In this document: positions 1 through 64,000 of the stretch, in pieces | Layout: each line of letters starts with the position of its first letter | Numbering within the stretch: position 1 is the stretch's first letter | From: Candidatus Latescibacterota bacterium | GTDB taxonomy: Bacteria > Latescibacterota > UBA2968 | Direction: 5' to 3' | Assembly: GCA_965205975.1 (NCBI GenBank) | Contig: OZ242195.1 | Location: forward strand, 4,832,001 to 4,896,000 | Length of the DNA: 64,000 nucleotides | Position numbers and translations under genes: made by a program | The notes under the pieces: model-generated | Seen by the model: only the letters and a program-made list of their open reading frames with translations | What the model was told of the DNA's origin: nothing | The model's database searches: none

Positions 1-498
1 CTGTCGCGGACTGCCCGGCCATACGGTGAATGCGCCGTCGTGTGCATCCGTGTCTGTGAGATAGGCCATGACGAGGAGGAGAAAGTGAGTGGGATATACG
101 GTGAGGCCGTTGCTCTGGCGCGTGCCGTCGATATGCGCGCCGCCCGGTTCAAATTGTTTGGGTCCCGGCTGCGGAAATCGCAATATGGGGCTTAGTCCCG
201 GCTCATTGGTGATAGCTGGTCCGGCGAGTTCACGCACGATGGCTTTTAGTTTGGGCGAGATACACACGGTGCGATCAATCGCAATGCCTTCCTGAGTTAC
301 ATGCATGCCATTTTTGTCTGTCGGCCATGTTTTTGACTCATCTGGCACGATGCCGGTTTTGTCTTTTAATTCTTTTAGTCCCGTGCGTACGCGATCCGGA
401 TTGACCAGTCCCGGAACGATGACAAATCCGTTATTCACAAATTGCGTGACTTGCGCTTGTGTGAGGTGCTTTGTGCCTTCTGGATTGGAAATGGACAT
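1..498 (-). CDS. PhyH-like Fe(II)/2-oxoglutarate dioxygenase, runs off the window start (not in ORF track)
   Basis: Hand translation from ATG 498: MSISNPEGTKHLTQAQVTQFVNNGFVIVPGLV...AHIDG...MAYLTDTDAHDGAFTVWPGS; open to position 1. Confidence 0.75.
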   Translation of the reverse strand, partial: MSISNPEGTKHLTQAQVTQFVNNGFVIVPGLVNPDRVRTGLKELKDKTGIVPDESKTWPTDKNGMHVTQEGIAIDRTVCISPKLKAIVRELAGPAITNEPGLSPILRFPQPGPKQFEPGGAHIDGTRQSNGLTVYPTHFLLLVMAYLTDTDAHDGAFTVWPGSPRQ

Positions 499-550
499 GG
501 AAATATCCAGAGTTTTTGAAAGTTGTAAAGATGTTTCAGAATATATAGGC

Positions 551-579
551 TTGCATGACACCAGATAAGATGCTATAAT
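551..579 (+). promoter_or_regulatory. sigma70-type promoter of the PIN/HicB-like TA pair, probably leaderless
   Basis: TTGCAT-17 nt-TATAAT with extended TG; ATG 586 lies 6 nt after the -10. Confidence 0.7.
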
Positions 580-585
580 AGTGTC

Positions 586-1017
586 ATGAGCAAATTTTGT
601 TGCGTAATTGACACCAATGTTCTGTTCGAAGGCTTGACTCAAAAAGGCGGAGCCGCCGGATTGTTGATCGACGCCTGGCTGAGCAGAATGCCGGAAGTAT
701 GTGTCTCAAATGCCCTTGCCTACGAATATGCGGAAGTACTATCCCGACTACTGTCACCACATCGATGGCAACAAATGAGACCAGTTTTAGAAACGCTTCT
801 GGATCGGGCCAGATTTGTTACGATCTACTATTCCTGGCGTCCCATTTCGCCAGATCCTGGAGATGATCACATAATTGACTGCGCTATGAATGCCGGCGCA
901 ACCGTAATTACGTCTAATCTGAGAGATTTTCAATCTGCCAGGATCGCTTTAGGCCTTCGGGTTCTCACGCCTGTTGAGGCTATCTTACACCTGTTAGAAG
1001 GAGAAGATGAGATATGA
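586..1017 (+). CDS. PIN-domain toxin (type II TA)
   Basis: VIDTNV N-terminal motif, E in ALAYEY, DPGDDHIIDCA, ITSNLRDF. Confidence 0.85.
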   Translation: MSKFCCVIDTNVLFEGLTQKGGAAGLLIDAWLSRMPEVCVSNALAYEYAEVLSRLLSPHRWQQMRPVLETLLDRARFVTIYYSWRPISPDPGDDHIIDCAMNAGATVITSNLRDFQSARIALGLRVLTPVEAILHLLEGEDEI

Positions 1018-1331
1018 GCCGCTTGACATTACGCCTGCCGGATTCTCTTCACAGACAATTATCCGATCAGGCAAAACAAGAAGGTATTTCACTCAATCAA
1101 TATATTGTTTATGCACTGACTCGTGAAGCAACTGTTGCCTACACTGTTCGCCCCGTATCCGATACTGCTTCTCAAAAGGTTGCGTATGCTGCCTTGCTTG
1201 AAAAATTGGGTCGCGCATCTTTTGACGAGATTCTTGCAGTGCTGGATGAACGAGAAAACGTTGAACCAGAAGATGGTCTCAGCGCAGATGTGGTTGATCG
1301 CTTAAAACAAAAACTCTCATCATCTAAATAA
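1014..1331 (+). CDS. RHH/HicB-like antitoxin
   Basis: RLTLRLPDSLHRQL...EGISLNQYIVYAL; ATGA overlap with PIN gene. Confidence 0.8.
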   Translation: MSRLTLRLPDSLHRQLSDQAKQEGISLNQYIVYALTREATVAYTVRPVSDTASQKVAYAALLEKLGRASFDEILAVLDERENVEPEDGLSADVVDRLKQKLSSSK

Positions 1332-1343
1332 TCTGAATAAGTA

Positions 1344-2063
1344 TTACAATCCCGCTGGCAAGAGAATAAGTTCGGGAATTCGCGCGCGTGCAGGCGTGGT
1401 CGCTACATATAAACATGCATCGGCTACGTCTTCTGGTTTTAAGGCTTTGGCCATGACTTCTGGGGGCGTGGGTACGGGGCGCTGCAAGACAATGGGCGTG
1501 TCGCACAATCCGGGGAAGATTACGGTGGTGCGAATGCCGTTTTCCTGTTCTTCTTGGAATGTTCCGTGCGCCAGGCCAGACATGCCGTGTTTGGATGCCT
1601 GATACGATACGCCGGATACATCGGGCGATTGTACACATCCGGAAGATAGATAGATGATCAGGCCCGATTGCTGTTTTCGCATGACGGGCAATACCGCTTT
1701 TGTGCAGTTGAATGCGCCGGTCAGATTTGTGCCGATCATCATTTCCCACGTTTCATAGGTCAATACTTCAAGGCTGCGGTCCGGGATATTTGTTCCCGTG
1801 GCGTACACGAGAATATCAATTTGCCCGAATTCATCCAGTGTGGTCTGGATTAAGTGGTTCACCTGTTCTACATCTCGCGCGTCTGTTGCACAGGCGATTG
1901 CGCGGTTTCCTATTTCTGCTGATAGGCCATCTAATTTGTCTTTGCTTCGCGCTGCCAGTACCACGCTGGCACCTGCCTGGGCATAAGATCGCGCGGTCGC
2001 TTTTCCCATTCCCGAACTGCTTCCCACAATTATAGCGACTTTGTTCTCCAGCGCGAGATGCAT
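1344..2063 (-). CDS. Short-chain dehydrogenase/reductase
   Basis: GSSSGMG Rossmann motif, YQASK catalytic motif. Confidence 0.9.
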   Translation of the reverse strand: MHLALENKVAIIVGSSSGMGKATARSYAQAGASVVLAARSKDKLDGLSAEIGNRAIACATDARDVEQVNHLIQTTLDEFGQIDILVYATGTNIPDRSLEVLTYETWEMMIGTNLTGAFNCTKAVLPVMRKQQSGLIIYLSSGCVQSPDVSGVSYQASKHGMSGLAHGTFQEEQENGIRTTVIFPGLCDTPIVLQRPVPTPPEVMAKALKPEDVADACLYVATTPARARIPELILLPAGL

Positions 2064-2160
2064 GGGCTTCTCCTTCGGATCGGACTCACGTCAAATATAT
2101 TTATATAAGATAATAGGTCTGTAAATACGCGCAAGTGTAACAGAAGGGTAAAAGGTGAGC

Positions 2161-2234
2161 GGGCGACCACAGGGGGGCGCCCCTACAGACTGGATTAACA
2201 ACACCATTGTAGGGGACGGTCCCCGTGCCGTCCC
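2161..2234. repeat. GTAG-type REP doublet (two inverted palindromic units)
   Basis: gggcgaccacaggggggcgccCCTAC...GTAGgggacggtccccgtgccgtccc; related single unit at 7332-7356. Confidence 0.75.
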
Positions 2235-2354
2235 GCACGCCCAACCCAACCAGTCTCCAGCCTCAGTATTCGTATTGCATCCACATGCTCAGAACCGTAT
2301 CTTTTACCGTCAATGGGAGATTGTGTAGATACTGAAAAACCGAAAGGACAAGAG

Positions 2355-3707
2355 ATGAGCGATTTGTTGATCGAAAAATATATGGCAAGAACGCCAAAGT
2401 CGCGCGCTTTGTACCAGCGGGCGCGGGAGACTTTTCCCAGTGGGGTGACGCACGATACGCGCTATTTGAAGCCCTATCCGCTTTCTATTGCTCGGGCACA
2501 GGGGGGGCGCAAGTGGGATGTGGATGGGTGTGAGTATGTCGATTATTTTGGGGGGCACGGTGCGCTGATTTTGGGACATAATCATCCAGAGGTGACCGAG
2601 GCGGTGCGGGAGCAGTTGAGCAGGGGGACTCATTACGGCGCGTCGCACGAGTTGGAGTTGGAGTGGGCAGAGCAGATTATTCGGATGGTGCCGTGTGCCG
2701 ATAAGGTGCGTTTTACGTCGTCGGGGACAGAGGCGAGTCTTTTGGGGTTGCGCGTTGCGCGCGCTTTTCAGAATAAGTCGAAGATTTTGCGTTTTACGAC
2801 GAATTTTCACGGGTGGCACGATCAGGTGGCTTTTGGTGCTTCGACGAGTTTTGACGGTACGCCGCCGAGCGGTATTACGGAGGATCATATCGAGAATACC
2901 GTGTTGTGCGAGCCGAATAATATCGATCAGGTCACACAGGCGCTTGAGAGTCGGGACGATATTGCTGCGGTTATTCTGGAGCCGACGGGCGCGAGTTTTG
3001 GGCGGGTGCCCACGCAGGGCGAGTTTTTGCGCCAGCTTCGCGCTGTGACCCGAGAACACGGAGTGTTACTCATTTTTGATGAGGTGATTACGGGTTTTCG
3101 CGTGGCGCCTGGCGGTGCTCAGGAATATTATGGGGTGACGCCGGATCTGACTCTTTTTGCGAAGATTGTTGCGGGTGGTTTTCCCGGTGGTGCTATTGCG
3201 GGGCGCGCGGATTTGCTCGATGTTATGACGTATCGCGACGATGCTTCGTGGAATGACAGATACCGCGTGCCACACCAGGGTACGTTTAATTCGAATCCGG
3301 TTTCAGCGCGTGCGGGGTTGACGACGCTTAAAATTGTTGCGGAAGATGAGATTACCGACCGGGCCAATCAGAATGGCGAGGTGTTGAGAAATGCGCTCAA
3401 TGATGTGATTCAGAGACGCGGGTTGAACTGGCTCGTGTATGGCGAGTTTTCGGGGTTTCAATTTTTGCCGTTGTCCGAGGATCAGACGTACACATGTTCG
3501 GATATTTACGATGGTACAGTGCCCCATTCGGTTCTCAAGGGCGGGATTTCGATGAAGCAGATTCACTATCTTCGCTGCGGTTTGATTGCAGAGGGGGTGG
3601 ATGTGATGCCCTGGCCCGGTGGTGTGATTTCTGCTGTTCACAGCGATGCGGATATCGATCAGACGGCTCAGGCGTTTGATCGGGTGCTGGCGGTGTTTAA
3701 GGGCTGA
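2355..3707 (+). CDS. Class III PLP aminotransferase (GSA-aminomutase-like)
   Basis: SSGTEA, FHGW, FDEVITGFR, FAKIVAGG, GTFNSNP; start moved to ATG 2355 after AAAGGA. Confidence 0.85.
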   Translation: MSDLLIEKYMARTPKSRALYQRARETFPSGVTHDTRYLKPYPLSIARAQGGRKWDVDGCEYVDYFGGHGALILGHNHPEVTEAVREQLSRGTHYGASHELELEWAEQIIRMVPCADKVRFTSSGTEASLLGLRVARAFQNKSKILRFTTNFHGWHDQVAFGASTSFDGTPPSGITEDHIENTVLCEPNNIDQVTQALESRDDIAAVILEPTGASFGRVPTQGEFLRQLRAVTREHGVLLIFDEVITGFRVAPGGAQEYYGVTPDLTLFAKIVAGGFPGGAIAGRADLLDVMTYRDDASWNDRYRVPHQGTFNSNPVSARAGLTTLKIVAEDEITDRANQNGEVLRNALNDVIQRRGLNWLVYGEFSGFQFLPLSEDQTYTCSDIYDGTVPHSVLKGGISMKQIHYLRCGLIAEGVDVMPWPGGVISAVHSDADIDQTAQAFDRVLAVFKG

Positions 3708-3709
3708 TT

Positions 3710-4276
3710 TTATACCTTAATGCGTACATTGCGAAAGTCAATGGGGCTGCGGTGGTTTTGAAGGCCGATGTATCCGGTTTTTAAGCGGTCTTTCAGGTCT
3801 GGATGCTTGCTTGTGTCACAGGATATGACTTCGCGTCCGTTGATGATGACGTTTACCATTGTTCCCTGGCAGGATACTTCAATGGCGTTCCACTCTCCCG
3901 CTGGATGAGACGGATCAACGGTGGGGGCGACCGCATCGTAGATGGCGCCGTTTGATTTATTGTTGAGTGGGGCGTGCGGTACGTCGTAAATTTGTATTTC
4001 CATTCCCTGATAGGCAGGGCGTCCTTCTTCGCTTGTCCGCAGGAATATTCCGCTGTTTCCTCCCGCGCTGTTTCGATAGTCCAGGCGCAGTACAAAGTCT
4101 GTGTACATAGCTTTGGGGCGAATCCATCCTCTGCCTTCGCCATTGCATACCATTAATCCGTTTTGGACTTCCCAACCTTCTTCCGGTCCGATAATTTTCC
4201 AGTCGTTCAGGTCTCTGCCGTTGAATAAGGGTTCGAATCCTTCGGCTTGTTCTTCTGGGGACAGGTGTGTTGCCAT
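3710..4276 (-). CDS. DUF1080 / 3-keto-disaccharide hydrolase family protein
   Basis: LFNGRDLNDW, GNSGIFLR, EIQIYD, GEWN, GYIGLQNH, FRNVRIK. Confidence 0.85.
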   Translation of the reverse strand: MATHLSPEEQAEGFEPLFNGRDLNDWKIIGPEEGWEVQNGLMVCNGEGRGWIRPKAMYTDFVLRLDYRNSAGGNSGIFLRTSEEGRPAYQGMEIQIYDVPHAPLNNKSNGAIYDAVAPTVDPSHPAGEWNAIEVSCQGTMVNVIINGREVISCDTSKHPDLKDRLKTGYIGLQNHRSPIDFRNVRIKV

Positions 4277-4305
4277 TGGAGTTCCTCCGTAAATAGGTTA
4301 TGCCC

Positions 4306-5493
4306 CTACGCTACACCGGTTTCTCGCCATTTGATGAGCGCGTGGGCGACGGTTTCTACCATTTCTTTGACGTCGGCGTTGTGCGCGTCAATGCTGTCGG
4401 GAATGGCTTGTAAAAAGGTGCGGATTGTGCCGGCTTGTTCACAGATGTGTTTGTCGCCATAGACGTTGTGTTCGGGTTGTCGCGGGTCGATCAGTACTTT
4501 CCGATTTTTCAGCGGTTTGACGTGGTAGTTTTCGAAGATTGCTTGTTCGAGGATTTCCGCTTTTGCCCGTAGATGGTGCGGCATGGATGCTTTGTCGTGC
4601 ATGCCTATGCTTCGCGTGAAGTCTGGCCGCGTAAAGTGGGCGTGGACTTCTATGGATGCATCTGGTTTTTTTTCGAGGATGTATTGCCACAGTGCCGCGG
4701 TTTCTCTGGGCGCGCTTTTGCCTTCTACGAGGTGGTTAATTCCGAATTTTGGGACTTCGCCCATGGCATTGGTTACGCTGCGTCCTTCGCAAACGCCGTC
4801 GGGATTTGTGATGGGCATGAGGCAGAATTGTATGTGGTCTAATAATCGCTGTGTGCGTGCGGTTGGGATGGTCAAGCTGTGTGCTACGTGCAAGATGCCA
4901 TAGGATACGGGTTCGCACGATTGCATTGTGGCATCGACGAGTAGCGTCAGGTCGCGCGGTTGGGTTTCCAATACGCAGATTGGTCGTCCCTGGGCAGAGT
5001 GGCCGATTTCCCGGTAGGTCCAGATGTCGTATTGTTCGGATAGTTGCCGCGCTTTTTCGCAGACGACAAATGGGTCTTCATAAGGGGCAGATGCGATGCG
5101 GAGGGTTTCTCCGGGTTGAATGTGGATGGATATGTCGATGTGTTCTGCCGGGTGAAAGTCCGTGTTTTCGGACGGTACCCACGCCCATCCCGTGTTTTCT
5201 CGCCAGATCCACCAGGGTGGGTACATGTAGTTCGCGCCTTTTTTGCTGAGTAGGAATCGCAACGTTGCCCACTTTGCGCGGTTGCCGAGGTGACGCACGC
5301 GCACATGGGCCATGTATTCTTTGGGTACGCCTGCACCGTCGAATAGTTCGTCTAACAGGTCCTGGAACCATTGCGGGATTTCTTCTATTTTGTATCCGAT
5401 TTCGCTTATGCCGGATTCTATTATCCGCATTTCTCCGGCACTGCTGCACGGGAAGTTGTCGTCGATGATGATGTCGCCGTTTTTGAGTTTCAC
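4306..5493 (-). CDS. M14 zinc carboxypeptidase-like protein with atypical metal site
   Basis: IGHSAQGRPI, PITNPDG, APRETAAL, EVHAH; QSCE in place of HxxE; GTG directly follows the upstream TGA. Confidence 0.6.
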   Translation of the reverse strand: MKLKNGDIIIDDNFPCSSAGEMRIIESGISEIGYKIEEIPQWFQDLLDELFDGAGVPKEYMAHVRVRHLGNRAKWATLRFLLSKKGANYMYPPWWIWRENTGWAWVPSENTDFHPAEHIDISIHIQPGETLRIASAPYEDPFVVCEKARQLSEQYDIWTYREIGHSAQGRPICVLETQPRDLTLLVDATMQSCEPVSYGILHVAHSLTIPTARTQRLLDHIQFCLMPITNPDGVCEGRSVTNAMGEVPKFGINHLVEGKSAPRETAALWQYILEKKPDASIEVHAHFTRPDFTRSIGMHDKASMPHHLRAKAEILEQAIFENYHVKPLKNRKVLIDPRQPEHNVYGDKHICEQAGTIRTFLQAIPDSIDAHNADVKEMVETVAHALIKWRETGVA

Positions 5494-6480
5494 TCAGCAC
5501 ACCATTCCGCGTTTGGCGCGAATGCCATGGGCGGGCGGATCGTCGCCAATCCAGCGTTCGTCAACGGGGTCCGATGCGAGTTGGTATCGCGTATCGGATG
5601 ATATGCGGTATTGTTTGGAGTGGTTGTCGGAGCTTGAGTGGAGGGTGTACATCGAAAATATCAGCAGGTCTCCCATTTCGTATTCCGATACCAGCCAGCG
5701 TCCGCCCAGTTCTTTGCGGGTGGCTATGGCATTAGAGGAATAAGATCCGGTCGAGTTCCACTTTACAGAAGCCCGCTCTTGATTGGTCAGGTTCCGCCCT
5801 TCGGCGCGTGCGCGTTCTACTATTTCCTGGGCATCGCCTTTGTTTTCACAGTATAGATCGACGTCTGTTGAGCCATATCCCGATTTCAGATCGTGCAATT
5901 TGTGTGAGTTTTCGAGTAGCATCAATCCCCCCATGTAGGAGGGTACATCGCCATAGGGTATCCAGGCGGTGTAGAGGTTTTTTGTTCCGCGGCCCATATA
6001 GACGATGTCGCAGTGTGGATTGGTGGCGGTGTGCAGTCCGGGCTGTTTGGCTCGAAACCAGGTGTAGTCAAAGTAGCGCGCAGGTCCGTCTAAAAAGAAG
6101 TCAAAAAACGACATGATCGGGCCTTCGTGGATTACTTTGTCCAGGGGGGGATTGTTGCGCGCGAGCAGGGGCATAAACGATCCGGTTGCGCGTCCGTCAA
6201 TTTTCTTTTTTGAGGCTGCAATGCCGTCGATTGCCGGATAGCGTTCGTCTAATACACCCGCACCCATGAGCCGATCCATGACTTCCTGGCGAGCGGCTAA
6301 TACTTCATCTTTGTTCAGGTGATTTTTGAGAAATAAGTAGCCATTCTCTGTCATTCGGCGGTGGAGTTCGTCGCGATCATCTATCGCGTCATTGGATGTG
6401 CGTAAGCCGCCAAAGTCGTCCGACGAGTGGCCCAGAGGTTCGCCCTGATATGTGAGTTTTAATGCTTTTTCCATTTCCAT
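5494..6480 (-). CDS. PhyH-like dioxygenase
   Basis: PHCDIVYMGRG, WIPYGD, LENSH, LHSSSDN, RISSDTRYQ. Confidence 0.85.
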   Translation of the reverse strand: MEMEKALKLTYQGEPLGHSSDDFGGLRTSNDAIDDRDELHRRMTENGYLFLKNHLNKDEVLAARQEVMDRLMGAGVLDERYPAIDGIAASKKKIDGRATGSFMPLLARNNPPLDKVIHEGPIMSFFDFFLDGPARYFDYTWFRAKQPGLHTATNPHCDIVYMGRGTKNLYTAWIPYGDVPSYMGGLMLLENSHKLHDLKSGYGSTDVDLYCENKGDAQEIVERARAEGRNLTNQERASVKWNSTGSYSSNAIATRKELGGRWLVSEYEMGDLLIFSMYTLHSSSDNHSKQYRISSDTRYQLASDPVDERWIGDDPPAHGIRAKRGMVC

Positions 6481-6581
6481 TATATGCCTCCAGAATATTT
6501 TGTTGTATTTTCTAATATAAGAAAATAATTTGGATAAACAATGCTGTCCTGTATTCTAATTCGCATTTTTAAGGAGTTTTT

Positions 6582-7325
6582 ATGTTTCTCGCCAATATGA
6601 CTTCTCCCGATGTCGATGCTTTGTCGCGGGATTTGCTGGTTATTATTCCCGTGGCTTCGCTTGAGCAGCACAGTCTGCATTTGCCGGTGTTTACAGATAC
6701 GATGATTCTTCAGGAGGTGGTCAATCGCGTTGAGAAACGGTTGTCCCGGGATGTGCTTATTTTGCCCGTTATGTGGCTGGGATATTCGCATCATCATATG
6801 AAGTATCCCGGTACGGTTTCTGCGTCGTCCGAGACGCATCTGGCAGTTATGATCGATATTCTCGTTTGTATGATTGAGCACGGTTTTACGCGATTTCTTC
6901 TGATTAATAGCCATGGGGGCAATGAGGCTAATATTTCGGTTTTGAGGCAGCGCGTTATGGAGGGGTATGAAGATGTCAATCTCTACACGACGACGCCGTA
7001 TGCCGGATCGTCGGATAAAAATATAAATGAGGTTTTGTCGCTGGGGACAAAGGGGTCCGGGCATGCGGGTGAGTGTGAAACTGCTATGATTATGGCGATA
7101 TATCCCGATCTGGTGAAAACAGATGCTTTACACGAGGATGGTCAGCGCCGCCGGAAGAGTATTCCGGGTTTGCGTCTGTACAAACGGTTTGATCAGAATA
7201 CAGATCACGGAGGGTTGGGAGATCCGCGTCCTGCTACGGCAGAGATGGGCGAGCAGATTTTTCAAGTTGCCGAAGATTTTTTGGTTGAGGCTATACAGGA
7301 GATTTATCGGGAAGGAAGGCGTTAG
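6582..7325 (+). CDS. Creatininase/amidohydrolase family protein
   Basis: EQHSLHLPVFTD, NSHGGN, HAGECET. Confidence 0.9.
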   Translation: MFLANMTSPDVDALSRDLLVIIPVASLEQHSLHLPVFTDTMILQEVVNRVEKRLSRDVLILPVMWLGYSHHHMKYPGTVSASSETHLAVMIDILVCMIEHGFTRFLLINSHGGNEANISVLRQRVMEGYEDVNLYTTTPYAGSSDKNINEVLSLGTKGSGHAGECETAMIMAIYPDLVKTDALHEDGQRRRKSIPGLRLYKRFDQNTDHGGLGDPRPATAEMGEQIFQVAEDFLVEAIQEIYREGRR

Positions 7326-7331
7326 TGTGCA

Positions 7332-7356
7332 TGTAGGGGCGAGGCATGCCTCGCCC
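7332..7356 (+). repeat. Single GTAG-type REP
   Basis: tGTAGgggcgaggcatgcctcgccc, perfect palindrome after the GTAG tag. Confidence 0.7.
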
Positions 7357-7394
7357 GTCCTGGTCCAAAACAAGCAGATAGCTGATTCTAAAAT

Positions 7395-7424
7395 AAAAAG
7401 CCCGCACAGTTCTGTGCGGGCTTT
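7395..7424. terminator. Bidirectional intrinsic terminator between creatininase gene and ssb
   Basis: aaaaag-cccgcacag-tt-ctgtgcggg-cttt. Confidence 0.85.
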
Positions 7425-7440
7425 GTCGTTTGTATCGCGC

Positions 7441-7923
7441 CTAAAATGGCAGGTCGTCGTCTGCGGCATAAGGAGGTGGCTCTGAAGCGGCCGTGTCGTC
7501 CGATGCAGAAGCGTCTGACTGTGGTTTTGACTGCCCTCCGCCCTGAGGCGCGCCACCGCCATAGCTACCGTCCATACCGTCCATTTCACCGCGGGCATCG
7601 AGCATTTGCATGTCGCGGGCAACCACTTCGGTGGTATAGCGCTTTAGCCCGTCTTGCCCTTCCCAACTGCGCGTTTGCAACTTGCCTTCGATATAGACTT
7701 TGCTGCCTTTGCGCAAATACTGGTTGCAGATTTCAGCCAAACGACCCCATACCACAATGCGGTGCCATTCGGTGCGTTCTTGTCTTTCACCACTGCTGTC
7801 GGTCCAGCTTTCGTTGGTGGCGATGCTGAAGTTCGATACGGCTGTGCCTCCTGGCGTGTATCGAAGCTCGGGATCGGCGCCAGAATTGCCGATCAAAATG
7901 ACTTTGTTGACTCCTCGTGCCAT
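7441..7923 (-). CDS. ssb: Single-stranded DNA-binding protein
   Basis: [38 protein letters not shown] tail. Confidence 0.97.
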
Positions 7924-8091
7924 ACGTGGCCTCCTTAGGATTGAGTGTGCGTTTCAGGGATCATGGCACGACCCTGTAAGAACTTGGTACGAATATACTT
8001 TTGCATGTGGGATTTGTCAAGGTGACATTGGTTAAAATAATGGCGAGGGGTGTTGCTATATCCTATATTGGATACATTCAAAGGAGGTTTT

Positions 8092-9039
8092 ATGGAATAT
8101 CGCATATTGGGACGCACAGGTCTGAAGGTTTCGATTATGGGTATTGGCGGCGGTGGGCCTACGCAAATGGGACAAAAGACGGGTGTCGATCAGGCGGGTG
8201 TGAATCGATTGGTGCAGCGCGCGCTTGATCTCGGTATCAATTTTTTTGATACGGCTGCTGCGTATGGCGAGAGTGAGACGATTCTCGGAAATGCACTCAA
8301 GGGCGTGCCGCGCGATGATTATATTTTGGCGACTAAATTTCACGCCCATCTTCACAATAGCGGTGAGCTTGTGAGTCCAGAGAATGTCGTAGATTCTGTC
8401 GAGCGCAGTTTGAAGCGGTTGCAGGTGGATTATGTCGATGTGATGCAGTGGCACGGTGTTCGTCCATACCATTATTCTGAGGCTATTGAGCAGTTGTGGC
8501 CCACGGTGGAGAGGTTGAAAGACCAGGGGAAGTTCGGGTTTATGGGAGTGAGTGAGACGTATGCCGAGGACCACAATCACGAGATGTTTTCTATGGCTTT
8601 GGCGGATGATTTGTTCGATACGGCTATGGTGGGTTATAATTTGTTGAGCCCAACGCCCGAGCACGAGGTTTTGCCTATGTGTCAGGAGCGGGATGTGGGC
8701 GTGATTTGTATGGTTGCTGTTCGGCGGGCATTGGCGCGGCCCGATGTGCTCAAAGAGCGTATTGCGTATGCGAAGGATAAGGGTTTGATTGCGGAAGATG
8801 CGCTGGAAGATGAGGATCCGTTGGGTTGGTTGGTCAAGGGCGATGTCGCCTCATTGCCCGCGGCGGGTTACAAGTATGTGAATGCGCATCCCGCGATGGG
8901 TGTGGTGCTGTCGGGTACGGCAAATATCGATCATCTGGAAGAAAATGTGGAGGCGATTCTCGGCCCACCTTTGCCGGATGAAGATATGGCGCGGTTGCGG
9001 TCTATTTTTGGCGATGTATGGGAGCCGTTGGGGAATTAA
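8092..9039 (+). CDS. Aldo/keto reductase
   Basis: LGRTGLKVS, GINFFDTAAAYG, SLKRLQVDYVD; AAGGAGG before ATG 8092. Confidence 0.9.
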   Translation: MEYRILGRTGLKVSIMGIGGGGPTQMGQKTGVDQAGVNRLVQRALDLGINFFDTAAAYGESETILGNALKGVPRDDYILATKFHAHLHNSGELVSPENVVDSVERSLKRLQVDYVDVMQWHGVRPYHYSEAIEQLWPTVERLKDQGKFGFMGVSETYAEDHNHEMFSMALADDLFDTAMVGYNLLSPTPEHEVLPMCQERDVGVICMVAVRRALARPDVLKERIAYAKDKGLIAEDALEDEDPLGWLVKGDVASLPAAGYKYVNAHPAMGVVLSGTANIDHLEENVEAILGPPLPDEDMARLRSIFGDVWEPLGN

Positions 9040-9049
9040 AGGAGGTTTT

Positions 9050-10240
9050 TTGAATAATCCAATTTCTGAGTGGAATCGGGACTTTCGGTTGCTGGCGCTT
9101 GCGGTTGCTTCGCAGGGGATTTTTTTTGGTGTGCAGTTGACGCTTTACAACAATTTTGTTGTTGATCGCCTGAATATCGACGCGCACGAATTGGGGTATG
9201 TGGAAGCCCTGCGCGAGGTGTCGGGGTTTATGAATGCGTTTTTTGTCGCGCTGATGGTGCGGTTCGCGCCTCCTGTTGTGGCTGCGATTTCGCTGATGGT
9301 TATGGGTGCGGGGATTATGGCTTATGCCCAGGTTGATTCGGTTTTTTTGCTGGCGGTGTATTCGTTTGTATGGGGTGTGGGTTTTCATTGCTGGATCCCG
9401 ATGGAGCAGTCGATGGCGCTGCTTTTTTCGCCAGAAGGTAAGAAGGGGAAGTGGTTGGGGCAGTTGCGCAGTGTGAATAGTGTGGCGTGGTTGTTGTCTA
9501 TTTTGATTTGTAAATTGGCTTACGATTTTGTAGGGTACAATGGTTTGTTTGTTATGGCGGGTGCCGCTACTGTGGGCGGTGGTTTTGCCATTTTGTTTGC
9601 GTCTCGCAAGCGGCCACCCAACGAGCGGAGTTTTGTGTTTAAGCGGCGGTATGGTCTGTATTATGCGCTGAATTTTTTGCAGGGCATGCGGAAGCAGATG
9701 TTTATTACGTTTGCGATTTTTGCTCTGGTGAAGATACACGGGATGCCCGTGCATACGACGATGATTCTGGTGCTGATGAATCAGACGTTGATTACGCTGA
9801 CTGCGCCGACGATGGGCAAGTTGGTGGATCAGTACGGCGAGCGGAAGATGCTGTCGCTCAGTTATATTGGGTTGACTTTTGTGTTTCTCGGATACGCGGT
9901 GGTGACGCATCGGCCCACGTTGTACGTTTTGTATTGTGTTGATAATATTATCTTTTTTGGCGGGATTGCACTGACGACTTATTTGCACAAGATCGCGCCG
10001 GAGTCGGATCTCAAGCCGTCGCTTGCGATGGGTGTGACGATGAATCATGTGGCTTCTGTCGCGGCACCGCTTTTGGGCGGTTTTGCATGGCACTATTTTG
10101 GCTATCAGGTGATTTTCTTTAGCGGTGCTGTTCTGGCGCTGATTTCGCTGATTGTGAGTCAGTGGGTCGATCCCGAGGGGCAGCTTGAGCGGGAGCGAGA
10201 AGAGATGTCCGGTGGTGTGGCTGCACAACCTGTGTCTTGA
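9050..10240 (+). CDS. MFS transporter
   Basis: About 12 hydrophobic segments, GKLVDQYGER motif; TTG start after GGAGG. Confidence 0.85.
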   Translation: MNNPISEWNRDFRLLALAVASQGIFFGVQLTLYNNFVVDRLNIDAHELGYVEALREVSGFMNAFFVALMVRFAPPVVAAISLMVMGAGIMAYAQVDSVFLLAVYSFVWGVGFHCWIPMEQSMALLFSPEGKKGKWLGQLRSVNSVAWLLSILICKLAYDFVGYNGLFVMAGAATVGGGFAILFASRKRPPNERSFVFKRRYGLYYALNFLQGMRKQMFITFAIFALVKIHGMPVHTTMILVLMNQTLITLTAPTMGKLVDQYGERKMLSLSYIGLTFVFLGYAVVTHRPTLYVLYCVDNIIFFGGIALTTYLHKIAPESDLKPSLAMGVTMNHVASVAAPLLGGFAWHYFGYQVIFFSGAVLALISLIVSQWVDPEGQLEREREEMSGGVAAQPVS

Positions 10241-10254
10241 GCGGAGAGAGGAAG

Positions 10255-12189
10255 ATGGCTGGTCAGGCGTTTGATACATGGGAACCGATGGTTGAAGATG
10301 ACGAGACGATCCGGGCGGCGTTGAAGGATGCGAATATTCCGGCGCTGATGGTTTCGCTGGTGCATTTGACCGGGGATATGGGCATTGTGCGGGGGGAGAT
10401 TCGCCCACGGGCGAGGAATCTGGCGGATCCACAGGCGGGTGTGAAAGAGGAGCAGCAGGCGGTTGTTCGGGAGATTGCTTTTGAGGTGTTGAAATCCTAT
10501 CGGGATCGCGGTTGTACTTTGCCTCCTGCACCGAGCCGGGCGCGGGTTTGGGAGATGATGAATTTTATGATTGGAGAGGAGATTCCCGAAGATTACGGGG
10601 CGTTTTTGGAAGGGGAGTTGTCCCTGAATGGCGAGGATCCGTTTGTGCCTCCGGGTATGGATGATTTGCCCGAGGATAAGAAGAGAGATTTTCGCGTGTT
10701 GATTGTTGGGGCGGGTATGTCCGGGTTGCTGGCGGCGCATCGGCTTCAAGAGGCGGGGATTTCGTTTACGGTGGTGGAGAAGAATGCCGATGTGGGTGGG
10801 ACATGGCTGGAGAATACGTATCCCGGATGCCGCGTTGACAGTCCGAATCACTCGTATTCCTATTCTTTCGTGCCTAAGAATTGGCCGCAGTATTTTTCCA
10901 CGCAGCAGGTGCTTCTCGATTATTTCAAGCAGTTTGCAGAGGATTTTCATTTGCGCGAGCATGTCCGGTTTCAGACAGAGGTTGTGTGCGGGCGTTTTGA
11001 TGAAGAGGGCAAGGTCTGGAAAGTTGAGGTGCAAGACAAGGATGGCGTGCGGCAGACGATTGAGGCGAATGCCATTATCAGTGCTGTGGGGCAGCTCAAT
11101 CGCCCAAAGTTGCCGGATATTGCGGGGCGCGAGTGCTATCGGGGGGTTGCTTTTCATTCTGCGCGATGGCCGTGCGAGTGCGATTTGACGGATAAGCGCG
11201 TTGGGGTGATTGGTACGGGTGCGAGTGCATTTCAGTTTGTGCCGGAGATTGCAAAACAGGCGCGCGAGGTTTTTGTGTTTCAGCGCACGCCGCCCTGGAT
11301 TCAGCCCAATCCGCATTATCACGCGGATGTGCCAGAGGGGCAGCACTATCTTTTGAATCAGGTGCCGTTTTACGCCAAGTGGTTTCGGTTGTTTATGTTC
11401 TGGCGTTCGGCTGAGGGGATGCTCGGTGCGGCGAAAAAGGATCCGGCGTGGCCGCATCAGGAACGCGCGGTGAGCAAGGCGAATGACAAGGTGCGCCAGC
11501 GGATTATAGAGTATATCGAGTCGGTGTTGGGCGACGATCCCGAGTTGATGCAGAAGTGTATTCCGGATTTTCCGCCGGCAGGCAAGCGCATGTTGTGGGA
11601 TAATGGCCTGTGGTTGCGTACTTTGAAGCGGGAGAATGTGCATCTTATTACGGATCCGATTGCGCGTATTACGGAATCCGGTTTGACGACGCGGTCGGGT
11701 GAGGACTATGATTTTGATGTGCTGATTTACGGCACGGGGTTTCAGCCGAGTCGGATGTTGTGGCCGATGACGTTTGAGGGGGTTGGGCGCAGGGATTTAC
11801 AGGCGTATTGGGATGGCGATCCTCGCGCGTATAAAGGTATTTCTATTCCGGGATTTCCCAATTTTTTTTGTATGTATGGGCCAAATACGAATATTGTTGT
11901 GAATGGGAGTATTATCTTTTTTTCCGAGTGCGAGATGAGGTATATCCTGGGGTGTATTAAGTTGCTGATTGAGACGGGATGCGCTGCGATGGATTGCAAA
12001 CGGGATGTTCACGATCGGTATAATGAGCGCATTGATGCGGGTAATCTGGAGATGGCCTGGGGCGCGCCAAATGTTCGGAGTTGGTATAAGAACGAGGCGG
12101 GGCGGGTGACGCAAAATTGGCCGTTTTCAATGCACGAGTTCTGGAAGCAGACGCGGGCACCCGATCCCGAGGATTATGTGTTTGTTTAA
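10255..12189 (+). CDS. Baeyer-Villiger monooxygenase with N-terminal extension (HAPMO-like)
   Basis: GAGMSG, GGTWLENTYPG, YRGVAFHSARWP fingerprint, GTGASA. Confidence 0.88.
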   Translation: MAGQAFDTWEPMVEDDETIRAALKDANIPALMVSLVHLTGDMGIVRGEIRPRARNLADPQAGVKEEQQAVVREIAFEVLKSYRDRGCTLPPAPSRARVWEMMNFMIGEEIPEDYGAFLEGELSLNGEDPFVPPGMDDLPEDKKRDFRVLIVGAGMSGLLAAHRLQEAGISFTVVEKNADVGGTWLENTYPGCRVDSPNHSYSYSFVPKNWPQYFSTQQVLLDYFKQFAEDFHLREHVRFQTEVVCGRFDEEGKVWKVEVQDKDGVRQTIEANAIISAVGQLNRPKLPDIAGRECYRGVAFHSARWPCECDLTDKRVGVIGTGASAFQFVPEIAKQAREVFVFQRTPPWIQPNPHYHADVPEGQHYLLNQVPFYAKWFRLFMFWRSAEGMLGAAKKDPAWPHQERAVSKANDKVRQRIIEYIESVLGDDPELMQKCIPDFPPAGKRMLWDNGLWLRTLKRENVHLITDPIARITESGLTTRSGEDYDFDVLIYGTGFQPSRMLWPMTFEGVGRRDLQAYWDGDPRAYKGISIPGFPNFFCMYGPNTNIVVNGSIIFFSECEMRYILGCIKLLIETGCAAMDCKRDVHDRYNERIDAGNLEMAWGAPNVRSWYKNEAGRVTQNWPFSMHEFWKQTRAPDPEDYVFV

Positions 12190-12195
12190 TTTCTC

Positions 12196-14622
12196 ATGTT
12201 TTCCAACTATTTCACCATCGCATGCCGCAACCTGTGGTCGCACAAGCGCGATACGCTGATCAATTTGCTCAGTCTTATTGTGGGGCTGTCGTGTTGTGTG
12301 ATGGCGATTGTGATTATTTATTGCGAGATGAGCTATGACCGGTTTCATCTGGATGGGCATCGCATTTATCGGGTTTTGCGGGAGCGGGTGAGCAATGAGC
12401 AGACGCAGGTGCGGTGGCTGACTTCGGGGGCGCTCGCCCGGACACTTGAGGCGGAGATGCCCGAAGTTGAGTTGGCGTCCAAAAATCGCATTTATCCGGT
12501 TGTGGTGCGGTATGAGGACCGGGAGCTTACGCTGGCGCAGGGGCAGGTTGACGATCAGTTTTTTGAGTTGTTTCACTTTCCTTTTTTAACGGGGGATGCC
12601 AGCGCGCTGGCGCAGCCGTATCGGGTTGCGATTACGGAGTCAGCGGCAGAGCGGTTGTTTGGCAAAGTCGATCCCATAGGCAAGGTTATTACGATTCGCG
12701 AGCGGTATTACGGCGGCGATTATACGGTTGCCGCTGTTTTGCAAACGCCTCCAAAGTTTTCGTCCCTTCAGTTTGATTTGTTGCATTTTACCAATGGGCG
12801 GACAGTGGAGGCTGTTTTTGATTGGACGCAGTGGCAGGGGCTGGTGCAACAGGCGGGTATTGAGACTTTTGTGCGTTTGCGCGATGGGGTGGATGCGGGT
12901 GAATTCGAAGCAAAGATGTCGGGTGTTATTGAACGGCACATGGGCGCGGATGTGCGCCGCATTCTTTCGTTTCGCTTGCAGCCTCTGGCGCGGTTGCATT
13001 TATATGGGGTGCAGGATTACAATTTGTCTTCGGGTGGCAATGTCCGGGCGCTCTATCTTTTTGCGGCGATTGCTGTGCTAGTGCTGGCGATTGCGGCGAT
13101 TAATTTTGTCAATCTGGCTACGGCGCGTTCAATGTACCGCGCACGCGAGGTGGGGATGCGGAAGGTGGTTGGCGCGCGGCGCGGTCAGTTGATTCAGCAA
13201 TTTTTGTGCGAGACAGTTTTGCTCGCGTTTTTCGCGCTGATTATAGCCGTGCCTTTGGCGCGCATCGCGTTGTCAGAACTCAGCGCGCACACAGACGCGC
13301 ATTATGCTCTTGACGCATCGATGCTGTTCGTGCTCTTGCCGGGTCTTTTAGGGCTTGCCGTGTTTGTGGGTTTGATGGCGGGGGTATATCCGGCGTTTTA
13401 TTTTTCGGGGTTTCGTCCGGCTGATGTGCTCAAGGGTGCGGCGCATTTGCAGGGTGCGCGGCTTCGGCAGGTTCTGGTTGTCGCGCAATTTACTATTGCC
13501 ATTTTGCTTGTGATTGTTGCGGATGTTATTTATCGGCAATTGGACTATATTCAGTACAAGGATCTCGGTTTTGATAAAGAGCATCTCGTTTTGCTGCCGA
13601 TCTTTAAGCTGGATCGCCGGCTCAAGACCAATGAAGATCCCTGGCTCGTGGCACAGTACAATACTGTAAAGCAGGCGTTTTTGAAACATCCCAATATTGT
13701 TTCGGTGTCTGCTTTTCGCTTTTTGCCCGGGCGTGATGGCGGTGGTTTTGTGCGGATTGTTAAACCGGAAGGTCAGGATCATACTGAGTGGCGAATGCCC
13801 GTGCAGGAGGCTGATGAAGATTTTTTTGCCACTTTCGGTGTGTCTATTTTGGCTGGTCGCACGTTTTCACCCGGGGTTGAGCGCGATCGCACGCATGCGT
13901 ATATTCTCAATGAGACTGCTGTGCGTGCGCTTGGCTGGACAGTGGAGGACGCTGTGGGACGGCGTTTTGGGCGTGCGCGTTCAGAAGAGGATGCCAAAGG
14001 TACTGTGATTGGTGTGATTGCAGATTTTCACTACGCTTCTCTTCGCGAACCGATTGGTCCGGCGGTTTTTGCTTATCGGCAGTGGTTTTTCGATTATCTG
14101 GCGTTGCGGGTGCGCGATTTTCCAGAGGTTCGACCTTTTCTCGAGGAGACCTGGGATACATTTATGCCAGTAGATAAGCCTTTTGAGTTTACATTTCTCG
14201 ATGGGGAACTCGATGCAATTTATCGGGTGGAAAGGGTTTTGGGGCAGGCTGTTACCGCTTTTGCCGGGTTGGTGTGTTTGCTGGCGTGTTTGGGTTTGTT
14301 CGGGCTGGCGGCTTTTACGGCTGAACGCCGCAGGCGCGAGATTGGTATTCGCAAGGTGCTCGGTGCGTCTGTTTCAAGTGTTGTTTTACTGGTGTCAATA
14401 GCGTTTTTGAAGCTGGTGCTTGTCGCCAATCTCATTGCCTGGCCCATTGCTTATTATTTGACAAATACCTATTTGCAAAATTTTGCGTATCGCACAACGC
14501 TCAGTTTGTGGCCGTTTGTGTTTGCGGGTTTGCTCGCACTTTTAATTGCGCTTTTGACCGTTGGTACGCAGGCGTTCAGGGTTGCGCATACTAATCCGGT
14601 AGAAATACTGCGGCATGAGTAG
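12196..14622 (+). CDS. ABC transporter permease (MacB-PCD/FtsX, duplicated)
   Basis: RAREVGMRKVVGA and RRREIGIRKVLGAS, two periplasmic domains. Confidence 0.9.
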   Translation: MFSNYFTIACRNLWSHKRDTLINLLSLIVGLSCCVMAIVIIYCEMSYDRFHLDGHRIYRVLRERVSNEQTQVRWLTSGALARTLEAEMPEVELASKNRIYPVVVRYEDRELTLAQGQVDDQFFELFHFPFLTGDASALAQPYRVAITESAAERLFGKVDPIGKVITIRERYYGGDYTVAAVLQTPPKFSSLQFDLLHFTNGRTVEAVFDWTQWQGLVQQAGIETFVRLRDGVDAGEFEAKMSGVIERHMGADVRRILSFRLQPLARLHLYGVQDYNLSSGGNVRALYLFAAIAVLVLAIAAINFVNLATARSMYRAREVGMRKVVGARRGQLIQQFLCETVLLAFFALIIAVPLARIALSELSAHTDAHYALDASMLFVLLPGLLGLAVFVGLMAGVYPAFYFSGFRPADVLKGAAHLQGARLRQVLVVAQFTIAILLVIVADVIYRQLDYIQYKDLGFDKEHLVLLPIFKLDRRLKTNEDPWLVAQYNTVKQAFLKHPNIVSVSAFRFLPGRDGGGFVRIVKPEGQDHTEWRMPVQEADEDFFATFGVSILAGRTFSPGVERDRTHAYILNETAVRALGWTVEDAVGRRFGRARSEEDAKGTVIGVIADFHYASLREPIGPAVFAYRQWFFDYLALRVRDFPEVRPFLEETWDTFMPVDKPFEFTFLDGELDAIYRVERVLGQAVTAFAGLVCLLACLGLFGLAAFTAERRRREIGIRKVLGASVSSVVLLVSIAFLKLVLVANLIAWPIAYYLTNTYLQNFAYRTTLSLWPFVFAGLLALLIALLTVGTQAFRVAHTNPVEILRHE

Positions 14623-14729
14623 GTGTGCAACAGGATTTAAGTCGCAGCACAACGCCAGTAATCCAGAGGAACTCACGCCTTTCTAATACGTATAATATTG
14701 AAATTGATCACTACTACGGAGGTCCTCCC

Positions 14730-15149
14730 ATGTTTTTTACTCTTCTTCTCATCACTCTCGTAGTCGCCGCTCTCGTATCTTTTATTGCTGTGCGTGCGTT
14801 TAGCAGCGCGATTACCAGTATTCTTCACCGGCTTATTGATGATGCGATAGCAAGCGCGTGGGTGCGCTATATGAAGTTTGCGATTTTTGTGGTGGGTATT
14901 TCTGGCGGTGTGCGCGTCCGTTCGCTGGAGCGTTATATTTTGCCGCAGGAGCATTTCGACTCCGCAGGTGAATCCCGCGATATGCCTCCTTTTGAGCTGA
15001 CGACCGAACGCTGGGTGCTCGAGATCTATCGCACGATTATCGAATCTCTGCAATCTATCGCGTGGATGTTGCTCGTCTTTTTTATTGTTTCGCTCGGTAT
15101 GTACATTGTCGTGCGTATTTTTGAAATGCGCCAGGGGACGAACGAGTGA
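14730..15149 (+). CDS. Hypothetical membrane protein
   Basis: Three hydrophobic segments; GGAGG before ATG 14730. Confidence 0.65.
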   Translation: MFFTLLLITLVVAALVSFIAVRAFSSAITSILHRLIDDAIASAWVRYMKFAIFVVGISGGVRVRSLERYILPQEHFDSAGESRDMPPFELTTERWVLEIYRTIIESLQSIAWMLLVFFIVSLGMYIVVRIFEMRQGTNE

Positions 15150-15219
15150 TGAGTAGAGAGGGGCGATAAAGCGGTGGACATCGGATTGTAGCGAATTATA
15201 TTGACGCAAAGGGTCTGGT

Positions 15220-15750
15220 ATGGAGAAAACAGAAAAAAAAGTGATACCGGGCTGGACTGGGAGATGCTATGAGGATTTCGAGGTGGGCGAAGTCTACCGA
15301 AGCCGGTTCGGGCGGACGGTGACGACGACTGATAATCAGTTGTTCACGCACCTGACCCTGAATACCAATCCGCTTCACTTTGACGAGGAGTACGCCCGCC
15401 GGACGCGGTGGGGAAAGATCCTGGTGAATAGCACGTTTACGCTCGCGCTGGTCGTGGGGATGAGTGTCCCGGATGTGAGCGAGCGGGCGATGGCGAACCT
15501 GGGTTGGAGCGAGATCAGGCTTCCGAACCCGGTATTTGTGGGCGATACGCTCTATTGCGAGACGGAGGTGCTCGCCAGGCGAGAGTCGAAGTCTTACCCG
15601 GAAGCGGGCATCGTGAAGGTGCGTACGCGGGGCGTGAATCAGGACGGCCGCGTCGTCATAGATCTGACTCGCAGCGTGATGGTCTATAAAAGGGCGCACG
15701 CGCCGTTGGAGGATACTTTTCCCGAAATTCACGAGGAGAAAGACGGGTGA
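15220..15750 (+). CDS. MaoC-family (R)-specific enoyl-CoA hydratase (Ich/RipB-like)
   Basis: YEDFEVGE, GRTVTTTDN, NPLHFD, PVFVGDTL. Confidence 0.88.
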   Translation: MEKTEKKVIPGWTGRCYEDFEVGEVYRSRFGRTVTTTDNQLFTHLTLNTNPLHFDEEYARRTRWGKILVNSTFTLALVVGMSVPDVSERAMANLGWSEIRLPNPVFVGDTLYCETEVLARRESKSYPEAGIVKVRTRGVNQDGRVVIDLTRSVMVYKRAHAPLEDTFPEIHEEKDG

Positions 15751-16604
15751 AGTCGATGCGGTCCTGGCTTTTTGTGCCGGGGCACCGGCAGCGGATGATC
15801 GACAAGGCTCTGGGCCTGCCGGCGGATGTGCTGATATTCGATCTGGAGGACGGCGTCCCGAAGGCTGAGAAGGGCGTTGCGCGCGGTCGTGTCGCTGCCG
15901 CGCTGGACGGCGCACGTGGCGGTTCAAGGCGGTTCGTTAGAGTTCACGAGGCCGGTTCATCCGAATTGGACGCCGATTTGCAGGCGATTGCGCGTGCGGG
16001 GCTGCAGGGACTCGTGTTGCCCAAAGTGCAGGGACCGGAGGATGTGCTTCAGGTGTGCCAGTGGCTGGACCAGCACGAGACCAGAGCGGGTATTCCATCT
16101 GGAGGCGTCGGGCTTCTGGCAACCATTGAGAGTGCCCGAGGTCTGGTTCAGGCGCCTGCGATCGCATCCGTCACACCCAGGCTGGTGGGGCTTATGTTCG
16201 GCGCGGAGGATTTCGCGTTGGATATGGGCCTCTTTTCGCATCCGGGACAGGGATTGGTCAACTACGCCCGATCGGCGCTGGCGGTGGCTGCGGTAAGCGG
16301 AAAAATTTGGGCTATAGACAAGGTGTTTACGGATATCAGCGATCCTGACGGGCTGGCCGCGGAGGCGCGGCAAGCCCGGGTTCTGGGGTTTGCCGGAAAA
16401 GCCGTGATCCATCCGGGTCAGGTTGGGGCGGTGAATGAAATTTTCGGTCCCACGGAGGCCGAGGAGAGGTGGGCACGGCGAATTGTTGAGGCTTTTGAAG
16501 GGCGGGTGGACGAAGGCCCGGCGACTGTAGATGGCCGGATGGTAGATAGGCCGATTCTGGAACGGGCGCGATGGATTCTGGATCGCCTTGAGGAAGAGGG
16601 TTAA
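15747..16604 (+). CDS. CitE/HpcH-family CoA-ester lyase (Ccl/RipC-like)
   Basis: RSWLFVPG, DLEDGVP, LPKV, IESARG, GAEDF, GKAVIHPGQ, GRMVDRP. Confidence 0.9.
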   Translation: MKSMRSWLFVPGHRQRMIDKALGLPADVLIFDLEDGVPKAEKGVARGRVAAALDGARGGSRRFVRVHEAGSSELDADLQAIARAGLQGLVLPKVQGPEDVLQVCQWLDQHETRAGIPSGGVGLLATIESARGLVQAPAIASVTPRLVGLMFGAEDFALDMGLFSHPGQGLVNYARSALAVAAVSGKIWAIDKVFTDISDPDGLAAEARQARVLGFAGKAVIHPGQVGAVNEIFGPTEAEERWARRIVEAFEGRVDEGPATVDGRMVDRPILERARWILDRLEEEG

Positions 16605-16605
16605 A

Positions 16606-17811
16606 TTGCACGATCAAAACCAACACCCACCCCTGGATGGAATAAGGATTGTCTCGGTGGAGCAGTTCGGAGCGGGACCGTGGGCAACGATGATGTTGGC
16701 GGACCTTGGGGCGGAAGTCATCAAGGTCGAGAATCCCGAGACAGGTGGCGATGTCGCGCGTTACGTGCCTCCCTATACCGCTGAACAGGATAGCGTGTAT
16801 TTCCAGAGTTTCAATCGGAACAAGAAGAGTATGACGCTGAATTTGCAGCATCCGGGAGGGCGGGAGGTGTTGCATCGGCTGGTGGGGATTTCGGATGGGG
16901 TGTTCAACAACCTGCGCGGAGATCTTCCATCCCGGCTGGGTCTGGATTATTCGGCGCTGAGTGCAATCAAGGCTTCAATTGTATGCTGCTCGCTTTCCGC
17001 GTTCGGACGGCATGGGTCTCGAGCGGGCGAACCGGGATACGATTATTTGATGCAGGGATATGCCGGATGGATGAGTCTTACGGGCGAGCCTGACGGTCCG
17101 CCGACAAAAACAGGACTTTCCCTCGTAGATCTCGGCGCGGGCACAATGGCGTCCCTGGGCATGGTCAGCGCGATTTTCCGCGCCAGACAGACGGGTCTGG
17201 GGTGCGACGTAGATGTGAATCTGTTCGATACGGCGCTGGCGAATCTGGGATATGTGGCGGCGTGGTTCCTGACCAGAGGGTATCAGGCGCATCGGACGCC
17301 CGATTCTTCTCATCCGTCACAGATCCCGTCGCAGGTGGTGCCGACCAAGGACGGATGGCTCGTGATCATGTGCGCCAAGGAGAAGTTCTTTCAAAATCTG
17401 GTAAGTATTCTGGGGGTGCCGGAACTGGCGGAAGATCCCCGGTTCTGCTCTTTTTCAGATCGCCTAAAGAATCGGGACATTCTGGTTCCGATTCTGAAGG
17501 ATCTCTTCCGCAAGAAGACAACCGCCGATTGGCTGGCGCTGCTCAAGGGCAAGGTGCCTTGCGCGCCCGTGAATACGGTTGAGCAGGCTTTTGCCGACCC
17601 GCAGGTGGCCGAGGATAATATGATACTGGCGTTGCCGCATCCGGAGTTCGGAGCCGTCCGGGTGGTGGCGAGTCCCATAGAGGTCGGTGGTGGATCGGTT
17701 GAACCCCGGCGCGGGCCTTCACTGGGAGAACACAACGAGCCGATTCTGGGCGAATATCTCGGATATTCAATGTCAGAGATTGAGAAACTCCGAAGCGACG
17801 GCGCCATTTGA
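16606..17811 (+). CDS. Family III CoA-transferase (CaiB/BaiF)
   Basis: AGPWATMMLADLGAEVIKVE, NRNKKS, PGYD, LVDLGAG, GPSLGEH; start approximate. Confidence 0.92.
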   Translation: MHDQNQHPPLDGIRIVSVEQFGAGPWATMMLADLGAEVIKVENPETGGDVARYVPPYTAEQDSVYFQSFNRNKKSMTLNLQHPGGREVLHRLVGISDGVFNNLRGDLPSRLGLDYSALSAIKASIVCCSLSAFGRHGSRAGEPGYDYLMQGYAGWMSLTGEPDGPPTKTGLSLVDLGAGTMASLGMVSAIFRARQTGLGCDVDVNLFDTALANLGYVAAWFLTRGYQAHRTPDSSHPSQIPSQVVPTKDGWLVIMCAKEKFFQNLVSILGVPELAEDPRFCSFSDRLKNRDILVPILKDLFRKKTTADWLALLKGKVPCAPVNTVEQAFADPQVAEDNMILALPHPEFGAVRVVASPIEVGGGSVEPRRGPSLGEHNEPILGEYLGYSMSEIEKLRSDGAI

Positions 17812-17815
17812 ATTT

Positions 17816-19183
17816 TCAGGCATCGGGCAGTTGGGTTCGCAATGCGAATTTTTCTTCAGGTGTTCCCGCGTCTTTTAATACTTCCAGATACGCTTTGTGC
17901 AGTCGCTGTGCTTCGGCCATGTTTTGCTGGTTATACACGTTGTTCTTTTGCGCGAGGTCTGTTTGGAGGTCGTATAGTTCTGCTGGCCAGTTGGGTCCGC
18001 GATAGTGCAAGGTCCAGTTGCCGTCTGTGATGCTGGAGCACACGCTGCGGTCTTCGCGCACTGGCAGGGTTGCCGATGTGACTGCGACTTTCCGTTGTTC
18101 TTCTGCTTTTTCGCCTTTTAAGATGGGGGCGACGGATATGCCGTGCAGGCCATCGGGTTTTTTTATGCCTGCCAGATCGAGAATTGTGGGCATGAAATCG
18201 ACGGGTTGTGTCAGGACTTTTGTGCGTTTGCCCGCTGCGTTGCTGCCGGGTACATATCCCATAAAGGCTGTGTGGGATACTTCTTCGTAATAGGGCCAGT
18301 CGCCGTCTGGTCCCTGTCCGCTTTTGCCAATGCGTCCGTGGTCTCCGATGTAGTGTCCGTGATCGGACATGAAGATCACGGCTGTGTCTTCCCAGAGATT
18401 CAGGTTTTCTACTTTTTCCAACAGGTGACCGACCCAGGTGTCCATGAGTGTGACTTCACCTGCGTATAGCGCGCGCGTGTGTTTGATTTCTTCTGTGCTC
18501 AGGTAATCGCAATAGTCGTAAATGGGATGGTCGATGACTTCGCCTGTGTATCCGGGGTTGTACATATTGACGTAGTGCGCGGGGGGATCCCACGGTTCGT
18601 GGGGGTCGAAGGTGTCGATGTAGAGGAAGAATTTTTCGTGGGTGTGGTTTGCTTCCAGCCAGTCTGCGGCGCGTTGCATGGTGCGTGCGACAAAGGTGTC
18701 GCGTTCTGTTTCCCAGTGTGCTGCACGCCAGCGATAGTGATATTGTTGCATGCGCTCAGGTGTGCGAATTTTTTCGGGGACTGATTCGAAGGGGACGGGT
18801 ATATCATCTGTGATTGAGCGGTCGCCTTCTTGCCCGCGAATCCATTCCCAGCCCAAAAATCCGCGGTCAAATTGATGTCCGTCTCTTACCAGGTGCGGTG
18901 TGTCGCATAAGAGCATGGTGACATATCCCGCGTCTGTGAGGAGTTCGGATAAGATGACTTCATCTTCGGGAAGTGGCGTCCAGCCACGGAAGGGAAAGGT
19001 GAGTCTGCCGGTCATCATGTCTGTGCGCGTGGGTATTGTTGGGAATGATGCCTGATACGCGCGGTCAAAGATCATGCAGCGTTTGGAGAATGCGTCTATA
19101 TGCGGTGTGCGGATCCATGGATTTCCGTGACAGCCCAGGTGATCGTAACGCAGGGTATCGGACATTACGACGATGATGTTCAT
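17816..19183 (-). CDS. Sulfatase-fold hydrolase with Thr at the formylglycine position
   Basis: MSDTLRYDHLG, SFPTIPTR, FDPHEPW, SDHG, ELYDL. Confidence 0.85.
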   Translation of the reverse strand: MNIIVVMSDTLRYDHLGCHGNPWIRTPHIDAFSKRCMIFDRAYQASFPTIPTRTDMMTGRLTFPFRGWTPLPEDEVILSELLTDAGYVTMLLCDTPHLVRDGHQFDRGFLGWEWIRGQEGDRSITDDIPVPFESVPEKIRTPERMQQYHYRWRAAHWETERDTFVARTMQRAADWLEANHTHEKFFLYIDTFDPHEPWDPPAHYVNMYNPGYTGEVIDHPIYDYCDYLSTEEIKHTRALYAGEVTLMDTWVGHLLEKVENLNLWEDTAVIFMSDHGHYIGDHGRIGKSGQGPDGDWPYYEEVSHTAFMGYVPGSNAAGKRTKVLTQPVDFMPTILDLAGIKKPDGLHGISVAPILKGEKAEEQRKVAVTSATLPVREDRSVCSSITDGNWTLHYRGPNWPAELYDLQTDLAQKNNVYNQQNMAEAQRLHKAYLEVLKDAGTPEEKFALRTQLPDA

Positions 19184-19321
19184 GTGTGACCCTCCCAAAA
19201 AGGTTTCTGAATGCTGAAAATTGAGCTTGTGTAAAATAATTCCTTTTTTAAAATCTGCAACACGAACACCAGTCGGTTCAAAATGGTGTTGTTGTTTGTA
19301 TATTTTTTTGTCTATGTTTTT

Positions 19322-19543
19322 CAGAGATTGTTTTAAAACTCATTTTGCCCCTTCTCAGCGCTGCGCTCTTGCCCTGTCATTCTGAGCGGAGCGCAGCGGA
19401 GTCGAAGGAGCGGGGTACAACTGCCCGTTTCTCAGGGCAGTTCATCTCTTACCAACACAGGTGGAAAAGATGCTTCGGCTACGCTCAGCATGACAAAACG
19501 CCGGACATCCGTAGCATCAGGTATTAATTTTAAAACAGCTTCT
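19322..19543. mobile_element. MITE-like element with imperfect terminal inverted repeats enclosing a GTCATT-type palindrome pair
   Basis: Ends agagattgttttaaaa / ttttaaaacagcttct; internal tgtcattctgagcggagcgcagcggagtcgaa...gctcagcatgaca shared with 29704-29799. Confidence 0.55.
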
Positions 19544-19581
19544 CAGGATGAACATTTACGGTCACATGCATTAGGGAGGAG

Positions 19582-20469
19582 ATGATGGATTCTATTTATG
19601 GGATTGTGCCGCCAGTGGTGACGCCGTTTCGGGAGGATGACGCACTTGATGAGGGGGCGTTTCGTGCGGAAATTCAGTATATGATTGAGACGGCAGAGGT
19701 GCATGGGGTGGCGGTGACGGGGAGTACGGGCGAGGGGCATACGCTCAGGGATGATGAGGTGAGGCAGTTGACGCAATGGGCAGTGGAGGAAGCCGATGGG
19801 CGAGTGCCTGTGATTACGGGGATTATTACGGACAGTACGAAGTCGGCAATTGAGCGGGGGAAGGCTGTGGCCGATTTGGGTCCGGTGGCGTTGCAGGTGA
19901 CGCCGGTGCATTATTTGTTTCGGCCAGATGATGATGCGATGGTCAGGCATTTTGAGGCGTTGTGTGAGGGGACGGGGTTGCCGGTGATGATTTACAATGT
20001 GGTGCCGTGGACGTATTTGTCGCCGGAGTTGTTGACGCGGATTATTGACGCGGTGGAAGGTGTGGTGGGGGTGAAGCAGAGCGCGGGAGATATGAAGTTG
20101 CTGGCTGATTTGTTGTTGATGGCAGGAGATCGAGCGCGGATTATGACTGCGGTGGATGCGTTGTTGTATCCGTCATTTGTTTTGGGTGCGCACGGTGCGA
20201 TTGCGGCGATTTTGACGGCGGTGCCCGAGTTGTGTGTGGCAGTATGGGATGCGTGTCGTGCAGGTGATCATAAAAAGGCGTTGGATTTACACGAAAAGTT
20301 GCTGCCGATTTGGAATGCGATTTTTGATGATAATTTGCCCGCAAATACCAAGTATGCGATGAAGTTGCAGGGACGCGATGGGGGTGTGCCGCGCCCGCCA
20401 ATGCCACCGTCGTCTGTCGAGCAGGAGGGGCAGATTCGGGCGGCATTGGAGAATGCTGGTGTGGTTTAA
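19582..20469 (+). CDS. DapA/NAL-family class I aldolase
   Basis: VTPF, GSTGEG, IYNVVP, GVKQS. Confidence 0.9.
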   Translation: MMDSIYGIVPPVVTPFREDDALDEGAFRAEIQYMIETAEVHGVAVTGSTGEGHTLRDDEVRQLTQWAVEEADGRVPVITGIITDSTKSAIERGKAVADLGPVALQVTPVHYLFRPDDDAMVRHFEALCEGTGLPVMIYNVVPWTYLSPELLTRIIDAVEGVVGVKQSAGDMKLLADLLLMAGDRARIMTAVDALLYPSFVLGAHGAIAAILTAVPELCVAVWDACRAGDHKKALDLHEKLLPIWNAIFDDNLPANTKYAMKLQGRDGGVPRPPMPPSSVEQEGQIRAALENAGVV

Positions 20470-20477
20470 TCAAAAGC

Positions 20478-20882
20478 CTATGACTTCAGCCTGATGGGCA
20501 TTAGCAATGCCAGCCATTCCGCATTCAGGGGTGTGCGTAAGATAATCGCTTTTCCCTGTCCTCTAAATTCCATTGTGATTTCATCGCTGTCTTCAAAGTC
20601 CAGAGCATGCAGGATTTTTTTTAGATATGCGAAGTTCACGGCGTTGCGTACGATGCTGTGTAACCAGGGTCTAAATCGGTCGGGTTTGCGAAGTTGGTGC
20701 AGATTTTCGTACACTTTGATAAATACGATTTGAACCAGGTCTTCTATGTCGTCAACCAGTCGTATGGATCGGGCAATTTGGGCATACACATATCGCGAAT
20801 AGCGTTGCACCAGAATTGCGAATGCTTTGCGGTCGCCGTCCAGAATTTGAGCGATGAGCGCGCTGTCTTCAATCTGTTCCAC
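20478..20882 (-). CDS. Chimera: ECF sigma region 2 fused to DnaN (beta-clamp)-like C-terminus; no sigma region 4; possibly an internal-deletion allele
   Basis: GDRKAFAILVQRY...IEDLVQIVFIKVYENL...FRPWLHSIVRN followed by AVNFAYLKKILHAL...WLALLMPIRL; GGAG then GTG 20882. Confidence 0.7.
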   Translation of the reverse strand: MEQIEDSALIAQILDGDRKAFAILVQRYSRYVYAQIARSIRLVDDIEDLVQIVFIKVYENLHQLRKPDRFRPWLHSIVRNAVNFAYLKKILHALDFEDSDEITMEFRGQGKAIILRTPLNAEWLALLMPIRLKS

Positions 20883-20924
20883 GAATGCTCCATGAGAAAT
20901 CAATACACGCGTGTTTTAATAAAA

Positions 20925-20950
20925 GACGAGTTTGTATCCCGAAAGTGTCG
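20925..20950 (-). promoter_or_regulatory. ECF-type promoter candidate
   Basis: CGACAC-tttcgggatacaaact(16 nt)-CGTC on the minus strand, 42 nt upstream of the sigma-like start. Confidence 0.5.
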
Positions 20951-20959
20951 CACGGATAT

Positions 20960-20989
20960 AAAAAAAACCCCGGATTGTCCGGGGCTTTT
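20960..20989 (-). terminator. Intrinsic terminator after PhyH gene
   Basis: ccccgga-ttg-tccgggg with A8 on + (U-tract on -). Confidence 0.85.
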
Positions 20990-21003
20990 GGTTTTATGGG
21001 CTG

Positions 21004-21822
21004 TTAAGCATTGGGACACTTAAAGTCCAGGCCATCCATGATGACTTTTATCTGGTCGGATGGTTTGAAATAATCTGTCGCTGTATAGTTTTCGCCCAGG
21101 TCACCCATTAACCGACGGCGGCGAGGTGTCATGCGGGATAGTACTTCTTCGGGACATTTTTCGTAATCGTAAGGTCTGCACCACATTTGGCCGTACCTGA
21201 AGGTGATGCTGCGCCGCACGACGTCTGTGTGATTTGGTGCGACCGCGTGCCACATGGTATTTGGAAAGATCGCGCAGTCTCCCGCTTCGGCAATGAGTTG
21301 TATCGCGCCGGGCGGTGTTTCATTGCGGGATCCTTTGGGCATTGGGCGGCGATGGCTGCCGGGTACCAGACAGAAGTTTGCACAATTTTCGTGTGGAATA
21401 TCGGTGAGGAAGAACTGTATTTTGAAGTTTAATGGCAGACTGTCTGGCGTGACCCTAATTTGTGCCAGTGAGCGTCCAGCATCGGTGTGCCAGCCGATCA
21501 AGTTATCGGATTTGTCATTTGGATAGCGTACGTAAATTTGCGATCCCATGATCTGGATATAAGGTCCCATCAGGTCGAGGATGGTGCCAAATAAGTTGGG
21601 GTGGTCCATCAATCCGTCGATTCGACTCGTTCGGAAGAGCGTTTGGATGATGGTATAGACGCCTTTTTCGAGAACCTCGGGATATTTGGCTTCGTACTTT
21701 GCGATCACTTCGTTGGCCGCGTCGAGATAACCCGCTGCTTCGTCTTTGGGGATTACATTTTTGAGATGTAAATATCCCTGCTCCTGCCACTGTTGCCGCA
21801 TGGATTTGCTCAATTGGTTCAT
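21004..21822 (-). CDS. PhyH-like dioxygenase
   Basis: WHTD, FFLTD, VPGSH, WHAVAPN. Confidence 0.88.
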   Translation of the reverse strand: MNQLSKSMRQQWQEQGYLHLKNVIPKDEAAGYLDAANEVIAKYEAKYPEVLEKGVYTIIQTLFRTSRIDGLMDHPNLFGTILDLMGPYIQIMGSQIYVRYPNDKSDNLIGWHTDAGRSLAQIRVTPDSLPLNFKIQFFLTDIPHENCANFCLVPGSHRRPMPKGSRNETPPGAIQLIAEAGDCAIFPNTMWHAVAPNHTDVVRRSITFRYGQMWCRPYDYEKCPEEVLSRMTPRRRRLMGDLGENYTATDYFKPSDQIKVIMDGLDFKCPNA

Positions 21823-21854
21823 GTCAAAGCTCCTGTGTTTTTACTTCGTTTTTG

Positions 21855-22199
21855 TCAGGGCGACTCTTCGTTTTGTCCGGCTTCAATGCGGACGATTTCT
21901 CCGCGTTTCAGGTCATTCAGACGATTCAGTAATTCGGGAACCAGTGGTTTCAAGTCATTGATGTCATTTGTTCTCGCAACGAGAACAACTACCGCGACAT
22001 CTGCTTCCGTGATGTTTTGCTGGTATGGGATGCTCTGGTCGGTGGTGATGAGAACATCAAACTTGTCTCTGGCCAATGCCAAAAGCTGGCCGTTTCGTAT
22101 GCTGTTCCAATCAAGATACCCAGTTGTCCATACGTCGTGGTGTTCAATCAGAGTATCCCTGAATCTCCAGGTAATGTTTTCATCGAGCAGCAGTCGCAT
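21855..22199 (-). CDS. DUF5615 PIN-like toxin
   Basis: MRLLLDENI, NGQLL, FDVLITTDQSIPYQQN. Confidence 0.8.
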   Translation of the reverse strand: MRLLLDENITWRFRDTLIEHHDVWTTGYLDWNSIRNGQLLALARDKFDVLITTDQSIPYQQNITEADVAVVVLVARTNDINDLKPLVPELLNRLNDLKRGEIVRIEAGQNEESP

Positions 22200-22650
22200 A
22201 GGCCTCTTGTTCCAAAAGTTGACGGGCCATATTGAGAGCCGCTAGAGTTTGTTCGCGGTACATTGAAGGAAATTCAAAATGAAAATCTTTCAGGCTTTGG
22301 ACTTGTATCAAGCAGTCAAAAAGGCTCTTAAGTTGGTGCCGCGTACCGACGAATACAGGTTCGCCACCCATTTCCTTGGGATCGCTGTGAAAAAGTCCAC
22401 CCGGTTTCCGGCAGGCCTCTTCGACCATTACTTTTTTTGCTCTTTCAAGAGCCGCTACCGCCTTCTTGGGGTGTACTGAGGGAAATTCGAAATGAAAATC
22501 TTTCAGATCACGTCCATAGATCAGTAAATCAAACAAGTTTTTCACCGGCACGCGGGTTCCTTTGAAAACGGGTGTGCCCCCCATGATTTCTTTGTCGCTG
22601 TGAATCACGTTGCCCTCAGTTGCGATAGAAGTTTCACTCGTTTGTGCCAT
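22180..22650 (-). CDS. DUF433 antitoxin with two tandem DUF433 domains
   Basis: EIMGGTPVFKGTRVP and EMGGEPVFVGTRH; LKDFHFEFPS twice, 71 aa apart. Confidence 0.82.
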   Translation of the reverse strand: MAQTSETSIATEGNVIHSDKEIMGGTPVFKGTRVPVKNLFDLLIYGRDLKDFHFEFPSVHPKKAVAALERAKKVMVEEACRKPGGLFHSDPKEMGGEPVFVGTRHQLKSLFDCLIQVQSLKDFHFEFPSMYREQTLAALNMARQLLEQEAYATAAR

Positions 22651-22762
22651 GGTGTTCCTCGTGCTTTTACATGGTTGTTAGACCTTAGCCCTTGCCTGAT
22701 TGTGTACAATGAGATATTTTTCGATGAAACTATATCGGAAAAAAATATAAAAGGAGGCTTTT

Positions 22763-23083
22763 ATGCTCGTGTTGACAACCCCCAATATTGAAGGGAAAAC
22801 TGTTGATAGCTATCAAGGCATTGTGACGGGTGAAGCCATTTTGGGTGCCAATTTTTTCAAAGATATTTTTGCGAGTCTCCGCGATATTGTCGGCGGGCGT
22901 TCAGCCGCGTATGAGTCAGAACTCCGCAGAGCCAAAGATCTCGCCATTGAGGAAATGGTCGAACAGGCACGCGGTATGGGTGCCAATGCCGTCATTGGCG
23001 TGGATCTCGACTACGATACGGTTGGCGAGGGCAGTATGCTTATGGTCAGTGCCAGTGGCACGGCTGTTACTTATCGAGATTGA
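22763..23083 (+). CDS. YbjQ/UPF0145 family protein
   Basis: [37 protein letters not shown]. Confidence 0.92.
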
Positions 23084-23091
23084 GACGTTCG

Positions 23092-23958
23092 TTATTTGTA
23101 TTGTGTTTGGGTAAATTTCGATTCTTTTATTACGGTTTGCGATTCGTAAATGGATCCGCTTCGGAGTGCGCCAGGCCAGGGCATTCGCACGGGTACGGCT
23201 TCTACGCGCGGGATGTTGGTCGGCTCGCCGCGCACGATTGTTCCATTGAACAAATCCCAGTTGTTCAGGCCCGATAGGGGATACGCATCGATCGCGCAAT
23301 ATTGGAATAGGAGCAGTCGGCGGGGTTTGTCGGATGTATTGGATACTGATCCGTGTAGCATGCGTACGTGATGGATTGTGATGCCGCCTGCTTTTACCAT
23401 TATGGGTACGGCGCTTTTATCGCTAAAGGTCGAGTCGGTTACGGCGCCGCAGAAATGGCCGTCGAGGTGATGGTCGTAAATTGGCCCTTTGTGCGAGCCG
23501 GGAATGACGAGCAAGGGGCCGTTTTCTTCTGTCATGTCGTCGAGTACTATGCCCACGGCGAGCAAATCGTCGTTGCTATGCGGATAAAATGCCCAGTCCT
23601 GATGCCACTCGACCGGGCTGCCGTAGCCGGGTTGCTTCATGTTGAGTTTGTTGCCATTGCATCTCAGGCCGTATCCGATCAATTGCGATACGATTCCCAA
23701 AATTTTCTCGTGATGCAGGGTTTTGCGATATACTTCATGTAGCAGGATCGGACTTTTCAGGCGTCTCAGTTTTGGATTTTCGGGTGTGTGCCCGGGTTCG
23801 AGGTCGAATACTTCGGTGTGATCTGTGACCTCCCGCGATTTTTCCACATATTCATCGGTTATCCGCCGCAGGTCATTGACCTCGTCTTCGCTTAGCACAT
23901 TTTCCACACCGAGATACCCGTGCTCGCGATAAAATGCAATTTGTTCCTGGGTGAGCAT
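23092..23958 (-). CDS. PhyH-like dioxygenase
   Basis: WHQDWAFYPH, IPGSH, LHGSVSN, RR. Confidence 0.9.
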   Translation of the reverse strand: MLTQEQIAFYREHGYLGVENVLSEDEVNDLRRITDEYVEKSREVTDHTEVFDLEPGHTPENPKLRRLKSPILLHEVYRKTLHHEKILGIVSQLIGYGLRCNGNKLNMKQPGYGSPVEWHQDWAFYPHSNDDLLAVGIVLDDMTEENGPLLVIPGSHKGPIYDHHLDGHFCGAVTDSTFSDKSAVPIMVKAGGITIHHVRMLHGSVSNTSDKPRRLLLFQYCAIDAYPLSGLNNWDLFNGTIVRGEPTNIPRVEAVPVRMPWPGALRSGSIYESQTVIKESKFTQTQYK

Positions 23959-23973
23959 GGTTTACTCCTTCTT

Positions 23974-25446
23974 TTATGGATGGCGGTATTTGTTTCCAAA
24001 TTTTTTGCGCAGTAAGACGGCGCCTTCTGCACGATCGGTTTCTGCAAGGCGGTCGCAATAGTCTTCGAAAGCCCCCCAGGTGTGCATTGGTCCGCCTTCT
24101 TGCATGACTGTCCAGAGGGGATCGTTGTCGTAGGGCCGCGGCATGGTTTCCATCATGTGGTCGTGCCAGTTCATGAGGCGATACGCAGCCTCGCGGCATA
24201 TATCGGGATTTTCAGCCGCTACATCGCGCATTTCATAGGGGTCATCTGATAGATTAAATAGCAGTTCGCGTGGGTAGAGCCGATATCCATCGTGATAGGT
24301 GCGGATATAAATCCAGTCGTCAAAGCGAACAGCCCGCTGGCATACGTGCGCGCACTGGCTCAGGATCAATTCGCTGCGCCCGGCATCTGTACCTGCGGTG
24401 ATGACAGGGGCGTAACTTTCGCCATCCCACAACGCCTGTTTTTGTCCGCCTAAAAGATCGGCTAATGTGGGCGCTAGATCAATATTGTAATGCAGGCCCT
24501 CGTCTGTGATTCCAGACTGTCCGCCGGGCCACTTTACAATCATCGGAATATGGCAGGTCGCCTGATCGGCTGTTCCGTGTTCGCCGTATATGCCGAGTTC
24601 GCCCATGTTTTCGCCGTGATCCGCGCTGATGATGATCGCCGTGTCGTTTAGTACGCCTTTGTTTTCCAATATTCCCACAATGATGGCAATTTGATCATCT
24701 ACGTAACGAATTGCGGTGTCGTATCCATCGATCATCCGTCGCAGGTCGTCCATGTTGTCCAGGCGCCCGGGATGCCGGGGAAAGCGCGGATTGGGGCGGT
24801 CGTTCCACATCATGATGTCTTGCGCGGTATGGGGACCGACGAGTTTTTTGTGTTCTTCCAGTAATTCGGGGGTCAGCCAGTCCGGCAGGGGATCATCGGC
24901 AAAGGGTTCGCCGTATTCCGCTGGCGCGCGATAGGGTGTATGTACATCCCAGTAGTTGATGTGCAAAAACCAGTTGTCGTCCGAGGCATTGTCCTGTAAC
25001 CATTTTTCGACTACGGGTGTTACTTCTTCGGCTGATTCCATGCCGCCTTTGCCGGTGTTGTGTATTTCGTTGAATCCGGCGTAAAAATGCCACGCGGCAT
25101 GCCGCTGTCCAAAGGGGCTGATCATGGATGTTTTAAAGCCCTGACGTTGCAAGAAGCCAGCCAGGCCTTCGTTGGCGAGTCGATCTCGAAAACCGCGGTT
25201 TGGCCCATTTATCCGTCGTTCTGACGCTGTGCCGCCGTGCCCTACGACGCCCGAATGAATGCCAAATTGCCCGGAGTAAAATGCGGTGCGCGATGGCAAG
25301 CAGGGCGCGTCTGTTGTATAGACCTGGTTAAATCGAATGCCTTCGGCTGCAATTTTGTCAATTGTCGGCGATGTGTTGCGGTGATACCCGTAACAGCCCA
25401 GGTGTGTGGGATTTAAGGCGTCGAGATCGAGGTACAGAATGCGCAT
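23974..25446 (-). CDS. Sulfatase (Cys-type)
   Basis: CLPSR motif, DVHTPY, ADHGE. Confidence 0.9.
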   Translation of the reverse strand: MRILYLDLDALNPTHLGCYGYHRNTSPTIDKIAAEGIRFNQVYTTDAPCLPSRTAFYSGQFGIHSGVVGHGGTASERRINGPNRGFRDRLANEGLAGFLQRQGFKTSMISPFGQRHAAWHFYAGFNEIHNTGKGGMESAEEVTPVVEKWLQDNASDDNWFLHINYWDVHTPYRAPAEYGEPFADDPLPDWLTPELLEEHKKLVGPHTAQDIMMWNDRPNPRFPRHPGRLDNMDDLRRMIDGYDTAIRYVDDQIAIIVGILENKGVLNDTAIIISADHGENMGELGIYGEHGTADQATCHIPMIVKWPGGQSGITDEGLHYNIDLAPTLADLLGGQKQALWDGESYAPVITAGTDAGRSELILSQCAHVCQRAVRFDDWIYIRTYHDGYRLYPRELLFNLSDDPYEMRDVAAENPDICREAAYRLMNWHDHMMETMPRPYDNDPLWTVMQEGGPMHTWGAFEDYCDRLAETDRAEGAVLLRKKFGNKYRHP

Positions 25447-25515
25447 ATATGTTCCTTTTCTGTTTTGGTTAGTTTAAGGGATAATTTACCTTTAAAATCG
25501 TTTCTTAGCAAGTTT

Positions 25516-25642
25516 ATCAGTGGTCAGCTAAAAACCATCTGGATCGCGGCTAAAAACCATGCCGCGATGACGATGGCATGGGAGCCTGCCTCGTAAGGCT
25601 TTTATACGGGGTCACGCCTGCATGCTTGAAGCAGGCGTCCAG
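25516..25642. repeat. GTCA...TCCAG palindromic repeat doublet; left unit recurs inverted at 44166-44221
   Basis: 25522-25571 matches the reverse complement of 44166-44215 at 48/50; second unit gtcacgcctgcatgcttgaagcaggcgtccag at 25611-25642. Confidence 0.8.
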
Positions 25643-25732
25643 AATGGGCGGGGCTGATAGCTGATAACTGCTTGACGGATTGGCCTGTTGACATTATTCT
25701 GCATCTCACAAACAATGGAGAGGAGGACGCAG

Positions 25733-26527
25733 ATGCCAGAGCCAACAATTTCTCTTTCACAGGAACAAATTCATTCATTTCACGAGGATGGATTCCTCGT
25801 TCTCAATGCGATTACCACGGAGGAGGAGGTGGAACAGCTTCGGGAGATTTACGATCGACTTTTTTCGGATCGCACGGGGTGGGATCAGGGGAGTCAGTTT
25901 GATCTGGCGGGTACCGATGAGGATGATCATCCGCGTCTTCCGCAACTGCTCGGTCCCAGCCGTTTTGCTCCGGAGTTGAAGGATACGCTCTATCTGGCCA
26001 ATGCGCGGGCGATTGCGCGGCAATTGCTGGGTTCTGATATGCGCGATGGCAATGGCGAACATATGATTTACAAGCCGCCGCGTATTGGTGCGGCAACGCC
26101 GTGGCATCAGGATCAGGCGTATCACGATCCTACCATGGCGTACAAGGGCGTAAATTTTTGGATGCCGCTGGACGATGCGACGGTGGAATCCGGCTGTTTG
26201 CAGTTTATTCCCGGTAGCCACAAGCTCGATGTTTTACCGCATCACAGTATCAACCGGGATCCGCGCATTCACGGTCTTGAGGTTGATAATCCCGAACAGT
26301 ATGTCGCTCGGGCAGTTCCTTGCCCAGTTGCGGCTGGCGGGGCTTCGCTTCACGCGTGTTATATGCTGCATTACGCAGAGCCAAATTGCACAGATGTTCC
26401 GCGGAGGGCTTATACGCTTACGTTCAGGACGCCACCCCAAAAGCGCGATAAGCCCGTTGACGCATATTGGCAAGAGAACAAACAGACAGCGCGGCAAGTC
26501 AGGGCAGATGCATATCGAAAAAAATAA
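25733..26527 (+). CDS. PhyH-like dioxygenase
   Basis: TPWHQD, WMPLDD, IPGSH, LHYAEPN; GAGGAGG before ATG 25733. Confidence 0.9.
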   Translation: MPEPTISLSQEQIHSFHEDGFLVLNAITTEEEVEQLREIYDRLFSDRTGWDQGSQFDLAGTDEDDHPRLPQLLGPSRFAPELKDTLYLANARAIARQLLGSDMRDGNGEHMIYKPPRIGAATPWHQDQAYHDPTMAYKGVNFWMPLDDATVESGCLQFIPGSHKLDVLPHHSINRDPRIHGLEVDNPEQYVARAVPCPVAAGGASLHACYMLHYAEPNCTDVPRRAYTLTFRTPPQKRDKPVDAYWQENKQTARQVRADAYRKK

Positions 26528-26551
26528 ATTAAAAATCACAAAGGAGATTTT

Positions 26552-27559
26552 ATGAAAGTTCTCGTTACAGGTGCTGCCGGACAGGTTGGTTGCCGGCTGG
26601 TGCGCCAGTTGCTTGACCAAAATTGCGAAGTTCGGGGGACGATTCTTCCCGATGATCCCGCGCGCAGCCGTCTCGACGGTGTCGATATTGAGTTGCGCGA
26701 GGGGGATTTGACGGATTTATCTTATGTTAAAGATGCCGTCGAGGGCGTGGATGCGGTTATTCATACCGCCAATCTCGTCGGTCCGCATTTTGAACTCAAC
26801 AATCAGATCAATATCCAGGTTACACGCGCGTGTGAGGGCGTTGCCGATCGTCTCGAACGCTATGTTTATACCAGTTCTTCGGGTGTGTTTCCCAATAATG
26901 GCGAAAATGTTCCGTGTGCTTATCACCCGGTGGATGAATTGCATCCCAAACGGCCGGATGGCGAGTATTCTATGTCCAAGTATTTCGGCGAGGTGATGGC
27001 AGAACGCGCGAATCGGGAGACGGGTTTGCGCTATTCGATTGTGCGTCCGAGTCACGTTTTGTCCGGGACTAAGATTTTGAACCAGTTCAGTGTTGTGCGC
27101 GTGGTCAATTTGTTGAAGAAAAGTCAGGAAAGACCCGGTACTGAACTCTATATGCCCGATGGTACTGAACTCTGGCACGATATTGAAGCGAAGGCGGTTT
27201 TTCCACAACAAACGTGTAGTATTACGGATGAGGACGGACGCCCCTGGCTTTATCAACCGCAGGATGCCCGCGATATTGCCCATTGTCTGGTTTGCGCGCT
27301 GAATTCTGGCGCGGCACTGGGCGAGTCGTTCAATGCTGGCGCGCCAGAGCCGTTTCCTTTTACCGAAGGGGCGCGGTTGATTGCAAAAAAAAGAGGGGTT
27401 GATCCGCTTGAGGTCAAAGTTCCCCTCCAGTACATGTATGACCATGCGATTGGCAAGGCAAAGAGTCTGATTGATTATCGTCCGCAAGGTGATTTGAATG
27501 CGATGATCGAGTCGGCTTTTGCGTGTGAAGAAGGCGCGACGGATTATATTTGGGACTAA
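26552..27559 (+). CDS. NAD-dependent epimerase/dehydratase
   Basis: VTGAAGQVG, TSSS, YSMSK. Confidence 0.88.
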   Translation: MKVLVTGAAGQVGCRLVRQLLDQNCEVRGTILPDDPARSRLDGVDIELREGDLTDLSYVKDAVEGVDAVIHTANLVGPHFELNNQINIQVTRACEGVADRLERYVYTSSSGVFPNNGENVPCAYHPVDELHPKRPDGEYSMSKYFGEVMAERANRETGLRYSIVRPSHVLSGTKILNQFSVVRVVNLLKKSQERPGTELYMPDGTELWHDIEAKAVFPQQTCSITDEDGRPWLYQPQDARDIAHCLVCALNSGAALGESFNAGAPEPFPFTEGARLIAKKRGVDPLEVKVPLQYMYDHAIGKAKSLIDYRPQGDLNAMIESAFACEEGATDYIWD

Positions 27560-28578
27560 AGGCGCGTTTGCAAGGTATCTATCAGATTATCCGCTGGTTC
27601 GCAGGGTAGTTCTATGGGCTGGTGTTCCAGCGCGCTTGTGTAGATTCCCAGGATGATGTTGAAGTCGCGTAAGGCGAGGTCGAGGTTCAGAGGATGGACT
27701 TTTGCGTCGTCTTCAATCCATTGTAGCATTGCGTCTGTCATGGCCGCTTGTCCGAGTATGTCTTCGTCGGGATATTCGTGCGTGCCCCGCTCAATGTGGC
27801 CATCGATACCTGTTTCCCACGACCACATGGTCCAGTGTATATATCCCCGCGTGCCATAGGCGGCGATTCGCTTGTGGACATTGGTGCGGTCTTCATTTGT
27901 TACGCGGGGGGCATAAGGTCCCGAGATGAGTTGGGCGCGCAGGCCATCGGCATATTCTATTGCTCCGATGCACTGGTCGGGCGCGAAATGCTTTTTGGGC
28001 GTGTCTTCCAGGCCGTCTGTGCCAGAGGCTTGTCCCATTACTTTTATTGGGAGGCCGTCTGGATGAAAGGCGGCGATGGATTGCAGTGCATGGGTGCCCT
28101 GATACGCCAGGTTCATGCCGCAACTCGCTTCGATAAATCGGATGTCGCCGATTTTTCCCTCCTGTACAATATTTTGCAAATGCTGTCTGCGCGGGTGAAA
28201 GTGTAGCTGGTGATTTACCGCGATTTTGGTTTTTGCGGTTGTAGCAAAGTTTTTGATCGTGCGCCAGTCTTCTCCCTGAATTGCTATGGGTTTTTCCACG
28301 AGGACAGCGGGTACTCCGGCGTTTTCCGCGGCTTCGAATACTTCCAGTCGCACACTGGGCGGGGTGTTTACGTGTACCAGGTCTGGCTGTTCTTTTTCAA
28401 ACATTTCCCGATAGTCCAAATACCTTATATCGACGTCAAATGTATTGCCAAATGCGTGCAGATTTTCTTCTGTTCGCGTGGAGATTGCGGCGAGTTTGCC
28501 GTGTGTTACGTGTCGATACGCTTCCGCCAACCCCCGCGCGCGTCCGCCGCTTACGCCGATTATTGCACATTTAAGCAT
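27556..28578 (-). CDS. Gfo/Idh/MocA oxidoreductase
   Basis: N-terminal Rossmann fold, VEKPIA, GTH. Confidence 0.85.
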   Translation of the reverse strand: MLKCAIIGVSGGRARGLAEAYRHVTHGKLAAISTRTEENLHAFGNTFDVDIRYLDYREMFEKEQPDLVHVNTPPSVRLEVFEAAENAGVPAVLVEKPIAIQGEDWRTIKNFATTAKTKIAVNHQLHFHPRRQHLQNIVQEGKIGDIRFIEASCGMNLAYQGTHALQSIAAFHPDGLPIKVMGQASGTDGLEDTPKKHFAPDQCIGAIEYADGLRAQLISGPYAPRVTNEDRTNVHKRIAAYGTRGYIHWTMWSWETGIDGHIERGTHEYPDEDILGQAAMTDAMLQWIEDDAKVHPLNLDLALRDFNIILGIYTSALEHQPIELPCEPADNLIDTLQTRL

Positions 28579-28593
28579 TGAGTGCTTCCTCCT

Positions 28594-29613
28594 TCATTCC
28601 CACGGTTTCAATACGACTTTTGCACACGCGCCTGTGGTTTGCAATTCCCAGGCTTTTTGTACGTCTTCGAGTGAGAATATATGTGAGATCATTCGATTCA
28701 ATTTGTCTGTGTTTGCGCGGACGACTTGCATGAGTTTTGGTACGTCTTTTAAGTTGTAATGCCATGAGCCGACGAGTGTGATGCCTTTTCGGATCATGTC
28801 CTGGCTGATGCGCAAAGGGGTTTCTTCTCCGCATTCACCGACGAATGCGACTTGTCCGCGCCGTCGCACGGTGTCGATGCACATGCGGTGTGCAGATACG
28901 GCACCCGAGCAATCTACGGCGGCATCTACGCCAATGCCGTTGGTGAGGTCCATTATTTGTTGCAGGGCGTTTTCTTCGAGGGGATCGATTGCTTCGTCTG
29001 CGCCCAGTTCGAGGGCTTTTTCGCGCCGATAGGGGTTGATATCTACGGCGATTACGCGTGCGCTTAGGTGTTTGCTGTTGATGATGCCCCCAAGTCCCAC
29101 GGGACCGAGACCGGTGACCATGAATGTGTCGTAGGCGTTTACTTGCATGCGCTGTATTGCACCGAATGTGGGACCCAGACCGCAGCAGGCCATTCCTCCG
29201 TGTTCGTAGGAGACATCGTCTGGAATTTTTGGCAGTAGCCAGTCGGGTTTTAAGAGGTACTGCGCCATGGTGGCTCGGCCTTCGTTTCCGCCCGTGAATT
29301 CAGCAAAGTTTGCGCTTTGCTGGCAGTGGATATAATCGCCGCTGATACATAGGGGACAGATGCCACACGGATATTGGGGCATTACGGCTACGCGGTCGCC
29401 GACTGATACGCGCCCAGGTTGGGCGATTTCAACGACTTCACCGGCTGCTTCGTGTCCCAGAGAGGTGGTTTCCCTGCCGCCTGTAAATCCTTTGTATTCT
29501 GTACACATCGGCGCGGCGTGAACTTTTACCAGTACCCAGTTGTCTTTTGGCTTTGGATCTGGTACGTCTATTACGCCGCCTTTGCGTTCACCAAATATTG
29601 CAGCTGCTTTCAT
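28594..29613 (-). CDS. Zn-dependent medium-chain dehydrogenase
   Basis: GHEAAG, CGICPLC...C structural Zn site, GLGPVG. Confidence 0.92.
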   Translation of the reverse strand: MKAAAIFGERKGGVIDVPDPKPKDNWVLVKVHAAPMCTEYKGFTGGRETTSLGHEAAGEVVEIAQPGRVSVGDRVAVMPQYPCGICPLCISGDYIHCQQSANFAEFTGGNEGRATMAQYLLKPDWLLPKIPDDVSYEHGGMACCGLGPTFGAIQRMQVNAYDTFMVTGLGPVGLGGIINSKHLSARVIAVDINPYRREKALELGADEAIDPLEENALQQIMDLTNGIGVDAAVDCSGAVSAHRMCIDTVRRRGQVAFVGECGEETPLRISQDMIRKGITLVGSWHYNLKDVPKLMQVVRANTDKLNRMISHIFSLEDVQKAWELQTTGACAKVVLKPWE

Positions 29614-29662
29614 TTTTTACCTCCAGAATGGGGTTGACAAGGGTTTAATTAGGAATTAAGAA

Positions 29663-29825
29663 TTGATGTTACGCATCTGCACAATATAATAGGATAATGG
29701 GCCTGTCATTTTGAGCGGAGCGCAGCGGAGTCGAAAAATCTTCTACTGACACAAGTGGAATAGATGCTTCGGCTCCGTTCCACTCCGCTCAGCATGACAA
29801 ACACCCCAGACCTGCGTAACATCAG
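29663..29825. mobile_element. MITE with 13-bp terminal inverted repeats and flanking direct repeat
   Basis: ttgatgttacgca...tgcgtaacatcag; ttaagaa on both sides; internal GTCATT palindrome pair shared with 19376-19494. Confidence 0.7.
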
Positions 29826-29893
29826 TTAAGAATTGTCTCCAATCTCCAGTGAAGGGTTATAGCAGTTCATTTATTCGCCAGGAGGATATATCT

Positions 29894-30907
29894 ATGGACA
29901 AAATCCGAGTTGCATTTATTGGCTGTGGTAATATGTCATCGCAATTGCAACGGTGCATACCGCTGGTGCCGGAGTTCGAGTTTGTCGCTACCTGTGATCT
30001 CATTGAAGAGAAGGCGCAATCAAATGCGCGCAGGTTCGGTGCGCTTCGCTATTATACCGATTACAACGAGATGTTCAAGCATGAAGATCTCCACGCAGTT
30101 GCTGTTGTGGGCAGACCAGAAGACAAATTGCATCGGGATATCGGTATTGCGTGTCTTCAGCGGGGTTATCATATTTATACCGAGAAGCCGCCTGCGACTA
30201 CCTCTGAGGGTGCCAAGATGCTGGTCGATGCCTCAGTTGCTGCCGGTAAAACAGGGATGGTTGGCACCATGTGGCGGCATGCGCCCGCGCATCAGATTGC
30301 CAGAGAGTTGATGGACGATGAGGCGTTCGGCGACGCCTGTCAATACCATACCCGCTATATGGCGCCAGGTCCCCGGTTACAGGAGATGGGATCGCCTTTT
30401 GCCTGGCCCTTTATGCTCGATCAGGTTATCCATCCTACCGATTGCATGCGTTTTTTTATGGGACAGGTCAGCGAGGTCTTTGCGCTGGGTTCTGTTGCAT
30501 CTGGCACGGTGTCAATATCCGTCAATCTGCGTTATGAAAATGGTGGCATAGGTACGATGACGCTCGGTACGGGTCCGGTTTTGGAGGCGATGATTTTTGT
30601 CAAGGGTGCGAATAATCAGGCCATTCAGGTTTTTGAGACACGCAAGTTGCGCCGTTATCGCGTTCCGACATGGCTCAATTCTGGCGGTGGCTACGCCGAT
30701 ACGCCTACCGAGGAATGGGATCTCAATACCGCCTTTCACAGCGTTGGTCGTCCCGGTTATCTCGAAGAGATGCAGCATTGGGCACAGTCGCTGCAAGCTG
30801 GCATACAGCCTCATTCGAGTCTTGAGGATGCCTATCAGAATATGCGCGTTTTGGAGGCGATTAGCCGTAGTGTTGAAACGGGAGAGATCGTTCAAATTCC
30901 CGCATAA
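29894..30907 (+). CDS. Gfo/Idh/MocA oxidoreductase
   Basis: IGCGNM, TEKPP, DQVIHPTD; GGAGG before ATG 29894. Confidence 0.88.
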   Translation: MDKIRVAFIGCGNMSSQLQRCIPLVPEFEFVATCDLIEEKAQSNARRFGALRYYTDYNEMFKHEDLHAVAVVGRPEDKLHRDIGIACLQRGYHIYTEKPPATTSEGAKMLVDASVAAGKTGMVGTMWRHAPAHQIARELMDDEAFGDACQYHTRYMAPGPRLQEMGSPFAWPFMLDQVIHPTDCMRFFMGQVSEVFALGSVASGTVSISVNLRYENGGIGTMTLGTGPVLEAMIFVKGANNQAIQVFETRKLRRYRVPTWLNSGGGYADTPTEEWDLNTAFHSVGRPGYLEEMQHWAQSLQAGIQPHSSLEDAYQNMRVLEAISRSVETGEIVQIPA

Positions 30908-30928
30908 TTTGTAATAGAGGAATTTTCT

Positions 30929-32008
30929 ATGAATAAACCCATCCGCATGGCCGTGGTCGGTGTTGGGCGCATTGGCGTTTTTCACGCCCGGCATGTTCAA
31001 GAACTCGCCCGGGAAACGGGTGTGTGCGAACTCGTCGCTGTGTCCGATACTTATGGCGATACGGCCAGTCGCGTTGCAGCAGAGCTTCAGGCAGATCAGG
31101 CGACGGAGATTCACGCGTTTAACGATGTGTCTGATCTCGCGGCGTCGAATTTGATCGATGCCGCGCTTGTTGCGTCGCGCACAGAAGACCACGAACGCGA
31201 TGCGCGCGTGCTTGTTGACGCGGGTTGTCGCGTGCTTTTGGAGAAGCCGCTGACCCATTCGCTCGCGTCTGCCGAGGCTTTTGTTGCCGATTTGAATCGG
31301 GATCCCAGAAGGAAAAATGCGCTGATGCTGGCTTTTATGCGCCGGTTTGACGTTCCGTTGCTGAGGGCAAAAGCGTTGTTGGAACAAAACGCTATTGGCA
31401 ATGTGTTCAAAATTGTTTCGGTTCTGGAGGACCCTATTCCTCCGCCGGATGGCTATAATAGCGCGGGTTTGCTCAGCGATATGGCTGTTCACAATTGCGA
31501 TGAGATTCTCTGGCTGCTCGGCGGTCCTTTGCCCGAATATGTCGCCGCGTTTGGGTCCAATCTTTACAATTGTACTATCAGTACTGTGAAAGAGGATTAC
31601 GACGATGCCTTTTTACAGATGTGGTTTCCCGGTCGCACAATCGGTCAGGTTATGGTCAGCCGCAATCACGTTGCGGGATATCGCAATGCGACCTGGATTT
31701 ATGGCGATGACGGGGTGATTCACGTGGGTCATTTTCAGGAGGATCCGCACAGGGTTGAGGTGGAGGCGTACGGTCGCGATGGCGTGATCCATAAAGAATC
31801 TATTTCTTTGCGGGATTACGGTTTCGATGTGCCGGTGTTTATTACCCGATTTGGCGAGTCGTATAAGAATGAACTCACGTATTTTATTACGCAGTGTATC
31901 GACGATGCGCCGTTTAGCGTTACGCACGAAGACGGTCTCAGTGCGATGCGCGTCGCTATTGCCGGAGGCGAGGCGATATGTGATAGGGAAGACGCGAGAA
32001 AGGTGTGA
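30929..32008 (+). CDS. Gfo/Idh/MocA oxidoreductase (inositol dehydrogenase-like)
   Basis: VGVGRIG, LEKPL, FMRRFD, DMAVHNCD. Confidence 0.88.
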   Translation: MNKPIRMAVVGVGRIGVFHARHVQELARETGVCELVAVSDTYGDTASRVAAELQADQATEIHAFNDVSDLAASNLIDAALVASRTEDHERDARVLVDAGCRVLLEKPLTHSLASAEAFVADLNRDPRRKNALMLAFMRRFDVPLLRAKALLEQNAIGNVFKIVSVLEDPIPPPDGYNSAGLLSDMAVHNCDEILWLLGGPLPEYVAAFGSNLYNCTISTVKEDYDDAFLQMWFPGRTIGQVMVSRNHVAGYRNATWIYGDDGVIHVGHFQEDPHRVEVEAYGRDGVIHKESISLRDYGFDVPVFITRFGESYKNELTYFITQCIDDAPFSVTHEDGLSAMRVAIAGGEAICDREDARKV

Positions 32009-32015
32009 CATATGT

Positions 32016-32876
32016 CTAACACGTTACGTTCTTTCCTTCGTTGCCATAGACCGCAAGGCGTTCTTCTGAAGAAATTTCCTCTATGGATGCGGGGATGTAA
32101 TGCAGTTGCAGGGCGCGGCGACGTCGGTTTGATCGATTCTCCGGGGAGCCGTGGTGCAATCGCCCGTGCCAGAGCAATACGCCGCCGGGTTGCAGGGCTA
32201 CTGCGGTGATGCGGTTGCGGGTGACGTCGGTGTCGCAGATTTGCCAGTCGCGTCTTTTAAAATGTACGACGGGACCTGCTCGATGGCTTTGGGGGATGAC
32301 GTGCATGCATCCATTTTCGGGATCCGCGGGATCGAGGGCAACCCAGGCGCTGACGATGCAGGTGTGCATGGGCACGTTAAAGTAGGCGTGGTCCTGGTGC
32401 CAGGGTTTTTCGCGTCCAATGCCGGGTGGTTTTAGCATGGCCTGGTTGGCAAATAGTTTGGGCGGTTCACTCATGATGCGGGTCAAGGTATCTATCAGCC
32501 GAGGGTCTTCGCCAAATGCGTCCAGACGGGGGTCGAATCCGACAAATCGGGTGAGTTTTCGCACGAGTAGTTCGCGCGCGTGACCCGTTGAGCGTTTGAC
32601 CTGTTTGGCGCGTCCGCGTTCGAATTGGACGCCCCGGAATTCGCGATTTTGTCCCGCGATCAATTCTTTTACTGCGGCCACGCCGTCGTTGACCTGTGCG
32701 CTGGAATACGCGCCTTGAATTGGCAAAAAGCCCTGCGCGTGAAATTGCGCGATGTGTTCATCGCCCACGTTTTCAAAGCCGTCAACACATTCGGCGATGC
32801 GGGCGTATTTGTAGAGTGCGGGGTCGTATTTGCCAGGCTCGTACGTATCTTGCAGGTTATCTGTTTCTTCTTTCAC
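32016..32876 (-). CDS. PhyH-like dioxygenase
   Basis: KPWHQD, WVALD, LHHGSPEN; GGAGG before GTG. Confidence 0.9.
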   Translation of the reverse strand: MKEETDNLQDTYEPGKYDPALYKYARIAECVDGFENVGDEHIAQFHAQGFLPIQGAYSSAQVNDGVAAVKELIAGQNREFRGVQFERGRAKQVKRSTGHARELLVRKLTRFVGFDPRLDAFGEDPRLIDTLTRIMSEPPKLFANQAMLKPPGIGREKPWHQDHAYFNVPMHTCIVSAWVALDPADPENGCMHVIPQSHRAGPVVHFKRRDWQICDTDVTRNRITAVALQPGGVLLWHGRLHHGSPENRSNRRRRALQLHYIPASIEEISSEERLAVYGNEGKNVTC

Positions 32877-32898
32877 AACAACCTCCTTTGGAGATCTT

Positions 32899-33675
32899 AT
32901 GCTCGACCTCGAACTTATTGAACCGTCAGAAGTTGACCGCGCTGCCGCTGTTTTTCATCGCGATGGGCTTGCCGTTGTGACGGATGCGTTGACCGATGAG
33001 CAGTTCGCTTTTCTGAAGGATGGTGCGCATCGCGTTGTGGCGGAACAGACGAGCGCGGTTCCGCTGGAGAAGGCGAACAGAGGTTTTGCGCGTTATTCGT
33101 TTGGTTCGCAGATCCATCATCCCGAATGGGCGATGCTGGTTGATCTGCCTACTATTTTACCTATTATTGAAGCTATTTTCAATAGTAATCAGTTTGTGTG
33201 CAGTGGTGCTGGTGGGGATTATTCGCTGCCGGGTGCAAAAATTCAGCATTTGCACCGGGATATGCCCGATTTGATCAATGATCCCGAGCAGCGGGTGACG
33301 ATTATGGATGTTCCGGTGCCGTTTATTGTGGTCAATTTTCCGATGATCGATTTTAGTGTGGAGAATGGAGCGACGCGTTTTATCCGAGGCACCCATCGCT
33401 CGCGCCAGGCGATTCCCAGTTTGGAGGATGAACCCGATTGGATGAAGCATGCCTTGGCTTGTGCGCCGAGCAAGTCGGCGATTTTTCGAGATGTGCGCTG
33501 CTGGCACGGGGGGACGCCCAATATGTCTCGGGATGTGCGTATTATGACGAGTGTGGGCTATTACGCACCCTGGTTTCGCCGACCCGGTCGAGATGGTGAG
33601 ATGCCCCGCGCGATTTACAATTCTCTGTCAGAGCGCGGTAAAGCGCTGTGTCGGTCTATTGTGGCGTTGGATTAA
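32899..33675 (+). CDS. PhyH-like dioxygenase
   Basis: QHLHRD, NGATRFIRGTH, WHGGTPN; GGAG before ATG 32899. Confidence 0.88.
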   Translation: MLDLELIEPSEVDRAAAVFHRDGLAVVTDALTDEQFAFLKDGAHRVVAEQTSAVPLEKANRGFARYSFGSQIHHPEWAMLVDLPTILPIIEAIFNSNQFVCSGAGGDYSLPGAKIQHLHRDMPDLINDPEQRVTIMDVPVPFIVVNFPMIDFSVENGATRFIRGTHRSRQAIPSLEDEPDWMKHALACAPSKSAIFRDVRCWHGGTPNMSRDVRIMTSVGYYAPWFRRPGRDGEMPRAIYNSLSERGKALCRSIVALD

Positions 33676-33692
33676 ATAAGGAGGAGAGTACT

Positions 33693-34409
33693 ATGTCCAA
33701 AACGGCTGTTATTTCAGGGGTCGGCTCTGGTTTGGGTGCCGCGCTGGTGAGGAAGTTTGCAGGCGAAGGCTATCAGGTGGGGTTGCTGGCCCGGTCCTCT
33801 GATTATATCCAGGATCTGGCTGAAGAATTGCTGCAAGAAGGTGTGAGAGCTTTAGCTGTACCCACGGATATCACAGATCCCCAGCAGGTGATCCAGAGTT
33901 TTGCCCGGGTGCGCGAGGAATTGGGCCCGGTTGATGTCCTGATCAACCACGCTGGCAATGCCTCCTGGAAAGATTTTCACGAACTGACCCTGGATGAGTT
34001 TGAACTATCCTGGCGCGTGTGTGCCTACGGCTCCTTTCTGTGTGCAAAGGAAGTGGTCGGCGATATGCTGTCTGCGGGTGGCGGGGCCATCCTTTTCACT
34101 GGCGCTACTTCGTCCATTCGGGGCCGGGCAGGTGCTCTTGCCTTTAGCAGTGCCAAGTTTGCGGTGCGCGGTTTGGCCTGGGCGTTGGCCCGCGAGCTGT
34201 GGCCCGAGGGTATTCATGTGGCCCACATTATCATAGACGGGGTGCTGGATACCCCCTTGTTGCACGAGAGAGGGGATGTCGAGGAGAGTGAACCGCTCAT
34301 GAATATTGACGCCGTGGCCGATGCCTATTGGAATCTGGTGCAACAGGACAAAGGTGCTTGGGGTTTCGAGATTGATTTACGGCCCCACGATGAGGGGTTC
34401 TTCGAGTGA
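33693..34409 (+). CDS. SDR-family oxidoreductase
   Basis: GVGSGLG, TGATSS, FSSAK, HIIIDG. Confidence 0.9.
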   Translation: MSKTAVISGVGSGLGAALVRKFAGEGYQVGLLARSSDYIQDLAEELLQEGVRALAVPTDITDPQQVIQSFARVREELGPVDVLINHAGNASWKDFHELTLDEFELSWRVCAYGSFLCAKEVVGDMLSAGGGAILFTGATSSIRGRAGALAFSSAKFAVRGLAWALARELWPEGIHVAHIIIDGVLDTPLLHERGDVEESEPLMNIDAVADAYWNLVQQDKGAWGFEIDLRPHDEGFFE

Positions 34410-34410
34410 T

Positions 34411-34454
34411 GCACATAACTTTCGAAACTGCGCTTCAGCATAGTCCATGCGTGC
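34411..34454 (-). repeat. 44-bp direct repeat of 36941-36984 (fragment of the small antitoxin-like domain)
   Basis: gcacataactttcgaaactgcgcttcagcatagtccatgcgtgc vs gcgcataactttcgaaactgcgcttcggcatagtccatgcgtgc, 42/44. Confidence 0.9.
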
Positions 34455-34522
34455 TGCTCAATTAGCTTTTGCCGTGACCAATGTGTGGATGTCGCAAGTT
34501 ATGTCGCAAGATTGTCGCAAGT

Positions 34523-34612
34523 TCAGTTGGCATTCTTTATCCGGTACACTAACTTATTGGTCGCTTCTTCAGAAACCAGCAAACCCATATCCACCATCAC
34601 TTTGAGGTCGCG
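34523..34612 (-). pseudogene. 3' remnant of a winged-HTH C-terminus, resembling Fic-family protein ends
   Basis: RDLKVMVDMGLLVSEEATNKLVYRIKNAN*, begins at the base after the Rpn stop; no start codon or N-terminus. Confidence 0.5.
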
Positions 34613-34912
34613 CTACGCCATTAAATCTAACAGGCGTCCAAATTCCTCGAGATTGGACACCTGTATCGCCGAGCGGTGCAACTGCTTGAGGCGTCGTAAA
34701 TCTTCAACAGCCGAAATGCGAGCAGATAAGGGATCTGTCGGGCGAAGATCAAATCGGATCTCCAACACATCGAAGATATCCTCAATAGCGCGTTCTCTAC
34801 CTCCCTGCTCAATGCCCTCTTCTCTGCCCTGCTCAAAGCCTTCCTCTCTGGCTTCCTCTCTGCTTTCCTGGGTAAGGGATTGAAAAAGTGATGATTCGCG
34901 CAAGATGTCCAT
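34613..34912 (-). CDS. Putative in-frame internal small protein (Rpn short form, 99 aa)
   Basis: AAGGAGG (34924-34918), 5 nt, then ATG at 34912, in frame, just before the REEG repeats. Confidence 0.6.
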   Translation of the reverse strand: MDILRESSLFQSLTQESREEAREEGFEQGREEGIEQGGRERAIEDIFDVLEIRFDLRPTDPLSARISAVEDLRRLKQLHRSAIQVSNLEEFGRLLDLMA

Positions 34913-35551
34913 GATGCCCTCCTTAAAAATAATATTAGAAATCGTTTCAGAAGCATATACCAACTCGCTCAACGCCACCATCCCAGCCAGATAATCCGCT
35001 CTATATGACCGGGCGATGGGGCGCGTCCGAGCCGTGTGAATACACTGGTGCAACCACGCATCCGAAGCCATCCCTTCAGGTGGCTTCATCAACGGCGTGA
35101 AGGGTATCAGACCCGATTGCCCCGATTCGAGGACGCGCTCGCCTTCTATTTCGATCAGTCTGATCACGCGATACCGAATCGTGATTTCGTAGTCGAGATG
35201 CTCCTGGACATAGTACCCGAGATCGCGTTGCCCAGCATTGGGACGCAGGTAGATGACATTGGAATAGATCGGCAGACCGTGATGCTCAATGGCGCGTCCG
35301 ATATAGCCAGCCATGCGGCGTGGCATAGGTGGATTGGTGCTGTCAGTGGTTTGAAACTCGTTGTGGACCAAGACCTCCTCGCCATCGATACGCACGCGAA
35401 GCAGACTATCGGTCTGGCGTGCTTCAACAGTGTATTGTTCTGTGTCAATGACTGCAAGAACTTCAACGTCCTCGCGTCCGAGGGTAAAGCCAGCAAAGTC
35501 GTCGGGATATTTCTGAATCAGGTGTTTGGAAATCGTATCAAATTCGGCCAT
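34613..35551 (-). CDS. Rpn/YhgA-like PD-(D/E)XK nuclease
   Basis: FDTISKHL, RQTDSLL, HNEFQT, MPRRMAGY, ESSLFQ, REEG repeats. Confidence 0.85.
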   Translation of the reverse strand: MAEFDTISKHLIQKYPDDFAGFTLGREDVEVLAVIDTEQYTVEARQTDSLLRVRIDGEEVLVHNEFQTTDSTNPPMPRRMAGYIGRAIEHHGLPIYSNVIYLRPNAGQRDLGYYVQEHLDYEITIRYRVIRLIEIEGERVLESGQSGLIPFTPLMKPPEGMASDAWLHQCIHTARTRPIARSYRADYLAGMVALSELVYASETISNIIFKEGIMDILRESSLFQSLTQESREEAREEGFEQGREEGIEQGGRERAIEDIFDVLEIRFDLRPTDPLSARISAVEDLRRLKQLHRSAIQVSNLEEFGRLLDLMA

Positions 35552-35931
35552 GTGAGATGCCTCAGATCTGAAGGTTGGTTGTATTTTGGACAAACGCAAC
35601 AGTCAGATCTCAAGCAAATATCAGGCCAAAGAATGCGATTATCACAGTATTGAAAGATAAATTGCATATAAGTATCTCATTATTCCTTCAATATGTCGTA
35701 TTGTGGTCTTGTTCACAACTTGAATTTGTGAATCGCCTATTAAAATAGAGATGGATCAGAACAAGTATTGGTAGCAAAAGTGTATATTTTGAGCGATAAA
35801 TGGACGGTCATGTGAAAGATATGTGCCCCAGGCCCGATATTGGGAGAGCGGAATAGAATGAGTCAGTGCGATGGACAGACGCCTGTGTTCTTCATATTTC
35901 AAAATATCTCTCGGTGCTTGTATCGCCTGGA

Positions 35932-36111
35932 TTAAACAAGGTCCTCCTCCTCTGGATAAAGTGTCGTCGCGTACTTTAAGGAGGCTATGGTTAAATCTTT
36001 TTGATCTTGTTCACTCCAGGTGTCTCTACGGTCCACAACCGTAATCCCAGATTGGGATAGCTCTTGTAAAATCAGAGCCGCGAGACGAAACTGTTCGTTA
36101 GGTGGTAGGAA
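35932..36111 (-). pseudogene. Remnant of a small antitoxin-like gene overlapping the first codons (LFNPGD) of a truncated PemK-like toxin
   Basis: FLPPNEQFRLAALILQELSQSGITVVDRRDTWSEQDQKDLTIASLKYATTLYPEEEDLV*, preceded by in-frame TAA; GGAGGAGG then TTG TTT AAT CCA GGC GAT. Confidence 0.5.
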
Positions 36112-36129
36112 TTAAACGGTTTCGACGCC

Positions 36130-37113
36130 TTACTTGATATGTTTGCCGCATACCGCTGTCAGTGGACAGGAATTACACTGGGGTTTGGTGGGAAAGCACC
36201 AGTCCTTTCCTATCTTCCAGGCTGGCCAGTCCAGTCCGCCGGGAAATTTGGGATTCAGGAGTCTCGCGGCGGATACCACTTCTTCTTCCGCCTCAGTGTG
36301 AGTCAATCCTGTGCGTTGAAACACACGTTTAACATGTATATCAGCCTTGATGTCTATTTGATGTTTCTGCCCTCTAAACATCCCACAGTCATCATGCAGT
36401 ATGCGGACGACCATGGATGCGATACCTTGAGCAACGTCATAAATGCTTTGGAGCCTTTTTTTTACTTCGGTAGGAGATGCATCCCGCCAAATCGCGGCTG
36501 CGTCGCCTCCAAACTGGTCATGTACGAGACAGGCGGCATCCTTTAGCGTCTTAGCCCCTCTCTCGGTGCCATAACGTGGCTTCCTGGGCAGACTCTCCAG
36601 GAGTAAGGATAATTCTTCCTCAGTCATTGAAGCAAGGATAGAAGGATCCAGCTTGCCGCGACGTTTGATCTCATAAGGAATTTTCCAAGCCTGTTTCCAA
36701 TCCATACCTCTATCGAAACAGGCTCCTATCAGAAAGGCAAACGGATTAGTATATACTTCATCACCAATTTCCTTGGGCAACTCACTTCTATCATTCTTGT
36801 AGTGATGTTTCTGGTAGTTTTTTAGTGCGACGACTACCAAATTGGATGTGTGATTTATAGTAGTTTTTCTATGAATAAGGTCATCGACAAAATTCTCGCG
36901 TTCTGTTTCAGTCATTGTATCCCAATTCAACCCCCGAGACGCGCATAACTTTCGAAACTGCGCTTCGGCATAGTCCATGCGTGCCGTGCGATTGACTTCT
37001 GTCTGCTCTGCAAGTGCGAGGAGTACTGCTCGCTTCTCTTCTGGCGGCATCTGCTGGACCAAACCAATGACCTGATCGGCTGTTAATTCAACGGTCAAAT
37101 TCATGTCAATCAC
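36130..37113 (-). CDS. Fusion: small antitoxin-like domain + HhH-GPD/endonuclease III-like DNA glycosylase with [4Fe-4S] motif
   Basis: ADIHVKRVFQRTGL, LDWPAWKIG, C-x6-C-x2-C-x5-C; distinct ~80-aa N-terminal module. Confidence 0.8.
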   Translation of the reverse strand: MIDMNLTVELTADQVIGLVQQMPPEEKRAVLLALAEQTEVNRTARMDYAEAQFRKLCASRGLNWDTMTETERENFVDDLIHRKTTINHTSNLVVVALKNYQKHHYKNDRSELPKEIGDEVYTNPFAFLIGACFDRGMDWKQAWKIPYEIKRRGKLDPSILASMTEEELSLLLESLPRKPRYGTERGAKTLKDAACLVHDQFGGDAAAIWRDASPTEVKKRLQSIYDVAQGIASMVVRILHDDCGMFRGQKHQIDIKADIHVKRVFQRTGLTHTEAEEEVVSAARLLNPKFPGGLDWPAWKIGKDWCFPTKPQCNSCPLTAVCGKHIK

Positions 37114-37142
37114 TTTCTCGCAATCATATATACTGAGAAAAG

Positions 37143-37334
37143 TCAGTCGGTCTTAGCCGGTGGCCTTACCTGCTGCGAGGCTAAAAGACGCGGTGGCAAG
37201 TTAATATATAGTCGGCCGCTTGCCTGCTCTTGCGCTTTGATATCTTTTGCAATCAAATCCAGGTCGTATTTGAACCGCGCAGCATGCTCATGCCTAATTC
37301 GCCGCACTTCTGCGACAATGGGATTATTTTTCAT
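37143..37334 (-). CDS. Small hypothetical protein (antitoxin-like)
   Basis: NPIVAEVRRIRHEHAARFKYDLDLI pattern recalled from small genes beside PIN toxins. Confidence 0.6.
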   Translation of the reverse strand: MKNNPIVAEVRRIRHEHAARFKYDLDLIAKDIKAQEQASGRLYINLPPRLLASQQVRPPAKTD

Positions 37335-37359
37335 CTTTCAACATAAGGTTGGTCATGTC

Positions 37360-38907
37360 TCATGCGCGGGCTGTCTCGAATCCCACCAGGTTGCGGGTTT
37401 CTCGGCTGAACTCTACGGCGATGAGATGTATCGGCTCGCCGCGATCGCGGTATTTGTCGGCGTAGCGTTTCTGTTTCAGTTGCGCCATTGCGGTGCCTTC
37501 GGGTGCTAATTCGACTACTTTAAACTCGAACAGATACACATTGCCGTTGAAGCGAACTGCCATGTCCAGACGACCATGGCTGCTGCTGTCCTCCACAACG
37601 ATGTCCAATCCCACCGATGCGAAGTAGGAGTAGAACACGCTGGCGTAATAGCCTTCGTAATTCGCTATGTCGTTTTTCGTATGCCACTGGTAGGGAATGC
37701 TGGCGAAGAACGCCTTGAACAGATTTTCCAGGCCAGCGAAGTCATTGACCAGCAACAGGTCGTATAGGCGGGCAATGTGTTCTGCCTGCTGCGTCGGGTT
37801 CCCAGTCAAGTGGTTCAGCAGGCTTCTGTTCAAGCTCTGGCGCACTTCCTGGTTTGGATAGCCCAGACGGTAGTAGGTCAGGCTACCGCGCGGTTCGGTA
37901 TGGTGTATGGTCTGATAGCCAGTCTGAAATAGCAGTGCTTGAGTGGCTATATCGTCAACGTCAAATGTAGATAATAATTCGTCGCTGCCCAGCATATCGT
38001 CCAGGTCTATAGAACTCACTCCGCGATCTACTAACGTGTTGACCAGAAACGTCGGTGTGCCGGTCTCAAACCAGTAGGCGCGAAACTCGCGGTTGCGGAA
38101 CAAGAGGAGGATGTCGAAGGGGTTGTACACTTTCTCCTCCCCTCGCCAGGAATAGCCGTTATACCAATCGCGGATTTGGTCTCGGTCCAGGCCGGGCAGT
38201 TCTGGCGCGAATACCGTGTCGAGGTCCTCTTCGGTGTAGCCGCATAAGGCGGAGTAATGCGGGTCGATAGTGATGTCAGTGAGGTTGTTGAGGCCCGAAA
38301 AGAGGCTGACTTTGGAGAATTTGCTGACGCCAGTGAGGAAAGTGAACTTGATATACGCGTCGCTGTCCTTGATGGTCGCGTACAGGCCGCGCAAGAAGTC
38401 GCGGTTGGCGCGTGCGACTTCTGGTACTTCGAGTGCGTCCAGAATTGGCTTGTCGTATTCATCTACCAGAACGGCCACTGACTGCCCGGCACGATCATGC
38501 AGTGCCTCTATCAGATAGGCGAAACGCTCGGGCGCGGTGGTGTAGTCGGACTTTATGCCCTCTCGACGTTCAACTGCGTCCAGTTGTGCCATCAAGTTCG
38601 TCTGTAGATATCCCGGCTCTTTGAAGTTGCCTCGACCAAAACTCAGGCGAATTACCGGATGGCGAACAGACCAGTCCCAGTGGCCGTGGATGTGAAGCCC
38701 ATCGAACAATGGTTCATTGCCTTCGAACAGTTCCTTCAGTGTGTCCAGAAACAGGCTCTTTCCAAAGCGACGCGGGCGCGACAGAAAATAGTGTTTCCCC
38801 TCGTCTATCATCCGCCGAATATAGGGTGTCTTATCGACGTAGTAGTAGTTCTCTTCTCGCATCTCGCGGAAGGTCTGAATACCGATGGGTAGTCTGCGTC
38901 TGGTCAT
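37360..38907 (-). CDS. AAA-ATPase-like + C-terminal PD-(D/E)XK nuclease protein
   Basis: LPIGIQTF, SRPRRFGKS (Walker A), LVDEYDKP (Walker B), GRLDM...FEFK. Confidence 0.92.
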   Translation of the reverse strand: MTRRRLPIGIQTFREMREENYYYVDKTPYIRRMIDEGKHYFLSRPRRFGKSLFLDTLKELFEGNEPLFDGLHIHGHWDWSVRHPVIRLSFGRGNFKEPGYLQTNLMAQLDAVERREGIKSDYTTAPERFAYLIEALHDRAGQSVAVLVDEYDKPILDALEVPEVARANRDFLRGLYATIKDSDAYIKFTFLTGVSKFSKVSLFSGLNNLTDITIDPHYSALCGYTEEDLDTVFAPELPGLDRDQIRDWYNGYSWRGEEKVYNPFDILLLFRNREFRAYWFETGTPTFLVNTLVDRGVSSIDLDDMLGSDELLSTFDVDDIATQALLFQTGYQTIHHTEPRGSLTYYRLGYPNQEVRQSLNRSLLNHLTGNPTQQAEHIARLYDLLLVNDFAGLENLFKAFFASIPYQWHTKNDIANYEGYYASVFYSYFASVGLDIVVEDSSSHGRLDMAVRFNGNVYLFEFKVVELAPEGTAMAQLKQKRYADKYRDRGEPIHLIAVEFSRETRNLVGFETARA

Positions 38908-38940
38908 GATTTACTCCTGTTTGCCCTCTTCAAATAGATC

Positions 38941-40002
38941 CTACAGCCGGATCCAATCTGATAGATTCTCATGCTGGAAGATCATGGTTTCCTGGATGCT
39001 CGACATCCGCCCTTTTCCCGCTTCTTTGGCCCGTTGATACATTGCATAAGCAATAGCGACATCGACATAGGCCAGGCCAACGGCGTTGAAGTAGGCCCGT
39101 TCTTCGGGGGTCTCTCTTCCTCCTTTTTCGCCGGAGACGACTTCGACGAGGTTTGCGTAGATGTCTTCGTCCGAGAGTTGTCCGTCCTTATACATGCGAC
39201 TGAGCGTTTGCGTTCTGTGCTTTACGGTTTCCCAATCGTCGCACACAATTTTGTCGCATTGTCTCGCCACGTCATACTCGTCCTCCCAGCCGCCGATATG
39301 GCTGTAGAAAGTGCCGGGCTTTATCCATGCCGCTTTGAGAAGCGGGGCTTGTGCGCTCGTGGCTGTGACGAGAATGTCGGCGCCCTCTATGGCCCGCTGT
39401 GCGTTTGTATGGGCGGCGGAAAAACGCATGTCTCGAAAGAGTGTCGCCATTTCGTTGATGAATTGCTGCTCTTCGTGGTCATGTTTGGCAGAGACCCGGC
39501 ACTCCTCAAGGCCGGGAAACACCGTTTTCATGGCGATCAAGTGCATCTTTGCCTGTTCCCCTGCGCCAATAAAAGCAATGCTCGTGGAATCCGGTCTTGC
39601 GAAATGCCTGGCAGCAATAGCACCCATTGCGCCTACGCGCATATTCGAGCACAGGGTGCCATCCATAAAGGCAATGGGGTAGCCTTTCTCGATTTCGGAT
39701 AGGATGAAGACCGCAGAGAGATTCTGCTGGCCGTATTTCTCGGGATTGAACGGAAATACGGATACCCACTTAGCCCCGCAGACTTTTTCGGGTAAGAGGG
39801 TTGCCGGCAGGCAGTTAATGCGATCCTGGGTGTCTTCATTGAAAATCTGAACTACTTTTTCTGGAAATAGGATGTCGTTTTTTTGGTAGGCGAGCATGGC
39901 GTTTTCAGCCGCACTCATGGCCAGCCGTATGTCCAGGCATCCGGCTTGCAGGAGGTCTTCTTGCGAGAGGAAGAGACATTCGATGCGATGCTTATCCGTC
40001 AT
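38941..40002 (-). CDS. Ornithine cyclodeaminase/mu-crystallin family protein
   Basis: RINCLPA, GAKWVSVFPFN, IGAGEQA, NAVGLAYVD; AAGGAG before ATG 40002. Confidence 0.9.
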   Translation of the reverse strand: MTDKHRIECLFLSQEDLLQAGCLDIRLAMSAAENAMLAYQKNDILFPEKVVQIFNEDTQDRINCLPATLLPEKVCGAKWVSVFPFNPEKYGQQNLSAVFILSEIEKGYPIAFMDGTLCSNMRVGAMGAIAARHFARPDSTSIAFIGAGEQAKMHLIAMKTVFPGLEECRVSAKHDHEEQQFINEMATLFRDMRFSAAHTNAQRAIEGADILVTATSAQAPLLKAAWIKPGTFYSHIGGWEDEYDVARQCDKIVCDDWETVKHRTQTLSRMYKDGQLSDEDIYANLVEVVSGEKGGRETPEERAYFNAVGLAYVDVAIAYAMYQRAKEAGKGRMSSIQETMIFQHENLSDWIRL

Positions 40003-40015
40003 GGGTTCTCCTTTT

Positions 40016-41056
40016 TTAGAGATTAACGCGCAGATTGCCCGCGTGGTGGGAGTCCAGGATGCCGAGCATGATTTGAAGTGTTTTTCTGGCTTCGCGTGCG
40101 GGCGAGACGAGTGTGCCGCCGTTTTCCAGGACGTGGATGAGTTCCGAGACTGCGCCAATTTGTCGGATCGATATATAGGGTTCTACGGGGACTGCTGCCT
40201 GCGACCACCAGCGCGGCTCTTGTGGGGTAATGACCTCAAATTTTTGATCTGAGATTTCAATCCGTCCATTTTCACACGTCAGAGAAAATTTTGATCCGTT
40301 AAATGCCATTTTGTGGCAGTTGTAAAATGCGCGTACGTCATTGTCAAAATGGATGTACGCGGAGGCATAGGGGTCGGTCGCAGGGTCGTGTCCGCCGTCG
40401 CCTTTGTATTCGGTGAAGTGCTCGAATCCGGGTTCCAATTCGCCGACCAGCCATTCGGGATTTGCTTCGGCAAAGAAGCACATCATGTCGATCATGTGCG
40501 TGCCGTTGCGGAACATCATGGCGCGCGTCCCAAATTGGTCGCAGACGATGGTTCGCAAGCGACCCAATTCGCCGGATCGGATCATTTCCCGTGCTTGTAG
40601 ATAACTCGGATACCAGCGGCGCGTGTGTTCTATCGAGAGCGGTACGTTATTTGCTTCTGCGGCTGCGATCATGCGGTCGGCGTCTTCCATGGTTGTCGCA
40701 ATGGGTTTTTCACACAGGATTGCCTGTGCGGATCCTTCGGCTGCTGCGACTGTGATATCGGCGTGTGCGTGATCAGATGTCACGACACTGACCAGGTCGG
40801 GCTGCTCTTTGTCCAGCATTTCCCTGAAATCTGTGTACGTGTTCACATCGGGCCAGACATCGCCCCATCGTTCGCAGAAGTCATCCATCACCTCCTGACG
40901 CAGGTCGCATACGCCGACGACTTCTGTCTGTGCGTGTTTGTGATATGCCGATGCGTGTGACGGTGGCATGGCACCAAAGACAGGTCCTCTCGTTTCATGC
41001 GGGCGGCTGGCACCAATGCCCGTCAAGCCTACGATTACAGCGCGGTATGTGTTCAT
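40016..41056 (-). CDS. Gfo/Idh/MocA oxidoreductase
   Basis: VGLTGIG, CEKPIA, NGTHMID. Confidence 0.88.
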   Translation of the reverse strand: MNTYRAVIVGLTGIGASRPHETRGPVFGAMPPSHASAYHKHAQTEVVGVCDLRQEVMDDFCERWGDVWPDVNTYTDFREMLDKEQPDLVSVVTSDHAHADITVAAAEGSAQAILCEKPIATTMEDADRMIAAAEANNVPLSIEHTRRWYPSYLQAREMIRSGELGRLRTIVCDQFGTRAMMFRNGTHMIDMMCFFAEANPEWLVGELEPGFEHFTEYKGDGGHDPATDPYASAYIHFDNDVRAFYNCHKMAFNGSKFSLTCENGRIEISDQKFEVITPQEPRWWSQAAVPVEPYISIRQIGAVSELIHVLENGGTLVSPAREARKTLQIMLGILDSHHAGNLRVNL

Positions 41057-41072
41057 TGTATTTCCTCCCTGA

Positions 41073-42122
41073 TTAATCCAGTAAGCGGTCAACGAGATGG
41101 TCTTCTGCGTCAATTAAAGGATGTTGCTCATTTTGCAAGGGCAAGGTGACGGGTTCGCCTGTGTGTGCGGCTTGATAGGCGGCTGTTGTGAGCAGGGCAA
41201 CGGATAGTCCGTCTTCTGCACTGGTGACGGGTGTTGTGTCTTGTTCGATGCAGTCGATGAGATGCGCCACACAGGCCGCCAATCCCGCTGCTCTGGGCGG
41301 TGGTGTATCGACGAGTTGTCCGTTGACGGAATATCCCAGGCGATCTACTTGAACCCACGCGCCTTCGCCCGTGATGTTGACGCAATCGAATGTGGCATCT
41401 TCGCTTCGCGCCTTTGACCTTCCTGCGGTGAGTGTTGCCGTGAAATCGGGATATTCACACCAGAGCGTGGCGATGTCTTCTGTGCCAAATTGCGCGTATT
41501 CCTCAAAATAGAGATTTTGCATTTGGCAATTCACCCTGTTGGGCATGCCAAAAAACCAGAGCAGAGCATCTACGGTATGGCTGCCCAAATTCATCAGTTC
41601 ACCCCCGCCATTTTGCACGGCTGGCGTCGGATAGCTTACATAAGCCATGAGGTCGCCAAAAAATTGCTTCACGCTGTTGTGGACATACGCGGAGATACGT
41701 CCGTATTCGCCTTGGTCGAGGGCGTCTTTGAGTTTTATCATTGTGGGTGAGAACCGAGAGGGATACGTCAGAAGCACTTTGTTTGATGCGCTGGCAACAG
41801 TATCGACTAATTCTCTGGCTTCGACAACGGTTCTCGCTATGGCTTTATCGACCAGGACGTGTTTGCCGCAGGCGAGTGCTTTTTTGATCAGGGTGCGTTT
41901 AAGATAGAAGTCCGTGCAGATGGAGACGATATCTACGTTCGGGTCTTCCAGAACTGTGTCGTAGTCTCGCGCGACCTCAAGGCCGTAGAGCTGAGATAGT
42001 GCCTCGCCTTTGCCTTCGTGATGCTCTGCCGCTGCGACGATTTTGCAATCCTCTCGTTCATGCCAGATTGGGCCGTAGCTGTTCTGGTGCGCCCGATTGC
42101 CAATGAGTCCAATGCGATACAT
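41073..42122 (-). CDS. Gfo/Idh/MocA oxidoreductase
   Basis: KHVLVDKAIA, GGGELMNLGSHTVD. Confidence 0.82.
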   Translation of the reverse strand: MYRIGLIGNRAHQNSYGPIWHEREDCKIVAAAEHHEGKGEALSQLYGLEVARDYDTVLEDPNVDIVSICTDFYLKRTLIKKALACGKHVLVDKAIARTVVEARELVDTVASASNKVLLTYPSRFSPTMIKLKDALDQGEYGRISAYVHNSVKQFFGDLMAYVSYPTPAVQNGGGELMNLGSHTVDALLWFFGMPNRVNCQMQNLYFEEYAQFGTEDIATLWCEYPDFTATLTAGRSKARSEDATFDCVNITGEGAWVQVDRLGYSVNGQLVDTPPPRAAGLAACVAHLIDCIEQDTTPVTSAEDGLSVALLTTAAYQAAHTGEPVTLPLQNEQHPLIDAEDHLVDRLLD

Positions 42123-42125
42123 GGG

Positions 42126-42947
42126 TTATTTCCCTCCGTAGGTTGGCGATGTAAATTCGGGCTGCTGTGACCAGTGGTCAATTTTTCCCATGATGCCGTA
42201 GAGTTCGGGACGCCGGTCGCTCAGATGGTTTTCATCGGATGCGTCCTTTAGATCGACTTTGTGGATTAACACGTCGGGTACGTTGGATTGCAATTTTGCC
42301 GCGACTTTGCCGCGTGGGTCTGTGATCAGAGCGACATTGGGATGCGTGAAGCACACGAACGTCTGATTTTCATAGGATCGCGTGCGCATCCACCATTCAT
42401 TTTCTTCATGCCACATGCCATAGGTTGGCATGAGACAGATTTTTGCGCCTTTGAGCCGCAATGTGCGAATTGATTCGGGCCATCGGCGGTCCGCGCAAAT
42501 GACTATGCCCACGGTGCCAATGTCGAGGTCGAATATGGGCAGGTCATCGCCGCGCACAAAACGGTGATCGTGCGATTGTAGATGCGTTTTGTAATATGTG
42601 CCGACAATTTTTCCCGCGCGGTTCACTAATATAGCGGCATTGTAAAAATATCCCGCGCGTTTTTCAGTGTATCCAAAAACGATGTGGGTGCGCGATGCGC
42701 GTGCCATTTTGCATACCTGTTGGATGTACGCGCTTTGCTCGACGTCCTGAGCGACTTTGGCAAAGCGCTCAGCGGTCCAATTTTTTTCGGTTACTGCATA
42801 TCCGTCCAGGAAGCATTCCGGGGTTATGAATACGTCTGTATCTTTTCCCTGTGTTTCAAATTGTTTTTCAAATATCGCCCAATTGTTCTCGACATTCCAT
42901 TTTTCGGGCATGGCTTTCAGCATTCCAATTTTGATTTCATCAGGCAT
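42126..42947 (-). CDS. Carbon-nitrogen hydrolase (nitrilase superfamily)
   Basis: E-K-C triad: TPEC, YYKTH, ICADRRWPE. Confidence 0.9.
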   Translation of the reverse strand: MPDEIKIGMLKAMPEKWNVENNWAIFEKQFETQGKDTDVFITPECFLDGYAVTEKNWTAERFAKVAQDVEQSAYIQQVCKMARASRTHIVFGYTEKRAGYFYNAAILVNRAGKIVGTYYKTHLQSHDHRFVRGDDLPIFDLDIGTVGIVICADRRWPESIRTLRLKGAKICLMPTYGMWHEENEWWMRTRSYENQTFVCFTHPNVALITDPRGKVAAKLQSNVPDVLIHKVDLKDASDENHLSDRRPELYGIMGKIDHWSQQPEFTSPTYGGK

Positions 42948-44106
42948 GTTGTTTCTCCTCTTCTACACCTCTCAGAGCTTGTTCAAAATCCGCGCATAAG
43001 TCCTCTGCGGCTTCGATGCCAACTGCTACGCGGATCAGTCGTTCGGAGATTCCCGCGTCGCGGCGTTCTTCTTCGGTGAGTCCGGAGTGCGATGTTTGTA
43101 CAGGGCGGGTGATGAGTGTTTCGATGCCGCCCAGGCTGGGCGCGGAGATTGGCAATTGTAGTTTCGATATTACTGCGTCGGCTACGCGGCTATCGCCGGC
43201 TATTTCAAAGCTCAATACGCCGCCACATCCGTTAAATAGTGTTTTTGCACAGTTGTGTTGCGGGTGGCTGGGTGAGCCAGGGTAATTTACGCGTTCTACA
43301 GCGGGATGGTTCTCCAGGAAAGAAGATAGTGCGTGTGCGTTTTCGTTTTGTTTTTCCACGCGCAGGACGAGTGTTTTCATGCCGCGCAATAAGAGAGAGC
43401 AGGCGTGTGGGTCCAGGCAGCCGCCCATGATGTTCAGTCGATGCACAATGCGGGTGATTAGATCGTGCGATCCAATTGCGCAGCCAGCGACGATATCCGA
43501 ATGTCCGTTCAGATATTTTGTGCAGCTGTGCAAGGAGAGGTCAAAGCCGATTTGCAGGGGGCGGAAGTTTACCGGGGAGGCAAAGGTGTTGTCGATCATG
43601 GAGATGAGGTTGTGGGTTTGGGCAAAGGCGACGACGGATGGGAGGTCGGCGACTTCCAGGAGGGGGTTGCTCATGGTTTCGACATAGATGGCGCGGGTTT
43701 CGGGGCGGATGAGTTTTTCCCATTCATGTGGCGCGTTTCCGGATACGAAATCCACGTCGATCCCGAAGTCGGCGATGTCGCGTGCCAAAAAGACTCGCGT
43801 TCCGCCGTAGAGGCAATTTTGTGCGAGTAGGTGGTCGCCTTTTTTTAATACGGTTAATAGGGCGGTGGTTATGGCTGCCATGCCCGATGCGGTGACTACG
43901 GCGGCTTCGCCTCCTGCAATTTGCGCCAATTTTTCATGGACTACGGTGTGATTGGGGGTGTTGTTCAGGCGAAGATATTTTATGTCGTGATAACTGTCTT
44001 CACTGCTGTATGAAAATGTGGCGCTCTGAAATACGGGTAGCGCGACCGCGCCTTCGTATTGTTTTTCTTCTTCACCTGCGTGGATTAATTGCGTTTCAAG
44101 GTTCAT
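42940..44106 (-). CDS. PLP-dependent trans-sulfuration enzyme (cystathionine gamma-lyase/synthase family)
   Basis: ASGMAAI, LYGGT, DNTFASP, HSCTKYLNGHSD, SLGG, RVAVGIE. Confidence 0.92.
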   Translation of the reverse strand: MNLETQLIHAGEEEKQYEGAVALPVFQSATFSYSSEDSYHDIKYLRLNNTPNHTVVHEKLAQIAGGEAAVVTASGMAAITTALLTVLKKGDHLLAQNCLYGGTRVFLARDIADFGIDVDFVSGNAPHEWEKLIRPETRAIYVETMSNPLLEVADLPSVVAFAQTHNLISMIDNTFASPVNFRPLQIGFDLSLHSCTKYLNGHSDIVAGCAIGSHDLITRIVHRLNIMGGCLDPHACSLLLRGMKTLVLRVEKQNENAHALSSFLENHPAVERVNYPGSPSHPQHNCAKTLFNGCGGVLSFEIAGDSRVADAVISKLQLPISAPSLGGIETLITRPVQTSHSGLTEEERRDAGISERLIRVAVGIEAAEDLCADFEQALRGVEEEKQHA

Positions 44107-44165
44107 GAGTGGTTCCTTGGGAATTAGTGATCGGTAGTAAAAACGCGACAGCAATTCCTCCATTT

Positions 44166-44221
44166 GTCATCGCGGCATGGTTTTGAGCCGCGATCCAGAA
44201 GGTTTTTAGCTGACCGCTGAT
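44166..44221. repeat. Second copy of the GTCA...TCCAG palindromic repeat
   Basis: Inverted match to 25516-25571. Confidence 0.8.
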
Positions 44222-44315
44222 CGCTCATCTTTTCCCTATGATTATACATTCTGACGCTGGGAGCAACCCAAAACATCATTGCCTTATGCTATCCGGGATA
44301 ATTGCCCGTTTCCGC

Positions 44316-44344
44316 TTGACAGTATTTGGCAGTTTTGATACTTT
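44316..44344 (+). promoter_or_regulatory. sigma70-type promoter of tRNA-Arg
   Basis: TTGACA-17 nt-TACTTT. Confidence 0.6.
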
Positions 44345-44397
44345 TATTCGTCTTACGACATTGTGTTGTCTCAAATATACTTAAGTTCTTGATTTTA

Positions 44398-44474
44398 GCG
44401 GATGTAGCTCAACTGGATAGAGCACCTGACTACGGATCAGACGGTTCCGGGTTCGAATCCTGGCATCCGCACCA
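44398..44474 (+). tRNA. tRNA-Arg(ACG)
   Basis: GCGGATG/CATCCGC acceptor stem, CT-ACG-GA loop, GGTTCGAATCC, encoded CCA. Confidence 0.96.
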
Positions 44475-44483
44475 GATAAGGAG

Positions 44484-44517
44484 AAGGGGTTACATCGCAA
44501 TGGTGTAACCCTTTTTT
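44484..44517 (+). terminator. Intrinsic terminator after tRNA-Arg
   Basis: gggttacatc-gcaat-ggtgtaaccc-tttttt. Confidence 0.8.
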
Positions 44518-44541
44518 CAAAAATAAAGGCGGGGATTTTAT

Positions 44542-45792
44542 ATGACGCGCTTTTTGAGACATAGCCTGTTTGCTCTGCTCGCTGTTTTTCTGTCTTCCCA
44601 CCCGATTTTTGCGACTGAGATTCCCCAGGGAGATCCCACAGAGTTGGGGTTTTCCGTAGAAGGTCTTGCGAAGATCCGACCCGCAATGCAGACGCTTGTG
44701 GATTCTGGGAAATTTGCAGGTGTTTTGACGCTGATTGCGCGAAGAGGTAAAATTGTCCATTTCGAGACTGCGGGCTTGCGCGATAGGGAATCGAATAAGC
44801 CGATGACGGCGGATACGCTTTTTCGCATTTATTCTATGACCAAACCGGTTACCAGTGTCGCTATTATGATGCTCTACGAAGAGGGCAAGCTGAAGATGGT
44901 CGATCCGGTGTCTAAGTTTATTCCCGAATTTGCCGATACAAAGGTCTATACGGGGGGCGGGACCGAGAATCCAGTTCTGGCACCGCTCGAGCGCGAGATA
45001 ACGATTGCGGATTTGTTGTCGCATACATCTGGTTTGACGTATGGCATTTTTGGGCAGACATCCGTGGATACGCTTTATCGGATTGCGAATCTGTATTCGT
45101 TCAATTCAAATGTCAAATATGCCCAGAAGGTGGCTCAGTTGCCTTTGCGTTTTCAGCCTGGGACGCGATGGCTCTATAGCGTAGCGACCGATATCCTCGG
45201 TAGTGTGGTCGAGGTTGCTTCAGGTATGCCTTTGGGGGAGTTTTTCTCGCAGCGCATTTTTGTGCCTTTAGAGATGGTCGATACGAGTTTTTATGTGCCG
45301 GAGGAAAAGCGCGACCGTCTGGCTACGGTGTATGGGAAGGACGATGAGGGTAATCTTGAGGCGCGTAGCCTTCGGAGCAATATGCGGCGCGATGCACGGG
45401 AGTCCGGTGGCGGGGGTTTGGTGAGTACGGCTCGGGATTATCTCCGTTTTTCTCAGATGTTGCTCAATGGGGGTGCGTTGTACGGTACGCGCATTTTGAA
45501 GCCGGAGACGATTCAGCTTATGGCGAGTAATCACTTGCCCGAGACGGCACGTTACCGACACCGGCAGCGCAAGAGCGATGGTTTTGGCTACGGTTTTTCT
45601 GTGATTGTGGATGAGACGGAGACGGCGTGGGAGGATAGGAATGGGACGTATTACTGGTCGGGTATTGCCAAGACGCATTTCTGGATTGATCCGCAAAATG
45701 AGATGATTTCTATGGTGTGGACCCAGTTGCGCGGATCGGGCAATATTACGCGGCCTTTCCAGCCTCTGGTTTACAAGGCGCTTGTGGAGTAG
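44542..45792 (+). CDS. Secreted serine hydrolase, beta-lactamase class C/esterase family
   Basis: Signal peptide, SMTK, LLSHTSG, QPGTRWLYS, WSG. Confidence 0.9.
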   Translation: MTRFLRHSLFALLAVFLSSHPIFATEIPQGDPTELGFSVEGLAKIRPAMQTLVDSGKFAGVLTLIARRGKIVHFETAGLRDRESNKPMTADTLFRIYSMTKPVTSVAIMMLYEEGKLKMVDPVSKFIPEFADTKVYTGGGTENPVLAPLEREITIADLLSHTSGLTYGIFGQTSVDTLYRIANLYSFNSNVKYAQKVAQLPLRFQPGTRWLYSVATDILGSVVEVASGMPLGEFFSQRIFVPLEMVDTSFYVPEEKRDRLATVYGKDDEGNLEARSLRSNMRRDARESGGGGLVSTARDYLRFSQMLLNGGALYGTRILKPETIQLMASNHLPETARYRHRQRKSDGFGYGFSVIVDETETAWEDRNGTYYWSGIAKTHFWIDPQNEMISMVWTQLRGSGNITRPFQPLVYKALVE

Positions 45793-45798
45793 GGAGGC

Positions 45799-45827
45799 TT
45801 GACAAAAGTATTGAACTTTATTAGGTT
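45799..45827 (+). promoter_or_regulatory. sigma70-type promoter of tRNA-Glu
   Basis: TTGACA-17 nt-TAGGTT. Confidence 0.6.
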
Positions 45828-45847
45828 GTCGCCATCATGTTGTGAGT

Positions 45848-45923
45848 GACCCCGTCGTTCAGTGGCCTAGGACACCAGACTCTCACTCTGGAGACGGGGG
45901 TTCGACTCCCCTCGGGGTCACCA
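45848..45923 (+). tRNA. tRNA-Glu(CTC)
   Basis: GACCCCG/CGGGGTC acceptor stem, ccaga-CT-CTC-AC-tctgg, GGTTCGACTCC, encoded CCA. Confidence 0.96.
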
Positions 45924-45948
45924 AAAAATAATAGTGTTTTTTAATATG

Positions 45949-45989
45949 AAAAAGGTCGTGGGATTTATTCCTCACGACCTTTTGTTTTT
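45949..45989. terminator. Bidirectional terminator after tRNA-Glu
   Basis: aaaaaggtcgtggga-tttat-tcctcacgaccttttgttttt; similar hairpin at 47305-47346. Confidence 0.8.
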
Positions 45990-46024
45990 CATTTTGAGGG
46001 AAAGTACTGGCGGATGTGTGATAT

Positions 46025-46390
46025 TTATGTATGGTGTTTTTGATAAAAGTCTTTTACTGTTGGTGGTGTCTCATCTGATTGGCAAAGTCCCTGTTGAATT
46101 TTGACCAATAGTTCATGTGATATAGGCGGTGCGTTGCTACAGTCACGTAGAATGATTTTGCTTCTCCATTCTTCAATTAGACAAGCATCCTCATAGTAGA
46201 TAATTGATTTTTTACTGATATTTGGATGGTCGTTAGGCGAGAGTATGCAGGTTTCATCTAATCCTCTACGCCATGAAGTTACATTCACCATTATTGTTTG
46301 TGGTGGATTGCCTACACACTCTGTTAAAAACAAATATAAGTGCCCACCGCCCCGATCATCAAGCCATACGCATCTTCCCGCTAATAACAT
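46025..46390 (-). CDS. Putative PemK/MazF-like toxin
   Basis: HLYLFL...IMVNVTS...DETCILSPNDHPNISKKSIIYY; starts 2 nt after the Panacea stop. Confidence 0.55.
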   Translation of the reverse strand: MLLAGRCVWLDDRGGGHLYLFLTECVGNPPQTIMVNVTSWRRGLDETCILSPNDHPNISKKSIIYYEDACLIEEWRSKIILRDCSNAPPISHELLVKIQQGLCQSDETPPTVKDFYQKHHT

Positions 46391-46392
46391 AT

Positions 46393-47019
46393 TTATCTCG
46401 TATTATCATTCTCCATATTTCTAAGCATATTTTCAAACTTTGCTTTTGCGTCAAATTCTTGCCTGATTGTTATTAAATCCTCGTCAGACCATCCCGTAGC
46501 TTTGAGCAAGGTATTCCAATCTATGGGATTAGATGAACCCCCTGGATCATCAAACTCTGGTAGAGAGTGCAGGTGGTTCTTTAATTGCCCAAAGGATTTA
46601 TTTCCAAATTCCTTAAATACATCATTTATCAGATCAATTTGTGCTTGTGATAGTTCATCACTGCTTATATCGTCTTTAATTAGTTTAATAATATACCCTT
46701 GTGGTCTGGAAAAATATTGAGACCAGTATTCGCCTTCCCAGGGTTTGCAAACAAGATCGTATGTATGACTTGGCGTTGGCCCCAATGGTAGATTATACGG
46801 ACGGTCAAAAGTCACGGGACGACCACGACGCTCCAAAGAGGTTCTATCAATGAGGTATATCAATTTGACAAGTTTATACACACTAATTTGACCGCCAGAA
46901 TAATGTGCAAGTAAAGCAGCAACTTGCGTTGTCCTGCGCTCATTAAACTCAGGAATATCTAATAGACTTGTATCAACCATGATAGTATCAGACATTTTCA
47001 AGTCCTCTGAACTTGTCAT
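46393..47019 (-). CDS. Panacea (SocA/DUF4065) antitoxin
   Basis: KLVKLIYLIDR, GRPVTFD, LPLGPTPSHTYD, ELSQAQIDLINDVFKEFG, HLHSLPEF. Confidence 0.85.
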   Translation of the reverse strand: MTSSEDLKMSDTIMVDTSLLDIPEFNERRTTQVAALLAHYSGGQISVYKLVKLIYLIDRTSLERRGRPVTFDRPYNLPLGPTPSHTYDLVCKPWEGEYWSQYFSRPQGYIIKLIKDDISSDELSQAQIDLINDVFKEFGNKSFGQLKNHLHSLPEFDDPGGSSNPIDWNTLLKATGWSDEDLITIRQEFDAKAKFENMLRNMENDNTR

Positions 47020-47037
47020 AAAATATTACGACACACA

Positions 47038-47075
47038 TTTCGTTGTATTATAGCTAAAATATACAACGAAAGCAA
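47038..47075 (-). promoter_or_regulatory. sigma70 promoter overlapped by an 11-bp inverted-repeat operator
   Basis: TTGCTT(47075-47070)-17 nt-TATAAT(47052-47047); arms tttcgttgtat 47038-47048 and atacaacgaaa 47061-47071. Confidence 0.72.
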
Positions 47076-47268
47076 TTTCCCCAAAATCTGAAATGATCCA
47101 GCCCAAAATACGAAACGCGGATATTTCTTGTCACTTTCGTATATAGTTCCCAAATTTTAATGTGCTTGTCAATATCGTTTGTCCATGTTTAATCCTACAG
47201 TCCCGCAGATCCAATAGTGCTTCGGCGACTTCCTTTCTTTTTTGTTCGATAGTGTTGAGCGGGTCTTC

Positions 47269-47346
47269 GGGAGCGACTCCCCTTGATATTGTTGTTAAAA
47301 AATAAAAAGTCGTGAGAAAATAAACCTTCACGACCTTTAGTTTTTT
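47269..47346 (+). repeat. Degenerate copy of the tRNA-Glu 3' end and terminator (att-like)
   Basis: cgactcccct, aaaaaata and aaaagtcgtg...tcacgaccttt occur in the same order as at 45903-45989. Confidence 0.55.
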
Positions 47347-47371
47347 AGGCGACCAACATATTTGATGTGCT

Positions 47372-48376
47372 TCAGACGACCGCCGCTTCGTCTATGGAAA
47401 AGAGATTTTGTTCAGAGTCAAGCCTCGCTTTGATACCATTGGGAAGAATCATTTGAGGACTCGTATGCCCAATATCTACTTGTGTGAGGATGGGAAAATC
47501 AAATGCCGTTGTATAGTGACCGATCAATGTTTTAAGTAACTCTTCCTGGTCTTGAGATAGGTTGTTTATTTTTCCCACGATCAAACCAGAAATTTCCTCA
47601 AAAAGACCAATCTGCTGGCATTGTGCAAGGGCTTCCTCGGCATACATAAGAACCGTGTTTCCCATATTGACCTCTTCCAGATAAAGAATTTTACCGTGAA
47701 ATGAAGGCCAAAATGGAGTGCCAGTCAATATCGGCAGGGTATGGAGATTGCCACCTATGAGAGGTCCTTGCGCTCTGCCACCTCTGAGCCAATGCCAACC
47801 AGCATTATTCTTCATTTTTCGCGGACTGTCTTCACTGGGCGCGTCATCTGTCCAGGTCTCCGGTGCCTCCAATGGTCCCGGGGCGGTTGGTGTAAACAGG
47901 ACATCTTTTATTTGTTGAATTGTATAACTCAAGGGTTTCGGATATTCGCTGAGACCGTTGAGCAGGGTTGGACCGTGGAAAGTGACCATATTGAGACGTG
48001 CGTAGATGCCGAGTAGCAGGGCTGTATTCGCGCTGTATCCCATCAATATCTTGGGGGAACGCGCAATCAAATCCCAGTCGAGCAAGGGAAGGAGTGCATT
48101 GGTACCAGATCCTCCTGAGAGAGAAAAAATCGCTTTGATGTCCGGATCAGCAAATAGGTCGTGGAGATCATTGACACGCAATTGCGGGGCTGGATTCAAA
48201 TGTTCGCGTTGATGGCGTGCGTTATTTGCTAATTGAACTTTCAAACCGAGATCCTCAAGGGCTGCCTGGGCACGGGAGAGCCAATTGTTAGTAAAAGAAA
48301 AAAATGAGGCAGCGGGCGAGGCAATCCCCACAGTATCACCTGGTTTTAATCTCGGTGGTTTGATTGTATTATTCAT
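47372..48376 (-). CDS. S66 LD-carboxypeptidase/MccF-like peptidase
   Basis: GYSANT (Ser), TFHGP, GGNL, LYLEE (Glu), DIGHT (His). Confidence 0.9.
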   Translation of the reverse strand: MNNTIKPPRLKPGDTVGIASPAASFFSFTNNWLSRAQAALEDLGLKVQLANNARHQREHLNPAPQLRVNDLHDLFADPDIKAIFSLSGGSGTNALLPLLDWDLIARSPKILMGYSANTALLLGIYARLNMVTFHGPTLLNGLSEYPKPLSYTIQQIKDVLFTPTAPGPLEAPETWTDDAPSEDSPRKMKNNAGWHWLRGGRAQGPLIGGNLHTLPILTGTPFWPSFHGKILYLEEVNMGNTVLMYAEEALAQCQQIGLFEEISGLIVGKINNLSQDQEELLKTLIGHYTTAFDFPILTQVDIGHTSPQMILPNGIKARLDSEQNLFSIDEAAVV

Positions 48377-48416
48377 ATTCTTTTTTTAAAATAAGATGTT
48401 GCGTATATATTTTACT

Positions 48417-48729
48417 GGGTGTGCGTAAATTAGAAACACGCAACAAGAGCCATGACAGAAAGCCATCAGCCAAAACCATCACGCACAGCGCGTGAGTCCG
48501 TCTCGCAGTGGACATCTTTATGGCATTTCAACTGCGCAGGCCACCGCATGGCGTTGTATTATAAAAACGATTGAACTGGCCTGAGAGGCGGCCAGTTGTA
48601 CCCCGCTCGCTTCATTTTTTTGGGCGCGCAAAAAAATGAAGTCGCCGCACGCCGCAGGCATGGCGTAGCCACACGCATGAAAAAAACTCTACACATCGTT
48701 GCACCACAACAAATGAATTATGCACACCC
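48417..48729. mobile_element. Candidate non-coding MITE (~310 bp)
   Basis: Ends gggtgtgcgtaa / ttatgcacaccc (11/12 inverted); no credible ORF; no clear target duplication. Confidence 0.4.
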
Positions 48730-48790
48730 CACCTATTTAATGCCTGAAAATAATAAGCTATGTGTCTATTTTTTGCAATAGGGCTATGGA

Positions 48791-49429
48791 ATGAATGAGA
48801 AAAACGGTGTCAAACCCATCGTAATTGGTATTTCGGGTGGATCCGCCGCGGGCAAGACGACTTTTACGGATATACTATCTGATAGGCTCGCAGATTTTGG
48901 ACCCGTCGTGCTCAATCAGGATAGCTATTTCCGCGATTGGTCAGCGCTGCCAGAAGACGAGCGCGAGATTATGCGAACGGCAAACCATCCGCGGGCTGTG
49001 CTGTGGGAGCCTTTGATCGCGCATGTGAAATGTTTGCGGGAAGGGCAGACGATTGAAATGCCACCGCCTGGGACGAGGGCTTTTCGGCGGGGGGATGATC
49101 CCCAAAAGGTCGTGCCTGAGAAGCTGGTTATTGTAGAGGGGCACTTGATTTTTTCGCAAGAGACTCTGAGGTCTTTGCTGGATATCAAGCTGTTTTTGGA
49201 TGTGGATACACACGAGCGGGTGCTCAGGCGCATGTTGCGCAATACGTCGAGTGGGATGTCGCTGAAAGATGCGGTGGCATGGTATCGCCGAGATGTCGTG
49301 CCCAATTATCGCGTCTATACGGAGCCGACAAGGGCGTACGCGGATTTGATTGTGCCGTTTGAAGGGGATGTGCAAGTAGCTGTGGATGTTGTGGCAAATG
49401 GCATACGCAGGATGATTCACGATAGATAG
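48791..49429 (+). CDS. Uridine kinase family protein
   Basis: GISGGSAAGKTT, QDSYF, NHP, VEGHL, YADLIVP. Confidence 0.85.
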   Translation: MNEKNGVKPIVIGISGGSAAGKTTFTDILSDRLADFGPVVLNQDSYFRDWSALPEDEREIMRTANHPRAVLWEPLIAHVKCLREGQTIEMPPPGTRAFRRGDDPQKVVPEKLVIVEGHLIFSQETLRSLLDIKLFLDVDTHERVLRRMLRNTSSGMSLKDAVAWYRRDVVPNYRVYTEPTRAYADLIVPFEGDVQVAVDVVANGIRRMIHDR

Positions 49430-49502
49430 CAAGTATGGCTTGCCTCGCGTGTTTTCTGGTCGTAAATTTGTTTGTGATATGTTTGCAAGTCCATGAAAGG
49501 AG

Positions 49503-50339
49503 ATGATTACTATGACCGTTCAATCCGATTGGGCTGTTCTCACAGATGAACAGCGGCAGTTTTTTGAGGACAATGGGTATCTCTTGATCGAAGACGCGCT
49601 GCCGCCCGATGTTGTCGCCGAACTCAATGCGGCGGCTGATGAAATTTACGATCGGGAAAAGGCCGCTGGTGGCCTGGAGAAAACGGGCAAACTCAATTTG
49701 CGGAATTGCATTGTGCATCACGATGCTTTTCTTCAGTTGCTCGACTGGCCGACCACGGCGCCTCTGGCGTGGCAGATTCTCAACTGGAATATCCAGATGA
49801 TTACTTCGCATCTCATTGTTTTGCCCTCTGGCCCAGAGCCTCCGGAAGAGGTAAAGCGCAAAGGTGGGTATCACCGCGATGGCGGTTCGTCTTCTCGGGA
49901 GATGACAGAACCCCATCCGCGCATTCTGCTCAAAATTGCGTACGCCATCAGCGACCAGACAGATCCCGCATCGGGGGCGACGCAACTCGTGCCCGGAAGC
50001 AATCGGCTATTTGGCAGGCCTGCGATTGATCCGGCAACGGGCCATCCCCGGGGGGCGATCAATATGAATGTCAAGGCGGGTTCGGCATTTATTTTTGAAC
50101 AGCGCACGTATCACGGCATTGGCAAAAATTGGTCGGGTTTTCCGCGGAAGACCATTTTTATGGGCTATGCGTATCGCTGGGTCAAGCCTATGGATTATAT
50201 CGATATGCCCGATGAACTCGTTGCCCGCGCAAATCCCATTCAAAAACAACTCCTGGGTGTGGTCTCCGATCCGCTCAGTTTTTATATTCCGCAAGCGGGA
50301 GATGTGCCTCTCAAAGAGCTTGTGGAAAATGGGGTTTGA
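49503..50339 (+). CDS. PhyH-like dioxygenase
   Basis: YHRDGG, GATQLVPGS, TYHG. Confidence 0.88.
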   Translation: MITMTVQSDWAVLTDEQRQFFEDNGYLLIEDALPPDVVAELNAAADEIYDREKAAGGLEKTGKLNLRNCIVHHDAFLQLLDWPTTAPLAWQILNWNIQMITSHLIVLPSGPEPPEEVKRKGGYHRDGGSSSREMTEPHPRILLKIAYAISDQTDPASGATQLVPGSNRLFGRPAIDPATGHPRGAINMNVKAGSAFIFEQRTYHGIGKNWSGFPRKTIFMGYAYRWVKPMDYIDMPDELVARANPIQKQLLGVVSDPLSFYIPQAGDVPLKELVENGV

Positions 50340-52046
50340 TTACTCATCTGTAACACATCCCTCAGAAGCCGTTTTTACGTTCTTGATGTATTTGTAAAGG
50401 GTGCCGCGGTTGGCTTTGTACGGCGGTTGGGTCCAGGCTGCACGGCGTTTTTCGAGTTCTTCGGCAGAGACATCCATGTTGATCTCTCCGTTTTGGCTGT
50501 CGATGGTGATCTGGTCGCCGGTTTGGACGAGGGCGATGGGTCCGCCTTCGATGGCTTCGGGAACGACGTGGCCGATGAGAAAGCCGTGCGATCCGCCCGA
50601 AAAACGCCCATCGGTAATTAGCGCGACATCCTGTACCAGCCCCGCGCCGGCCAGTGCGGATGTGGGGGTGAGCATTTCCGGCATGCCGGGTCCGCCTTTG
50701 GGGCCTTCGTAGCGGATGATGATGACATTGCCTTTTTCGATTTTGCCCTGTTCGAGGGCGGCGAGCATGTCTTCCTCGCAGTCGAATACGTTGGCCGCGC
50801 CTTTGAATACCTCGCCTTCTTTGCCCGTGATTTTTCCGACTGAACCTTCCGGTGCCAAATTCCCACGTAAAATTTGCAGATGCCCCGTTGGCTTGATGGG
50901 GTCATTAAAGGGGCTTACGATGTCTTGCTGTCCTTCACCCGTGCCATAAGGGGGAAGGCCTTTTATATCGGCGAGATTTTCGGCAATTGTTTTGCCCGTT
51001 ACTGTCATCTGGTCGCCGTCGATGAGGTCGGCGTCGAGGAGCAATTTCATCATTGCGGGTGTCCCGCCGATGTCGTGAAGCTCTTCCATGACGTAACGCC
51101 CGGAGGGTTTGAGGTCACACAGGAGGGGTGTTTCGTTGGATATGTGTTGAAATTCGTCGATGTCGAGGTCTATGTCATAAGCTCTGGCAATGGCGAGCAG
51201 GTGGAGCACGAGATTGGTGGAGCCGCCCGTGACAACGGCGAGGCGGATGGCGTTGAGGAAGGATTGTTTGGTGACGATGTCGCGCGGTTTGAGGTCGGCT
51301 TCGAGCAGGGCGCGAACAGCGTGACCGGCGTGGATACATTCGGTGTGTTTGCCGGGGTCTTCGGCAGGTGTGCAGGAGGAATAGGGCAAGGAGAGGCCCA
51401 TGCATTCGATGGCGCTGGCCATGGTATTGGCGGTGTACATGCCGCCGCAAGCACCGGCACCGGGGCAGGCGTGTTCGACGATTTCCTGGCGTTCGGCATC
51501 GCTGAGCGAGTCTGTGAGAAATTCGCCGTAGCTTTGAAAGGCAGAGACGATGTCGAGTTTGCGTTCTTCGCCTTGAATGGTGGCGCAACCTGGTTTTATT
51601 GTGCCGCCGTAGATCATAAGAGCAGGGCGATTGAGGCGGCCCATTGCCATGACCACGCCGGGCATGTTTTTGTCGCAGCCGGGCAGTGCGATCAGGCCAT
51701 CGTACCATTGCGCGCCCATGAGGGTTTCGATGGAGTCGGCTATGAGGTCGCGGGATTGGAGGGAGAAGGACATGCCGTCTGTGCCCATGGATATGCCGTC
51801 GGATACGCCGATGGTGTTGAAGCGCATGCCAACGCACCCGGCTTCGATGACGCCTTTTTTTGTTTCGGCTGCGAGGTCGTTGAGGTGCATATTGCACGGG
51901 TTGCCTTCGTACCAGACCGAGGCGATGCCAACCTGTGCTTTGTCCATGTCGGCGCGCGTCAGTCCGGTGGCATAGAGCATGGCCTGAGATCCGCCCTGGG
52001 ATTTTCTCTGGGTGATTTGTGAGCTGTACTTATTCAGTTTTGCCAT
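50340..52046 (-). CDS. ilvD: Dihydroxy-acid dehydratase
   Basis: [43 protein letters not shown]. Confidence 0.97.
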
Positions 52047-52139
52047 TGAAGATTTCCTTTCGTGGATGAACTTTGTCTTATTTTTCCGAGGTTGTAATTT
52101 AACCGAATTGTGGGAGACGTGTCAACAAGGGTGTGGAAT

Positions 52140-52649
52140 ATGGCTGACTATGTGTTGCGGGATTATTTGCGCGTGGGGCTGAATCTGGTGTTTGTGGGGT
52201 TTAATCCGAGCTTAAAGTCCGCGGAAATTGGTCATTATTACGCGGGGAGAGGCAATCAGTTTTGGCCGTTTTTGTACGAGGCCGGGCTGACAGATCGCTT
52301 GTTGGAGCCGAGGGAAGATGCGACTATTTTGGATTATAATATCGGACTGACCGATATTGTAAAGGGGCGTGCGACGCGGGGGATTGGAGATCTGACGGAT
52401 GGCGATTATGTGTCGGGTTTTGAATTGTTGCGCGAAAAGATGCAGATGTATCGACCCCGGGTGATTTGTTTTAATGGGAAGAGCGGATACGCCAAAGTGA
52501 TGGGCGGGAGGCGAGATTACGGTTTGCAAGATGAGTTGTTGGAAGGCGCGAGGCTGTTTCTCGCACCGTCAACGAGTGGTGCGCTGCCCATGCCGAGGGT
52601 TGAGAAGTTGAGGTATTATCGAGAGTTGAAGTCTCTAATAGACGAATAG
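52140..52649 (+). CDS. mug: Mismatch-specific uracil/thymine DNA glycosylase
   Basis: VFVGFNPS, GHYYAGRGNQFW, GLTD, PSTSG. Confidence 0.88.
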   Translation: MADYVLRDYLRVGLNLVFVGFNPSLKSAEIGHYYAGRGNQFWPFLYEAGLTDRLLEPREDATILDYNIGLTDIVKGRATRGIGDLTDGDYVSGFELLREKMQMYRPRVICFNGKSGYAKVMGGRRDYGLQDELLEGARLFLAPSTSGALPMPRVEKLRYYRELKSLIDE

Positions 52650-52756
52650 ACGAATAGACGAATAGACGAACCCCGCCCTACCACCCCAAGTTAGTCCGAA
52701 CTGCGTCGTTGATTCGTTGATTCGTTGATTCGTTGATTCGTTGATTCGTTGATTCG
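52637..52756. repeat. Two octamer tandem arrays in inverted orientation: (AATAGACG)x4 and (CGTTGATT)x6
   Basis: 52637-52668 and 52707-52754, counted directly. Confidence 0.95.
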
Positions 52757-52770
52757 CACAAGGAGCGAAG

Positions 52771-54180
52771 ATGAAGCGACCGAATATTTTGTTTGTGATG
52801 ACCGATGACCACACGCCGCGCGAGATGAGTAGTTATGGCAATCCGATTTTGCATACGCCCAATCTGGATCGCATTGGGAATGAGGGTACGCGGTTTAACA
52901 ATTGTTTTTCGACTAATGCGCTGTGCGCGCCTGCGCGGGGCACGGTGCTGACGGGATGTTTTTCACATGTCCACGGTATTCGGGGAAATTCTGAGAGAGC
53001 CGATGCGATTGAGTTTCTGGATCCGAATGTGCCGACGTTTCCCGAGTTGCTTCGCGCCGCGGGATATAAGACTGCGTTGTTTGGTAAATATCATATCCGG
53101 CAGGATCCGCGCGGGTTTGATACGTGGTGTATTCATCCCGGGCAGGGCGTGTATTTTGATCCGACGTATATCGACGATGGGAAGGAGGTCGTAAAGGAGG
53201 GGTATGCCACGGATATAACGACGGATATGGCGCTTGAATTTTTGAAGGGGTTGGATGGGGAACAGCCCTTTTGTCTGGTGTATCAGTTTAAGGCGCCGCA
53301 TCGGCCGTTTACGCCAGCACCCCGGCACGCGCATCTCTTCGATGATGTTGAGATTCCCCAGCCGGAGACGTATGGCGATGATTTTGCGACGCGGAAGATT
53401 GCGGCTCTGGCTGAAGATATGAAGTTTGATATTAGTCTGGCGCCTGATTACGACGATATACCTGGAGATTTGAATGAGGCGGAAAAGAAGGACTGGATTT
53501 ATCAGCGTTTTATGAAGGATCGATATCGCACGATTTACGGGGTGGATGAGAATTTGGGGCGGGTGCTGGATTATCTGGATGAGATGGGTTGGGCTGACGA
53601 TACGCTGGTGATTTACACGTCGGATCACGGGTATTTTTTGGGCGATTACGGATGGTACGATAAGCGGTTTATGTACGAGCCGTCGATTCGCATTCCGCTG
53701 GTGGTGCGTTATCCAAATGGGGGTATAAGCGGGAATGTGACCGATGCGCTGGTGATGAATGTGGATTTCGCGCCGACGATTCTGGATTTTGCAGGTGTCG
53801 AGATTCCCGAAGGCGTGCAGGGCGAGAGTTTGCGTCCGTTGCTCCAGGGGCCAGAATCCGATGATTGGCGCGAGTCTGTTTATTACGCCTATTTTGAGGA
53901 TTCGTGGGTGTTGCACGGCAAGGGGGCAGAGGCGATGTCAGAGCCGTCGTTTCAGTATTTTACGCCGCACCGCATTGGCCCGCACCGCGGCGTGCGTACG
54001 GACCGCTACAAGCTGATTGAATATTATGCCGAGGGCGATTACTGGGAGTTGTTCGATTTGCAAGAAGATCCCAATGAATTGCGAAATGTGTACGATGATG
54101 CTGTGTACGCAGATCTGGTGGGGGAGTTGAAGGCTGAGTTGCGGAGGTTGCAGGTGCAGTATGGGGATTTGGGTGTGTGA
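52771..54180 (+). CDS. Sulfatase (Cys-type)
   Basis: PNILFVMTDD, CAPAR, GKYH, KAPH, SDHG, YDKRFMYE. Confidence 0.93.
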   Translation: MKRPNILFVMTDDHTPREMSSYGNPILHTPNLDRIGNEGTRFNNCFSTNALCAPARGTVLTGCFSHVHGIRGNSERADAIEFLDPNVPTFPELLRAAGYKTALFGKYHIRQDPRGFDTWCIHPGQGVYFDPTYIDDGKEVVKEGYATDITTDMALEFLKGLDGEQPFCLVYQFKAPHRPFTPAPRHAHLFDDVEIPQPETYGDDFATRKIAALAEDMKFDISLAPDYDDIPGDLNEAEKKDWIYQRFMKDRYRTIYGVDENLGRVLDYLDEMGWADDTLVIYTSDHGYFLGDYGWYDKRFMYEPSIRIPLVVRYPNGGISGNVTDALVMNVDFAPTILDFAGVEIPEGVQGESLRPLLQGPESDDWRESVYYAYFEDSWVLHGKGAEAMSEPSFQYFTPHRIGPHRGVRTDRYKLIEYYAEGDYWELFDLQEDPNELRNVYDDAVYADLVGELKAELRRLQVQYGDLGV

Positions 54181-54182
54181 AG

Positions 54183-55595
54183 CTACTTTTTGGGCATGTA
54201 CACGTCGGTGGCGGAGCCGAGGTGGATTTCTGAGGCTATGCCGATGGATTCGGCGAGTGAGGGGTGCGGGTGAATGGTGTGGGCAATGTCTTCGGCGACG
54301 GCAGCCATTTCAATGGCGAGTACGCCTTCGGCGATGAGGTCGCCCGCGTTTGGTCCCACGATGCCCATGCCGAGTACGCGTTGGGTATAGGGATCGACTA
54401 TGAGTTTGGTCTGGCCTTCGATGCGCCCAATTGCATGCGCTTTCCCCAGGGCAGCCCAGGGGAAGCGCACGATATCGACTTTTCGGTCTTGTTCGCGGGC
54501 GTCGGTTTCGGTCAGGCCCACCCAGGCAATTTCGGGATCGGTGTACACTACTGAGGGTATGAGTGCGTCAAAAGACGCGGGTTCACCGGCGAGAACTTCG
54601 GCGGCGATTTTGCCTTCGTGTGCGGCTTTGTGGGCAAGGCCGGGGCCTGGAATAGCATCGCCGATTGCAAAGAGGCGGGGATCGTTTGTTCGCATCTGCG
54701 AATCGACTTCGATGAATCCGTGGTCATTGGGTTCAATGTCCGTGTTTTCAAGGCCGATATTGTCTGTATTTGGGCGTCGGCCAATGCAGAGGAGGACGCG
54801 GTCGAATATTTCGGATGTTTTCGATCCTTCGCCTTCCCAGTGTACTTCAATACCGGTATTGACTTCTTCGATATGCGTGACGCGCGTGCTGGTGTGTATG
54901 GCGCTGAATGCTTGACGCAATCGGGTTTCGAGGGGTTTGATCAGGTCGGGGTCGGTGCCGGGCAAGAGGGTGTCGGTCATTTCGACGACGGTGACGGCAC
55001 TTCCCAATGCGGCATAGACACTGCCGAGTTCGAGACCGATGATGCCCCCGCCAACGACGAGGAGGCTTTTGGGTATTTCGTCGAGGTCGAGTGCTGTTGT
55101 CGAGTCCAGGATGCGCGGTGTGTCGAGCGCGAAAATTGGGAGGGAAATTGGGCGTGAGCCCGTGGCGATGATGGCGTGTTCAAATTCTACGCGGCCGATA
55201 TCCCCTTCGCCTGTGATAGACGCGCTTTGCGAATTCTCAAATTGCGCGTAGCCCGTCAGGTGGGTAACCTTGCGCTGGCGCACCAGGCCAGACAGACCGG
55301 TCGAGAGGCGGGTGATGATGTTGTCTTTCCAGCCGCGCAGAGCGTCCAGATCGATTTTGGGATCGCCAAAGGTGAGGCCATAAGTTCTGGCTTCACTGGC
55401 TTCGGTGATGAGTTCGGCAACGTGGAGCAGGGCTTTGGATGGGATGCACCCGCGCAATAAGCAGGTGCCACCGAGGTTGTCGTCGGCATTGACGAGGGTG
55501 ACTTCCAGGCCCAGGTCAGCAGCGCGAAAGGCCGCTGTATATCCGCCGGGACCGCCGCCGATTACGAGGAGATCGGTTTTGTGCGTTTCGGCCAT
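54183..55595 (-). CDS. lpdA: Dihydrolipoyl dehydrogenase (E3)
   Basis: GGGPGG, GGTCLLRGCIPSK, HPHPSLAE. Confidence 0.95.
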   Translation of the reverse strand: MAETHKTDLLVIGGGPGGYTAAFRAADLGLEVTLVNADDNLGGTCLLRGCIPSKALLHVAELITEASEARTYGLTFGDPKIDLDALRGWKDNIITRLSTGLSGLVRQRKVTHLTGYAQFENSQSASITGEGDIGRVEFEHAIIATGSRPISLPIFALDTPRILDSTTALDLDEIPKSLLVVGGGIIGLELGSVYAALGSAVTVVEMTDTLLPGTDPDLIKPLETRLRQAFSAIHTSTRVTHIEEVNTGIEVHWEGEGSKTSEIFDRVLLCIGRRPNTDNIGLENTDIEPNDHGFIEVDSQMRTNDPRLFAIGDAIPGPGLAHKAAHEGKIAAEVLAGEPASFDALIPSVVYTDPEIAWVGLTETDAREQDRKVDIVRFPWAALGKAHAIGRIEGQTKLIVDPYTQRVLGMGIVGPNAGDLIAEGVLAIEMAAVAEDIAHTIHPHPSLAESIGIASEIHLGSATDVYMPKK

Positions 55596-55609
55596 GTGGT
55601 TTCTCCAGT

Positions 55610-56869
55610 TTATCCGCCCATGAGCATGAGTTCCGGGTTTTCGAGCGCATCGACGATTTTTCGCATGAATCGCGCACCATCGGCGCCGTCGATAACGCGG
55701 TGATCATAAGAGAGTGCCAAAGGCATGATGAGGCGGGGTTCAATGCGCCCTTCGCGCACGGTGGCTTCTTCTCTGGCGCGTCCGAGTCCCAATATTGCAA
55801 CTTCGGGGTGATTGACGATGGGGGTAAATTCGCCCACGCCCAGGCTGCCCAGGTTGGTGACGGTGAATGTGCCGCCTTGTAATTCGTCGAGGCCAATTTT
55901 GCTGGTGCGCGCGCGCTGGCTGATGTCGCCGAGTTCGAGAGCCAATTCCAGGATGTCTTTGCGATCGACGTCTTTGATGACGGGAACGAGTAAGCCGCGC
56001 TCGGTGTCAACGGCGATGCCGAGGTTGTAGTAGTGTTTGAGAATAATTTCATTGGCGCCTGTATCGAGGCTGGCGTTGAATTGCGGAAAGGTCTTGAGCG
56101 CGGTGATGATTGCTTTTAGCGCGAGGACAGTTGGCGTCAGTTTGGCTCCCAATGCTTCGGCTTTTTCTTTGTTGCGCTGCCGAAATGCTTCGAGGTCTGT
56201 GACGTCTGCGCGATCAAATTGCGTGACATGAGCCACCTGTTGCCAGGCCTGGCTCATATTTTTTGCAATGATTTGCCGAACTTTGCTGAGGGGTTGGCGT
56301 TCGATGTTGCCCCATCTCGAGAAGTCGGGCAATTCGACGGGTGCGGTTGGTACAATACCACCTGTTTGCCGGTCGCGTACAGAGGCTTTGATATCGTCTT
56401 GTGTGATGCGTCCTCCGGGGCCTGAGCCAGCGACCTGTGTGAGATCTACGCCGAGTTCTCGCGCGAGCCGCCGCGTGGATGGCGCTGCGGGAATGGGATC
56501 GCCGTTGGACGCGGGTGCAGGTGGCCTGGGAGGTGCTGGTTCGGGTGCTCTGGCGGTGGGTTCGGGTTCTTCTTTTGGTGCAGGAACTGGTGCTTCGGCT
56601 TCAGGCTCTGGAGGTGATGGGGCGGATTGTTCGCCTTCTTCAACGGAGATCAATAAGCTGCCCACGGGCACGCGGTCTCCGGCACTGATGTGTATTTTTG
56701 TGATGGTGCCAGCAACACTGCTGGGTACTTCAACGAGGGCTTTGTCGGTTTCGAGTTCGAGCACGCTCTGATCGATTTCAACGGTTTCGCCTTCGGCAAC
56801 GAGTACGCTGACAACATCGCCGGCTTCTACACCTTCGCCGAGATCGGGAAGTTTAAATTCGGTTGCCAC
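55610..56869 (-). CDS. aceF: Pyruvate dehydrogenase E2, single lipoyl domain
   Basis: ETDKA lipoyl motif, Pro/Ala linker, GSGPGGRI, DHRVIDG. Confidence 0.93.
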   Translation of the reverse strand: MATEFKLPDLGEGVEAGDVVSVLVAEGETVEIDQSVLELETDKALVEVPSSVAGTITKIHISAGDRVPVGSLLISVEEGEQSAPSPPEPEAEAPVPAPKEEPEPTARAPEPAPPRPPAPASNGDPIPAAPSTRRLARELGVDLTQVAGSGPGGRITQDDIKASVRDRQTGGIVPTAPVELPDFSRWGNIERQPLSKVRQIIAKNMSQAWQQVAHVTQFDRADVTDLEAFRQRNKEKAEALGAKLTPTVLALKAIITALKTFPQFNASLDTGANEIILKHYYNLGIAVDTERGLLVPVIKDVDRKDILELALELGDISQRARTSKIGLDELQGGTFTVTNLGSLGVGEFTPIVNHPEVAILGLGRAREEATVREGRIEPRLIMPLALSYDHRVIDGADGARFMRKIVDALENPELMLMGG

Positions 56870-56894
56870 GAGACCTCCTTAATCGCGGATTGAG

Positions 56895-59600
56895 TTAATA
56901 GTACGTCGTGACGGGGCCTGCTGATACGGGATCGACTTTCGCGGGGTCGATGCCGAGTTCGTCGATGGCTGTGGCGACTTGTTCGCGTTTGATTTTCCCC
57001 TGTTTTGCCAGGACGTGAAGCGCGGCCACAGCGATGCACTCGGCGTCAACTTCAAAATGCCGGCGCAGAGCCTGGCGCGTGTCGCTGCGCCCAAATCCAT
57101 CTGTGCCGAGGACCATCATGTCTTCGGGTACCCAGGGGCGGATCATTTCGGGCAGGGATTTCATGTAATCGGATGCGGCAACGATCGGCCCATCGGTTTT
57201 TTCGAGTACTTTGACGATATACGGCTTTTTCTTGCGCCGCGTTGGGTGCAGCATGTTCCACCGCTCGGTCTCAAGCGCGTCCCGCCGCAATTCCTTGTAT
57301 GAAGTGACGCTCCACACGTCTGCGGAAATATTGTATTCGGCGGCGAGGATTTCTTGCGCGCGCAGGGTTTCGCGAAGGATGGATGCACTGCCAAAGAGCT
57401 GAACTTTGTGCTGGCCCTGTTGCATTTCGTGCTCTTTGAGCGAATAAATGCCTTTTACAATGCCTTCTTCAACGCCTTTGGGCATGGGGGGGTGTTCGTA
57501 GTTTTCATTGCCCAGAGTCATGTAGTAATAGACATCTTCCTGTTCCTGGTACATGCGTCGGATGCCGTCCTGGATGATGATGGCAATTTCGTAAGCATAG
57601 GCCGGGTCGTAGGCAATACAGTTGGGAACAGATGAGGCCAGAATGTGGCTGTGTCCGTCTTCGTGCTGGAGACCTTCGCCGTTGAGCGTGGTGCGCCCGG
57701 CTGTTCCGCCCAATAAAAAGCCTTTGCAGCGGATATCGCCGGCCAGCCACATGAGGTCGCCCACGCGCTGAAAACCGAACATGGAATAGTAGATGTAGAA
57801 CGGGATGGTGTTGACGCCGTGCGTGGCATAAGCTGTGCCAGCGCAGATGAATGAGGACATGGCACCGGCTTCGTTGATGCCTTCTTCGAGTATTTGGCCG
57901 TCTTGCGCTTCTCGATAGTAGCTGATGTTGCCCGCGTCAACGGGTTCGTATATCTGCCCCATGTGCGAATAGATGCCGAGTTGCCGAAAGAGGGAATCCA
58001 TACCAAAGGTGCGGGCTTCGTCCGGGATGATGGGGACGAGTAGTTTGCCGATGTCTTTGTCGCGGGCGAGTTTGGCAAATAAACGCGCAAAGGCCATGGT
58101 CGTAGAAGCCTGGCGGTCACCTGTACCTTTGAAGGCTTCGTCGAATACGTCGCGCGAGGGTGCTTGAATGGGTTTGGCACGCACGCTTCGGGCGGGCAAA
58201 TATCCGCCGAGTTCGTTTCGACGTTGTTGCAGATACTGCATTTCAGGGCTGTCGTCGGGGGGACGATAAAAGGGTGCTTTGCCCACTTCGCTGTCGGAGA
58301 TGGGGATGTCAAAGCGGCGTTTGAAATCTCGCATCTCGTCTTCTTCGAGCTTTTTTTGCTGGTGGGTCATGTTGCGGCCTTCGCCAGCTTCGCCCAGACC
58401 ATAGCCCTTGATGGTTTTGGCCAGGATGACCGTTGGTGCACCTTTGTGTTCCACGGCGGCTTTGAAGGCGGCGTACACTTTTTCGGGATCGTGACCTCCG
58501 CGACGCAATTTTTGAAGTTGTTCATCCGAGAGATGTTCGACTATTTTGAGCAGGTCGGGATGAGTGCCAAAAAAGTCGCGGCGGATGTATTCGCCGGATT
58601 CGACGGTGTATTTCTGGTATTGACCATCGACGACTTCTTCCATGCGCTGCTGAAGCAGGCCCTGGGTGTCTTTTTCGAGTAGTGCGTCCCAATCGTCTCC
58701 CCATATAACTTTGATGACATTCCAGCCGGCGCCGCGAAAGACCTGTTCGAGTTCTTGAATGATTTTGCTATTGCCGCGCACGGGACCGTCGAGGCGTTGC
58801 AGGTTGCAATTGATTACAAAGATGAGGTTGTCGAGCTGTTCGCGGGTTGCCAGGCTGATGGCGCCGAGGGTTTCGGGTTCGTCTGTTTCGCCGTCGCCAA
58901 CGAAGACCCAGACTTTGGAATCGCGAGTCGATTTGAGGCCGCGGTCTTCAAGGTAGCGGTTGAAGCGGGCCTGGAAGATGCCCATGAGTGGGCCAAGTCC
59001 CATTGAGACGGTGGGAAATTGCCAGAAGTCGGGCATGAGATAGGGATGGGGATAGGAAGACAGGCCGCCGGGATTGCGGAGTTCTCGACGGAAGTTTTCG
59101 AGGTGTTCGGTGCTTAGCCGGCCTTCGAGAAAGGCGCGGGCATACATGCCGGGTGAGGCATGGCCCTGGAAGAAGACCTGGTCCCCGGAGAAATCGCCAT
59201 TGGGCGCTTTGAAGAAGTGATTTTGACCCACTTCATATAGCGTGGCAGCCGATGCAAAGGTGGAGATATGACCGCCAATGCCATCGGCTTCTTTATTGGC
59301 ACGGGTGACCATGGCCATGGCATTCCAGCGCACGAGACTTTTGATGCGGCGCTCGATTTCGCGGTCGCCCGGATAGGGCAGTTGTTTGTCGCGTGGGATG
59401 GAGTTGATATAAGGCGTATGGGATGCGAAGGGTATGTCAACGCCCAGACTTTTTTCTGCTTCTTGTTCGAGGCGGTCGAGCAAATAGCGCACGCGCTCGG
59501 GGCCGCCGTGTTGCAGAACATAAGCCAGAGATTCGATCCATTCTTCGGTTTCGATAGGATCGGTATCGCGAAATGTACCTGGTGCGACAGAATCGGCCAT
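56895..59600 (-). CDS. aceE: Pyruvate dehydrogenase E1, homodimeric type
   Basis: DPIETEEW, QGHASPG, FPTVSMGLG, GDGETDE, NLQRLDGPV. Confidence 0.97.
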   Translation of the reverse strand: MADSVAPGTFRDTDPIETEEWIESLAYVLQHGGPERVRYLLDRLEQEAEKSLGVDIPFASHTPYINSIPRDKQLPYPGDREIERRIKSLVRWNAMAMVTRANKEADGIGGHISTFASAATLYEVGQNHFFKAPNGDFSGDQVFFQGHASPGMYARAFLEGRLSTEHLENFRRELRNPGGLSSYPHPYLMPDFWQFPTVSMGLGPLMGIFQARFNRYLEDRGLKSTRDSKVWVFVGDGETDEPETLGAISLATREQLDNLIFVINCNLQRLDGPVRGNSKIIQELEQVFRGAGWNVIKVIWGDDWDALLEKDTQGLLQQRMEEVVDGQYQKYTVESGEYIRRDFFGTHPDLLKIVEHLSDEQLQKLRRGGHDPEKVYAAFKAAVEHKGAPTVILAKTIKGYGLGEAGEGRNMTHQQKKLEEDEMRDFKRRFDIPISDSEVGKAPFYRPPDDSPEMQYLQQRRNELGGYLPARSVRAKPIQAPSRDVFDEAFKGTGDRQASTTMAFARLFAKLARDKDIGKLLVPIIPDEARTFGMDSLFRQLGIYSHMGQIYEPVDAGNISYYREAQDGQILEEGINEAGAMSSFICAGTAYATHGVNTIPFYIYYSMFGFQRVGDLMWLAGDIRCKGFLLGGTAGRTTLNGEGLQHEDGHSHILASSVPNCIAYDPAYAYEIAIIIQDGIRRMYQEQEDVYYYMTLGNENYEHPPMPKGVEEGIVKGIYSLKEHEMQQGQHKVQLFGSASILRETLRAQEILAAEYNISADVWSVTSYKELRRDALETERWNMLHPTRRKKKPYIVKVLEKTDGPIVAASDYMKSLPEMIRPWVPEDMMVLGTDGFGRSDTRQALRRHFEVDAECIAVAALHVLAKQGKIKREQVATAIDELGIDPAKVDPVSAGPVTTYY

Positions 59601-59856
59601 GGTAAAACCCCTTTGTTCTGGAGTGCAATTGAAATATACGCGCGTATCCAAATGTCTCTTCTGTGCGTGAAATTTACGAGGGATAATGAATTTTGTCAAA
59701 TGTATAGAATATTTCTGCGCGAGAGGAAGGCAAATTTTAAGGGAATGGATTTGTATAACATATTGTTAATTCGTAAAATGATGTTAATAGTTGACTGGTT
59801 GGTAAAGTATGATAAAAAAACAGGATGTCTTGCATTCTTCGGGGGGAGAGGAGGTA

Positions 59857-60249
59857 TTATGCGTCCGGTACTTGTTGTCCCCGATGGCAGGTCTGGCAGG
59901 TGATCTGCGTGAATTGTCCTTCTTTGAAGTCTTTGAGGATTTCGCCGTTGATTTTTTGTGTCATGGCGATCATGAGGCGCGCAACGTCTTTGCGGGGGTT
60001 TTCGTCTGATGCGAAGTCATAAGTGGATAGGGATTGGCCTTCTTCTCCTTTGTGGCAAGCGTGACAGCGCACGCCCAGTGCTTTGCTAAAGTCTTTCATG
60101 TACTGCATGAGTTGTGCTTTTTTGATGTCTTTGGGCAGGACTTTTAAGTTGGTGTAGGTGTCGGGAATTTGGGCGAAAGATGCGGTGACGATCAGAGAGA
60201 TGAGGGAACTGAGTGTGAGAATGAGTGCGATGAGTAGTGAGCGGTTCAT
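59857..60249 (-). CDS. Small secreted dihaem c-type cytochrome
   Basis: Signal peptide, CHACH and CQTCH; GGAGG before ATG 60249. Confidence 0.85.
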   Translation of the reverse strand: MNRSLLIALILTLSSLISLIVTASFAQIPDTYTNLKVLPKDIKKAQLMQYMKDFSKALGVRCHACHKGEEGQSLSTYDFASDENPRKDVARLMIAMTQKINGEILKDFKEGQFTQITCQTCHRGQQVPDA

Positions 60250-60260
60250 GGTGCCTCCTT

Positions 60261-61289
60261 TTATCTGTGATTTTCCAGCCATTGCAGTTGATTTGTGGGC
60301 GGAAAAGCGATGATGGGATTTTCGAGAGGTCCAATGCCTTCGAAGGTCATGCATACGCGATCGCCTTCGCGCAAGCCGCTTTCGAGGTCGTCGTCGGAAA
60401 AGACAATGGGTGTGCCCCAGTAGAGGATTTGCAGGGTGTCGGGTTCAAGGGGTAGGCGGGAAAAGAGCGATCGCTCGAGGTGAAAGAGGCCGTCGGGCAT
60501 GTTGAGATGGTTTTGTCCGGTATGCCCTTCTTTGTAGGCGATGCGCGTATTGTTGCGTATCACTTCGCATGAGACGGCTACGCTGCTGTCGTCATAAGCG
60601 GAGTCGGTGACCATCAGGGGGCCGAGGCTGGCGCAGCCGTGGGACCAGTTTTTGGCCTGGGGCAAGTTGAGCGGATTTTCGGCTTCAATGCCGTTGTCGG
60701 TGTAATCGTTGCCGCCGGTGTAGCCCAATCGTTCAATTTGACCTGTGGTGTTGAGGCCGTAAATGGTTACGAGTTCTGTTTCGGGTACAAGGCGTTGGGT
60801 GTTGTGGGGGTGCGATATACATCCGCCGTGTCTGACGAGGGCGGCAGTGTCGTTTTTGGCAAAGAGTTCGGGCGTGCCGCCCTGCGCGCATTCCCGGTAT
60901 TTTTGATCATACACGTTGACGGCGTCACCAGTGGCTTGTTTGGCTTCTATTTCGCGCAATTTGGCGCTGTCTTCATGGGTGACACCCGCCAGCCAGATCC
61001 GCAATTTGTGCGGTGCATCTGTCGGTGCAGTTACCGGGCTGATGAGGTGCGGTTGATTGGGGTCGTCCGTGTTGTTCAAGAGGTCGTCGAGTAAGAGGCG
61101 CGGCGCATTGCGGATATTGATTGATTCTACTGTGGATGCAATGCTATTTTTGTTGCCCCCGTGGCGATAGTAGAGGTCGTGAAGCGAAGCCGGGTGTGGG
61201 GCACAGGCTGTGAGGTCGAGAACATCGTCGCCTTTGACAAGTCCCAGGCGAGGTCCTTGTTCGGGTTGTGCGAATTGCAATAGTTTCAT
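60261..61289 (-). CDS. Fumarylacetoacetate hydrolase-family protein
   Basis: WLAGVTH, PELFAK, PETEL, GYTGGND, ENPLNLPQAK, LGP, GIGPLEN. Confidence 0.8.
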   Translation of the reverse strand: MKLLQFAQPEQGPRLGLVKGDDVLDLTACAPHPASLHDLYYRHGGNKNSIASTVESINIRNAPRLLLDDLLNNTDDPNQPHLISPVTAPTDAPHKLRIWLAGVTHEDSAKLREIEAKQATGDAVNVYDQKYRECAQGGTPELFAKNDTAALVRHGGCISHPHNTQRLVPETELVTIYGLNTTGQIERLGYTGGNDYTDNGIEAENPLNLPQAKNWSHGCASLGPLMVTDSAYDDSSVAVSCEVIRNNTRIAYKEGHTGQNHLNMPDGLFHLERSLFSRLPLEPDTLQILYWGTPIVFSDDDLESGLREGDRVCMTFEGIGPLENPIIAFPPTNQLQWLENHR

Positions 61290-61415
61290 TAGTTGCCTCG
61301 GTGATTGTGGGATGGGAAGACAAGAATAGTTATTATTGGGACACCTGTAAAGCAGATTTATCATTCGCGATTGCGCGTTTTTTTTTGCATATTGAGGTAA
61401 AAGGAGGCGGATCTT

Positions 61416-62195
61416 ATGGCAATAGCACTGATTACGGGCGCGTCGAGTGGTATTGGTTTGGAATTGGCGCGGGTGTTTGCGGCTGATGGGGTTGATGTGA
61501 TTTTGTCGGCGCGGTCCGAGGATAAGTTGCAGGCGCTGGCGAGAGAAGTGCAGGAGAAGTATGCTGTAAAAGCTGAGGTGATTGTGGCCGATTTGTCGGT
61601 GCCGGGCGAGGCAAAGAAGGTTTATGACCGGGTCGCGGAGATGGGATGGAATGTGGATTATCTGGTGAATAATGCCGGGTTTGGGGTTTATGGTTTTTAT
61701 GCGGAAACAGATTGGATGGCCGAAGCGGATATGTTGCAGGTGAATATTGTCGCTTTGACGCATTTGACTAAGTTGTTTTTGCCTGGTTTGATCGATAGGG
61801 GGCGGGGAAGAATTTTGAATGTGGCTTCGACTGCGGCGTTTCAGCCCGGTCCGAGGATGGCTGTGTATTTTGCGACTAAGGCGTATGTGCTGTCGTTTTC
61901 AGATGCGATTGCCAATGAGTTAAAGGGTACGGGTGTGAGCGTGACTGCGCTGTGTCCAGGGGCAACGGAGACGGGGTTTCAACGCGCTGCGGGTGCAACG
62001 GGTTCGCGTTTGTTTGATATGCGCGGATTGCCCACGGGTGCCGATGTGGCAAAATATGGGTATGGAGCTATGCAAAAGGGAAAGCGGGTCGCTATTCACG
62101 GGTTGGTCAGTAAGATACTGGCTTTTACCGTGCGCTTATTACCCCGACGGATTGTTGCCGCAACGACGAGAGCGTTGATTGCGAGGAGTGATTAA
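61416..62195 (+). CDS. SDR-family oxidoreductase
   Basis: TGASSGIG, NNAG, YFATK. Confidence 0.93.
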   Translation: MAIALITGASSGIGLELARVFAADGVDVILSARSEDKLQALAREVQEKYAVKAEVIVADLSVPGEAKKVYDRVAEMGWNVDYLVNNAGFGVYGFYAETDWMAEADMLQVNIVALTHLTKLFLPGLIDRGRGRILNVASTAAFQPGPRMAVYFATKAYVLSFSDAIANELKGTGVSVTALCPGATETGFQRAAGATGSRLFDMRGLPTGADVAKYGYGAMQKGKRVAIHGLVSKILAFTVRLLPRRIVAATTRALIARSD

Positions 62196-63484
62196 GCCAG
62201 TGCATCTGCCTGTGTGTGGCTCGCTGACAGGAAGCGGTCCAGTTGCAGGTGCTCGGCATGGTTGGAATTGAGGCGAACGCGCAGGTGTACGTCGTTGCCC
62301 TCATAATCCCGGGTCAGTATTTCGCTGTGGGTGTATAGTTGTGAGAGGAGTTTGCCTTCACTTTGTGGCACCTGAAGTTTTAGGGTGACCGCATCGGCAG
62401 CCAAAAAATCGCATATCCGATTTTTGACCGTGTCGAGATCAGCGGCGTCGAGCGCAGAAATTGCAAGCGCATTGGAATTTTTTGCGCAGCGTTTTGCAAT
62501 TTCTTTTTGTCGTTCAGAATCCGCGAGGTCCATTTTGTTATAGACAGTCAGAGCGGGTTTGTCGTCAATTTTGAGTTTTGTGAGGACTTCGCTGACTGTG
62601 ATCATTTGCATTTTGTATTGCGAATGGCTGGCATCGACAACGTGAAGGAGCAGGTCTGCCTGTACGGCTTCTTGTAATGTGGCGCGAAAGCATGCAAAGA
62701 GGTGGTGCGGTAAGCGGTTGATAAAGCCGATGGTGTCGGTGAGCAAGATGGGGCGATGGCTGTGGACATCGACGCTGCGCGTGGTGTTGGTCAAAGTGGC
62801 AAAAAGCTGATTTTCGACCAGAACATTTTCACCTGAAAGCCCGCGCATAAGCGTGGATTTGCCCGCGTTGGTATAGCCAACGAGCACAACGTTAAAACTA
62901 TGGCTGCGTCCTTTTCGGCTGGTGTCCATTTGACGTCTCACGCGTTTGAGGCTGTCGTAGAGGGCTTTCCCGCGCTGTTCGATCCACCTGCGGGTGGTTT
63001 CGGTATGTGTTTCACCCGATCCGAGGCCTGCGCGACGTTCTGCATGGGGATTAAACTGGCGAATGCGGGGGCGCAAATAACGCAGGTGAGCCATTTGTAC
63101 TTGAATTTGCGCGGTGCGTGTGCGTGCGTGTAAAGCAAAAATATCGAGGATGAGCAGGCTGCGGTCGAGGATGCGTACTCCAATGTCGGTTTCGAGGTTG
63201 TGCATTTGCGAGGGCGAAAGGTCATTGTCAAAGATGATCGCGTCGATATCTCCCTTTTTGGCCATTTCTCGAAGTTCGTCGATTTTGCCCGAACCGATAT
63301 ATGTGGCTGGATCGGGTTTGTCGCGATTTTGCAATGTGCGATCAATTACCTCAAAGGTGGCAGTGCTGGCCAGGTGCGCGAGTTCTTCGAGAGATTCTCT
63401 GGCGCTGCGTGTGGAGATACCGCGTTGCGCCACCCCAACGAGAACAGCACGTCGTATGCCCTGTGCGTCAAAGATATGATCCAT
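62192..63484 (-). CDS. hflX: Ribosome-splitting GTPase HflX
   Basis: YIGSGK, ILDIF, GYTNAGKST, DTIGF, NKMD. Confidence 0.9.
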   Translation of the reverse strand: MDHIFDAQGIRRAVLVGVAQRGISTRSARESLEELAHLASTATFEVIDRTLQNRDKPDPATYIGSGKIDELREMAKKGDIDAIIFDNDLSPSQMHNLETDIGVRILDRSLLILDIFALHARTRTAQIQVQMAHLRYLRPRIRQFNPHAERRAGLGSGETHTETTRRWIEQRGKALYDSLKRVRRQMDTSRKGRSHSFNVVLVGYTNAGKSTLMRGLSGENVLVENQLFATLTNTTRSVDVHSHRPILLTDTIGFINRLPHHLFACFRATLQEAVQADLLLHVVDASHSQYKMQMITVSEVLTKLKIDDKPALTVYNKMDLADSERQKEIAKRCAKNSNALAISALDAADLDTVKNRICDFLAADAVTLKLQVPQSEGKLLSQLYTHSEILTRDYEGNDVHLRVRLNSNHAEHLQLDRFLSASHTQADALA

Positions 63485-63530
63485 GTTGTCTCCTGAGTTT
63501 TAGTTATATTCATAATAATAAGGTGAAGAT

Positions 63531-64000
63531 ATGTTGATGCAAAGCGAAATCGCCGGGATAGGACGGCGTCTGTTGGCAACGGTGTTGGATTTTGTGATTT
63601 TGCACCTGGTGCTGACGGTGGTTCTGCGCAATATGCTGCTGTCGCCTGCGGGGGTGTGGATGGTGGATTTTATTTTTATTGTGATATATTCAGCGATATT
63701 TGTGGGGCTTATGGGTCAGACGCCGGGCAAGATGTTGTTGAGATTGCGCGTGATTGATGCCCACGGTGGCGGGTTGAATTATGTGCAGACGTTTCGACGT
63801 GCGATGGTGAAATGGTCGCCGGTTTTTGTGCTGTTTATTGTGATGGCTCTGTTGACGCCAGAGGAGGTGTACCAGCGTCCCGCGGATGGAGAAGTGATGG
63901 ATACCGTTGAAGTTGATGCGCAATCGGCTGTGGCTTCATCTACTGCGATGGTGATCGGTACGGTGGGGTGGTTGGTGTTGATTCACATGGCGCGCCGCCA
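63531..64000 (+). CDS. RDD-family membrane protein, runs off the window end (not in ORF track)
   Basis: Hand translation: AGIGRRLLATVLDFVI...GQTPGKMLLRLRVID. Confidence 0.8.
   Translation, partial: MLMQSEIAGIGRRLLATVLDFVILHLVLTVVLRNMLLSPAGVWMVDFIFIVIYSAIFVGLMGQTPGKMLLRLRVIDAHGGGLNYVQTFRRAMVKWSPVFVLFIVMALLTPEEVYQRPADGEVMDTVEVDAQSAVASSTAMVIGTVGWLVLIHMARR

Follow-up and report, generated by a model that had tools for sequence, protein, structure and literature searches.

Background

Regulatory extensions fused to the C-terminus are known from several groups of ECF sigma factors: they are SnoaL-like in ECF41, ECF56, ECF294 and ECF295, consist of TPRs in ECF42, and are Cys-rich in ECF238. According to the available part of PMC3426412, ECF41 uses a TGTCACA-N16-CGTC promoter and drives one transcript, and the accessible portion of PMC8999054 describes inhibition by the ECF41 extension through contact with a motif in the linker. 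A connection between transcription and the replication clamp has been reported for T4 (gp55/gp33 with gp45) and for Mu (C with DnaN), where the transcription factor bears a clamp-binding motif and transcription is activated by a clamp that forms a ring of its own, loaded on DNA (available parts of PMC9690074 and PMC12867686). The clamp-binding consensus is given in the same part of PMC9690074 as QL(S/D)LF, with variation tolerated.

Here we describe a gene from a window of 64,000 nucleotides of a Candidatus Latescibacterota genome (assembly GCA_965205975.1, contig OZ242195.1, positions 4,832,001 to 4,896,000), which we read, with a probability of roughly 0.6, as a recent and most likely inactive deletion remnant of a conserved one-gene system composed of an ECF sigma factor and clamp domains II-III. 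The intact gene is referred to below as the parent. Like the extension-regulated ECF sigma factors, the parent comprises sigma2, sigma4 and an extension of ~280 aa, with a conserved linker motif; no neighbouring anti-sigma factor was seen, and the promoter ends in CGTC after a spacer of 16 bp. It differs from ECF41 in that the extension has the fold of DnaN domains II-III and is not SnoaL-like, and in that the -35 element is (C/G)GA(C/T)AC and not TGTCACA. The window allele, unlike the extension-regulated ECF sigma factors, possesses neither sigma4 nor most of the extension. With DnaN the parent shares the fold of domains II-III, on which its residues 176-451 superpose, and, for the most part, the motifs on the pocket side; but DnaN has three domains per subunit, whereas the parent is devoid of domain I and carries family-specific insertions, and the window allele retains only 53 residues of the clamp. 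As in T4 and Mu, a transcription factor bears a candidate clamp-binding motif, but in the parent the motif is internal and degenerate, and a single polypeptide unites a partial clamp with a cellular ECF sigma factor.

No sigma-clamp fusion was found in the literature searched, subscription papers being mostly beyond its scope, and the words "clamp" and "DnaN" have 0 occurrences in the main text and part of one supplement of the ECF re-classification (PMC7826278). We conclude that the parent represents a variant, undescribed so far, among the ECF sigma factors that are regulated by an extension, a fusion that we have not found in print. The window gene alone matters little, and the interest attached to it by an earlier reading made from the sequence only (hereafter, the sequence-only reading) belongs to the intact parent.

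Results and discussion

The window gene

The gene is located between a PhyH-family gene (21004-21822, minus strand; upstream) and a convergent DHDPS-family gene, with the following features:

20882-20478, minus strand: remnant ORF, GTG start, 134 aa, single frame
20640-20882, minus strand: parent-derived ECF sigma region 2, residues 1-81 (PF04542), 238/246 nt identical to the full-length relative L016
20633-20643, minus strand: deletion junction, microhomology CGCCGT(C/G)AACT, 954 bp (318 codons) lost
20478-20639, minus strand: clamp-like domain III tail and stop, last 53 residues, 144/156 nt identical to L016
20888-20891, minus strand: Shine-Dalgarno GGAG, 5 nt ahead of the GTG start; relatives similar
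20925-20950, minus strand: putative ECF promoter CGACAC-N16-CGTC, conserved in two families
20963-20989, minus strand: intrinsic-terminator-like hairpin, 12 pairs and a T tail, which ends the upstream PhyH-family gene and isolates the promoter of the remnant from it

Sigma70_r2 (PF04542) matches residues 24-82 above its cut-off (E 6.5e-12; profile positions 1-61 of 71), TIGR02937 stays below its own (36.7 vs 42.9 bits), and no sigma4 family appears among the Pfam matches of the 134-aa product. The last 53 aa have a single, weak Pfam match, DNA_pol3_beta_3 (E 0.032, 14.5 bits, cut-off 27 bits), and their best non-self tblastn match within the genome is the C-terminus of the host dnaN (E 0.14); the genome contains no further DNA copy of the remnant region. 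The identification of this tail as a piece of clamp is firm only because of the full-length relatives. In the secondary structure taken from the parent model, it corresponds to one helix and three strands and ends in LMPIRLKS. The sequence-only reading, which had seen in this gene ~80 aa of an ECF sigma2, no sigma4, a tail resembling the end of the beta clamp, a GGAG ribosome-binding site, a CGACAC-N16-CGTC promoter and a terminator upstream, is borne out in each of these respects, the absence of sigma4 being due to its deletion relative to the parent.

The full-length parent and its distribution

A search for longer relatives yielded 18 proteins, among them 15 of 452-468 aa that possess both sigma2 and sigma4 and match both ends of the query. 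The parent gene encodes 453-480 aa, with an ECF sigma2 and sigma4 followed by DnaN domains II-III. It is intact in 15/20 congeneric genomes, and a sister family has the full gene as well; across the order, 33/53 genomes match the whole extension (15 from this genus and 18 from the sister family, one of the latter with an internal stop). A wide search gave matches with sigma2, sigma4 and a long extension in 30/51 scanned representatives. Loci encoding sigma-clamp fusions are labelled Candidatus Latescibacterota or Gemmatimonadota. The only matching cluster in the ESM Atlas (score 0.98, 60 members) is labelled "hypothetical protein" and adds nothing new to the annotation.

Half-clamps also occur apart from a sigma factor: in P0053 the half-clamp stands behind an N-terminal zinc-ribbon-like segment (a weak match), and in P0064 and P0100 it precedes a SEC-C motif. 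Clamp-only representatives, 266-288 aa long, may be fragments. A split form, with the sigma factor and the half-clamp encoded separately, was not found among 80 metagenome loci.

Origin of the remnant by deletion

Aligned to L016, the remnant consists of the two arms listed above (92-97% identical), between which 954 bp are absent. An 11-bp near-repeat, CGCCGT(C/G)AACT, is present at both breakpoints in most relatives, and the window carries the base of the downstream copy; in L016 the downstream copy has one further change. Judged from these alignments, the remnant is a 954-bp in-frame deletion, at the 11-bp near-repeat, of a longer gene for an ECF sigma factor with a beta-clamp-like extension. 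This is the first of two origins put forward in the sequence-only reading, a microhomology deletion allele, and both of the signs that it named, a duplicated sequence at the breakpoints and long sigma2-sigma4-clamp proteins in related genomes, were found. It had also remarked that the tripeptide AVN fits both halves of the protein, which is explained by the presence of CGCCGT(C/G)AACT at both places in the parent.

The deletion has removed sigma4, the linker motif, the whole of domain II and one half of domain III; sigma2 itself is truncated ahead of the end of the 2.4 helix and ahead of the Q-L-R-L linker motif. With these parts gone, the remnant should have lost promoter recognition as well as the clamp pocket. 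Having no sigma4, the remnant would be unable to read a -35 element or to sustain its own promoter, and its half of domain III would not form a pocket; it retains the MPxRL edge of the pocket but not the half contributed by domain II, and binding of QLxLF peptides is therefore not expected. The product is probably inert.

The open reading frame is no sign of selection, since near-repeats inside the gene are mostly in frame (10/12, 17/20 and 8/10 overlapping 11-mers in three relatives). The remnant has only three private changes, two of them non-synonymous, and a selection test on it is therefore without power; E108G is the only non-conservative one and affects a residue invariant in 14/14 relatives. 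Compared with its relatives, the remnant still has a low pN/pS (0.08-0.30, the median of the background being 0.18), a value that mostly dates from the time before the deletion.

Assembly of the junction and spread of the allele

We compared contigs from 4 of 22 sequencing runs with the window, of which X1, X2 and X5 represent two studies. The junction is spanned without mismatch in X1 (20439-20667), X2 (20497-20667) and X5 (20620-20770), and in X1 and X2 the junction contig shares a 30-nt overlap with a common upstream contig. The deletion allele is the majority form, its contig accounting for 82/115 of the depth of the upstream contig in X1 and for 128/183 in X2. Loose contig ends in X1, X2 and X4 can be read as the full-length allele, which implies that the two alleles exist side by side, perhaps in separate strains or species. 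It might be argued that the short gene is an artefact of assembly, as full-length alleles are present in the same samples and none of the contigs listed carries 31 letters on both sides of the junction, our rule for bridging, so that the contig support falls short of proof. Against this stand the mismatch-free contigs from two studies and the 30-nt overlap, which is what a true branch would give, and we regard an artefact as most improbable. The junction is probably no misassembly, since contigs from both studies carry it. In RNA runs only 0.08-0.12 of the words were present.

With the allele in the majority in X1 and X2 and present in a second study (X5), it has evidently spread. The same junction was not found elsewhere in 41 genomes, 18 candidates of near length and 80 metagenome loci. 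These observations bear on the other origin suggested by the sequence-only reading, a working mini-protein that titrates RNA polymerase. According to such an explanation, the remnant would be a functional sigma2-only protein, which dampens the activity of other sigma factors by occupying core RNA polymerase, with the clamp piece as a mere tail. The nearly whole sigma2, the junction running from helix into helix, the intact promoter, ribosome-binding site and frame, and the dominance of the allele in X1 and X2 together with its occurrence in two studies would all agree with it. On the other hand, the junction is confined to one lineage among the genomes and loci searched, junctions of this kind fall in frame by default, the gene is lost by other routes in other lineages, and the promoter appears to depend on the very sigma factor that was deleted. 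We found no support for the mini-protein and consider it quite improbable.

The other routes of loss are diverse. G003 carries a different deletion (L002, 1486-1773, minus strand), in which ...AVQLR is joined to the final KD and stop, leaving 96 aa, the sequence of P0022. No parent gene was found in G009, G011, G017 and G018, which are 97-99% complete. A distant member, P0072, compared with P0048, has lost, in frame, the greater part of sigma4 together with the beginning of domain II, either as a true allele or through an assembly error. Such repeated independent losses fit the pattern of a dispensable gene.

The clamp-like extension of the parent

The sigma part of the parent matches PF04542 and PF08281 above cut-off and TIGR02937 with 91.4 bits, and consists of sigma2, a short linker and sigma4. 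The extension matches the clamp family TIGR00663 with E 4e-13, albeit with 49 bits, far below the 138-bit cut-off. A profile search of solved structures with the extension matched 43 sequences, all of them beta clamps. A first model of the parent, built from 23 sequences, was poor (pLDDT 64.8) and was replaced by one from 65 sequences (pLDDT 89.8, pTM 0.63). In the latter, residues 176-451 superpose on residues 123-366 of the E. coli clamp (8vat_G) with Z 23.7 and an rmsd of 2.2 A over 231 residues; Z ranges from 20.6 to 24.3 over the 50 clamp entries among the matches listed, and Foldseek is concordant. Clamp domain I is absent, the alignment beginning at about clamp residue 123, and the host retains a separate, ordinary DnaN of 391 aa.

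The motifs T(D/N)G, Y/F-x-x-Y-x-x-V-x-P, N and MP-x-R, which we take to belong to the peptide pocket between domains II and III, are conserved in the 65-row alignment; the His of TDGH is kept in only 22/65 rows. The family has invariant insertions of its own (RHP, Y-x-P, T-x-R-D-x-G-Y and W-x-F), and the segment LIEGPYV-x-YEQVIPQ is almost identical in the host DnaN and the fusion. The pTM of 0.63 suggests that the sigma and clamp parts of the model have no fixed packing. A predicted complex of the half-clamp (176-454) with sigma2 and the linker (1-104), for which no controls were folded, reached scores of 0.01 and 0.00 (mark 0.32) and is given no weight in either direction.

The linker motif and possible modes of action of the parent

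Directly behind sigma 2.4, at a fixed site in the sigma2-sigma4 linker, the parent has the motif Q-[LIVM]-x-[LFW]. A Gln at W+19, i.e. 19 residues past a conserved Trp, occurs in 35/39 rows of the family, which are kin and hence not independent counts, versus 1/60 other ECF sigma factors; the 39 rows are 41 minus 2 with a gap at the anchor, and they include P0053, which is not a sigma factor. Positions 1, 2 and 4 of QL(S/D)LF fit in most rows, and position 5 is usually E, not F; 5/39 rows look canonical (QLDLV, QLRLF, QLHLPF, QMELF and QLTLI), compared with none in the controls. In 80 loci picked by sigma4 patterns, the motif is present in 3/3 with a clamp tail, and a loose match elsewhere in 3/77 without one. 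No association was seen between position 5 of the motif and the pocket His. In the parent model, Q92-L95 form part of a continuous helix (67-99) instead of adopting the extended form expected of a docked motif.

The likeness of the linker motif to clamp-binding motifs suggests a candidate built-in anti-sigma factor that grips its own linker. By analogy with the contact between ECF41 extensions and the linker, we tentatively propose that the half-clamp of the parent may act in this way, its pocket holding the weakened clamp-binding motif of the sigma factor itself; ligands that compete for the pocket would then release the sigma factor. The conserved linker residue could instead serve a contact with RNA polymerase or DNA. 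If the motif and the pocket do form a switch, the parent would let bacteria sense, at the level of transcription, the docking site that is in heaviest use within the replisome. Natural products and toxins such as SocB are directed at this docking site, and the parent could act as a ready-made reporter for ligands of the clamp pocket.

The anti-sigma reading may be extended to a self-inducing clamp decoy, a one-gene sensor and sponge for the occupancy of the replication clamp, the window allele then representing a lineage that discarded it. The pocket of the half-clamp would grip the weak motif of the same chain and hold the sigma factor off, until the motif was displaced by clamp-targeting toxins, by natural products or by a sudden rise in repair proteins that bind clamps; the freed sigma factor would transcribe only its own gene, and translation from an internal AGGAG-ATG could yield free half-clamp, which would sequester the ligand and protect the genuine DnaN. 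We consider this elaboration unlikely.

Two further explanations share with our reading the assumption that the window copy is dead. According to the first, the parent motif either has the host DnaN as its partner or has nothing to do with clamps, and the half-clamp uses a repurposed pocket to detect an unrelated ligand. The helical motif of the model, without sigma-clamp packing, the variable His and the invariant insertions peculiar to the family point in this direction, but the motif occurs together with the clamp tail, and the host DnaN and the fusion hardly differ in LIEGPYV-x-YEQVIPQ, which makes such repurposing decidedly unlikely. According to the second, three half-clamps assemble into a DNA-tracking ring that activates the tethered sigma factor via the linker motif. 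Two-domain subunits of PCNA and T4 gp45 do close into trimers. Clamp-activated transcription through clamp-binding motifs also has its precedents in T4 gp55/gp33 and Mu C (available parts of PMC9690074 and PMC12867686). The parent, though, is missing domain I, has domain III insertions close to the prospective interface strand, and has no clamp loader beside it in 14 neighbourhoods; a ring seems to us highly unlikely.

Promoter, regulon and gene neighbourhood

The promoter of the sister family (11 sequences), GGATAC-TTT-N13-C(A/G)TC, aligns with that of the window gene, and the pattern common to both families is (C/G)GA(C/T)ACTTT-N13-C(G/A)TC. The conservation of these elements suggests that the promoter of the parent is probably autoregulatory. 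In the genome of the remnant, the strictest pattern has 3 sites, that of the remnant among them, versus 3-6 for patterns with altered spacers, and the looser GGATAC-N16-C(A/G)TC has 28 sites with no convincing target. Five genomes with an intact gene contain 22 promoter-like sites, versus 15 for a reversed control; 5 of the 22 are the promoter of the gene itself, most of the others lie inside ORFs, and no regulon beyond the gene's own promoter was identified in these genomes. An ACGCG element (20905-20915 in the window), situated some 12-17 nt past the -10 motif on its downstream side, is conserved in both families.

An AGGAG-like site followed by an in-frame ATG is present at the sigma4/clamp boundary (L016:1477-1503) in 29/29 loci, with GGGG in one and GAGGAG in some, and is kept in two different codon frames. 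We rejected it as a family-specific feature, as it is present too in 2 of the 3 control extended ECF sigma factors that could be parsed.

The parent gene is solitary in varied surroundings: in 14 neighbourhoods read by eye, no conserved neighbouring anti-sigma factor, partner or clamp loader was found. In G019 (L053:2398-3306) the DHDPS-family gene is upstream, not downstream, of the sigma gene, a local rearrangement. The window contains, at 21855-22650, a pair of genes with DUF433 (doubled) and DUF5615, presumably of the toxin-antitoxin type, which is missing at this place in the L046, L051, L053 and L076 neighbourhoods. Other ECF sigma factors of the order also have long extensions, of a non-clamp kind, in open frames of 385-827 aa (G000:C1:3286335, plus strand, and L079-L093).
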